The notes under the pieces were generated by a model, which worked only from the letters and a program-made list of their open reading frames with translations, made no database searches and had not been told where the DNA came from. The position numbers and the translations under genes were made by a program. This document shows positions 1-64,000 of a DNA stretch of 64,000 nucleotides, in pieces (within the stretch, counting starts at the first letter, position 1; each line of letters begins with the position of its first letter). Origin of the DNA: the human T2T-CHM13v2.0 reference genome, Homo sapiens; NCBI RefSeq assembly GCF_009914755.1, contig NC_060926.1; one strand, 5' to 3'.

Positions 1-31
1 TATTTAATTTGTTTTATCACTTTCCTTGCAG

Positions 32-239
32 TGTTTGAACGTCACTCAGTTATTAAAATACTATGGTCATGGTGCCAACTCTCCCATCTCAACTGATTTA
101 TTTACATACCTTTGCCCTGCATTGTTATATCAAATCGACAGCAGACTTTGTATTGAGCATTTTGACAAACTTTTAGTTGAAGATATAAATAAGGATAAAA
201 ACCTGGTTCCTGAAGATGAGGCAAATATAGGGGCATCAG
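32..239 (+). CDS. SLC39A10: ZIP10 zinc transporter internal coding exon (probably exon 3): ectodomain PrP-like/PAL region
   Basis: Acceptor ttgcag at 26-31 and donor G|gtaag at 240. Encodes CLNVTQLLKYY...LCPALLYQIDSRLC...NIGAS, with the LIV-1 CPALLY motif. 208 nt, ends phase 1. Confidence 0.97.
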
Positions 240-2696
240 GTAAGAGAGATTTTAAGTTTTTTCTCCTTAAAATAGTACCTGTACTTACTTTTTAAACTAT
301 AGTTGAATTAGAAAAGAATCCTAAATTATTGACTTTCTTTTGTTGTCAGACTTTAAATATATTTTAATCAGGTTTAGATATGCATATTTAAAAGAAACTG
401 GGGGAAGACGGGGGCACAATGTGTTTTATTTATCTCTTCTGGTATATTACAAAGGGATATTTTGCTATGGACGGAGAACTAGATTAAAAATGAAATATAG
501 ATTTGTGATAAGTTGATTATTTTTGATGAGCAAATATAAATAATGGGACCCCCTAAATAAAGTTATTTGTTCTTCTAATTACTTAACATTTATCAGGGTG
601 CCTCTGTTGAAAAGCAAAGATGATTAAAATTTTAAAGACATAAAAAGGGAAGCTACTGTGTGTAAACTCCAGGAATGTCTGGGAAATGCCTAACAAACTT
701 GACATGTGAACTTTATTATGGGTATTTCTAGAGAGCTTCAACTAGGGTAAAACCAAAACTATTTTTAAATTTCTCTTAGGCTCTTTTTTCATCGTACCCA
801 CTTGGCTCCACCTTGGTGTTCACAGGTACCTCCCACTTAATATTTCAAAACTTATACTCCAGACAAAATTTGTACCCCTTAATGGATCCCAAATATCATT
901 AATTTCATTCTTTTGATAAAATCTAGAACTCTTTGACTTTCTTTTTCTCTTTTTTTTCTTTTCCTTTTTTTCCCATTCTATAATCAGGTATGAAGTCCAG
1001 TTAAAGCTATCTCTTCAGTATCTTCTAACTTCATCCACTCTGTCGTAACAATTCTGGATTTTCTTGGTTATTGGATTGTTGAAATAACTTCATAACCTTC
1101 CCTGCCTGTGTTCTTGTCCCCTTGCAAGACATTCTTAGCACTTAAACTAGATTTACCTTTCTAAAATGCAAAGAGATTCTGACACAGAATTTTTTCTTTA
1201 TAGTGATAGCTAACATTTTGTTAATACATACTTTTTAAATCTTATTTACTTAAACACATATCGCAGACACTGTTCTAAGCTGAATTCATTTACTCCTCAC
1301 AACACTTTTATGAGATAGGTAATGTTACTCTTCCCAGTAACTTTTCTGATATCTCAGAGCTAATAAGTGGTAGTACTGGGATTTAGTCCTGTAACCATTT
1401 TGCTATCTTATGTGTTGTTTTAAATGCATTTTTTTTTCACTAAATTTTGGCAGTAATCCTATGAGGGAGATATTATGATCCTTGTTTTTAAAAACAAGAT
1501 AAGGAAACTGACAGAGCCCACAAACCCTAAGGTTTGTCTGATGAAACCTCTGAGTATCTAATCCCTATGACATTGTCTTCCAAATTAAGTTAGTTCTGGT
1601 ATCACCTTTGTGATTTTTCCCATATATCTTTACACTATTTAATACTTTGTATTTTATCACTAATATATATTTTTTATATCTCTGGAACATGGATTTGATG
1701 TGATGTGCTAGTTATATTTTTTTCTCATACATTTTAGGAAACTGCATCATGCTATATTGTTCAGAGCCCTTTACTTGGCCCACAAGGCTTTCCGTAATAT
1801 GATCCTCCCTGCCTGCCTTGACATTCTTAACGCTCATCATTCATTTCTCTCCTCTTTTCTCAGTTCTAACCATAATAAACTACTGATAATAGATTGTGCC
1901 ATTTTTCTCCCATCCCTTTCTCCCTCTTCACTTTCTAAACCCCCATGCCTGACTGACGACTACGATTCTTCAAAGATTCAGATCAAGTATTGGCCCTTCT
2001 GGGTAAACTTAGTGACCATCCTAGGCTAAATTATGTTCCCTTCCTTGACATCTCTAGATGTCTCCCTCATAGTATAGATCTTGGGGGATCTTAATAATTG
2101 AATTAATCTGTTTTTGTTGGACTTTAGTTGCTTTAATACAGTGACTAAACCATTTAAGCTCTTATGTTGATTGAATGAATACAATTGCTTAATATTAGTC
2201 TATAAGCGTTCAGTTATAATCCAGGAAAGATACTTGTTGAAATGTGTCTTTGAAGATCATTATGTGAATGTATCAGTCAGCCTGGTATACTTCGATAATG
2301 AATGTTCTCAAAATTAGTTGGATTTTCATGAACTTTTTTACCATGAAGTAATGAAAAACTATGACGGAATTACTGTGAACACAGTTCTGGATGAAATGCC
2401 AAAGACAGAGTGGCTTTAGAGGATAGTAATTAAAATGAGCAAAATGATGTATATGAATATGGACTTAAAACTGAATTCTGGCATAATAAAGGATTGAGAG
2501 GACAGAATTTTTAAACATTTCATAGCATAGGAATAAGGTAGACATCCCATTCCAATGTATAAGAATTTTATTTGAGATAGAGATACAAGTAAAAGGAAAT
2601 ATTATTACATAAAAAGTAAAGTCTTCTAGGCACCTACATTTCTATTTCTGGTTAATATCTTTGCAATAGGAAAATAAATTTAGACTAGATAAATTA

Positions 2697-2902
<206 letters not shown>

Positions 2903-5461
2903 CTATGTTTATTGGGACTTTACCATGTGCTGTACTAAACATTTTTACAAGGATATTTCTTTTAATTTATTAAACCCACTATACAGGCACTTCTGTTTAC
3001 TTTCATTTGGTGAGGAAAAGGAGGCTTAGAGAATAAGTCAGGTAACTTGCCCAAGGTCACACAAACTGCTGCCAGGTAGCAGAGCCATGCTATGAACTAT
3101 AGTATTCTCCTTCTACAACATATAATCATAACCACTGTGCTGTAATTCTTATACTTCCTGTTCTACTGTTTCCTCCTGAAAAGGTTTTGGAGAGTGCTTT
3201 GCTAGAATATAAGTGGCAGAGAAATGAGGCCAGTTTTATAGAATTATTTTTAGTAGTATTTTGACAGATTTGCAAGTATTGTTTTAAGTATAGATAAGTT
3301 GGTGGTTTAAAACAAAATCCAAGAATGGTCTTCTTGGTAAACAAGTGGGGCTCTCTGGTAAGATGAGTAAAAGGAGAGAAAGTGGGGCTTTGAACTGGAT
3401 TTGAATTCTGATCTTCGAATAGATAAATTTGTCCTCTTTCTTGACTTCATGCTTATTGATCTTGGTGGATGAATAAGCGCCCTGAGAGGCCTAGTCCCTC
3501 TCAGGTGCCTGTAAATTCTCACTGTGGCAGGAGAAAGGGGAAGCTAGGTCTGAGATTAAACTTAATTAAAAATAAAATAGATTTATTTGTTCCTTACAGA
3601 GAAAAATGGAGACTGACAAGATTGATCTAAAGTTAAAACTAATAGCTTTTTTTTCTTATTTTGAAGGCTTCTGAAAAGATTCTTGTTCTTTGTTGTTATG
3701 TTACCTGTGGATTATGACTTTTAATGAGAGTTGTCTGTATTTGTAATATTGCCATAATCAATATATTGTAATGAAGCTGTTGACAGATGCTTGACTATAG
3801 CAATACTGAAAGTTACAGCTTATTCAATCTGAAAAGCCTTAGAGGAAATTGTACTTGCTTTGAAAACAAATATGTTACTAATAGTGAATATTGATTAGTT
3901 GTTTGCAGGTGGTTATTAGCATTGTCAGAAATGCAGCTTGAATTAATTATGTGCTGATAGATGCTAATAATTGTTAGAGATAATGCCCTGCTAGTAATTA
4001 GTTTTAATGACTACTGCACCATTAAGAAAGGTTAACTTGTTCTATATAAATCTCCCATAGTGGCACAGCTACTACCTCATTAACTTTGTTCAAAGACTGC
4101 TGTAAACCTAATATGCTATATACTGTGTATGGTAGAAATCGTTTGTTTCACAAGATTGGCTCATTTAGTCCTAGAGTTGACCCTAGCTTAATTACCAAGG
4201 GGGGATGTGAATAGGCTGCTAAGCATTTTGTGTCAATTAAAATGCTGAAGCAGTGTAGAAAACTGCCATCTTGCACATGCTTTGAACCAAGTTAATTAGA
4301 AAGTTTCCACAGATGAGCGCTTCTTTTTAAAAGAATGCATTTTCTCTCTAGATAATGAGAAAGGGAGTCAGTGAATAACTAAGCTTGAAGACCTTTAGCA
4401 TTTTAAGCAACCCAATTTGCAGAATAAGTGAAGCTTGTTTCAGACATTTGGCGCTTTTTTATTGCATATGGTATCTTGGGTACATATAAAGAAAACATTT
4501 ATTAGTGGTATTTAATAGTTTGTATATTGTTTTATATAAGGTTTTTAAAAGATACCTTTTGTTTAGTTTTTGCTTTATACCAAATGAATTGTGATTAAAA
4601 AGCACAACAATTTGGTTAGAAATCAAAACAATTTTATTACCACCATTGGTTTTTTTTCCTACGTGTAGGAAATTAGGATAGAGTTTATGTAAGCTTAAAT
4701 TTAAATGTTATAAATTCTACAAATAAAGTATTTAAATAACATGGGAAAGTATTTTAGTACAGTAAGTTCAAAACAACTTCCCATTTCTGCTCATAGGTCA
4801 AAAGGATTATTCCTTGGAAGATTCCAAGTTGTTAGAAGAATGAACTATCATTTGAATTTGTAGTGCTTTTAGAAAACTGAAGTTTTTTTAAAATTAATAA
4901 TTCAGGATAAGAAGACATGTTCGTAATGTTGTATACTTAGGAGAATAGTAGTAGGACTGTTTTCCTGATGAAATAGTTGTCCAGAAATAGTTGCAATCTA
5001 CAGAAAATATCTGGAAATTTTCTGATTTATCTGAAAAGGGAAATCTAGCTTTTTACTCCTTATTTGGGACTGGCAGGAGTAAGTGACAATGTGTGTTACA
5101 TGCAAAATAAATAATTAACCTTACTACTTATGTATATTTTTAGTTGGCATTGAAATAAATATATTCCGATAATTTTATGTAGTTATAAGTTTGTTTTGTC
5201 AAGGTAGAGATACTCTTTTGCCTGTCTGCCTCTATCCTAATTAGCTCAAATTTAGAAGGACTGCCATTTGGATTAATAAAGTTAGTAATCCTTCCTACTT
5301 TCATGTTTAATTGTACTTTATATTTTTATAGATTTTCTTTTCTGTGACTCCACCTCTATGAGGTAAACACAGGAGTCATAAATAAATCATTTGGCCAAGG
5401 ATTCTCTGAAAAGACTGTGATGATTTAGTGGAGAAAACAGTGGATTAAAAATTAGAGGACT

Positions 5462-5765
5462 GGCTAGGAGCAGTGGCTCACACCTGTAATCTCAGCACTT
5501 TGACAGTCTGAGGCAAGAGCATCCCTTGAGGCCAGGAGTTCGAGACTAGCCTGGGCAACATAAGGAGACCATGTCTCTATAAATAATTTTTACATTTTTG
5601 AAAAAATTAGCTGGGCATGGTGGTGCATGCCGGTGGTCCCACCTACTTAGGAGGCGGAGGCAGGAGGATGACCTTAGCGTGGGAGGTTGAGGCTGTAGTG
5701 AGCTGTGATCACACCACCGTACTCCAACCTGGATAACGAAGTGAGAACCTGTCTCAAAAAAAAAA
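5462..5765 (+). mobile_element. Alu (J-type)
   Basis: Full dimer, A tail, TSD agaggact. Confidence 0.92.
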
Positions 5766-6215
5766 GAGGACTTTGGGTTTAGTTTTAACTTTGCTATTTT
5801 TAGCTATATAAATGTTTTTAAACTGTAGTAAAATTATATAACATAAAATTTGCCATTTTAACAAATTTTTTTCCAATTTTACTGTGATGAAATACAGTAA
5901 CAAAATTTGTCATTTTAACCATTTTTAAGTATACAGTTTGGTGATATTAAATACATTCATAATGTTACACAACGATCCATACTATCTGCCTCTGTAACTC
6001 TTTTCATCTTGTAAAACCAAAGCTCTATACCCATTAAATAGTAACTCCTATTTCCCCCTCTCCCCAGACCCTGGGACCTATCAATCTACTGTCTTTATGT
6101 TTATGATTTTGATTAAGCATCTCATATAAATAGAACCATACATTATTTGCCTTTTTGTGACTGGCTTATTTCACTTAGCATTATGTCCTCAAGGTTCATC
6201 CATGTTGTAGCATCA

Positions 6216-6566
<351 letters not shown>

Positions 6567-7180
6567 TTACATTACATGTATATACCACATTTTGCTTATG
6601 CATTTATCTGTCCATAGACAGTTGGGTTGCTTCCACAGTTTAGCTAATGTGAATAATGTTGCTGTGAACATGGGCATCTCTCTCTCTCTCTCTGAGACCC
6701 TGTTTTAAATTCTTTTGGTTATATACCCAGAAGTGGAATTGCCCTATCATTTGGTAATTCTGTTTTTAACTTTTTGAGGAACTGCCATACTATTTTCCAT
6801 AATGGCTGTACCATTTTACATTACCCCCAAGAGTGCACAAGTCTCCCAGTTTCTCCACATCTTTGCCAACACTTGTTTTCTTGATAGTAGTCATCGTAAT
6901 GGTGTGAGGTGGTATCTCATTGTAGTTCTGATTTGAAATTTCCTAAAGATTAGTGCTGTTGAGCATCTTTTCATGTGCTTTTTGGCAATTTGTATATCTC
7001 CTTTCAGAAAATGCCTATTACAGTTCTTTGCCCATTTTTTAATCTGGTTATTCTTTTTGTTGTTGAATTTTAGGAGTTCTCTATATTCTGAATATTAATC
7101 TCCCTTATCAGATATATGATTTGCAAATATTTTCTCCCATTTTATGTATTGCCTTTTTACTCTGTTGATAATTGTCTTTT

Positions 7181-10100
7181 TGTTTTTAAATTTTTATTTC
7201 AATAGGTTTTTTGGGGAACAGGTGGAGTTTGATTACATGAATAAGTTCTTTAGTGGTGATTTCTGAGATTTTGTTGCACCCATCACCCAACCAGTGTATA
7301 CTGTACCCAATGTGTAGTTTTATCCCTTACCCCCCTCCCACCCTTTCCGCTGAGTCCCCGAAGTTCATTGTATCATTTTTATGCCTTTGTATCCTCATAG
7401 CTTAGCTCCCAATTATAAGTGAGAACATACGATGTTTGGTGTTCAATTCCTGAGTTACTTCACTTAGAATAATAGTCTCCAATTCCATCCAGGTTTCTGC
7501 AAATGCCATTGTTTTATTTCTTTTTATGGCTGAGTAGTATTCCATGGTATATATGTGTATCTATATATATACCACATTTTCTGTATCCACTCGTTGGTTG
7601 ATGGGCATTTGGGCTGGTTCCATATTTTTGGAATTGCAAGTTGGGCTGCTGTAAACGTGTGTCCAAGTATTCTAGTTGTATAATGACTTTTTTTCCCCTG
7701 GGTAGATACCTAGTCATGAGATTGCTGGATCAAATGGTAGATCTACTTTTAGTTCTTTAAGTAATCTCCACACTGTTTTTCCATAGTGGTTGTACTAGTT
7801 TACATTCCCACCAGCAGTGTAGAAGTGTTCCCTTTTCACCACATCTATGCCAACATCTATTATTTTTTGGTTTTTTGATTATGACCATTCTTGCAGGAGT
7901 GAGGTGGTATCACATTGCGGTTTTGATTTGCATTTCCCTGGTAATTAGTGTTGTTGATCATTTTTCCATATGTTTCTTGGCCATTTGTGTATCTTCTTTT
8001 GAGAGTTGTCTATTCATGCCCTGAGCCACTTTTAGATGGGATTGTTTGTTTTTCTCTTGCTGGTTTGTTTCAGTTCTTTGTAGATTCTGGATATTAGTTC
8101 CTTGTCGGATGCATAGATTGTGAAGATTTTCTCCCACTCCGTGGGTTTTCTGTTAACTCTGCTGATTATTTTCTTTTGCTGTGCAGAAGCTTTTTAGTTA
8201 AATTAAGTCCCATCTGTTTATCTTTGTTTTTATTGCATTTGCTTTTGGGTTCTTGGCATGAAGTCTTTGCCTAAGCCAATGTCTAGAAGGGTGTTTCCAA
8301 TGTTCTGGTTTCAAGTCTTAGATTTAAGTCTTTGCTCCACCTTGAGTTGATTTTTTTATAAGGTGAGAGCTGAGGATCCAGTTTCATTCTTCTACATATG
8401 GCTTACCAGTTATCCCAGCACCATTTGTTAAATAGGGTGTCCTTTCCCCACTTTATGTTTTTGTTGGCTTTGTTGAAGATCTGTTGGCGTATTTGGCTTT
8501 ATTTCTGGTTTCTCTATTCTGTTCCATTGGTCTATGTGCCTATTTTTATACCAGTACCATGCTGTTTTGGTGGCTATGGCCTTATAGCATAGTTTGAAGT
8601 CAGGTAATGTGATACCTCCAGATTTGTTCTTTTTGCTTAGTCTTGCATTGGCCCTGTAGGCTCTTTTTTGGTTCCATATGAATTTTAAGATTTTTTTTTC
8701 TAGTTTTGTGAAGAATGATGATGGTATTTTGATGGAAATTGCATTGAATCTGTAGATTGCTTTTGGCAGTGTGGTCAATTTCACAGTATCGATTCTACCT
8801 ATCCATGAGCATGGGACGTGTTTCCATTTGTTTGTGTCATCTATGATGTCTTTCAGCACTGTTTTATAGTTTTCCTTATAGAGGTCTTTAACCTACTTGG
8901 TTTGGTATATTCCTAAGTTATTTTATTTGTAGCTATTGTAAAGGGCGTTGAGTTCTTGATTTGATTCTCAGCTTGGTTGCTGTTGGTGTATAGCAGAGCT
9001 ACTGATTAATTTTGTATCCTGAAACTTTGCTGAATTCATTTACTAGTTCTGGGAGCTTTTTGGATGAGTCTTTAGGGTTTTCTAGGTACACGATCATATC
9101 AGGAAACAGTGACAGTTTGACTTCCTCTTTACCAATTTGGGTGCCCTTGATTTCTTTCCCTTCTCTGATTGCTCTGGCTAGGACTTCCAGTACTATGATG
9201 AATAGAAGTGGTGAAAGTGGCATCCTTGTCTTGTTCCGGTTCTCAGGGAATGCTTTCAACTTTTTCCCATTTAGTATAATATTAGCCGTGGGTTTGTCAT
9301 AGATGGCTTTTATTACCTTAAGGTATGTCCCTTCTCAGCAAAATTGCTGAGGGTTTTAATCATAAAGGAATGCTGGATTTTGTCAAATGCTTTTTCTGCA
9401 TCTATCAAGATGATCTTGTGATTTTGTTTTTAATTTTGTTTATGTGGTGTATCACATTTATTGACTTGCAGATGTTAAACCATTCCTGCATCCCTAGTAT
9501 GAAATCCACTTGATCATGGTAGATTACCGTTTTGATATGCTGTTGGAGTTGGTTCACTAGTATTTTGTTGAGGACTTTTGCATCTGTGTTCATCAAGGAT
9601 ATTGGTGTGTAGTTTTCTTTTTTTGTTATGTCCTTCTCTCGTTTTGGTATTAGGGTGATACTTGCTTCATAGAATGATTTAGGGAAGATTCCCTCCTTTT
9701 GTATCCTGAGGAATAGTGTCCGTAGGATTGGCACCAATTCTTTGAATGTCTGATAGAATTCAGCTGTGAATCTGTCTGGTCCTGGATTTTTTTTTGTTGG
9801 CTGTTTCAATCTCGCTGCTTGTTATTGGTGTGTTTCTATATTTTCCTGGTTTGATCTAGGACGGTTGTATATTTCCAGGAATTTATCCATCTCATCTAGG
9901 TTTTCTGGTTTATGTGTGTAAAGGTGTTCATAGTAGTCTTGAGTAATAATCTTTTGTATTTCTGTGGCATCAGCAGTAATACCTCCTGTTTGGTTTCTAA
10001 TTGAGCTTATTTGGATCTTCTCTCTTCTTAGTTAATCTCACTAATGGTCTATCAATTTTATTTATCTTTTCAAAAAACCAACTTTTTGTTTCATTTATCT

Positions 10101-12081
10101 TTTGTATTGTTGTTTGTTTGTTTCAGTTTTATTTATTTCTACTCTGATCTTTGTTATTTCTTTTCTTCTGCTGGGTTTGGGTTTGGATTGTTCTTGCTTC
10201 ACCAGTTCTGTGAGGTGTGACCTTGGATTGTCTATTTGTGCTCTTTCAGACTTTTTGATGTAATAGGCATTTAATGCTATAAACTTTTAGCACTGCTTTT
10301 GCTGTATCTCAGAAGTTTTGATAGGTTGTGTCACTATTATCGCTCAGTTCAGATAATTTTTTAATTCCCTCTTGATTTCATTGTTGACACAATGACCATT
10401 CAGGAGCAGGTTATTTAATTTCCTTATATTTGTATGGCTTTAAGTGTTCCTTTTGCAGTTGATTTCCAGTTTTATTCCATTGTGGTCTGAGACAGTACTT
10501 GATACAATTTTCATTTTCTTAAATTTACTGAGACTTGTTTGTGCCTTGTCATATGGTCTATCTTGGAGAGTGTTCCATGTGCTGATGAATAGAATGTATA
10601 TTCTGCAGTTGTTGGGTAGAATGTTCTGTAAATATCTGTTCCGTTCATTTGTTTTAGGGTATAGTTTAAGTTCATTGTTTCTTTGCTGACTTTCTGTCTT
10701 GATGATTTGTCTAGTGCTGTCAGTGGAGTATTAAAGTCAAAACTCAAGGTCTGCTGTTTAGATTATTTTGTCCCACTGGGTGCTCCTTGATATGGTGTTC
10801 TCCCCCTTTCCTTAGGGGAGACCTGAGCTACAGGATTGTTTTTGTTCTTCTGGGTTCAGCCATCCAGCAGAGAGCTACTGGGCTCCAGGCTGGTACTAGG
10901 GAGTGTCTGCAGAGAGACCTGTGGTGTGATCCACCTTCAGGTCTGTCAGCTGTGGATACCAGCACCTGTTCTTGAGGAGGTAGCAGGAGAGTGAAATGGA
11001 CACTGTGAAGGTCCTTGATTTTAGTTTTGTTTGGCGCTCTGGTTTTGTGTTGGTTGGCATCGAGCCAGGATGTGGCGCTTTCAAGAGTGCATCAGCTGCA
11101 GTTGTATAGGGAGGATCAGGCGATGGGTGGGGCTATAGAGCTCCCAAGAGATTATGTCCTTTTATTGCGGACTTTTCCTCAATTCAACCAAAGATGTGGT
11201 TCTTGTCCTTCCTCGGTCATGAAGATTTAGGCTCGCAGATGGGGTCTGAAGGGTGAGCACAGCAGGGTTTTACTGAGTGAAAGAAAGAAATGGGGAAAAC
11301 AGACTCTCCGCGGGGCCGGAGTCCCTGCTAAAGTGCTTCTCGCTTCGCAGGTAGGCATCCCAGATTCCACACAGGAAGAAGAGGGGCCAGGCTTCTCCCA
11401 GCTGCAAACGGAGGCAACTTCCTGAGGCTCCACCCCAGTGCGCATTCCTCTCAGTGCTCAAGCCAGTTGGAGTTTTTCTGGGGACCCCCTCCCACCTGGC
11501 TGTCTCACTTTGCCTTTGGCAACCTGGGCAGGTAGAGAAAGACCACCAGGTTGGGGTAGAGATAGGCATGGCTGAGCTCAGACTCTCCTTGGGTGGGGCT
11601 TCCTGTGGCCGCTGTGGGGGATGGGGATGTGGTTCCCAGGCCAATGGAGTTTTGTTCCCAGGGGGATTATGGCTGCCTCTGCTGAGTCACACAGGTCATC
11701 AGGGAAGTGGGGGAAAACTGGCAGTCACAGGCCTCACCACACTCCCACACAACCTGCAGTCCTGAAGGTGGGTCTCACTCCCACCATTCCCCCGGAGAAG
11801 CACCGAGTCTATTTCCAGGCAGCCAGTGAGCAGGACTGAGAACTGCCCGAGATCACCAGCCTCCCCACTGAGAAAGCAAGTGGACTCACAGTTTTTTTGG
11901 TGTCTCAGGGAGCCTGCAGAGGCAATCCAGTTCCTCCAAAGGTCTGTGAATTCTCTCAGCTTTTTGGTATGTTGCTGTGGTAGTTCTTGGAGGAAAAGTT
12001 CAGGATGTGAGTCTCCACATGCTGCTCTGTCCGAGCAGGAGCTGCAAGCTATTCCAGCCGCCTATCCGCCATCTTAATCCG
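7181..12081 (-). mobile_element. L1PB-type LINE-1 with both ends retained but ORF1 deleted
   Basis: 12-bp TSD taattgtctttt at 7169-7180 and 12082-12093. L1PB-like 3' end, ORF2 RT/EN fragments (ORF track 8428-10747), and 5' terminus AAGATGGCGGATAGG on the minus strand. Confidence 0.88.
11163..11507 (-). mobile_element. ERV1-class solo LTR (MER61-like) inside the L1PB 5'UTR
   Basis: Minus strand starts TGAGACAGCCAGGTGGGAGGGGGTCCCC. 4-bp TSD cttt at 11159-11162 and 11508-11511. L1 sequence resumes on both sides. Confidence 0.75.
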
Positions 12082-12742
12082 TAATTGTCTTTTGATGCAC
12101 AAATTTTTAAAATGTTTATGAAATCCAGTTTGTCTGTTTTTTTGTTTTTGCCTGTGCCTTTGGTTTCATTTTTCAGAAATTATTCTCAAATCTAATGTTG
12201 TGAAGCTTTTGCCCAGTTTTCTTCTAAGAGTTTTATAGTTTTAGGTCATATATTTAATTTAGGTATTTGATTCATTTTGAATTAATTTTTATGTATAGTG
12301 CTAAATAAGAGTCCAACTGCTTTCTTTTGCATGTGGATATCTGGTTTTTCTTGCATCATTTGTTGAAAAGACTGTTCTTTCTGTCATTAAATGATCTTGC
12401 ACCCTTGTCAAAAATCATTTAACCATATATTTGAAGGCTTATTTCCAGGCTCTCTCTTCTATTCCATTGGTATGTCTGTTTTTATGCCGTTACTGAACTG
12501 TTTTGATTACTGTAGCTTTGTGTAGTAAGTTTTAAAATCAGGAAGTGTGAGTCCTCCAGTTCTGTTTTTGTTTTTCAAGTTTATCTTGGCTATTTTGGGT
12601 TCCTTGCAGTTTCACATGAATTTTAGGATGTTTTTTATTTTTTATTTCTGAAAAAAAAAAAAAAAAACCTATCATTAGGATTTTAATAGGGATTGCATTG
12701 AATCTGTAAATCAACTTGGGCAGCATTGACATCTTAGCAATA

Positions 12743-13670
12743 CAGTCCACCCTTAATATCTGTGAGTTCTGCATGTGCAGATTCAACCAACCCAAGGACC
12801 AAAAATATTTGGGGAAAATATAAAAATAATACAAGAGTAAAAAAATAACACAAATAAAAAGCAATACAACTATTTGCATAGCATTTATATTGTGTTAGAT
12901 ATTATAAATTACAGTTGGCCCTTGAACAACGTGGGGGGATTAGCAGTGCTAATCCCCGTGTAGTCGAAAATTTGTGTATAACTTTTCGCTCTCCCAAAAT
13001 ACAACTACTAGTAGCCTACTGTTGACCAGAAGCCTTACCAATAATATAGTCAATTTATGTCAACAGTATGTTATATCTATTATATATTGTATATTCTTAG
13101 AATAAAATAAGCTAGAGAAAAGAAAATATATTAAGAAAATCATAAGGAATTTATGTAGAATTTATTATTAATTGTAAGGATATGCAGCAGAGAATTTATT
13201 TTAAGCAAAGTGAGAGTTTATTGGAGAAAGTATAGTACACTTGGAAAAGGGCCAAGCAGGTGACTTGAAAAATCAAGTGCCTGTGTGGAATCTTTAGGAT
13301 TTTCTATTCGTTATTCATATTAACTATTCATTAAATGAAAGTGAATCATGATAAAGGTCTTCATTCTCATCATCTTCATGTTGAGTAGGCTGAGGACAGA
13401 GGTGGAAGAGGGAGGGATCTGTTGGTCTTAACTGTCTCAGGGGTGGCCAAGGCAGAAAAATATCCATGTATTAAGTGGATCCTCGGAGTTCAAACCCATG
13501 TTGCTCAATGATCAACTATAATTTAATAATGATTTAAAATATAAGAGAGGATGTGCATAGATTAAATGCAATTATTATGCTATATTACATAAGGCACTTG
13601 AGCATCCACAGATTTTGGTGTCTGTAGGGGGGTACTAGAACTAATTTCTGCAGATACCAAGTGATGACTG
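12743..13670. mobile_element. MER2 (TcMar-Tigger) element, split by Tigger2a
   Basis: TA|CAGTCCACCCTT...GTGATGACTG|TA termini. The flanks rejoin into L1 sequence (agcaata/ttaagtcttccaatcc). Confidence 0.8.
12912..13518. mobile_element. Tigger2a/MER28-like DNA transposon
   Basis: TIRs CAGTTGGCCCTTGAACAAC ... GTTGCTCAATGATCAACTA with TA duplication. Confidence 0.82.
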
Positions 13671-13756
13671 TATTAAGTCTTCCAATCCGTGAACATGGGG
13701 TATGTTTTCATTTATTTGTCTTCTTTAATTTCTTTCTGCAATATTTTGTAGTTTTC

Positions 13757-14223
13757 TTTTTTACTCTTTTTTTAAATTTAACTTTCAAGTTCAAGTTACA
13801 CATGCAGGTTTGTTATATAGGTAAATTTGTGTCATAGGATTTTGTTGTACAGATTAGTCACCCAGGTATTAAGCCTAGTGCCCATTAGTTATTTTTCCTG
13901 ATGCTGTCCCTCCCCACCTTCACCATGGAATAGGCGTCAGTGTCTCTTGTTCCCCTCATAGAGGGGACAGCCTACAGAATGGGAGAAAAATTTTGCAAAG
14001 TTATGCATATGACAAAGCTCTAATCTCCAGCATCTATAAGGAATTTAAACAAATTTACAAGAAAAAACGACCCCATTAAAAAGTGGGCAAAGGACATGAA
14101 TAAACACTTTTCAATAAAAGACATACGTGCAGCCAACAAGCATATGAAGAAAAGCTCCACATCACTGATTATTAGAGAAATGCAAATCAAAACCACAATG
14201 AGATACCATCTTACACCAGTCAG
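13757..14223. mobile_element. Short L1PA insertion with 5' inversion (twin priming)
   Basis: Minus-strand 3' end 13757-~13957 joined to a plus-strand ORF2 tail ~13963-14223. 17-bp TSD aat(a/g)ttttgtagttttc at 13740 and 14224. Confidence 0.85.
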
Positions 14224-14446
14224 AATGTTTTGTAGTTTTCATTGTACAGGTCTTCTACCTCCTTGGTTAAGTTAATTGCTAAGTATTTTATTCTTTTTGA
14301 TGCTATTGTAAGTGGAATTGTTTTCATAATTTCCTTTTCAGATGATTCATTGTTAGTATATATAAAAATGCAACTGATTTTTGTGTTAACTTTGTATCCC
14401 GCTATTTTGCTGAATTCATTCTAATACTTTTTTGTGTGAAATCTTT

Positions 14447-14555
14447 TTTGTTTTTTTTAAACAGCAGAGAATTTATTTTAAGAAAAGTGAGAGTTTATTA
14501 GAGAAAGTAGAGTACTTGGAAGAGGGCCAAGCAGGCAACTTGAAAAATCAAGTGC
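14447..14555 (-). mobile_element. ~110-bp polyadenylated retro-insertion (LTR-like 3' fragment)
   Basis: 15-bp TSD ttgtgtg(a/g)aatcttt at 14432 and 14556. On the minus strand there are two AATAAA and an A-rich tail. Confidence 0.7.
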
Positions 14556-17500
14556 TTGTGTGGAATCTTTATGATTTTCTATATGTAAGATCAAGTGCAA
14601 ACAGATGTAATTTTACTTACTCCTTTCCAAATTGGATGTTTTTAATTTTTTTCTTGCCTAATTGTTTGGCTAGAACTTCCAGTACTATATTGAATAGAAG
14701 TGATGAAAGCAAGCATCCTTGTTTTGTTCTTCATCTTAGAGGAAAGGCTTTGTCTTTCACCATTGAGTATGATGTTTACTGTAAGTTTTTCATATATGGC
14801 TTTTATTATGTAAGGTTGTTTCTGTCTGTTCCTAGTTTGTTGAGTCTTTTGATCATGAGAGGATATTGAATTTTGTCATGTGCTTTTTCTGCTCATTGAG
14901 ATGATCATGTGGGTGTTTTTTTCTTTATTCTGTTAATACATATGGATTTTTATATATTGAACTTTTATTGCATTCCAGCAATAAATCCCATTTAGTCAGG
15001 TTGTATAATCCTTTTAATATGTTGCTGGATTTTATTTGCTAGTTTTTTTTTTCTTTGACAATTTTTACATCTGTGTTCATAAGGGATATTGGTCTGTAGT
15101 TGTCATTTCTTGTAGTGTCTTTGATACCTTTAGTATCAGGGTAATGCTGGCCTCATAGAATGAGTTAGAAAGTGTTACCTCCTCTTTGATTTTTTTGGAA
15201 AAAGTTTGAGAAGGATTGGTATTAGTTCTTCTTTAAATGTTAGGTAGAATTTATCAGGTCCAGGACTTTGTTTTGTTGGAAGATTTTTGATTTCTGATTC
15301 AGTCTTACCAGTTATAGTCTATTCCCATTTTCTGTTTTTTCATGATTTAGTCTTGGTAGGTTTTGTGTTGCCAGGAATTTGTCCATTTCATATAGGTTAT
15401 CCAGTTTGTTGGTTTACAGCTGTTCATAGTATTCTATTATAATCCTTTTTATTTCTTTGTAATCAGTAGTAACATCCCCACTTTAATTTCTGAATTTAGT
15501 AATTTGTATCTTCTCTCTTTTTCTTAGTCAGTCTAGCTAAAGGTTTGTCAATTTTGTGATCTTTTCCAAGAATCAACTATAGGTTTCATTGATTTTGTTT
15601 TTCTGCTCTCTATTCATTTACCTCTGGTCTAATTTTTATTATATTCTTCCTTCTGCTAGTCTTGGCTTATTTTGTTCTTCTTTTTCTAGTCCCTTAAGTG
15701 TAATGTTAAGTTTTTGGTTTGAGATCTTACTTGTTTTTTCATGTGAGTGTTAATAATTATCTGTTTTTCCCTTAGCACTAGTTTAGATGTATCCCTTAAG
15801 TTTTGGTTGTAGTTTTGTTTTCATTTGTCTCTTAAGTATTTTCTAATGTCCCTTGTAATTTCTTCCTTGATCCAGTTGTTAAGAATATGTTGTTTAATTT
15901 CTATGAATTTGTAAATTTTCCAGTTTTACTTCAGTAGTTGATTTCTAACTATTCCATTATGGTAGGAGAAGACACTTTGTATTATATTTATATTTTTAAA
16001 TCTCTTGAGACTTAATTTGCGACCTAATACATGGTCTATCCTGGAAAATGTTCCATGTGCATTGATGAATGTTTCTAGTGCTGTTTTGAGTAGTGTTCCT
16101 TATATGTATATTAGATGTAGTTGGTTTATTGTATTAAGTCCTCTATTTCCTTGCCTGTCTGCTGGATAGCTGTTTTATTCATTATTGAAAGTGGAGTACT
16201 GAGGTCTCCAACTATTATCTCCCGTCAATTGTGACAGTTTTTGTTTTGTATATTTTGATATTCTATTTTTAGGTACATAAACGTTTATAATTGTTTTATC
16301 GCTGTCCTTCCTTGTTTCTTGTAACCTTTTTTGATTTAAAAGTCTAGTTTGATATTAGTTTAACCACCCCTGCTCTCTTTTGGTTACTATTTTCATGGAA
16401 TATCGTTTTCCATCTTTTCAGTTTCAGCCTGTTTGTGTCTTTGATGTAAAGTGAGTCTCTTGTATATAACACATAGTTGACTCATGTGTTTTTATTCATT
16501 CTGCCAATTTCTGTCAGTTGATTGGAGAGTTTAATCCATTTACATTTAAAGTAATTACTGATAAGGAAGGACTTCTGTTATTTTGCTGTTTGTTTTTCTG
16601 TATGCCTTAATGCTTTTTTTGTCCTTCATTCCTACTGCTAATGTCTTCCATTGTATTTAGTTGACTTTTTTTGGTAGTGAAAAGGTTAAATTCCTTTTTC
16701 ATTTCCTTTTGTGTATATTCTGTGCTGTTTTCTTGTGGTTATTATGGGGATTACGTTTAGCAGCCTAAAGTTAAAACAGTCTAATTTGAATTTATATCAT
16801 TTTAACTTCAATAGCATACAAAAATTCTGCTCCTTTACAACTTCATCTCCACACCTTTCTCCACACCTTTCAGGTTACTGTTTAGTGTCCTTTCCCCTTG
16901 AAGGACTCTCTTATTTCTTACAGGGTAAGTCTAGTGGCAACAAACTCCCTCAGCTTTTGTTTACTTGGGAATGTCTTAGTTTCTCCCTCACTTTTGAACG
17001 TCAATTTTGCAGCATATAGGATTCTTGGTTGACAATTTTGTTTTTTCATTTAGGACTTTGAATGTATCGGTCTATTGCCTTCTGACCCACAAAGTTTCTG
17101 TTGAGAAATCTGCTTGTAATCTTATTGAGAGCTTCTTATATGTGATGAGTTGCTTCTCTTGCAGCTTTCAGGAGTCTCTCTTGGTCTTTCAAGAGTTTGA
17201 TTATAATATGTCTTGGTGTGGGTCTCTTGAGTTCCTCTTATTGGAGTTCATTTAGCTTCTTAGATGGTTATATTCATGCCCTTCATCAAATTTGGGAAGT
17301 TTTTAGCCATTATTTCTTAAAATATTCTTGCTGTCCCTCCCTCCCACCCCACCCCTCCCCTTCATCTTACTTGACTTCTACAGTGTATATGGATGTTGGT
17401 CTGTTGGTGGTACCCTCCAGGTCCCATAGGCTCTGTTCGTTTTTAGTCAATATTTTTTCTTTCTGTTCTTCAGCATCAGTAATTTCCATTGTCCTGTTTT

Positions 17501-17942
17501 CAAGTCCACTGATACTTCAGCCTGCTCAAATCTGCCTTTGAATCTCTCTAGTGAATTTTTCATTTCAGTTATTGTACTTCGCAGTTCCAGAGTTTCTTTT
17601 TGATTTATCTTTAGTTTTTCTACCCCTTTATTGATACTTCCATTTTGTTTATACATTATCTTCTTGACTTTTTTTTTTTTTTTTAGCATCCTTCAGACAG
17701 TTGTTTTAAAGTCATTGTCTAGTAGATCTGCCATTAGGTCTTTTTCAGGGACAGTTTCTGTGATTCTTTTTTTTTTTTTTTTTTTTTTTTAATGTGCCTT
17801 GCTTTTTTGTTTCTTTGTATGCCTTTTGGTTTTATGAAAACTGGACATTTGATTCTAATAATATGCTAACTCTGGAAGTCAGATTCTTCTCCTTCCCCAG
17901 GGTTTGCTATTTTCTTGTTAAATTGTGTTTGTTTGTTATTAA

Positions 17943-18310
<368 letters not shown>

Positions 18311-18962
18311 TATCTTCACAGGTCCTTTTTGAGCCTGTGCCTTTCCCTAGGCATGCATGATTACTTTCTAATTTTCTCCAAGTATGTAGTTATTTTTGAA
18401 TTTTCCAATATTTATTGCCTGGCTCCCAAAAGAGAAAAAAAGAAGGGAGGAAAAAGAGGTGCTGGCCTTTTAAATCCCCTGGAAGTCACTTTAGCCAGGA
18501 GAGAGATTTGCAAAAATAAGGAGAGGTACAGCAACATGGCCACCTGTCTCTGCCTGTACTTCTGTGATCAGAATCAGTGATCAGAGTACAGATCCTCAAT
18601 ATTTGGGGAGCAAAATACATTTTGTCTACTCTAGCTCCTGTAATTGTAGGGTCCTGTAGATTGAATTCAGGACACCAGGCACAGCTTCCTTTCAAAGGAC
18701 TAAGGATGGCAGATGGGTAGCTGCCACTAAACTAAGAGCTGAAATTGATCAGAATTAACCACATTTTACCATCGAGCTTTCCCCTAGAAGTTGCAAGCCT
18801 TCAATAGACTACAGAGTTCCAAAGTAGTTAACATCAGACAGATTTTGTCAGTTCATTTACAGTTTAGGAGGCATACAGATTTCTGGTGCTTCCTACTCCA
18901 CAGTCTTTCCAGAATCCTCCTCTTTTAACCATGTTTAAGTATACAGTTCATTGGCATTAATT

Positions 18963-19292
18963 ACAGGATCATACTATTAAGGCCATGTTTCATTTCCTTC
19001 TTCAATTCTTCAAAGAAATACTTTAGCATCCTGCTCCCACTTGTTTAAAATTTCCATGGAAAGTTCTTCTCTTGTCTACAGCTGATCTGGGCACAGGAGT
19101 TTTGGCACCAGTTGAGCGGAAAGTTTGTTCAACTTTAATTTTTCTGTCAGAATTGTGTTAGGTCAACCAGCTGAGATGTCTGTGGTGTTGAGTATTGTTT
19201 GTGCTGTTAATTGTTGGTCCTTTTCAATTAGGGCACAAGTAAATTGATTTTTTTCATAATATGCATTTTCCATGAACTTTTTGAAGACCCTC
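18963..19292 (-). mobile_element. MARNA-like mariner relic
   Basis: TIR-like GGGTCTTCAAAAAGTTCATGGAAAATGCATATTATG on the minus strand. The minus frame reads TILTEKLKLNKLSAQLVPKLL...FL*RIEEGNETWP**YD, a decayed WVPxxL / TGDETW / YD mariner motif set. Confidence 0.8.
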
Positions 19293-19950
19293 TCCTAGAC
19301 TAATAAATTCCATGATCAGATAAGTTGGGAAAATGCTGCATATTGTATTCTTCTTTCAGAGATTCACATTGCTTATTAAACTGTTAGAGGCTCTGAAGGA
19401 ACCTGTGTAATTCAGCATTACCAAAACTTACTTGATTATCAAATTTCTCCTCCCTCCCCTTTGAAATACCCCCTATCTCATAGAACTAATGAGCTCAGTT
19501 TGAGAAATGCTAGATTATTAAAGTTTTTTCTAGCAGTATAATATGACAATAGCTAGTATGTGGCCAGTTCAAGTAGCTAATCACAAGCAAATAATTTAGA
19601 ACAATTCTCTTTTTAAAGGGGCAGAATAATTGGCATCTTTGAAAATATTTTTATAATTTTCAACTCTGTCAATCAAGGCAATGTATATATGAAGGAGTAA
19701 TTAACTATGTTATAATATTTCCAGTTGTGCCCTCTATGTTTTATATGCAAAAACAAAGTTATCAAAAGATATAGGATCAATTTTAGTCCTAGAATTTAGG
19801 TCTTTTTTTTTAGTCAGTTAAAAATCTTTTGAAGGTAGTCTTTAAAATATTTTATATAGCAAGCATGCTATACATATTTCCTCTAAAAGAAATAGAAAAA
19901 TATTTTTAAAGAGTTAAAATGTTCAAAGTAATACAGAGACTATTTATTGA

Positions 19951-20286
<336 letters not shown>

Positions 20287-21074
20287 TAAAATATTTTTAC
20301 TGGGTAATTTTGGTGACTAATTCTAGTGCATTCTTGGCTAAAATAATTCTGATTAATAAAAATTTCTAATAACTATGAAGGGTTATCAGGTGTTTACTTT
20401 GTATATCTTGTGTATTTGGGGTCTTGTCTGTAGTTCTGGCAGTCCCCATTCACCTATATTTACATTAGTAAGTAAATACATTTTATTTTTTTCTCCTAGA
20501 GTATCTTAGAGTATGAATTACTGGCTTTTCCAAGTAGTTTAGAGTGCACATTTTCAAGTTCTTAATTGAAGTTGCTTTTAGGCTGTTGCTTTTAGAAAAG
20601 TTGCTTCTATATTAGATTTTTGCCAAAATAATAAGGAGAAATATATTTGTAAAGGGAAAGTTATATATTACTGTGTAAGATACAGTTTATCTTCAGGTTA
20701 ATGCTTTTGTTACCAACTCACTTTGTCCCATGTAGTTATTGTAAGTTCCCTGTCCTTTTTATCTCTATTTTTTTCTTCAATATGATTGGATCTAGAGAGC
20801 TGCAGTAGTTTTGACAAACCATTTTTGATTTAGCTGGCCAATAACTTTATTGGCTCTAAGACCTCGTGTCTAAAATTTATACCTATGACTACTTCTGACT
20901 TATTTCATTAAGTTCTTCCACTGATTTTATTTTTCCTGTCTATAAACGGGACAAACAAACTAGCCTGGTGATCATCATTAAGTTAGCCTATAAACCTTAT
21001 TTGAGCATATATTTTTTCTTTCTAGAATAAGGTTTTTGACATCAGCTCCCCGCGGTTTGTCATCCCAACAATAG

Positions 21075-21429
<355 letters not shown>

Positions 21430-22949
21430 GCAATCCTCCTCATCCTTTCTTTCCACTAACCAGGATATATTATTTTTGTAATAAATATGATCCTGGTTCC
21501 TCAAGAATTGAGTTCCTGCTCCTTCCTTAATCCAAAATCCTTGCAAGGATTGAAGCCATTGAATCCAAATCTAGTGGGTAGATCCTCAGCCCTCTAATAC
21601 TGGTTGTGTTTGAATCTTATTTTGCCTCTTAGGTTACCTATATTTATGTGATAGGAATTCTCTTTTAAGATACAGGGGAAGCCACAGAGCTTCTATTAGT
21701 GATAGATTATCTATTGTTTTAATTCGGTGAGATAATTGAGCTAATGAGTATTGGCTATAGTGTTAACATTACTGGATATTGTGAATACAACGCCCATTGG
21801 ATAAAACAGTTTTATTGATAAAGTTCAGCCTTTAGTGGGACAGTTAGTATCATCTCCCTATCTTTACTTTTCCTTGTTGTTGAAAATTTTGAGTTATTTT
21901 GATGAAGAGATGTATTTTTTCAATATTATATCACAGACTTAATATAAAGTCTTTCAGCAGATTTATAGTCCTCTTAGATTTGATTTGAAAAATAGTATTT
22001 TAGATTAAAATCTTTATAAAATTATTGCTCTTCAGTGAGATTTTCTGTAGATAGATCTTAAAATAAGCAGAATTTTAAAAACTAATAACATTTCTATTTC
22101 ATTTTAGGCCAATAATAGAAATTGTAATGAAAATGTCCAGCCCCCAAACCACTGGCATATATTTCTGATGTCTTACCTGTTTGTGAATGACCTAGATAAA
22201 GACATGTATACAGAATTCCCCTTCCCCACCATACCTATTTTTCTTTAAGTCATATTGTGAAAACATTTCTCTTGTGTTCTGAGCCAGTTAAAATTATATA
22301 GTGACTTTTTTTTAAGTGGTAAATTGTTACAGAAACCCAAATTGGAGGAATGGGAGTTTGGAACCAGGTGTGGAGAAAAAAAATCAAGAAAAATAGGACT
22401 GAACTAACCTTTGTAACAATAAAGCTACCAGTAATAAGACTTTTTTGTTATCTCATCATATGAATATATTTCCATTTGGGGCTATGTTACATTTCTTAAA
22501 CTCTGTATTAGAAAGATTTACAAAGATTGTAACACGTTAAATAGATACTTGGCTTTTTTAATGTTCTCAGGTGAGTTTTATAATTATATTCTTTAAATAA
22601 ACAGCTTTATTGTTGTGGCTCTGCCTTTAGACTTGGGAAATTTTTATTTATAGTTTAGCTATTAAGTGAATCACAGCCTTCAGTCATTTTAAGTCACTGG
22701 TTCTTATCTCGTGGGCCATTGAAGGTACTATTTATAACTTGATCTGAGTGTCTTAATTCTTTTTAAAAATGTTTAAGTTAGTTATATGTCATATTTTTGT
22801 TTTGTTTTTAAACAATGCCTTAAAGCTTTCATAATCTGGGTAAAATAGTCTACCTTCTACGATTCATTTATCTTATATTTTTATTCTTTTTGGTAGTCTG
22901 TTGGTTTAAATTGTTATACTAATGTTGACTCTTAATTTCTTTTCTACAG

Positions 22950-23119
22950 CCTGGATTTGTGGTATCATTTCTATCACTGTCATTAGCCTGCTTTCCTTGC
23001 TAGGCGTGATCTTGGTTCCTATCATTAACCAAGGATGCTTCAAATTCCTTCTTACATTCCTTGTTGCATTAGCTGTAGGAACAATGAGTGGAGACGCCCT
23101 TCTTCATCTACTGCCCCAT
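22950..23119 (+). CDS. SLC39A10: ZIP10 coding exon: TM1-TM2
   Basis: ttctacag|CC TGG ... CCC CAT|gtaag. Encodes (A)WICGIISITVISLLSLLG...GTMSGDALLHLLPH. 170 nt, phase 1->0, matches the previous exon. Confidence 0.97.
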
Positions 23120-24457
23120 GTAAGAAATGTTTTTAATGTTTTTAAAAATTTAAAATAAAAATATTTAAGCTGAAAGGGTCCTTCATTAGCAAGCTATAGC
23201 ACAGTAATCTAGTATTTGTATTGTTTTATTTGCTTATAGGATGAAGTATTTTTTTCTCCATTTTCAGAGTTTTAATAGCAATATTTTTTTAAATAAATTG
23301 AATCATTAGGTCAACTTTGCTTTCAATAGTCTTTAAAAAAAACTCATTGGATTAAAATTTGCAATATCAGTAGCAGTGAGTGGTCTTTTTTATCTGTGTA
23401 GCATATCAGGTTAGCCTTTAGGAGAAATGCATAAGATATGTTGTAATGATTATGCCTGTAGGTGGTATGCCATCAGCATCTTTGAGCGGGAGTAGGCAGA
23501 TACACTCAGTGCGCTGTTTTACACTTAGCTCTTTATACATGGGGGCATTTATCTTTTCACCTGTCATGCCAGTCCTTTTCTTCTCTTTGGGGACACTTCT
23601 AATTATATGATCACAAGCCCATATTCCTAGTACCATGCTTACCAACCTTTTTAAAAGTTGCTCTCTATAACCTATCAATAGTTAGTTAGGTAGATAGCTG
23701 TCTATCACCAGCTAAGAGTATTTAATTCACTCTTACTATTTTTACTTCAAATTATGAAAACAATGGGGATTTTTCTTTTCCAAATATAAAATTGAAGTAT
23801 TGAGTATTTCCCTTCTAGAGAATTTGGGAGACAGGATTATATTTGTGTGTTGTGTATATCTCCTCTCTTCTGCACTCTTGGTTGAGAATTCCAGATTTAG
23901 TATCTACAGCAATATATGGCATTGCTTTTTTTTTTTTTAATAAACAGGTTAATGAATCTTAAGGCTGTGAATATGAAGTTTTTGTTTCACCATTTCTACT
24001 AGCCATCAAGAATAGCAACAGTTTCCTTTAGAACTGGGCCTAGTAAGAGTTATTGAAGTGAGAACAGTATTTAAGTGCTGTTCAACTTGTTTTTGTATTA
24101 AGAAGGGTTAACTAAACCTAGCTGTTACCTTTTTGAGTGGTCTGATATCCTCTGAGAGGTTTAGATATCTCTTTGGTTGACCACTAGTTAACAGGAAAAG
24201 AATACAAATAAATTTTAGAACGAAGAAAGATACCTAAGTGCAGTTATCTAACTTATGTTCTATAAGATTACTGTTGTGATACTTGTACATTTCATAATGT
24301 TGAAACATAACCTTTTCTATACATACATTTATGATTGCTAAAGCTTTAAAATATAGAAAATTACATATTTAAGGATACCCTCTTGCTAACTTTCCACAGT
24401 ATATGCAGAGATAGCGACCTTATTACCTCTGAAATAATTTTATAAGAGAAGAAATTG

Positions 24458-24558
24458 ATGAAATAATCTGTACAACAACTCCCCCTGACATAAGTTGACC
24501 TGTGTAACAAACCTGCACTTGTACCCCTGAACTTAAAATAAAAGTTAAAAGAAAAAAT
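24458..24558 (+). mobile_element. L1 3'-terminal fragment
   Basis: aataatctgtacaacaac...aacaaacctgcacttgtacccctgaacttaaaataaaagtt. Confidence 0.8.
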
Positions 24559-24989
24559 ATATGATAATCAGTTTAAGAAAGAATTAGATTACAGGGAATC
24601 ACAAGTGACTGCTGGTGAATTAGTTTGTGTGTTTTGTTTCATTTTTACTAAATATTTGGCATGTAAGTAGATCATGTTCACTTCAATTTACAAAGAACCC
24701 ATCACTCCCTATTGTTACTTCTGGCTTGATTCTCTCACTGTAGTATGTATCTTATTCTTATAGCATTTGACTTGGTGTCTTTGAGTTACTGTAAAATGTA
24801 GTAGTATTTTGGACAACTGAGTAAAGCAAATTAAATGGAAGACTAAGTGAGATAATATCTAGGGGAGCACTTTAAAACTTGAAAGGTATTTTTTCTGTGT
24901 CATTTAGGAGATTATAATTATTATAATTTCAAAATTTTAAATAGCATTTCAATTATTTGTTTAGAAGTTTTATTTGTTCTTATTAATAG

Positions 24990-25178
24990 TCTCAGGGTGG
25001 ACATGATCACAGTCACCAACATGCACATGGGCATGGACATTCTCATGGACATGAATCTAACAAGTTTTTGGAAGAATATGATGCTGTATTGAAAGGACTT
25101 GTTGCTCTAGGAGGCATTTACTTGCTATTTATCATTGAACACTGCATTAGAATGTTTAAGCACTACAAACAACAAAGA
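24990..25178 (+). CDS. SLC39A10: ZIP10 coding exon: His-rich loop and TM3
   Basis: taatag|TCT CAG GGT ... CAA AGA|gtaagt. Encodes SQGGHDHSHQHAHGHGHSHGHESNKFLEEYDAVLKGLVALGGIYLLFIIEHCIRMFKHYKQQR. 189 nt, phase 0-0. Absent from the ORF track, found by reading. Confidence 0.96.
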
Positions 25179-25351
25179 GTAAGTATTTTTTATTTATTTA
25201 ATTTTATACCATAAAACTCAAAACAAAAATTATCCTTTTCTGGGTATATGCTTTCCTTAATTATGATGTTGGTGTGTATTAAGTCTCAGTTTTGTAACAG
25301 CTAATCTTTAGAGTAAAAAGCTGACTTTGGTTTTTTAAAATTAAATATGTG

Positions 25352-26002
<651 letters not shown>

Positions 26003-27479
26003 ACATGACTTTGATCTTTGCCATTTTTGTTACTACATTTATTTTGGCATTTATAATCAAGATACAGCAGTCTCAGTTTCAGTTATTTTGTGTTACATCA
26101 TACCTAATTGACTTAAATAGGATGGCAAAAGATATTTTCTAATTAAGTTTATTATAAAAATGTGAAAGTATGTAAAGAGAAGCAAGTTTCATCCGTCTTC
26201 TTAGGTAATATTTTTAATCATGTGACTTTTATTGTAGTATTTTTTAATGAAAATGTTTTCACACAAAAAGTGTTTTCACACTTCTTACTGGAGGTAAGAA
26301 GTCAGATTAAGGGGGCTTTGTAGGAAGAAAATAAAATGAAATGATGGAAATGGTGACTCTTTTCAAGAATGATGCACCACTTTGGAGATGATGCTTGACG
26401 CTTGGTTGAACTGTTGCTTAAATACTCTGATGGTGATGCAGCTGTCTGTTTCACCTCACATTTATGAGAATACAAAAAATATCTAAGAAGAATTATCCTC
26501 CAAGAAAGTAAATTCAGGGCTGCTGCCATTCACTATGATTTATACTCCTCCCTATTCACTTCAGTTCACATCTGCCTTTTAAAGCTCTATCCTGAATACA
26601 TCTCACTAACATGTTTGTGATACTAACAGTGATTATCTTCAGTATATTCTGTTTAAGTAAAGCTTTCCACAAAAAAAAGAGTTGGAAAATTCATTTTGTT
26701 AGTTAATTCCAGATACCTTTTTTGGGATGGTCAAGATCTTAAAGATGTGCAGTCTACTTTTAAGATACAATTTTATACTATTTTTGTTTCTGTTTTGTTT
26801 GCATATGTGTGTGTTTTGTATATATTCCTTTCATGATTTGGAACAGATCTCTGAACTGGGATTCATGGGAGTGATTCTGGTTTACATAAAACTTATTTGT
26901 GTGACTATGACTCACTCCTCATGATTTCCAGTAGTTATCTAAATCATGAGAAAGAAATCTTACTTCTCATCTGTATTTTCGTATCTTATTTCAAATTGTA
27001 TATTTTAGTTATATTTAGTCAGGACATCATCACATTTGTTTGCCTCCAAAGGAGAGGTGATTAAGATAGCCTAGAAAAGAAGAATGATAAAAGGAACTGG
27101 GAAAGTTCAACTTAGAGAAAAGTAAAAGAGAGCTAACAGTATTTAGATTTTGAAGGGGCTTGTGGAAGGTGAAGTAATTAATTCTGATGGACGAGTAGAG
27201 AATAAAATATGGTGGGAGGGATGCCAACACAGAAGGGGCTGCAGGGAAACAAGAGTTGGCTAAGTAGATGACTGCAGAATAATTCAAAAGAGGTGGTGGG
27301 GCTTGAGTGAGGGTCATGGCAGAAGAAATAGGAGAGGAAAAGATGATTAAGGGAATTATTTAGATGGGAGAATCAAGAAGACTTCTTAGTTGATTAGATG
27401 TAAGACATATAAGTATTTAAAAGTTCATCACTACAATAAATTAGATATTGCAAAGTTTGTAAAGAAGTTTTAGAATTGC

Positions 27480-27594
27480 CAATTGAGCATCTCTAATGTG
27501 ACAATCTAAGATCTGAAATGCTCCAGTGAGCTTTCCCTTTAACCATCACGTCAGTACTCAAGTTTCAGATTTTGGAACATTTCAGATTTCAGAT
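27480..27594. mobile_element. Tigger4a/MER46-like fragment
   Basis: ttgagcatctctaat...tctgaaatgctccagtgagc...tttcagattttggaacatttcagatttcagat. Confidence 0.7.
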
Positions 27595-28399
27595 AAACAA
27601 GTTTTTTGTTTTTTATAATTTGATCTTTTTAATCTCATTTTGAACCTTAGCTTACTGGTGCTTATACATTTATTTTTGCAAAGAAAACTGATACAAGAAT
27701 GGAGTCACCAAACCATGACAGCTTTTTTGTAAATTTGAAATTGTGGGAAGTAAAACACTGGAAGAACACCTTGGATGCAGGGAGTGTTCTCTAAATATTA
27801 AATAGTAAGGAATTCTCAACTATATCAGAGAAGGGAATCTGGCCAGATAAGTCAGGGCATCTGCTTTATGGTAAATAGGACAATAAGTAACCTAAGATGA
27901 AAAGGTTATGGCATTCTTTTGAAGAAAGGGAATTAGTGATACTTGAGTAGAATAGACATTTGACAGTCTGCACAGAATAATCAACTGTTTCAGCTTTCAA
28001 ACCACAAGTTAAATAATACACTAGATGTTGACTTGTTTCAGCAAGTTGGGGACCTTGAGGGTAATGATTTGCAAGCTTCTAAGAAAGTGGACTATCAGAA
28101 CCAAAGCAATTAAACAAAATCTCAGCTGGTGTTTTCATTTTCTTTAATTTCTATATCCTTCTCATTGACTTTTGTACTATTGTTGGCTCCTCCTTCCCCT
28201 TTTTCCCCTTAACTCATGGTTGCCGTTTTTTTTCTTCTCTTTAGGACTTGTCCGTATCATTATTTTCCTGTGAATGTCTTAACTCTTCCCAGTTTCTATC
28301 GGCTTAGTGGCTTACATTAACCATTACTTCTCTTATTCTCTGTGCCAGGATTCAAATGGGGAGTTCCTCTCTACTTGCCATTTGCTAGAGTCTTTAACA

Positions 28400-28760
28400 C
28401 TATTACATTAAAATTCAGCAGGCCACTGGATTAGGATGTATAGGGCTGGAAAGTCCAAGAATACTTCACTCCCTGTCTGCATCTTAATGCTTCTCCACAT
28501 GGCTTCTCTTTCTAGGAGAGACCAATCTTCTTCATAGGATAGTGGCTGGCTTTCCTGAGCAAAAGCAAAAGCTTCCAGATCTCTATAAAGCTAGTTTTGG
28601 AAGTGGCACAGCATCACTTCTCCTGCATTCTATTGATCAAAACAAGTCAAAAGGCTAGCCAGAATTCCAGGGCAGGGGGGTAGATTCCATGTCCTCATGG
28701 GTGGAGCAGAATGCTCATACAGGGAGGAAGGAAATTGATAGTGGCCATCTTTGAGATTAC
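28400..28760. mobile_element. Old MaLR LTR fragment (MLT1-type)
   Basis: ggcacagcatcacttctcctgcattctattgatcaaaacaagtca...gtggccatctttg. Confidence 0.65.
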
Positions 28761-29762
28761 CTTATGCTCTACTAGCCATGCAAGCTTACTTATGCAGCAG
28801 TTAGACGACTTAAACATCTGAAACATAGTTAACAGCCTATAAACAAAACCAGCAACAAAAAAATGCCATGCCAGTCAGTAAGCGTCTCCCAGAGAAAACT
28901 TTTTTTTCAACAGTGTTCTAGAATAATTATTTGCTTTCTTAAATTAGCATACATTAGAAGCAGAAATTTAAGTTGGAAGAGTTGTTAGTGGTAGTTACAT
29001 TGATAAAAGAAGAAAGCAGTAAAAGCCAGACTGTGAAGACATACAGTAAGAAAAATTTAAACCTAAACAATGAAGTACAATAATTAGTATTTGTAACTAA
29101 TTAAGGACAGATTAAATTATGTTCTCCATCTAAGTCCAAGGTGATAAGAAAGGATGCTTGTCTTTACTATAAGACTACTAAGAGTCACTTACTGTGATAG
29201 GTCCTTTCATACATCACCTCATTTAATCCTCATAAAAATGTTATTTTTATTTTTACAGATGAGTATTCTTATATTCAATAAATTTAACAAACTTGCCTAA
29301 GTGTCAGATGGAAACTACAAACTTAAGATTCTCACTCAAATTTGACTCTTCTTTACGTCACATTCAGGGAAATATAGATTGCATTAAATGTGAATGAAAT
29401 TCAAACAAGCTTTAGTTTTTTGGAACTTTCTGTTACCTTACACTATTGGATAAGAGATTTTACACATGTTATACACGTTTCATTTGTTGCATCTAATAAT
29501 TCAGTACTGTGTGCTCTGTTCTTAACTTCAAAGTAGATGAATGGAACCTCTTAGTTGAATATTTAAAAAAATACAAATTTAGTTGGATTTTTCATCTCTG
29601 GATTGCTTTACTCCCAAGAATTTTTTTTCACGCCCCTTTAAAATAATTTATATATAAAGTTAACACCATTTTTACCTGTAGGTGTTAATGAGTCAATATT
29701 GTTGCTAATTGTGTCCTCACATTTTATACTAATATCAGATACTATTTTTTTTCTTTTTTTAG

Positions 29763-29883
29763 GGAAAACAGAAATGGTTTATGAAACAGAACACAGAAGA
29801 ATCAACTATTGGAAGAAAGCTTTCAGATCACAAGTTAAACAATACACCAGATTCTGACTGGCTTCAACTCAAGCCTCTTGCCG
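29763..29883 (+). CDS. SLC39A10: ZIP10 coding exon: start of cytoplasmic loop
   Basis: Long T tract + ag|GGA AAA CAG ... GCC G|gtagac. Encodes GKQKWFMKQNTEESTIGRKLSDHKLNNTPDSDWLQLKPLA. 121 nt, phase 0->1. Confidence 0.95.
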
Positions 29884-30226
29884 GTAGACAGCAATTCTGA
29901 CTCAAGACAAACTTTTTTCTTTTTTTTTTTTCATTCAAATTTACATTTAATTTCTATTTACATTCATTCAATCTGAAATTAAATAATACAGTAAACTAAA
30001 TACAAGATGAAAAGCAGAAAAGGTGTTACCCTCATAGCACTCTTAATAAGGCAGCTGAATAATTTATTTACTGATAGATGCAAAGCCAACTTGGGATAGG
30101 AGAAACAACAGTTTAAAGAGCAAACACATAGATGAACCTATCTTTCAGATGTTACTCTAGATGATCCACTGAGATAATACTTGTGCTATAAAGATAAGAA
30201 TTACACAAGAAAAAGTACTGTATTAA

Positions 30227-30559
<333 letters not shown>

Positions 30560-31040
30560 GACAAATACTTTTATGATAGTTTGTCTAGCTTGCTAGTGTC
30601 TCCTCCTATGAAAAAAGGTAGATGTTTGGACATTGATGTTTTTGAGAAATTAACCATTTTCAAAATCTATTCTTCATAAATTCAGCATTTCTCATGGGAA
30701 TAATCTTAGATCTAGCCCTTGTAAGCTAGGAGCCATATGATTAAATATTCAAAATAGGTCCTATATTAAATATATGATCCAAGGCTCAGAATATTAATAC
30801 TATATAAGATGCATCTTGTTTATAATCATTTATTACCTGTGGTAAAGAATGTTGAATTTATAGAGTATCACAGATGCATTCTCCACCCCTCCCCCTCAGA
30901 TTATCTTCTGTCTCAAAAAATAGTGTGGAAAAATCCCTCTTGAAGGATTCAAATTAGTTAAAACCATAAAAGGGGAAAAAACAACATAATTTTCCTAAAA
31001 ATCTGGTTCAAGTTCAATATTTAATACTTCACATTATTAA

Positions 31041-31379
<339 letters not shown>

Positions 31380-31574
31380 AATGCTACAAACCTTATAATC
31401 AAATTAGTAAGCTTAAGTGATTATATTTTAATTAAAAAACAGCATGTATAAAATAAAAATATTTCCTATAATAGCTGATTTTAAAGAAAATAAGTGATGA
31501 AAAAAGCACATAATCTCTTTTATATACTTACCTGGTATAATCATAAAGAACTCTCTTAGAAACTCAAGACTAGT

Positions 31575-31881
<307 letters not shown>

Positions 31882-32970
31882 TCAAGACTAGTAATACTGA
31901 CATCTTTTAAACTAGGCTTGAATTTTTACAAATAAATATAAAGAAGCAATACAGCATAGGTGTATGCTTTCTGTGACACTAATGTGACACTTGACATGTT
32001 TTCATAGTCATAGTAGGGATATCCATTTATGAAATAGAAGTTCTCAATAAACTTTCCACAGCAAGGGAAATAAATTTCACTTAATAAACGTGAAGTCAGA
32101 AAAACTTATCTATTTGTGTGGCTGGTAGGCATGCAATAAATGCTTTTTATGCAGAAAAGTTGCAGTGTTTGCCACTATTGCTGGCAGTACTAATTATGAA
32201 AACAGTTTAACTGGGGTGGTTATACCAGCCAGTCACAGCGTGCATGTTACTAGTAAATAGGACTGAGAAGGAATATTTTGGTGTATTAAGTTTCACTGGA
32301 ATTTGGTCAGGCAGTCAACACTACAGTTAGTAAATACATTTGAAAACAAGTGTCAGAGTATCACAAGCCATTTACTGTCTGAAATAATGCCTGTACATTT
32401 CAGCATAGCTTTTTGGGTTCTGGCTTTTCAGACATCACAAATTGTCAGAGAACGAGGATCTGCACTTTAAGTACAATTCTGCTCTTTATCATTATTGTAG
32501 CTTCTAATTTGCCAGCTACAGTTAATAAAGTTCTCAGTAGGCTGCTGCAATAAGGGAGGAGGGGGTCTAGAGGGAGTAATTTTTTTTAAAAAAGGCTTTC
32601 TATCCAAAGATGAACTCTTTCCGAACTTTTATCTTCATGCTTTCCAGTTTTTCTCCTCACTTTGCCTGCTTTTGATTTCAGTTCCCTCCCGTTGACCTCA
32701 TCCGGAGCATCTTTTAAATCTCCCCCCAAACCCAATTTCTTCTTTGTGTGTGTATGTTTGTTTTGTTTTGTTTTGCTTATTTTTTAATTTAACTCCAGAA
32801 ATCATTTTTCTATTAGAATGGCTTCTAAATAATTTTAGGAAATTATTTAAGAATTCTAAAAGACATTCACTTAAGAAATGTTCATTGCACTGCTATTCTG
32901 TCTAGGTTTAAATTAGCAAATATCCATGCATTTAATTATTGATAAAGCATATCCTTTGCTATAAATACAG

Positions 32971-33339
32971 GAACTGATGACTCGGTTGTTTCTGAAGATC
33001 GACTTAATGAAACTGAACTGACAGATTTAGAAGGCCAACAAGAATCCCCTCCTAAAAATTACCTTTGTATAGAAGAGGAGAAAATCATAGACCATTCTCA
33101 CAGTGATGGATTACATACCATTCATGAGCATGATCTCCATGCTGCTGCACATAACCACCACGGCGAGAACAAAACTGTGCTGAGGAAGCATAATCACCAG
33201 TGGCACCACAAGCATTCTCATCATTCCCATGGCCCCTGTCATTCTGGATCCGATCTGAAAGAAACAGGAATAGCTAATATAGCCTGGATGGTGATCATGG
33301 GGGATGGCATCCACAACTTCAGTGATGGGCTCGCAATTG
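32971..33339 (+). CDS. SLC39A10: ZIP10 coding exon: His-rich cytoplasmic loop and TM4
   Basis: atacag|GA ACT GAT ... ATT G|gtaagt. Encodes TDDSVVSEDRL...HHKHSHHSHGPCH...AWMVIMGDGIHNFSDGLAI. 369 nt, phase 1-1. Confidence 0.97.
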
Positions 33340-33917
33340 GTAAGTGGACTGGAAACCACTGTCTATGCTAATCTTATGGACTATAATATGTATGATTAAA
33401 TTTGGCTGGAGCTTAACAAATATATGGTTATGTATCACTCTGGTCAGTTGATTTTTCCCAAAGGCTACAGTTTTGTGTTCAGTTGTTACATTTGGAGGTG
33501 TAAGGGTATAATTTAGTGGGGTTTTTTAGAACACGTAAACAAATGTCTGTAGTATATTTCTTTAATAACTTGATTTCTCAAAGTAGAGTTACCATATTGA
33601 AAAAACTGCTTAACATTATATTTTCAAATGTATTTACATATCCCTAAAAGAGAACAGTTTAATTTCAATCCTAGGTTTAATAAATTTGCCATATCTTTGA
33701 AAAAGCAAAAAAAAAAATTTACAACATTGAAAATCCATTGTACTAAATTCAAATATATTAGTATCTTGCTAGAGTAAACGGATATTACCAGTTAAAGGGA
33801 ACATTAAATGTGATCAATACATAATTTTCTTTGAGATCCAGACTCTTTTAGCACCCAGAAGTAGGCTTTGGTTTCTTTCAGAAAGCGGAGACCATGTTTT
33901 TGAATTTACAGTAGCTG

Positions 33918-34053
33918 TTTTTGTTTTTTTTTTTAAATAGAGACAGTCTAGATATGCTTCCCAGGCTGGTCTTGAACTCCAGGCCTCAAGCAACCCTTCT
34001 GCCTCAGCCTCCCAAAGTGCTAGGATTACAGGCATGAGCCACCTGCTCAGCCT
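33918..34053 (-). mobile_element. Free left Alu monomer (FLAM-like)
   Basis: Single monomer, TSD ta(c/t)agtagctgtt. Confidence 0.85.
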
Positions 34054-34585
34054 ATAGTAGCTGTTAATACTAAAGAATAAATAATTCTGCTAGTAGACCT
34101 AGATGCATTTATAAATCTGACCTCAGTCCTCAATACTACCAGACAAGTAATACTTTGTGCCATTTATTTTCCAGGTCTAGGAAAGTTTTGATAAGGATGT
34201 TAGCCATTTAAATCCCTATAAAGATCAATGTGAGAGAGCAAGTACAATCTTAGACTTATAAGACTTAAAGTTGACCATCAAACCACTACTTTGAAGTTCT
34301 GAAAATTGTTACTATTCCCGAGATATTAGTGAGTTGGAAGGCTACAAAAATAGAGAATTAAATTGAATATGGAATATTGCTTTTATTGAATAGCTATTTC
34401 TCTAGTTGTTACATACTTATTATACCCCACTATATGTTCAAAAACTATAGTGTGTAAGATAAGTGAGTCACTCATATGTTAAGAAATTAATTTAGATAGG
34501 CAAAAGAAACTGCATCTGTCATTAATGAAAATGTGAAGAGTTAAGATCAGCAAACCTCACTTGTTTTTTTTCTTATCTTCCTCAG

Positions 34586-34666
34586 GTGCAGCTTTCAGTG
34601 CTGGATTGACAGGAGGAATCAGTACTTCTATAGCCGTCTTCTGTCATGAACTGCCACATGAATTAG
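34586..34666 (+). CDS. SLC39A10: ZIP10 coding exon: TM5 with LIV-1 HEXPHEXGD motif
   Basis: cctcag|GT GCA ... TTA G|gtaata. Encodes [26 protein letters not shown]. 81 nt, phase 1-1. Confidence 0.97.
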
Positions 34667-35485
34667 GTAATATAACCTTAAAAATTTTACCAGATTTCAT
34701 CAAATCTAAGACTTCCTTAATTGTAATTGCATTCAAATTTCAGAGATGTTCAAGCATAAAAAATGGCTGATGGCAACTATAGTGTCACTAATTGTAAGAT
34801 ACTTCATGATGTTAAAATATGAAAAAAAAAATGCTCCTTAAGATTGATGAAATGTTCATTTCTGTGTGGTTTCCTTTGCATTCAATAACATAGTTATGCT
34901 GTTATAATGAAGATTATAGATTATGACTGGTTCACTAAGTATAACTTTTAAAAAGAAATATTTCTTAAATGCCACATTTTGCTGTTAATCTACTTTTATT
35001 TCATATACCATGTAGACTATATTTTTAAAAGAATCAGGGTAAAGTTTGTAATTACATAATTGAAAGTTGTCCTAGATGTACCTAAGGCAGTCTTTCTTCA
35101 TAAATAATAGAAAGTTAATATTGATGTTCAAAAATGTTACCTGGATGGTTATTAAAGATAGATAGGTTCTTAACTCGGTTACTAACCAGCACTGAGGTTT
35201 TAGAGTAATCATTTATTTCCAAAGCTCTTATTTTATGAAGTAAGAAGGTTGGATGATTTCTGTTTTCATTTTATATATTTTAATATTATAATCTTAATAC
35301 CCAAAAATCTAGTATGTGTTTCTTATGTGATTTTGGTCGAATGGAACTGAATACTCAAAAAATAATCTTTAAAAACCTATATTTTTCTTTTTTCATTTAA
35401 AAAAATGTTTTCTTGTTTATTGATACACTTTCAACTATAGTAATCATATATATTATGTTGGACTTCATTCTTTTTTTTTTTCGAA

Positions 35486-35558
35486 TGCATTTCCCATTTG
35501 CCCTTAGAAATGAGCGCTAGAAATGAGCTGCACTTTTTTTTTCTAAAAGGGAAATGGG
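35486..35558. mobile_element. piggyBac-derived MITE (MER75A-like)
   Basis: ~73 bp with termini (tg)catttcccatttgccc ... aagggaaatggg and degenerate TTAA-like flanks. Confidence 0.65.
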
Positions 35559-35949
35559 TTACTTCCTCCTCGCTTTGATTCGCTTTCCTGATACAACCCT
35601 TGTGTTTCTTACCTTATGTTACTTATTACTGTGTTTTAAAACTCTCCATCCCGATTACGATGAGTTAATTTAATCTGTTGTTTCTGCCCAGTACTCAGAA
35701 ATGTGCTTTCGCCACATTTTACATATGTAGCACCTGTTATTGGACACAGCACGTGGCCTTTAATTTCCTCCCATCAGAGATAGTGCATTGAACATTTCTA
35801 GACTTGATACCTGTCGACTTCTCTGAGATATACACTCAGAAACAGAATTGACAGGTCTAGGGTATGCATGCTAAAGCAGTATGATTTCCAAACAGCAATA
35901 TCTGAAAGTTCTTGTTGCCACAACCCTCCCAGCACTTGGCATTAACTTT

Positions 35950-36560
35950 CTTTTTTTTTTTTTTTCTTTGAGACAGAGTCTTCCTCTGCTGCCCAGGCTG
36001 GAGTGCAGTGGCATGATCTTGACTCACTTCAGCCTCTGTCCCCTGGGTTCAAGCGATTCTCATGCCTCAAGCCTCCCAAGTAGCTGGGACTACAGGCATG
36101 GGCCACTACGCCTGGCTAATTTTTGTTTTTTTTTTTTTTTCGAGACAGAGTTTTGCTCTTGTTGCCCAGGATGGAGTACAATGGTGTGATCTCGGCTCAC
36201 CTCAACCTCCGCCTCCCGGGTTCAAGTAATTCTCCTGCCTCAGCCTCCTGAGTAGCTGCGATTACAGGCTTGTGCCACCACGCCTGGCTAATTTTGTAGT
36301 TTTAGTAGAGACGGGGTTTCTCCATGTTGGTCAGGCTGGTCTCGAACTCCTGACCTCAGGTGATCTGCCTGCCTCGGCCTCCCAAAGTCCTGGGATTACA
36401 GGCATGAGCCACTGCGCCCGGCCATAATTTTTGTATTTTTAGTAGAGACAGGGTTTCACCATGTTGGCCAGGCTGGTTTTGAACTCCTGACCTCAAGTGA
36501 TCTGCCTGCCTCGGCCTCCCAAAGTGCCGAGATTACAGGTGTGAGCCACTGCACCTGGCC
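35950..36560 (-). mobile_element. Alu-in-Alu: outer AluS split by inner AluS (36121-36423)
   Basis: Outer TSD ttaacttt. The inner element sits in the A-rich linker with taattttt duplicated. Confidence 0.9.
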
Positions 36561-37280
36561 TTAACTTTTTCTTTTTTACCAAGGTAATGGATGTAAACCA
36601 TTTCTTTTTTATTTTAGTTGGTATTTATTGGTTTACCAATTTAGTTTCTCTCCACATGCAATACTACTTTGGTTTTCTTCTTTTATAAATTAAAAAACAG
36701 TAGCTTAAGATGTAAATACTCATTCACATGGAAAATATCTGAGGGAAATGGAGATGGCATTAATTTGAAAGAAAAAATGCTAATGCCACCTTTCGAATAT
36801 GCAAGGGATTTCTTCATGTGTTTTCTAATTTAATTTTTCTGAAAACTCACCTGGCTATGAAATGTCTGTCATTTGACTGTGCGTAATTGTCTTGATTTGT
36901 AGTATTTGCTCATTTTGAATAGAACTTATCATATAAATTTCTTGAAAAATCAATAACTTCTTACATAAAGCAGTAAAAATATATTAGTGCATACTTGGTG
37001 CTAATTCCTTGGGGCTTGATTCTGTATGGTTTCATTTACCTTGCCAACTTCAGACACATAATCTTATCTCTTGTTCATGCCCATTATCCTTTATCCAGAC
37101 CAAGTCATCACCGCCTTTGTGGTGTTTTTGCTTAGACAGTTTTCATAGTCTTTATATCTCTGGTTTTATTCTGTTGTAGTATATCATTGCCAGACATATC
37201 TGCTTAAATGTGATGTTCTTATGTAATTAAAGTCTTCCAGTAGCTTTCCTGACATATAAAATAGAGCTGGATTTTATATA

Positions 37281-37573
37281 TTTTTTTCCCCCTGTAACAG
37301 GGTCTCCCTCTGTTGCCCAGGCTGGAGTGCAGTGGCTTGATCACGGCTTAGTGCAGCCTTGACCTCCTGGGTTCAAATGATCCTTCTACCTCAGCCTCCT
37401 GAGTAGCTGGGACTACAGGCGTGCACCACCATGCCCAGCTAATTTTTGTATTTTTGATAGATAGGGTGTTGTCATGTTGCCCAAGCTGGTCTTGAACTCC
37501 TGGGCTCAAGTGATCCACCTCCCTCAACCTCCTAAAGTGCTGGGATTACAGGTGTGAGCCACCACGCCCAGCT
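37281..37573 (-). mobile_element. Alu (J-type)
   Basis: Full dimer in reverse orientation. Confidence 0.88.
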
Positions 37574-38230
37574 ATGAGTCACACTTTCAATGACCTTCAC
37601 TTCTTCTCTCTACCTAGCTTTTTAGTGTTACCTGCAGTACATCCTGTTACATGTTTTTCATTTCAACTAAATGCAATTCACCAAATGTGTAGTGTGGGTG
37701 CCTGAATCTGTTTCCTTGTTTATACCATTCTCCTACATGGCTGGCCCAAATACTTCTATTCCTAGTTTATCATGTTAAGAATCTTCAACTTTATTACTGT
37801 CTTTTACCTCATGCCTTGGATTACTGTTTCCTCTTAGTTTTATTGTTTGCTTTCTCGGGGTCCTTCACCCATTTTCTTGTTAGATGCCGTATTTCTTAAA
37901 CTGTAGTTTTTTAATGCACAGATACGACGTCTTATGCTCTTCTCTAACTATCACATACTGCTGTTGGTCTATCACATACTGCTGTTAGCCTAACTCCACA
38001 AATCAAGGCTATCAGTTTTTATATATGAGTTAACATGTTGCCTCATATTTAATCTTTCACTTAAAAACTATTTTTAGTAATAGACTTGGATAATCACGCA
38101 TACACCTCCATAATATACTAGAAAAACCTCCAACTTTCCTTCCTGTTCATCTACCCACTACCTGGTAAATGGAGTGTCAGGCTACTTCAAGTTTAAGTGT
38201 GGTTTTACTGAATTGCCATAACCTTGAAGG

Positions 38231-39380
38231 ATTCACTCAGACACAGAATTGAAAACAAGTTGGAGATTAAGGATGGTTACCTTCTTACCACCCTTTTTCT
38301 GTCTGCAATTTCTCATTGAAGGAGTGACACACAAGGGCTGATAACCACATGTAGAACAAATGCATTACATACATTAATAGCTAGGGAAGCCCTTGATACC
38401 CAATGCAGAGCTCTGGTAAAAAACTGGAGCGGAGAACTCTGCTTGGACCAGGAACCCCTAGTGAGACATTCAGACCTCAGATGTCTACCTGTTTTATCCC
38501 ACAAATCAGAGGCTGAGATGTTGCTACTGCTATGAGAAGATATGTCAAGCCAGAGTATACTGAATTTTGCTAGAGGGAAAGGAGTGGGCTTTTAGAAAAT
38601 GTGCATTTTTCCTAATGTTAAATTGATGTAAACTATACCATACTGTAGCTGGATAGGCTACTAGGGAAGAAACAGTGTAAAGAAATGACCCAGCTTCCTC
38701 TTCTGGAGGTGACAGAAAGGGCTCTGGTCCTTGTATCTATCAACAAGTTAGGAAGTGGTCTAGGGACCATAAATAAAGGAAGTAAAAATATGATTGTGGA
38801 GCCTAGTTTTTGCCTTAAGGCACAGCAAAGGGCACTTTTTGTACAATAGGACCAGGTCAGTGTCCCTACTCTGATCAGATCATCTATTCTTACTCGGAGA
38901 GGAACAGGATGTGGAGAAAGGCATACAAGCTTCTTCCTCAGAACTCCCAAGCACAGGGAAAATCATTCCTCTATAGGTTGAGTTAGAAGCATGGGCAGAT
39001 AGAGCCAGGGAGAAGTCCACTTCCCACTTTCTAGGTTAAGATGTTGACAAAGTAGTATAGTATGTCACATTTCAGGATAATTTATTTGATCTAAAACCTA
39101 TTTTGCCCTGTTACATTTTTCATTATGAATTCTTAAAACAATTCTGAGATTTCCATACTGACCTCAGACCCTTGGAGGAAAAACATGTTTTCCAATTACA
39201 TTGCAATACATGGAGACTGACCCTCAGTTGGTAATTCCAAGTTCTAGTGTTCCCTTTCTGAACAGATTGCTGTTTTTCCAGTGGTATATTCACTGAGACA
39301 CAGAATTGAAAACAAGTTGTTTTAGAGATTAATGATGGTTACCTTCTTACCACTTACCCCTTTTTCTCTCTGCAGTTTCT
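38231..39380 (+). repeat. Pair of ~85-bp direct repeats ~1.06 kb apart (38231-38313, 39288-39380)
   Basis: attcact(c/g)agacacagaattgaaaacaagttg...gagattaa(g/t)gatggttaccttcttaccac...tctgca(a/g)tttct occurs twice. Confidence 0.9.
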
Positions 39381-40099
39381 GCAGGTGTTTTTTGTAGTTG
39401 TGTTTAGGAATGTGATACGTAAAGACATATCCTTAGAACCATAGAATAACATATAGTTCAGGGAATTTGACTGTAAGAGACATGAAGAAATTGAAAGCAT
39501 TTGAGGAAATAGCAAACTCACATCTCATTTTGTGTTTGCTCTCTGGTGTGGTAATGGGTTAAATTGCCTGAATTACTAAGTCACTACTCTCTTTTCTGTG
39601 TTTGCCGAACTTATGTAGCTGAATTTAAGTTACAATACTACTTTGTCTTATCTCTTCACTGTTTTCCACCTTCCTTCAATAAGGAACTGTATAAGCATTT
39701 GAAGAATAATTTACATAAAAGCCTGTAGTAGGAGGAGGCCATCTATAGGTAATGTAATGTTGGGGACCATCCAGAGGGCAGGAGGAAGACAGCCGCTTCC
39801 AGGTTTGAACTCAGGACAGATCAACCACCTGAGTGTCGTCTGCACTCTCAGAACAGCCCCAGAGTCTTGGACTCCACCAGGGTTTCACAAACTCCTGCCG
39901 GAATTCTGAGACTCCCACAGAGAGGCTTTTGACTGTGGATGGATGCAGAATTATTCTTGTGGATGTTGGGATATGAGTGGGTCACCTTCCATTTTGACAT
40001 CTTGGTCTATCACAATTTCCCAAACATTCTTCTTGATGTTGAGTAATGTGTTTCAACTTCAAGGAAATAACATTTTGATTAAAAAAAAAAAATACAGCC

Positions 40100-40265
40100 A
40101 TGGGGCAAGGGTTAGAAAACTTACCTATTGGGTACTGGGTACTATTGTGTAGTATACCAGGGTGACCAGTCATACCCCCACACCTCAGCATCACATAATA
40201 TACCTCTGTAACAATCCTGCACATGTACCCCATGCTTCTAAAATAAAAGTTGAAAAAGAAAAAAA
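40100..40265 (+). mobile_element. L1 3'-terminal fragment (L1PB/L1MA-type)
   Basis: ggggcaagggttagaaaacttacctattgggtac...cctgcacatgtacccc...aaataaaagttg. TSD approx. a(c/t)agccat. Confidence 0.8.
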
Positions 40266-40789
40266 TATGTAGCCATATTATTAAGACTCAATTAAGAGAG
40301 GTTATAGTGTTGTACATTTTTCCTTTCTGTCAAATTAAGGATTACATAGAAATTTAAAATAAGATTTTCATAATGTGTTAAATTGTCCACAGGAAATTGA
40401 ACATTCATTGTATACATTTATGTAGAATTTTAACATGTATACAACCATTATTTAAGACAAGAATAAAGAACCTTAAAATATATACATGTTTTAAAAAATC
40501 TCAGTAGTGGATGTTAACAGATGTTAACATCTGTAGCATTGGATCTCATTAGTTTAACAGCTTTGGCAGGCACACCTCATTCATTGTGCTAATGATATCC
40601 CTTGTCAGCAGGAAGGAAAGAATATTGATTTATCAAAAGATGAATAGATTTGCATGTTTACTATAAATCCCTGCTGTGAGGATTCCTTTGACTTAGTTTT
40701 AAAATGTTTATACAGGTTCTCACTGAGAAGGGAAATGAGGAAAAAGAGAAAAATATGCAGATACCTTTGAGAATTTATAACCTGAGATA

Positions 40790-42430
40790 AGACTACAACC
40801 AAGATAGATTTTAAAATGAAATAATTCACTTGATACAAAGATAAGTATACAAAAATCATTTGTATTGCTATATACTAGTAATCAACAGTTGAAAATAAAA
40901 TTTTTAAAAGGATCTACTTATAATAGCATCAAAAATATGTAATATTTAGCTTAAATCTAACAATATGCATAGACCTACAAATCATCAGTAAAAGAAACCA
41001 AAGGAGACTTAAATGAAGAGCTATACCAGGTTCAGGGACCAGAAGACTATTGTTAAGATGTTAATTTTTTCCTATAGACACAGTGCATTCTCAGTAAAAA
41101 ATCCAGCAGGCTTTTTTGCAGAGATGAACAGCTTTTTTAAAAATTTTATATGGAAAGGGGAAGGAACTTGAATAGCCAGTAGAATTTTGCAAAAGGGCAG
41201 CAAAGTTGATTTAAGATTTACTATAAAGCCACCGTAATCAAAACAGTTGGAATTGGTGAAAGAGTAGACACATAAAGCAGTGGAACAAAGCAAAGAGTCC
41301 TCACATATATGGCAATTAATCTTCAACAAAAGTACAAAGAAAATTCCATGTTGAAAGGATGGGATAGTATTTTCAACAAATGGCGCTGTAACAATTGGAC
41401 ATCTACATGCAATTAAAAAAAAAGGAAGAAAGAAAAATACCTTTGACCCATATCTCACTATAGAAAAAACAATGAACTCAAAGTAGGTAATCTAAATGGA
41501 GATTCTTAAAAATAGAAGAAAATATAGAATATCTCTGTGTCTTTGGGTTAGGCAAAGTATTCTTAGATACAGCACTAAGCATACTCCATTAAGGAAAACA
41601 GTCATAAAATACACTTCTTACAAATTAAAAACTCTTCACAAAAGACAGTTAACAAAAAGGGAAGCCACAAACTGGGACAAAATATTTGGACAATACATAT
41701 CTGACAAAAGACTTCAATCATAGTAAAACAAACAGCCCAACAAAATAAAATAGACAAAAAGACTTGAACAAATGTTTCACTGAAGAAAGTATACAGATGA
41801 GATTTCAGATGCTGGATTTCAAATTGTGGGCTGTCAAGGATGTGGAACAGCTAGAGCTCCTATACATTGCTGGTGGGGATGCAATTTCTTATAAAATTAG
41901 AAATATGCTTAACTGTGTGGCCCAGTGTCCCCACTTAATAGGTGTCTGCCCAAGAGAAATGAAAACTTATGTTGACATAAAAGCCTGTTTGTGAATGTGT
42001 GCAGTGGCTTTCTTCATAATTGCCAAAAACAGTGAACAACTTAAATGTTCTTTGCTGGTGAATATAGATAAATAAACTATGGTTCATCTATGGAATATTA
42101 CTGAGCAATAAAATAATTTTCTGATATACACAGTAACACGAATGAGTCTTACATGCATTATTCTAAGTGAACAAAATCTAAACTTGAAAGACTACATACT
42201 GTGTGCTTCCATTTAGATGATGTTCTGGTAAAGGCAAAATTACAGGAACAGAAAGCAGATTGTTGGTTGCCTAAGGGCAAGTGGCCTAAAAAAATTTTGG
42301 AAGGGTAATGAAAAAGTTCTAGAGTTTAATGGTGTTTATGGTTATAGGGTGTATGTGTTTGTCCAAATTCATAGAAGTCTACATTTTTAAAAAATGAAAT
42401 AGTTGTGTAATTATACCACAGTTTTTAAAA
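40790..42430 (+). mobile_element. Highly decayed L1M (MC/ME-type) ORF2 3' part and 3'UTR
   Basis: Colinear L1 ORF2 remnants and an old-L1 3'UTR (agactacatactgtgtgcttccattt...aaaggcaaaa). Confidence 0.75.
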
Positions 42431-44019
42431 GTATTAAATGAAAATAGTTCGCCTTGAATCTTGATTTGTTAATTCATGCTGTTTGGTTGTTACTTAGGAA
42501 GGAACTTAAACCATCTTGCTATGGCAACAAAGTTGGTGTATTTTGTACCCATGACACCGTTGTTCATTGAGTATTAAATAATGCTCATTTTTAAACGCAT
42601 TATTAAATTATAAAAGGAAGCAATGCATTTTGTAATCTAAAAGACACTTCTGTAGTCTCAGTTTGTTTTACATAACCTGCTAAATGAAATTGCCTCTTTA
42701 GCACAGTTGGTGTGTGATTTATTGAAAACAAGGAGAGGAAATTTGTTAGGGAAGTTAGGGAGCTCTTTCCACAGAGAAAAAGCTGAGAAAGACTGGAGAA
42801 AATTAACGAAACTCCAGGAGAGAGAAGAGATAAAAGCTGATATTAAATCCGGGTCTCAGCAGGAGAATTAAGGTATTTAGGATCAGAGGAGAAAAGATGT
42901 AAGGAGAATAGCATTAGGTGAAAACTGGACAATTACAACTTAGAAACCATTGGTAGATAATCTCCTTAGGTACATTATCTTAACTTTCCAAAACAATGCT
43001 GCAGTGTTTAGTTTGTAGCAATTTGTTGGAAGGCAGAAATAAACCTTGCAGTAATTTCTTTATTGTTAACTTCTCCTTGTTATAGACTATGAACCTTGTA
43101 ACCATGAGAGGTATAGAAGAATAATAGATCATGTATTTTTAGATACGTAGCTGTTAAGATCCTTAAGGGAAAGAAACAAGCCCAGTTAGTATTCTGTATC
43201 GCACCTTGCATATGCTGAGTGTTCAATAATTGATTAGATGTTTGTTCATGTAGTAACTGAAACAAAATTATTATAGTATGTAAAGCTAATGGGTTTTTTT
43301 CTTTCATACCTCTTCAAGGTGGAACAAGCTATTGCTTTCGACCCATTAGCTTCAATACTATTATTATCTCTAGCATCATTTTGTCCTTCCACTGACACTT
43401 CTCTGAGCAATATTTTTTTCCCCCTAATGTTCCAACTTCATTATTTTTCATAGGCACTAGTCAAGCTTGCAGATAATGTTCCAACTTTAGACAGATGAAT
43501 AAGAAAAGTGCCTTTCTTCTTATTTGGAGGGAGGGGGTGGCGGGAGGAGAGTCCATTGAGGATCCTTAGAAAAAGCATTTCAGTATTTTCCCTCCTGTGA
43601 GTTTTTGTCTTACATCAGCTCTGTGGTCATGGATGATTTCACAGTCACCAGTGTCACCATTCTTCATCAGCACAGTTAGAAACAGACTTTGGAGTATGGC
43701 TTAATAAGAACCTGGCATTTGCTCTATTTTCAGCATTGTCGATGCTCTTCGGAGCCTCAGCCAGATATTTATGTGCATCATTGTAGAAGCACGGAAAAGT
43801 GGTAGGAAGAGCTCTTCATTCTTACTACATTTTTAGAATTTTCAGGATTAAAGTTTTTCTTTCTGGGAAAAAAAAATAACTGTAACCATAGCATAAAATA
43901 TACTTAAAGCACCTGTTACCTCTGTTCTTCCTTAGGCCATTTCCCTTTGAAGAAAGGGTAGAAGTTCGAGCAGGGAGGTCTTGATTGTTGGTTACAAGAA
44001 GAGCGGTGACCATGTTTTT

Positions 44020-44340
44020 TTCTTTTGTAAAAATTTGACATTTAAGTTGTACAGTAGAATTGACTTTTTTTGTGAGTACAGTTCTTTGAATTTTAACATA
44101 TATATAGATTTCTGTAATCACTGCCACCATCAGGATCAGAGTAGCTTTGTCACCCCCAACAACCCTTGCCCCGTGCTCTTCCTTTAGAGTCGCAGCTCTC
44201 CACCATCTCTGTCCCCTGGCAACCACTAACTGTTCTTCATTATTATAGTTTTGTCTGTTTCAGAATAGATATATAACCTTTCAGATGGACATCTTTCAGT
44301 ATCATGCCTTTGAGATTCATCCAAGTTTTTGCATGCATTA
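44020..44340 (-). mobile_element. Old L1M 3'UTR fragment
   Basis: tgtgagtacagttctttgaattttaaca...cccctggcaaccactaa...ttgagattcatcca. Confidence 0.7.
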
Positions 44341-44492
44341 TGGTTTAATAAGTAAAATATTTTATATATCACATAAAATACTGTTATTAAAAGTGTGTAT
44401 CTTTTTAATGCTGATTTTATTTGTTTTCTCCTTTCAGATTTGTGTTTTAAATCCTGTGGTTTTAAAACATTCCCATTGTTTCTTAATTGCAG

Positions 44493-44683
44493 GAGATTTT
44501 GCAGTTCTTCTTAAAGCAGGCATGACTGTAAAGCAAGCAATTGTATACAACCTCCTCTCTGCCATGATGGCTTACATAGGCATGCTCATAGGCACAGCTG
44601 TTGGTCAGTATGCCAATAACATCACACTTTGGATCTTTGCAGTCACTGCAGGCATGTTCCTCTATGTAGCCTTGGTGGATATG
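44493..44683 (+). CDS. SLC39A10: ZIP10 coding exon: TM6-TM7
   Basis: ttgcag|GA GAT TTT ... GAT ATG|gtaag. Encodes DFAVLLKAGMTVKQAIVYNLLSA...AGMFLYVALVDM. 191 nt, phase 1->0. Confidence 0.97.
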
Positions 44684-45307
44684 GTAAGATATTTTATATT
44701 TTTTTGTGGTACTAAACCTGCAAATGAAAGAAATCCTTGGAAGTGGTTTGAAGCCAAACTATTTTTGAAAATATAACTCATTTTAAAGACATAATATCCT
44801 AAATAATCTCTTAAGGAAGGACATTTAAGTAGGAGGTTTCCTTTTATGGAAACCAGTTGAGTTGCTGAAAATGTCTGTCCATCATGTTACTATTTAAATA
44901 ATCATTAGTAGTAGAGTTATAATTACAGAATTATTATACTACTTTAAAGACTTTGTAATATTGGTGTAGAAGTGTTTTATTTTTGTTAGCAAAATTAATT
45001 TTTTGAGTTTGTTTTATGGCAAACAGGAGAGAAATACTATTCCTGTTAGGTAAGCCAGTCTTCTGGAAGGAAGTGGTATATATTCCATAGGATTTATGTA
45101 ATTTCTCTTATTTCTAAATTTAGCTTAAAGTTAAATGTAAATGCTAACAATTTGTTTTATTTTGATTTTACTTTAATACCCCAAATATGTTAGACAGTGT
45201 ATTTACAGAACTAGCAATTAGGTTTTTATGTTTGTTTGTTTGACTAGATAGGACATTTACTTTTTTTTTCTGGTAAGATCACAGTCTTATTTCAAAATTA
45301 TGCAGCC

Positions 45308-45615
45308 TTTTTTTTTTTTTTATGAGATAGGGTCTTGCTCTGTTGCCTAGGCTGGAGTACAGTGGCATGAATATGGCTCACTGCAGCCTTGACCTCCTGG
45401 GCTCAAGCAATCCTCCTGCCTCAGCCCCTGAGTAGCTAGGACTACACATACCTGCCACCACAGCCAGCAAAAATATTTTTTTTAAACTTTTTTTTATAGA
45501 GATAGGGTCTTTCTATGTTGCCCAGGCTGGTCTCAAACTCCTGGGCCCAAGCAGTCTTCCTGCCTCAGCCTCTCAAAGTGCTGGGATTTCAAGTGTGAGC
45601 TACCACACCCGGCCC
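45308..45615 (-). mobile_element. Alu (J-type)
   Basis: Full dimer, TSD cagcct. Confidence 0.9.
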
Positions 45616-46129
45616 AGCCTAAATTTTTAATCACAGAATTAATGCCTATTTATCATAGAAGGTTTTGAAAATGTAAACAATTGTTTCTTTTTGTTTACAA
45701 AGTTACCTAGGAGTAGTCATCTTCCCTGCTGACTTTTAATATCTCATTTCCTATTCTCACCCTCAGCTGATAACCTTGCTTCTGATTTCATGGGGAACAC
45801 CGAAGCTATCAATCCACAAGTTCTCATCATCACTTCTGCTTACCTTGCTGTATCTATGCCCATTTACATTCTTTCCTGTTACCAAAAGGAAATTTCCTAG
45901 CTGGTGCTCCTGCAAACTGTTCCCTAGAACTGATCCTCTCGTGCTGACTCCGTTAAATTCTCCTTTCTCTTTCCCACACCATTTCCCCCCTTCTGCTGGA
46001 TTATTTCTATTAGCCTATAAACCTCATATTACTTCTCCCTTCTTAAAGAGGTGGGGGACCTCTCTTAGTTCCAACTTCCCCTTTAGCTATCACCCTATTG
46101 CTGCTCTCTTTTAGGATATTTTGGTTGGT

Positions 46130-46439
46130 TTTGTTTTGGGTTATTTTTTGAGACAGGGTCTCACTTTGTTACCCAGGCCGGAATGCAATGGTGCAATCAT
46201 AGCTCACTGCAGACTCGACTCCCCAGGCTCAAGTGATCCTCCTGCCTCTACCTCCTGAGTAGCTGGGACCATGGGTGCACACCACCATGCCTAATTTTTT
46301 TTTTTTTTTTTTTTTTTTTGTAGACACGGAGTCTCACTATATTGCCCAGGCTGGTCTTGAATGCCTGGCCTCAAACAATGCTCCAGCCTCAGCCTTCCAA
46401 AGTGCTGAGATTATAGGTATAAGCCAACATGCCCTGCCC
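46130..46439 (-). mobile_element. Alu (J-type)
   Basis: Dimer with an expanded T-rich linker. Confidence 0.88.
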
Positions 46440-46657
46440 ATTGTTTATTTTTAAATTTTCCTCTTTTTTTGAGCCAAACCTAAGCAGGTTTTCCCCCTGA
46501 CTTTTCTGCCAGAATTGCTTTTGTCAAATTAACCATTGACCATGGCATCGCTAAGTCTGCTAGTCATTTTCCAGTCTTCATTTTTCTTGTCATAACAGCA
46601 GAACTTGACAGTTGGTCATTCTCTTTTCTTTGAAATGCTTTTGTGTCAGTAGGCTTC

Positions 46658-46837
<180 letters not shown>

Positions 46838-49049
46838 TAGGTTTCTATAATACCACAATTTCCTGGCCTTTTCTCCACCTTGCTGGCTTTTCTCAGACTC
46901 TTTACTGGATCCTCCTCTTCTCCCCCTGCATCTAAATGTTGGCAAAAGATGTAAGTAATTTCATCTAGTTTCATGGCTTTAAATATTTGTTGGCTGATGA
47001 TTCCTAAATTCGTATCTTTATTATAGGCCTTTCCTTTAACTCCAGACTAATCCAACTGTACTTGAATGTCTAAAAGGCATTGTGCACTTGACATGTTCAG
47101 AACAGCTCTTGACGTTGCCAACACTACTACTTGACCAGCCTGTCTTGCAGAAGTCTCCATCTCAGAAATGATGATACCTCTATTCTTCTAGTTGCTCAAA
47201 AAGCTTGAGTGTTGTCCTTTGACTCAACTTTTTGCCCTCCCACATCTTGTTTGCCAGAAAGTCCTGAGGCCTCTTTCGCCTAACCACCTGTACCCTCATC
47301 ATTTTCATCCAAGCCACCACCATCTTTCTCTTTTTAACTACTCTCCCTGCTCTGTCCTTGCCCTGCCTTCCAACTCTGTATCAGCTCAACTAGAGCAATC
47401 CTTTTAAGCCATAGATCACATCATCACATTTGTATGCTTCACATTGTGGTTTTTCATCCCATTCAGAGTAAAAGTCCTAAAGTTCTTTCTTTGACTTGCA
47501 AAGTTTTTCATCATCCTTGAACATTTCCACTCCCTTGTCCTCCTTAGTTTTCCTATCCTTACTTCAAATCCTCCCACTCTCCCTGAGGGACATTCTGCGT
47601 CAGGGCTGTGGCACTTGCTGATCACCCCTCCGGAATAGTTTTCCTGCAGACGTCCTCATGGCTAGCTCCTGCTTAGGAGGCATCTTATCTAAAATTTAAA
47701 TCTCCCCTTCAACATTTCATATCCTCTATCCCTGCTTTACTTTTTCTCCTTTGTACGTGTATCTCAACCTATTAACACCATTTTACTTATTTATCGTGTT
47801 CATTGTCTTCCCCACTAAGATGTCAGCTCTGGGAGGACAGGCATTTTTGTCTTATTTTATATACTGCTGGAAATTTAGTTTATATATAGTTAGTATTTCC
47901 TTACATCTGTAACACTAGAAAGTTACAGATACAAGAAGAATGAGTCTTTACAGAAAGGATTTATAGTTTAATGAAGAAGAAAAGTCATAACTACAGTTAT
48001 TTTGATATGTGTTATGATAGAGTTTTGCACCATGTTTGTGGAACTACAGAGAGGCTGGCTAAAAAGTTGGGGAATAGAAAGTTTTTCCATCAAAAAAATC
48101 CGAGCTGAGTCCTAAAGAATGGAGTTTATTAGAAGCAAGGGGAAGGGTCGTATGAGGAAGCTGAATGATTTATAACATCATTCCTTTGAACAGTAAGTCT
48201 ATAGCTAGGACTATATTCTGAGGAAATAACATGACTACTCCTGATAAAACAAGCAAACAAAAATAAAACCTCACTACGTGGTTCTTTGCAGTAGTATTTA
48301 TAATGTCACAATTATATTGGAAACACTCTAAATGTTCAAGAGAAAGGGAAGAAACTGTCCACATATATTTTGTGAGATTTTAATGACCCAGAAATTGGGT
48401 ATTTTCTAATGTTAAGTAGGAAAAAATGGATCCATATTGTCGTCAGGTAGGTGTTGGCCATATCCTGACAGTCGCACAACATGCCATACCAAAAAGATGA
48501 GAGTTTATCTTGTAAACTTTGGAGAGCCATGAAAAAGTTTAAGCAGTAGAATGACATGATCACATTTTTGTTTCAGAAAGACTTTGGCTCTATGGAGGAA
48601 GACTTTTATTGATTTAAAGCCATTCAATAAGATATCAACAGTACCAGAAGTTTTAGTTTGAGATACCTATAGGATAACCAGGTGGAAGTATCTAGTTGTA
48701 GAGGACTTTGGGTGGTGCTGTTTATCAATCAGTATCAAAGCATTTTTATGTAATATTTTAAACAAATATGGCCATACCGGTAGGTGTTGGTTGGCTCTTA
48801 GCTGTGGTTATGACAAACAGTGTGGGTGTTGACATTCAGGTTAGAATTAAATGTGGCAAAGCCATAGTTCCTATTCTAGTTGGTATGTATACATATCTAG
48901 AGGGCATATTTCTGTAAAACATGCTGCATATTGTTTATGCTTAAGTATTTAAGGAAAGTCATAATGAAAAATCTTTGTAACAATAAAAACTTGGAAGGAG
49001 GAGAAAGGATAGAGTAAAATAGTCTTACTAGAACCATATGTAGGAAGCT

Positions 49050-49242
49050 GTCAGTTTGAAGGGCCAGATAGTAGATGGTTTAGGCTTTGGGGACCATATG
49101 GTTTCTGTCACAGTTTTTCAACTCTGCTGTGGTAGTGTGTGGTTCCTGGGACAGCGCCTCTGCTGTTGTAGCACAAAAGCTGCCATAGACAATGTGTAAA
49201 TGAATAGGCATGGCCAGATTCAGCATGGTTTGCCAACCCTTA
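49050..49242. mobile_element. MER58A-like hAT element
   Basis: aagggccagatagta...ttaggctttg...gctgccatagacaatgtgtaaatgaataggcatggc...tttgccaaccc. Confidence 0.7.
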
Positions 49243-49729
49243 GACCATTAGTTGATTTGATAAAGTGATTTTGTGAATGGTTTGGACAAGAAAATAATCT
49301 TTACTAGCTATTATATACCATTACCATAGACTTTTAAACAGAATTTATGATAGCATGCTGTAGTTCTTAAATATGACCTTTAAGAGATTGCTAAAATATA
49401 CCATAGCACTGTCAGAGCATGGTGGTTAGATTAATTGTACCCATTATTTAATAACAAATAATGATGTTTCTTCCTAGACAGGAAGAAGTATGAATTAAGA
49501 ATTATGTGACTTAACACTAGATTTCTCCTCCCTAAACCCAAATCACCAAGATACTGTTTTGGAGCAAAACGTAGTGTCCCAGAGGGTAGCATATCAGTGT
49601 CATCTTTCTGTAGATAATGACTGCAAATTTGAATTATGTTTGCAGAAAAGTGAAAGTAAAAATTGGAAGTAGCAATTCCTTCACAATTTTAGATTAGGTT
49701 TGGGTGGAAAGAATGTATGCCTATAATGA

Positions 49730-50278
<549 letters not shown>

Positions 50279-50484
50279 TAGTTATGCTGGATAGCTCTGC
50301 TAGGTTGTTTTCTGTGTCTGTTATTGGAATGAAAGCAATGGCATAAGGGCATAGAGATGCCAATTTGGATTTGTCCCCAAGTATCTCTTTGCTGTCATGA
50401 GCAGTGGGAAATAAGAATTTCAAGTGGAAAAGAGTGAAGAAGTGAAACCATTTTGAATTAGGCCATTTCCCAAAAGAATCTTCC

Positions 50485-50798
<314 letters not shown>

Positions 50799-51218
50799 AA
50801 GAATCTTGCTTTCTTATTGAGTTTAAGATACATTAGTAAATGTGGGAATTGTGGTGATCGGTTTTTGGAGTGTCTTATTGGTAATAAGTTGCTTTATGCT
50901 TTAGCATAAAGTAAAATGTCAGAATTTATAAGGTCAGTGGATAGTAACTGTTTGAAAAATGACTAATGTGCATATTTTAAGTGTTTGTTGTGGGGGATGA
51001 GGAGGAGGGAACAGAGTTAGTATTTCCTAGCAAAAGCATAAAATTTCTTCAGTATTTGACTAAAATACATCTGGTGGGTAGCATTGTGTTCAATAAAATA
51101 ATTATTTTGTCTGTAGTTACACTTCAGTCACTAATTTTCTTAAGTAGGAAAATGTTTTTAAAAACTGTTTTGAGCAGAAGTATTATACAAAGTTTAATGT
51201 GAAGATTTATTTTTCTAG

Positions 51219-51377
51219 CTTCCAGAAATGTTGCATGGTGATGGTGACAATGAAGAACATGGCTTTTGTCCTGTGGGGCAATTCATCCTTCAGAATTTAG
51301 GATTGCTCTTTGGATTTGCCATTATGCTGGTGATTGCCCTCTATGAAGATAAAATTGTGTTTGACATCCAGTTTTGA
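51219..51377 (+). CDS. SLC39A10: ZIP10 terminal coding exon: TM8 and stop
   Basis: ttctag|CTT CCA GAA ATG. Encodes LPEMLHGDGDNEEHGFCPVGQFILQNLGLLFGFAIMLVIALYEDKIVFDIQF then TGA at 51375-51377. Confidence 0.97.
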   Translation, partial: LPEMLHGDGDNEEHGFCPVGQFILQNLGLLFGFAIMLVIALYEDKIVFDIQF

Positions 51378-53370
51378 CCTTTCCCAGTAATCACTGTTGA
51401 TTACGAGAATGTTACCATGCAGCTTTGCATCTGTTCCTTGTACTGTATGCACATTGCTCAAAGGAAAGTCAGTGGCTTGCACTACTTACAAGTTTCATAG
51501 ATTTGAGCCTAACCACAAGAGGCTGGTGCTTAGTACTGTTTTCCCTGCACGTAGGGGTCTTTTAAAAATATAAAGCTTGTGATAAAGAGAGGAGAATATG
51601 GGACTCCATGAACCAGTGTTGATATGTTTGATTAAGACTTTTCACAAAATAATCATATAAAACACTAGTCTCTTTATTAGTAGAAACTTCTGTGGCTATG
51701 CAGAAATAGAGATCGAACCAAAAAAAATCATTTAAACTTTAAAAATATTTTAAATGGACTTTGGGGAGACATTTTTTGTGTGTTTTAAGAATGAATTGTA
51801 GTGCTCTTTAATTCAGCTACATATATTCATGTGGTGATAGGGATCAACTTGACACAACTTTGAAACTGCATAAAGTAGACATAGGAACTAGAGGAAAGCT
51901 CAGGCTGCATTAGAGTATGAATTTAGCATTGGGAAAAGCCCTTATTCTTGAATCTAGAGTTACTATTTTTGTATATATTTGCATAGTGTTTAAACCTGCA
52001 GCCTAAACTACTGAAATTTGTGATTGTATGTTTGTGTGAGCTTCAGTTTAATGAAAGATTCATAATGGTTCTTTGTATTATTATAATACTTGGTGTTGGG
52101 GTGTTCTTTCTGTTTTGTTTTTTACTTTAATTTTGTTTTGATTTTTTTTTTTTTTTTTTTTTGGCGGGGGTAGGTGAGGGTTTGGAGCATGTGGTCTTTT
52201 TAAAAAATTGTAACCCTCTAGAAAATATCAAAGAAATGAACCAGACGTGGTTTAAATAGTTGATTTTCCTATTTTAACAGTACCAACTAGTTAATTGGGA
52301 AATGTAAGTTCTGAATGTTCACATTGCTTTACCAGTTTGGCACTGGAACCAAGAGCACATGTCGTGGCTGGCTACAAGGTTGTAAAGCAGAAAATCGAAG
52401 TTTACCATGTCTGTAATGTGTACATGAAGTGTCAATTTAGAACAGTTACTAGGATAAACTCCATTATTGCCATGGCTGTCATGGTACCCAAGTGACTTGG
52501 AAGATGCATTTAAATTACTCAGCTGAAATCACTTGATCATCTTGTGCCAAGATATGCTGTTGGTGCCTGATAGGGATTAGTCTTTTAGGTGCCCTGTTCT
52601 CCTACCATAATTGTGAATGATTTGTGAGAAGTGCAAGCCATGTTTATCCTGAATTTTTACTTAATAATTTGTATTACTAGTCATATGCATGTAGCTTTCT
52701 GTTTACATCCTATGCCACATGGTCTTCATTTATGCCAGGTAAACTGTATTTGAACTATGTGCAGCTAGCTTTGTTTTAATCTGCTTGGCAACCAGTGTAG
52801 CTGCTGTAACAATCTATCTTATTGTTCAAATATATAAGAGCCAAACTCTTTTCCATTCCATCTAAAATGTTTTCATTTAGTACTCTTCTTTCCTCCTACT
52901 CTATGAACTTCAAAACAAAAACAAAACTTTGAGAGCAGCACATGCATCCAGGTATTTATAGATTATTGCCAGTGTCTTTTCTGTATGCTATAAGCAAGGG
53001 AGCTTAGGTGTTATTTCTTTAATTTATGCTTGAATCTGAAAAATTATTTCTGACTTACTCCATGGCCTCCTTATAATAAGTAGAAGTTTTATATATAATT
53101 AATTTTCAGCATTGGGCACTGAATTAGGACAGTCCTCATCTCATTGCTTGGCCCTTCAAGCAACCTAGCTAAAAGGTGCTGATATTTTATTTAGTACTGC
53201 CAACTTCAAGTGATTTAGATATCTATCTATCTAGATTTCTGAACCAAGATATATTTATAGTTCACTTTTGGGTTTTTATACCCACGGTAGGATTCTGCAT
53301 TCCAGCATTAAATCTGCTTCATTTTAGAACCTTTATAAAAGCAATAGCTGGAATATACTCCCAGTTTTAA

Positions 53371-53376
53371 AATAAA
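53371..53376 (+). terminator. Possible proximal SLC39A10 poly(A) signal
   Basis: AATAAA inside the 3'UTR (ATTAAA also at 53307-53312). The downstream element is weak. Confidence 0.35.
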
Positions 53377-53703
53377 TGCCTGATTGATTTAAAGCAAGTA
53401 GGTTATGCTGAAGTATATAAAGAAGTTTTATATTCTCTCAAAAATGGTATTATCTTTCTTTATTTGCTAGATTCTTACAAATCTTTTAAGAGGGCTGTAA
53501 CAGTTGCTGCTAGTATTAGGGTTCCACATCATTCTAATGTATAGTTTCAAGTCTTAATAGACAATCTGAATTCCACTACATTTCTTTTGGCTCCAACATT
53601 CCTTTTAGCTTGACCAGTCTAATTTAAAATGTGTTTGTTGGAGGTCATTAACGTTACTTGTACAATGCTGTCACTGTGTGACATCCATATGAATTTTGGT
53701 ATA

Positions 53704-53760
53704 TATCAATCAATCAATCAATCACATTGCATTCAATCAATCAGCTGTGATTGATTGATT
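53704..53760. repeat. (ATCA)n/(TGAT)n inverted repeat in the 3'UTR
   Basis: aatcaatcaatcaca (53712-53726) is the exact reverse complement of tgtgattgattgatt (53746-53760). Confidence 0.9.
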
Positions 53761-54015
53761 ATGCTTAGAAATACTATAGTAACTAGATGCAGTGTGAATT
53801 TTTTCCATTAACAAACAAACAAGTCAGTGGCTTAAATGTGATTATGGTCCTGCAAGGTGATTCTTGCTAAAATATCTAAACTTTTGTTTTGTTTTAACTG
53901 AATCATTTTTTAACTTAAAAAGCTGGAAAATATCAAATGCTGTTTTTTTTTTTTTCATTGTCAACAGTGGTGTGTCATTTTATGTATGTTCCTAATGCTT
54001 ATGGAACTCCTCCAA

Positions 54016-54021
54016 AATAAA
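54016..54021 (+). terminator. SLC39A10 distal polyadenylation signal
   Basis: AATAAA with upstream TGTA (53983) and U-rich tract, and a downstream GTGTGTTTTCTTT element. Confidence 0.85.
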
Positions 54022-54041
54022 GTTACTCAAAGAGAGCAAAT

Positions 54042-54260
54042 ATGCCAGTGTGTTTTCTTTAGTCTTTATTTCAGAACATTTCCTTACATTTAAGTATGAG
54101 TCATATTAAGTTTAGCTGCATTTGCTCATAAGTAAATTCATAATTATAACTTTAGTCAAATGTATTTAAACAAACAAAAAAAAAGGTTTAAGTAGTAAAA
54201 TATGCTTTCTCTACTCAGCCAGCCAACAAGAAATAGGAACAAGGAAATGATGTCTTCTGG
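54042..54260 (-). other. DNAH7: DNAH7 3'UTR (~220 nt)
   Basis: Lies between TAA at 54263-54261 and the estimated cleavage site ~20 nt past the minus-strand AATAAA. Confidence 0.75.
54065..54070 (-). terminator. DNAH7 polyadenylation signal
   Basis: TTTATT on + is AATAAA on -. It is the first canonical hexamer after the DNAH7 stop and has U-rich downstream sequence on the minus strand. Confidence 0.8.
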
Positions 54261-54467
54261 TTATGAATTAAGTTGACATAACAGTGCTACACCTCGTCCA
54301 ATCCAGTGTTCCTTGGGTTGGTCAGAGGGAAGAGTCATGGCAATCACAAAATTCGTGGAATGGCCAGTGGTGGATAATACTCCTCTCCGCTCACTTGTCT
54401 TATACAATGGAGCAACATAACTTGGCCGTTTTGGTATATCTGCCCTCTTACAGGGCTTTAGCCACAT
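54261..54467 (-). CDS. DNAH7: Dynein axonemal heavy chain 7, terminal coding exon
   Basis: Minus strand ttccag|ATG TGG CTA. Encodes [68 protein letters not shown], a typical axonemal dynein C-terminus (PLYKT..R, GHSTNFV, HW..RGVALL). The paralog name rests on recalled adjacency of DNAH7 to SLC39A10. Confidence 0.93.
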
Positions 54468-56003
54468 CTGGAAGAAAGTACATAACACCTCTTTAAGTCA
54501 AGGCTGTTTGTTAAATGTACATGTGTTTGAGCCTACTATAGTATTCTCAGAGTAAGGTTATGCATGCAGATTTCTGTGGCCCAAATTTATTTTCACCAGC
54601 AGTGTTGTTGTGATTGCTCAAAACATTTTATAGAACTCTCATAACTGAAAAAAATAGTTTTCGCCTTCTCTTTCTAAAAGCATATTTTCTACCTATTTAT
54701 CTCTCACTCAGCCACAATTACCTGGGAAATGACTTTTAGTGCTTACAATGATAAAAAAAAAATCAGATACACTTTCAAAGGAGAGAATTGCCACACTGAT
54801 ACTGAGAATCATGTGCCTTTATATTAATTGAAAGCCAGTCCCAAAAAATTCTGAAGGGATTTTTATCAACAGCTGTATAGCTAGAGAACCTTCCCATTTT
54901 AGGAGACTATTATAAAGGAGATAGATACTATATATATTATGCTGTTTAAAATATAATTGCATTCCTTTATAACCACAATCTATACCCCATTCTTTTTAGT
55001 CATTAAATTCCTACAATTTGTTATTAGACCTCATCAATCTTAAAAATAAGATTTTGAGGCAGTTTGATCTTTGAATGTAAGAGTAAGAACAAACTATGTT
55101 CATAAAGATATTTTAGAATTTAATTCAATTTATTTTTCTGGAGTGGAAGTAATAGCAATCCTCGAGATGATAGGACTTGACAGCCCCAATGTTCAGACCC
55201 CTCTTTTAGGTTTCTCAGGTCAAAACACAGATTGTTGAAGGAGCTTATAAGGATGCCAGTTTCTCTATTTCTCCCACTTAACTGTGGAATCCAGATTTTC
55301 ATAAGGGGGATCCACAAGGCAGTTTTGCAAATACTAACTACAATGTAAAACTCGAAGCACTCTTCCTAACTCAGATTTCATTTCAACCCCAGGGGATTTT
55401 TCTAATGAGAATGTTTATTTCTAACTAGCTGCTTATTCAGGAGAATCATTATCCATTTATAAATTAATTTCTTCTTGTACACACTGCAAGCTACTTAAGA
55501 GTTTCCATGTGAAAGAAAGACTAAATTTCGATCAGCTCCTGAAATTGCATTTATTTGTCCTTGAAACTTTCAATTTGGGTCTTGTATTTTAAACTTTTGT
55601 GCCCATGGTATTTTAAAATGTATGACAGCTTTCTCGCAATTGGCTGTCAGTTGACCCCTCACTGATCCTGTTACAGTTGCTCTGAAGGGGTTTTTAACCT
55701 GTCTTTGAGCTGCTGCCAGAATCCTGCAAAGAAAATTCACATAAATCCCACTGCCTATATTTTATCACAGCATCCCAGATCTACCCTTCAAATTGCTATT
55801 TTCTTAAGCCATTTTCTCATGATGCAGTTATAGATTGAATCTTAATTATATTTTACAAAGCTTAATCTGCCAATACTGGATAGGTGCCTAGGAAATGTGG
55901 CTTTTTAAATTGATGGTTTTTGTAATCTTTAATCTGCAAATTTCACATTTTCAAGTCAAAGTATAAGAAAAATATAATGAACACGTGTGTGTGTATGTAT
56001 ATA

Positions 56004-56920
<917 letters not shown>

Positions 56921-56921
<1 letters not shown>

Positions 56922-56945
56922 TATATGTGTGTGTGTGTGTGTATG

Positions 56946-56985
<40 letters not shown>

Positions 56986-57009
56986 TATGTATACACATAT
57001 ATACACACA
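56921..57009. repeat. (TG)n(TA)n(CA)n compound palindromic microsatellite
   Basis: ~89 bp of alternating purine-pyrimidine sequence. Confidence 0.95.
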
Positions 57010-57084
57010 ATATGGGGTCTATTTTATATATAATATATAAAATATGTATAATTCCACATGTATATATAATTAGAATTTACTAAC

Positions 57085-57188
57085 CACAGGCACTGTATCA
57101 TAAAGAATTTTGGGATGCGATTCTGCAAGTTTCTTGATCTTTCTATTCCAGGAAGCTCCATCCAGAAATAATCCGTGAATGAAAACAC
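57085..57188 (-). CDS. DNAH7: DNAH7 penultimate coding exon
   Basis: Minus strand tttag|GT GTT TTC ... CCT GTG|gttagt. Encodes (G)[34 protein letters not shown], with the dynein GLFLxGAxW motif. 104 nt, phase 1->0, joins the terminal exon in frame. Confidence 0.93.
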
Positions 57189-58098
57189 CTAAATATAAAA
57201 GAAACACATTAATATAACACTTGAAATATGCATTTTGATTGAGTTCTGAATCTGAAATTTCTACATGTAAGTACTATGCAGGTGATACTAGATTTGCAGC
57301 CTAAGATTTGTTCTCCAATGAAAGCAATCTCCTGAGTGTTTTAACATCCATATTTCAAGAACATTGAAACTTTGCCTAGTGAAATAAGACAATAGTAAAA
57401 TTAGGTGTGGAAGACGAGAGGAAAGAAATTTTAAACAGGTCTATGGGAAGTTCTCAGTGTGTGTGTGTGAACATTATCAAATTTATATTGTTAATTGGTC
57501 AATGATTATACTGTGTTTTCAGAAGCTGTGAAATCTAGGGAAAAAAATAGTTCTTAATGTAATAGGGATCCAGTGGTGGCTAGTGGGCAGCATATGAACA
57601 AAGTACCCTTCTGCAGATCTCTAATGTCGTAAGAATTAAATTGCTCCTCCCCTTTTAGAATTTATTCTTACTGCCAAGAGCTCTCCTTAGTCTGTTGATG
57701 ATGAAAGACACATGATGAACTCTCTCTAGAATGTCATGTTGTACACTAACAGCTAAAGAGTACAATTTAGGCAATCAGTGAAACATGAGTTACTTTCTTT
57801 GGCTTTACATATCAGTAAAGCCTCATGGATTGGAGTCTGCAGGTAAAACTGATTGTAACAGTACAGATGTCAAGCAATGTAGACTTTGGGAAGACCAAAG
57901 TTTTAGTTCCTAATTTGTTGTGTGACCTTGAGCAATTAATTTAACTTCAAAACCTGTTTTGTCATCTGGAGAACAACCTTAAAAACATTTGTAAAATAGT
58001 AATATCTGTTTTGTCCACCTTGTAGAGTTGTTAGAATCAAATCAGCTAACATAGGGGGAAATGCCTTTGTAGAGTAGCATATGAAAATCTACTTGAGC

Positions 58099-58292
58099 AG
58101 TGCTGTCCAGTAGAACATTTTGCAGTGATGGAAATGTTCTATGTGTTGTCCTGTATGGTAGCCGCTAGCTATAAGAGGCTGGTATTAGTAAGCTGAACAC
58201 TTGAAATGTGGCTGGTGTGACCAAATAACTGAATTTTAAATTTTATTTTAATTATAGTTAAATTTAAATGGCCACATGTGGATAATTTAATG
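58099..58292. mobile_element. MER3-like hAT-Charlie element
   Basis: cagtgctgtccagtagaac...gatggaaatgttct...cacttgaaatgtggctggtgtgacc...aatttaaatggccacatgtgg. Confidence 0.75.
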
Positions 58293-59174
58293 ATAGAGTT
58301 GAGGGAAAGACTTACCCTTTCTCTTCTCTGGGTTTTAGCTGATGGGAAGAATACGTCGGAATATAGTATCAGTTTTATTAATTGACAAAGCACTTGTCCA
58401 ATAACTGCCAGTGTATAACTCTGGTAAAGCTGGATTGCAAAATGGACCTTGATTCCAGGGCAGTGGAGGGGTGGACTTGCGTGAGGGGAGAGATGGGTCT
58501 GCAGAGCACATTCTGCGTCTTTACCTCTGTGGCCAGCTCTAAGGCCTGTCCATCAGTCACCAAAACAGGTGGGGATAGGGCAAAGTAAGAGAACTTTATA
58601 GTATGGAATACAATGGAAAAGAAAGAGAACCTACACACAGGTCCAAGTGAGCTATTTAATACCCTGCCTCACTGACTCGAAAACATTGCCCAACAAATTT
58701 CTGCCTCTAACCAATCAGATTAGTTATTCCTCATTTGGGAAGAGTGATAATATAATAGAAAGTAAACAAAAGAGTTCATTTCAACACCTAGAAAAGTGGT
58801 GATAGGGATAAACGTTCTTTCCAACCCATCAATTGTATAGGAGATATAATGAGAATCTTTAAATACATTCTTATTTCTCATGGCTAGTAAGGACCATGAG
58901 GATATAGATACATAGAATATATAGAAAATGACAGGTAGATGTTAACAGGTCCTTTTTAACAGCTGTCCTGCTCTATGAGTGATGCCCTTTGCCATCTGTG
59001 AGATGTCATCAGCACATAGTGTCAGCTATGGTTTTTCTAGTTCCTCTCTTTTACACTATTCTCTGCCTCCCTTCATGCTGTGCAGTGCTGTCAACTGGTG
59101 ACTGAGTCACCTAGTAGTACCTAGCAATTCAGATAAGAGGAATCTTAGGTAATTGCATCTACAATATAGGATGC

Positions 59175-59724
59175 TGTGACGATTAATATTGTCAACTTGA
59201 TTGGGTTGAAGTATGCAAAATATTATTCCTGGGTGTGTCTAAGAGGGTGTTGCCAAAGGAGATTAACATTTGAGTCAATTGGATTGGGAGAGGCAGACCC
59301 ACCCTCAGTGTGGGTGGACACCATCTAATCAGCTTCCAGTTCAGCTAGAATAAAGCAGGCAGAAGTTGGAAAGAGCAGACTTGCTAAGCCTTCTGGCCTT
59401 CATCTTTCTCCCATGCTGGATGCTTCCCACCCTTAAACATCAGCCTCCAAGTTCTTTGGCTTTTGGACTTTCGGACTTACTCTAGTGGTTTGCCAGGGGC
59501 TCTTGGGCCTGCGGCCACAGACTGAAGGCTGCGCTGTCTGCTTCCGTACTTTTGAGGTTTTGGGACTGGGACTGATCCACTACTGGCTTCCTTGCTCCTT
59601 AACTTGCAGACGGCTTATCGTGGGACTTTACCTTGTGATTGTGTGAGTCAATTCTCCTTAATAAACTCCCTCTCATATATACATATATCCTATTAGTTCT
59701 GTCCCTCTAGAGAACCCTAATACA
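59175..59724 (+). mobile_element. HERV-L solo LTR (MLT2A-type, 550 bp)
   Basis: TGTGACGATTAATATTGTCAACTTGATTGG ... AATAAACTCCC ... GTCCCTCTAGAGAACCCTAATACA with TG...CA termini. Confidence 0.9.
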
Positions 59725-60179
59725 GATTTCAAATACTAAAAAACGTTCAGCAGCACTGTAGCCTTTAGGTGCCCCTTTTCATTGTATTTTAATTTAATCT
59801 TAGCTATATAAGGATGACAGTGTTATGAGGCCCAGACCCTAGAAACAGGAACATAACAAAAATATGTCTAAAGTATGGTAAAGGGGTAGAGATTGGAAAA
59901 AAAGAAACTTGGCTTCTATCCCAAGCTGTTCTCAGGTGGGATCTATGTCCCTCCCACTAGGGTCCTATGAGAAAGTGATTCCTTGGGGAAAAACCCATTT
60001 ATCTAAATCATTCCATGGATTCTCTATTTCTTTCTGATAATTAGCTAAGTAGGAAGGAAAAAGCTAGGATGACAAAAAGGCTAATTTGTGGATATATGTG
60101 CTTATTGGTGAAACGTATATTGTGCATTGGTAAGTAAATAAAGTTCAAGATTTTGCAGAAATGTATCAGCTATTATAAA

Positions 60180-60644
60180 TTAAGCCTGCACCGGACACCT
60201 TTCAAGATGGCCAAATAGGAACAGCTCCAGTCTACAGCTCCCAGCATGAGTGACACAGAAGACAGGTGATTTCTGCATTTCCATCTGAGGTACCGGGCTC
60301 ATCTCACTAGGGAGTGCCAGACAGTGGGTGCAGGACAGTGGGTGCAGCGCACCATGCGCCACCCGAAGCAGGGCAAGGCATTGCCTCACTCGGGAAGCGC
60401 AAGGGGTCAGGGAGTTCCCTTTCCTAGTCAAAGAAAGGGGTGACAGACACCACCTGGAAAATCGGGTCACTCCCACCCTAATACTGCCCTTTTCTGACGG
60501 GCTTAAAAAACGGCGCACCAGGAGATTATATCCCACACCTGGCTCGGAGGGGCCTACGCCCACGGAGTCTCGCTGATTGCTAGCACAGCAGTCTGAGATC
60601 AAACTGCAAGGCGGCAGTGAGGCTGGGGGAGGGGCGCCCGCCAT
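60180..60644 (-). CDS. L1 antisense ORF0, intact and extended (154 aa)
   Basis: ATG at 60644 in context GCAATGG. Reads MAGAPPPASLPPCSLISDCCASNQRDSVGVGPSEPGVGY... and stays open past the L1 5' end to TAA at 60182-60180. Expression is unknown. Confidence 0.55.
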   Translation of the reverse strand: MAGAPPPASLPPCSLISDCCASNQRDSVGVGPSEPGVGYNLLVRRFLSPSEKGSIRVGVTRFSRWCLSPLSLTRKGNSLTPCASRVRQCLALLRVAHGALHPLSCTHCLALPSEMSPVPQMEMQKSPVFCVTHAGSCRLELFLFGHLERCPVQA

Positions 60645-61216
60645 TGCCCAGGCTTGCCTAGGTAAACAAAGCAGCCAGGAAGCTTGAACTGGGTGGAGCC
60701 CACCACAGCTCAAGGAGGCCTGCCTACCTCTGGGGGCAGGGCACAGACAAACAAACAAAAAGACAGCAGTAACCTCTGCAGACTTAAATGTCCCTGTCTG
60801 ACAGCTTTGAGGAGAGCAGTGGTTCTCCCAGCATGCAGCCGGAGATATGAGAACGGGCAGACTGCCTCCTCAAGTGGGTCCCTGACCCCTCACCCCCGAG
60901 CAGCCTAACTGGGAGGCATCCCCCAGTAGGGGCAGACTGACACCTCACACGGCCGGGTACTCCTCTGAGACAAAACTTCCAGAGGAACAATCAGACAGCA
61001 GCATTCACGGTTCACGAAAATCCGCTGTTCTGCAGCCACCGCTGCTGTTACCCAGGCAAACAGGGTCCGGAGTGGACCTCTAGCAAACTCCAACAGACCT
61101 GCAGCTGAGGGTCCTGTCTGTTAGAAGGAAAACTAACAAACAGAAAGGACATCCACACCAAAAACCCATCTGTACATCACCATCATCAAAGATCAAAAGT
61201 AGATAAAACCACAAAG

Positions 61217-62227
61217 ATGGGGAAAAAACAGAGCAGAAAAACTGGAAACTTTAAAAAGCAGAGCGCCTCTCCTCCTCCAAAGGAATGCAGTTCCTCACCA
61301 GCAACGGAACAGAGCTGGACGGAGAATGACTTTGACGAGCTGAGAGAAGAAGGCTTCAGACGATCAAACTACACTGAGCTACAGGAGGAAATTCAAACCA
61401 AAGGCAAAGAAGTTAAAAACTTTGATAAAAATTTAGACGAATGTGTAACTAGAATAACCAATAGAGAGAAGTGCTTAAAGGAGCTGATGGAGCTGAAAGC
61501 CAAGGCTCAAGAACTACGTGAAGAATGCAGAAGCCTCAGGAGCCGATGCGATCAACTGGAAGAAAGGGTATCAGTGATGGAAGATGAAATGAATGAAATG
61601 AAGCGAGAAGGGAAGTTTAGAGAAAAAAGAATAAAAAGAAATGAACAAAGCCTCCAAGAAATATGGGATTATGTGAAAAGACCAAATCTACGTCTCATTG
61701 GTGTACCTGAAAGTGACGAGGAGAATGGAACCAAGTTGGAAAACACTCTGCAGGATGTTATCCAGGAGAACTTCCCCAATCTAGCAAGGCAGGCCAACAT
61801 TCAGATTCAGGAAATACAGAGAACGCCACAAAGATACTCCTCGAGAAGAGCAACTCCAAGACACATAATTGTCAGATTCACCAAAGTGGAAATGAAGGAA
61901 AAAATCTTAAGGGCAGCCAGAGACAAAGGTCGGGTTACCCACAAAGGGAAGCCCATCAGACTAACAGCAGATCTCTGGGCAGAAACTCTACAAGCCAGAA
62001 GAGAGTGGGGGCCAATATTCAACATTCTTAAAGAATTTTCAACCCAGAATTTCATATCCAGCCAAACTAAGCTTCATAAGTGAAGGAGAAATAAAATACT
62101 TTACCGACAAGCAAATGCTGAGAGATGTTGTCACCACCAGGCCTGCCCTAAAAGAGCTCCTGAAGGAAGCACTAAACATGGAAAGAACAACCGGTACCAG
62201 CCACTGCAAAATCATGCCAAATTGTAA
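61217..62227 (+). pseudogene. L1 ORF1p, frameshifted near 62033
   Basis: MGKKQSRKTGN...YVKRPNLRLIGVPE...REWGPIFNILKE, then a short deletion shifts the frame. The original stop is near 62225. Confidence 0.9.
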
Positions 62228-62290
62228 AGACCATCAAGGCTAGGAAGAAACTGCATCAACTAACGAGCAAAATAACCAGTTAACATCATA

Positions 62291-64000
<1,710 letters not shown>

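What the first reader, a model, noticed from the sequence alone, without database searches (positions are those of the whole stretch)
53975..54110. Shared bidirectional polyadenylation cassette between convergent SLC39A10 and DNAH7
Seen: AATAAA (+, 54016-54021) and AATAAA (-, 54065-54070) face each other across 43 nt, so both predicted cleavage sites fall at ~54035-54050 with essentially no intergenic DNA. The SLC39A10 downstream GU/U element (GTGTGTTTTCTTTAGTCTTTATTT) contains the complement of the DNAH7 signal. The DNAH7 downstream U-rich element (TTTGCTCTCTTTGAGTAACTTTATTTT) contains the complement of the SLC39A10 signal. Inferred: each polymerase must read antisense through the other gene before terminating, allowing collision, dsRNA formation or coupled poly(A) choice, and one variant could affect both genes.
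Basis: partly seen in the sequence, partly recalled or inferred. Interest (0 to 1): 0.7.

Follow-up and report, generated by a model that had tools for sequence, protein, structure and literature searches.

The report
Two-way poly(A) palindrome with polymorphic switch
Two human genes end tail-to-tail two bases apart on one short mirror-image stretch, and a four-base insertion that varies between people creates one gene's standard end signal and is predicted to fold the other gene's signal into a hairpin, so one variant would likely tune both.

Summary
Observation confirmed: AATAAA (+54016) and AATAAA (-54065) face each other across 43 nt, and the RefSeq ends (54040, 54043) lie 19 and 22 nt behind them. 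The motif pair alone is ordinary (50,901 in the genome against 52,878 control), and the mature mRNAs do not overlap. Two things were missed. (1) The DNAH7 AATAAA is polymorphic: bases 54065-54068 map to insertion rs10642584, without which only ACTAAA/AAGAAA remain. A published supplement lists it for both genes, predicts both sites about 3-fold stronger, and tags it with haemoglobin, haematocrit and PP. (2) The cassette is an imperfect palindrome. With the insertion both pre-mRNAs are predicted to fold a -15 to -16 kcal/mol hairpin that buries AAUAAA (opening 5.7/7.9 kcal/mol; 0 of 50 same-spacing genomic pairs match on both strands). Without it the SLC39A10 signal opens at about 1 kcal/mol. 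Sequence-only and structure models thus predict opposite effects on SLC39A10. Best reading: two cis-acting sites coupled through shared DNA, not through collision. No 3'-end, QTL or conservation data were found.

The parts
54016..54021 (+). SLC39A10 distal poly(A) hexamer AATAAA
   Evidence: sequence; 19 nt before the RefSeq end 54040 (hub annotation)
54040..54040 (+). Annotated 3' end of SLC39A10 (CA at 54037-54038 followed by two templated A)
   Evidence: hub annotation; context
54048..54071 (+). GU/U-rich downstream element of SLC39A10; also the 3' arm of the predicted hairpin
   Evidence: 20 U in the 40 nt after the end; predicted paired
53983..53986 (+). UGUA upstream element (CFIm-type motif) of the SLC39A10 distal site
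   Evidence: role inferred from established poly(A) grammar (passage)
54065..54070 (-). DNAH7 poly(A) hexamer AATAAA, present only on the insertion allele
   Evidence: 22 nt before the RefSeq end 54043; 'created_AATAAA' row in PMC10651852 supplement
54065..54068 (.). Inserted TTTA of rs10642584 (anchor C at 54064); this genome carries the insertion
   Evidence: row; only context within 52000-56000 that fits both gene-feature labels; independent anchor rs200008298 agrees within 1 nt
54054..54063 (-). Variant hexamers ACTAAA (15 nt before the end) and AAGAAA (11 nt), the DNAH7 signals left without the insertion
54043..54043 (-). Annotated 3' end of DNAH7 (after CA); last base before the apical loop of the predicted minus-strand hairpin; centre of the dyad symmetry
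   Evidence: hub annotation
54014..54040 (-). U-rich downstream element of DNAH7; also the 3' arm of the minus-strand hairpin
   Evidence: 19 U in the 40 nt after the end; predicted paired
54085..54088 (-). UGUA upstream element of the DNAH7 site
54015..54071 (.). Predicted hairpin on either strand: 8-bp outer helix 54015-54022 with 54064-54071 buries AAUAAA, with the cleavage sites at the apex
   Evidence: prediction only
54000..54086 (.). Imperfect inverted repeat centred on 54043; weaker symmetry out to about 50-80 nt beyond each hexamer
53371..53376 (+). SLC39A10 proximal AATAAA (candidate competing site; predicted open; no UGUA within 60 nt)
   Evidence: usage untested
53459..53464 (-). 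Next AATAAA on the DNAH7 strand, about 580 nt past the annotated end (candidate fallback site inside the SLC39A10 3' UTR)
   Evidence: usage untested

Best explanation
Two poly(A) signals lie interleaved on opposite strands of one 55-bp quasi-palindrome at the abutting annotated ends of SLC39A10 and DNAH7, each likely acting in cis on its own pre-mRNA, so that the genes are likely coupled through shared DNA letters rather than through colliding polymerases. Shown: the hexamers, their spacing to the annotated ends, U-rich downstream and UGUA upstream motifs on both strands, a 2-nt gap, and dyad symmetry above controls. Taken from a published table and mapped here: the 4-nt insertion rs10642584 makes the DNAH7 AATAAA. 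Inferred: its main effect is on DNAH7. The insertion allele gives efficient cleavage at 54043. The shorter allele relies on ACUAAA/AAGAAA and leaks more DNAH7 RNA into the SLC39A10 3' UTR in cells that express DNAH7. The effect on SLC39A10 is likely smaller and its sign is open: extra U in the downstream element (stronger) is set against a predicted hairpin over AAUAAA (weaker). The hairpin can close only once about 28-30 nt past the cleavage site have been made, so processing factors probably load first most of the time.
For: Geometry and motifs. A model's poly(A)-site probability is at least 0.98 for both strands and both alleles, with predicted strength -5.17 to -3.55 (DNAH7) and -2.46 to -0.75 (SLC39A10) in log2 odds. 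The mapping is supported two ways. The same paper finds non-AAUAAA/AUUAAA variants 4.5- to 13-fold weaker, and AAUAAA most important 21 nt upstream. AAUAAA stays open (0.3 kcal/mol or less) until 26 nt past the end on both strands. Convergent coding genes with close ends are enriched in human and mouse, with no significant expression correlation reported for convergent pairs. Dnah7a/b/c are silent where Slc39a10 is expressed in mouse erythroid cells.
Against: No 3'-end reads, QTL or reporter data seen. The two genes and the rsID had 0 hits in the supplements of three poly(A)-variant papers. The model's site positions map to 54050 and 54056, 10 and 13 nt from the RefSeq ends, which is unexplained. 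A check of the coordinate offset at a second variant 70 kb away failed to find the expected motif within 300 nt. The symmetry is stronger than two independent signals require, and this explanation treats it as secondary. Conservation was not testable.
Confidence: 0.55

Rival explanations
1. Hairpin switch (riboSNitch): the insertion completes an 8-bp helix that hides the SLC39A10 AAUAAA from CPSF, as the HIV-1 polyA hairpin does. The insertion allele would then shift SLC39A10 to its proximal site (53371) or to read-through in any cell, with no DNAH7 transcription needed.
For: Hairpin of -16.0 (+) and -15.2 (-) kcal/mol, z -3.95 and -3.48, with 0 and 2 of 200 shuffles as stable. Opening cost of the + AAUAAA is 5.5-6.2 kcal/mol with the insertion and 0.8-1.1 without, over 4 flank sizes. 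The two hexamers rank 2nd and 1st of 159 AATAAA in the window. 0 of 50 genomic pairs of identical spacing are as buried on both strands, and 2 of 50 reach 3 kcal/mol on both. With hexamers fixed and inner halves shuffled apart, 8 (+), 18 (-) and 4 (both) of 300 reach it. Precedent: a -17.5 kcal/mol hairpin masks the HIV-1 AAUAAA, and stabilising it lowers polyadenylation (PMC2645353 passages).
Against: Prediction only, found post hoc. The stem is AU-rich. 2 of 50 controls match on the + strand alone, and 2-3 of 50 have an equally stable core. It closes late in transcription. A sequence-trained model predicts the opposite sign. The inner stem over the downstream element is predicted on both alleles, yet the site is the annotated end. 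The HIV energy comes from another program.
Confidence: 0.2
2. Incidental adjacency: both 3' ends are efficient enough on either allele, the symmetry is a by-product or a relic of an old inverted duplication, and the variant is a passenger in the blood-trait haplotype.
For: The motif pair is no more frequent than control. The variant is not among the lead variants searched for in the SLC39A10 association table (0 hits for the rsID in 3 files). Haemoglobin and haematocrit leads in the 32 of 65 rows read lie at other positions. No paper names the rsID in its main text. The shorter allele still scores 0.98 as a DNAH7 site.
Against: Gain or loss of a canonical hexamer at the optimal distance is predicted to change strength about 3-fold. 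Symmetry exceeds controls.
Confidence: 0.15
3. Mutual regulation by transcription: opposing polymerases collide over the cassette, or read-through RNAs pair, so DNAH7 activity shifts SLC39A10 poly(A) choice or level and the reverse.
For: In CSF1R (c-fms)/HMGXB3, 162 bp apart, 1-4% read-through RNAs regulate the partner (PMC8370744). A short distance to an antisense gene goes with more proximal-site use. A predicted + strand lncRNA starting 422 nt past the SLC39A10 end, with no CpG island or TATA, may be read-through.
Against: The mature ends do not overlap. Dnah7 genes are silent in the one erythroid data set seen. Convergent pairs show no significant expression correlation in CCIVR2. Nothing here is specific to the 55-bp core.
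Confidence: 0.1

Closest known systems
Human convergent (tail-to-tail) coding pairs with adjacent ends, e.g. CSF1R/HMGXB3 (PMC8370744; CCIVR2 survey PMC10491648)
   Same: Opposite-strand genes whose ends meet; read-through would give antisense RNA.
   Different: There the gap is 162 bp and the signals are separate. Here the gap is 2 nt, the signals are interleaved and quasi-palindromic, one hexamer is polymorphic, and cross-regulation is untested.
Bidirectional termination zones of budding yeast (bioRxiv 10.1101/2022.11.02.514956, abstract seen) and shared poly(A) signals in Arabidopsis (cited in PMC10491648)
   Same: One short stretch ends transcripts on both strands.
   Different: Yeast zones centre on a self-complementary UAUAUA read from both strands. 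Here each strand has its own AAUAAA, and only the DNA and the downstream elements are shared.
HIV-1 polyA hairpin (PMC2645353 passages)
   Same: AAUAAA lies inside a hairpin of similar predicted stability, and small changes alter its availability.
   Different: The viral hairpin is experimentally shown and serves 5'/3' LTR discrimination. Here it is predicted only, can form on either strand, and is toggled by a germline indel.
Poly(A)-signal variants (pA-QTL / 3'aQTL; PMC7451987, PMC10651852)
   Same: A germline variant creates or removes AAUAAA at a used site.
   Different: The same four bases also sit in the downstream element of a second gene. rs10642584 is already listed for both genes, as prediction rows only; no experiment or discussion was found.

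Membership tests
Canonical mammalian poly(A) site | AAUAAA about 20 nt upstream of the end | tested here: met
   19 nt (SLC39A10) and 22 nt (DNAH7, insertion allele only)
Canonical mammalian poly(A) site | U/GU-rich downstream and UGUA upstream elements, no A-run after the end | tested here: met
   20 and 19 U per 40 nt; one UGUA on each strand; 2 and 1 A in the next 10 nt
Canonical mammalian poly(A) site | Dominant cleavage shown by 3'-end reads | not testable with these tools
   Only the hub's RefSeq ends and a model's scores; no retrocopy marks either end
Convergent pair with bidirectional termination zone | Ends of both strands within one short stretch | tested here: met
   Annotated ends 54040 and 54043 (annotation)
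Convergent pair with bidirectional termination zone | One element needed by both strands, or measured interference | not testable with these tools
   Needs a reporter or genome edit; predictions only
Tail-to-tail cis natural antisense pair | Mature mRNAs overlap | tested here: not met
   2-nt gap between annotated ends; overlap only if the site at 53459 or read-through is used
HIV-1-type poly(A) hairpin | AAUAAA inside a stable local hairpin | tested here: met
   In silico only:
HIV-1-type poly(A) hairpin | Structure probed and CPSF binding or cleavage reduced; covariation across species | not testable with these tools
   No probing data; no other mammal genome held (no relatives)
pre-microRNA or other Rfam RNA | Match at the family's gathering score | tested here: not met
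   Best mir-46, 21.6 bits against 44.7, E 0.31
Transposon-derived bidirectional poly(A) site | Multi-copy repeat at the site | tested here: inconclusive
   1 match in the genome, itself; a very old repeat would be missed and no repeat library was available

The most novel reading that the evidence does not exclude
rs10642584 is a natural two-gene switch. Four bases give DNAH7 its canonical AAUAAA and at once zip a hairpin over the AAUAAA of the zinc transporter SLC39A10, shifting its 3' UTR or read-through, and this underlies part of the haemoglobin/haematocrit signal at the locus. More widely, interleaved two-way poly(A) sites would tend to be self-complementary and to hide their own signals, a structural layer that sequence-only models mis-sign.
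Probability: 0.12. Interest if true: 0.8.

Novelty: new variant of a known kind. Interest (0 to 1): 0.5.

Why it matters
It gives a ready allelic test of whether RNA structure controls a cellular poly(A) site in vivo, because a sequence-trained model (stronger) and folding (weaker) predict opposite effects of the same natural indel on SLC39A10. The variant is tagged with red-cell traits, and ZIP10 has a shown role in erythroid zinc supply (PMC12933087). It also means that human reference assemblies differ in whether DNAH7 has a canonical poly(A) signal at all.

Tried and rejected
Motif-pair rarity: rejected. Retrocopies that would mark the cleavage sites: none; 28 of 29 matches were to a low-complexity T-rich stretch near 52100-52180. 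Rfam or miRNA identity: rejected. Offset check at rs16840097: expected motif absent in 601 nt, inconclusive over 70 kb; replaced by the nearer rs200008298. Cross-mammal conservation: no relatives held; 0 papers for Slc39a10 + Dnah7c; horse and sheep papers place both genes in one QTL region without distances. QTL evidence: 0 hits in the supplements of PMC7451987 (8 files), PMC9636789 (3 files), PMC8092010 (16 of 17 files) and PMC10491648 (1 file). Prior description of this junction: none seen in searches (listings and abstract starts only). The poly(A)-site atlas file of PMC10651852 was too large to read and may bear directly on site usage. Three primary papers on structure and polyadenylation were not held.

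Full report
OBSERVATION. The hub's RefSeq ends, 54040 and 54043, lie 19 and 22 nt behind the hexamers; PMC10651852 puts the optimum at 21 nt (passage). Both ends have a CA at or next to them, 19-20 U in the next 40 nt, one upstream UGUA and no A-run behind them. The mature mRNAs are 2 nt apart and do not overlap.

CHANCE. The motif pair itself is common. The window has 5 facing pairs at 30-60 nt (200 shuffles: 1.8 +/- 1.4). The genome has 50,901 at 38-48 nt against 52,878 for the backwards control, and 4,778 against 4,688 at 43 nt. That each downstream element holds the other hexamer's complement follows from the spacing. The site is single-copy and has no retrocopy. What is real is the match to two annotated ends. 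Such close convergent ends are a described class: CCIVR2 reports them enriched among human and mouse coding pairs and finds no significant expression correlation for convergent pairs (PMC10491648; passages and sections 6 and 7).

THE DNAH7 SIGNAL IS POLYMORPHIC. A search of 7 of the 8 held supplementary files of PMC10651852 (two further files were too large to read) gave two rows for rs10642584 (chr2:196602448, C to CTTTA) in the UK Biobank terminal-exon sheet. For DNAH7 (-, terminal exon) it is 'created AATAAA', strength -5.17 to -3.55. For SLC39A10 (+, extended terminal exon) it is 'created T-rich', -2.46 to -0.75. The listed conditions are Hb, Ht and PP; I read PP as pulse pressure, a trait also listed for this locus. 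Scores are log2 odds, so about 3-fold each. They are model predictions (sections 13 and 32), not measurements. The paper aligns reads to hg38, but this coordinate fits the older build (recalled), so I mapped it by context. C-TTTA-TTT occurs twice in 52000-56000, and only 54064 fits both feature labels. rs200008298 (196602155, 271 bp beyond DNAH7; PMC7856608 passages) places the DNAH7 end 21 nt from the variant, as in the window, and lands within 1 nt of its own motif at 53770. A check at a variant 70 kb away did not find the expected motif. The table's site positions map to 54050 and 54056, not to the RefSeq ends. This genome carries the insertion. Without it DNAH7 keeps only ACTAAA (15 nt) and AAGAAA (11 nt). 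Allele frequency, causal probability and ancestral state were not seen in any call.

THE CORE IS A QUASI-PALINDROME. An inverted repeat has arms 54000-54022 and 54064-54086 (74%), centred on 54043. The arms align at 32 of 40 columns; 1 of 50 same-spacing genomic pairs (the first 50 on contig C1) scores as high, and it is a 5% GC repeat. Outer flanks match at 15 of 30 and 23 of 50 positions (0 of 50 controls; but 5 of 50 at 10 nt and 4 of 50 at 20 nt). Composition shuffles give P 0.0006-0.01 over five lengths, and 0.003 for the whole arm. These tests are post hoc and uncorrected, and no set of true poly(A) sites was available as a control. Both precursors fold a hairpin (-16.0 and -15.2 kcal/mol; z -3.95, -3.48) in which an 8-bp helix buries AAUAAA and the annotated ends sit at the apex. 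Opening the hexamer costs 5.7 (+) and 7.9 (-) kcal/mol, ranks 2 and 1 of 159 AATAAA in the window (median 0.5). Among the 50 controls (medians 1.25 and 1.23), 2 match on +, 0 on -, 0 on both, while 2-3 have an equally stable core. With hexamers and flanks fixed, shuffling the inner 43 nt reaches the target in 3, 14 and 1 of 300 (+, -, both), and shuffling its halves apart in 8, 18 and 4 of 300. The inner halves alone are not significant by global alignment (fraction 0.08-0.18). On the shorter allele the SLC39A10 hexamer opens at 0.8-1.1 kcal/mol, the arm score drops from 34 to 20, and the inner stem remains. The hairpin closes only when 28-35 nt beyond the cleavage site exist, which leaves time for CPSF to bind first (inference). 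The precedent is the HIV-1 polyA hairpin, -17.5 kcal/mol by another program, which masks AAUAAA from CPSF (PMC2645353 passages). Rfam gives only a sub-threshold hit. Because the insertion perfects the palindrome, it could be a template-switch gain as well as an ancestral state lost by slippage (inference from recalled quasi-palindrome mutagenesis).

HOW IT MOST LIKELY WORKS. Each site is read in cis by the standard hexamer, downstream and UGUA machinery (established; passage in PMC13675443). The coupling is genetic: one indel changes a core element of DNAH7 and a downstream element of SLC39A10. I expect the clearest effect on DNAH7 (weak signal and more run-on toward the next minus-strand AATAAA at 53459 on the shorter allele), and a smaller effect of open sign on SLC39A10 (0.55). 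The hairpin switch is the main rival (0.2), then no consequence (0.15), then collision or duplex regulation (0.1). Collision has precedent in CSF1R/HMGXB3 (PMC8370744; abstract, introduction, discussion) and in a genome-wide trend. It needs co-expression, however, and mouse erythroid RNA-seq shows Dnah7a/b/c at 0-3 reads against 37-1343 for Slc39a10 in 7 samples.

TRAIT LINK. PMC12933087 (passages) ties ZIP10 to erythroid zinc and SLC39A10 variants to haemoglobin and haematocrit. Against a causal role for this indel, the rsID had 0 hits in its 3 supplements (one file cut when stored). In the 32 of 65 rows of Dataset S4 that I read, the red-cell leads lie at hg38 194.75, 195.62-195.70 and 195.82 Mb, while the junction is near 195.74 Mb (recalled coordinate; that string had no hit in the file).

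WHAT IS IN PRINT. No main text in the library names rs10642584. Listings for the two genes together, for SLC39A10 with polyadenylation and for bidirectional or convergent poly(A) terms showed no paper on this junction; I saw listings only, and subscription papers are missing. The supplements of PMC7451987, PMC9636789, PMC8092010 and PMC10491648 had no hit. The yeast preprint was seen as abstract and outline. PMC8869311, PMC11350750 and PMC9858812 were seen as passages and give no distances. Conservation could not be tested (no relatives).

VERDICT. A real, extreme member of a known class. The two-gene variant is already tabulated as a prediction but apparently never discussed. The palindrome and the allele-dependent hairpin are new here and predicted only. 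Interest 0.5; the novel case has probability 0.12 and would deserve 0.8.

Noticed in passing
window 54462-57266 (+): Predicted lncRNA LOC107985972 starts 422 nt past the SLC39A10 end with no CpG island or TATA nearby and canonical GT/AG sites, and overlaps DNAH7 exons in antisense; it may be spliced SLC39A10 read-through.
   Followed up: partly
window 53371-53464: A second facing pair, + AATAAA 53371 and - AATAAA 53459 (82 nt apart), could act as an alternative junction (short SLC39A10, long DNAH7); 13 pairs within 100 nt occur in the window, so it may be chance.
   Followed up: no
window 53770-53775: rs200008298, a 5-nt indel in the SLC39A10 3' UTR from a COVID-19 mortality study (p 0.03, MAF 0.032), maps here; this genome carries the listed minor allele.
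   Followed up: partly
window 53705-53743 and 52113-52162: An ATCA tandem array (9 copies) and a 50-nt T-rich tract in the SLC39A10 3' UTR; the latter region gives the only off-target genome matches.
   Followed up: no
window 53943-53955: T13 run upstream of the distal signal; likely the 1-nt length difference between assemblies seen when mapping variants (inference).
   Followed up: no
L060 and L018: Two control pairs with strongly buried AATAAA (opening 7.3 and 5.8 kcal/mol on one strand); whether they are gene ends was not checked.
   Followed up: no
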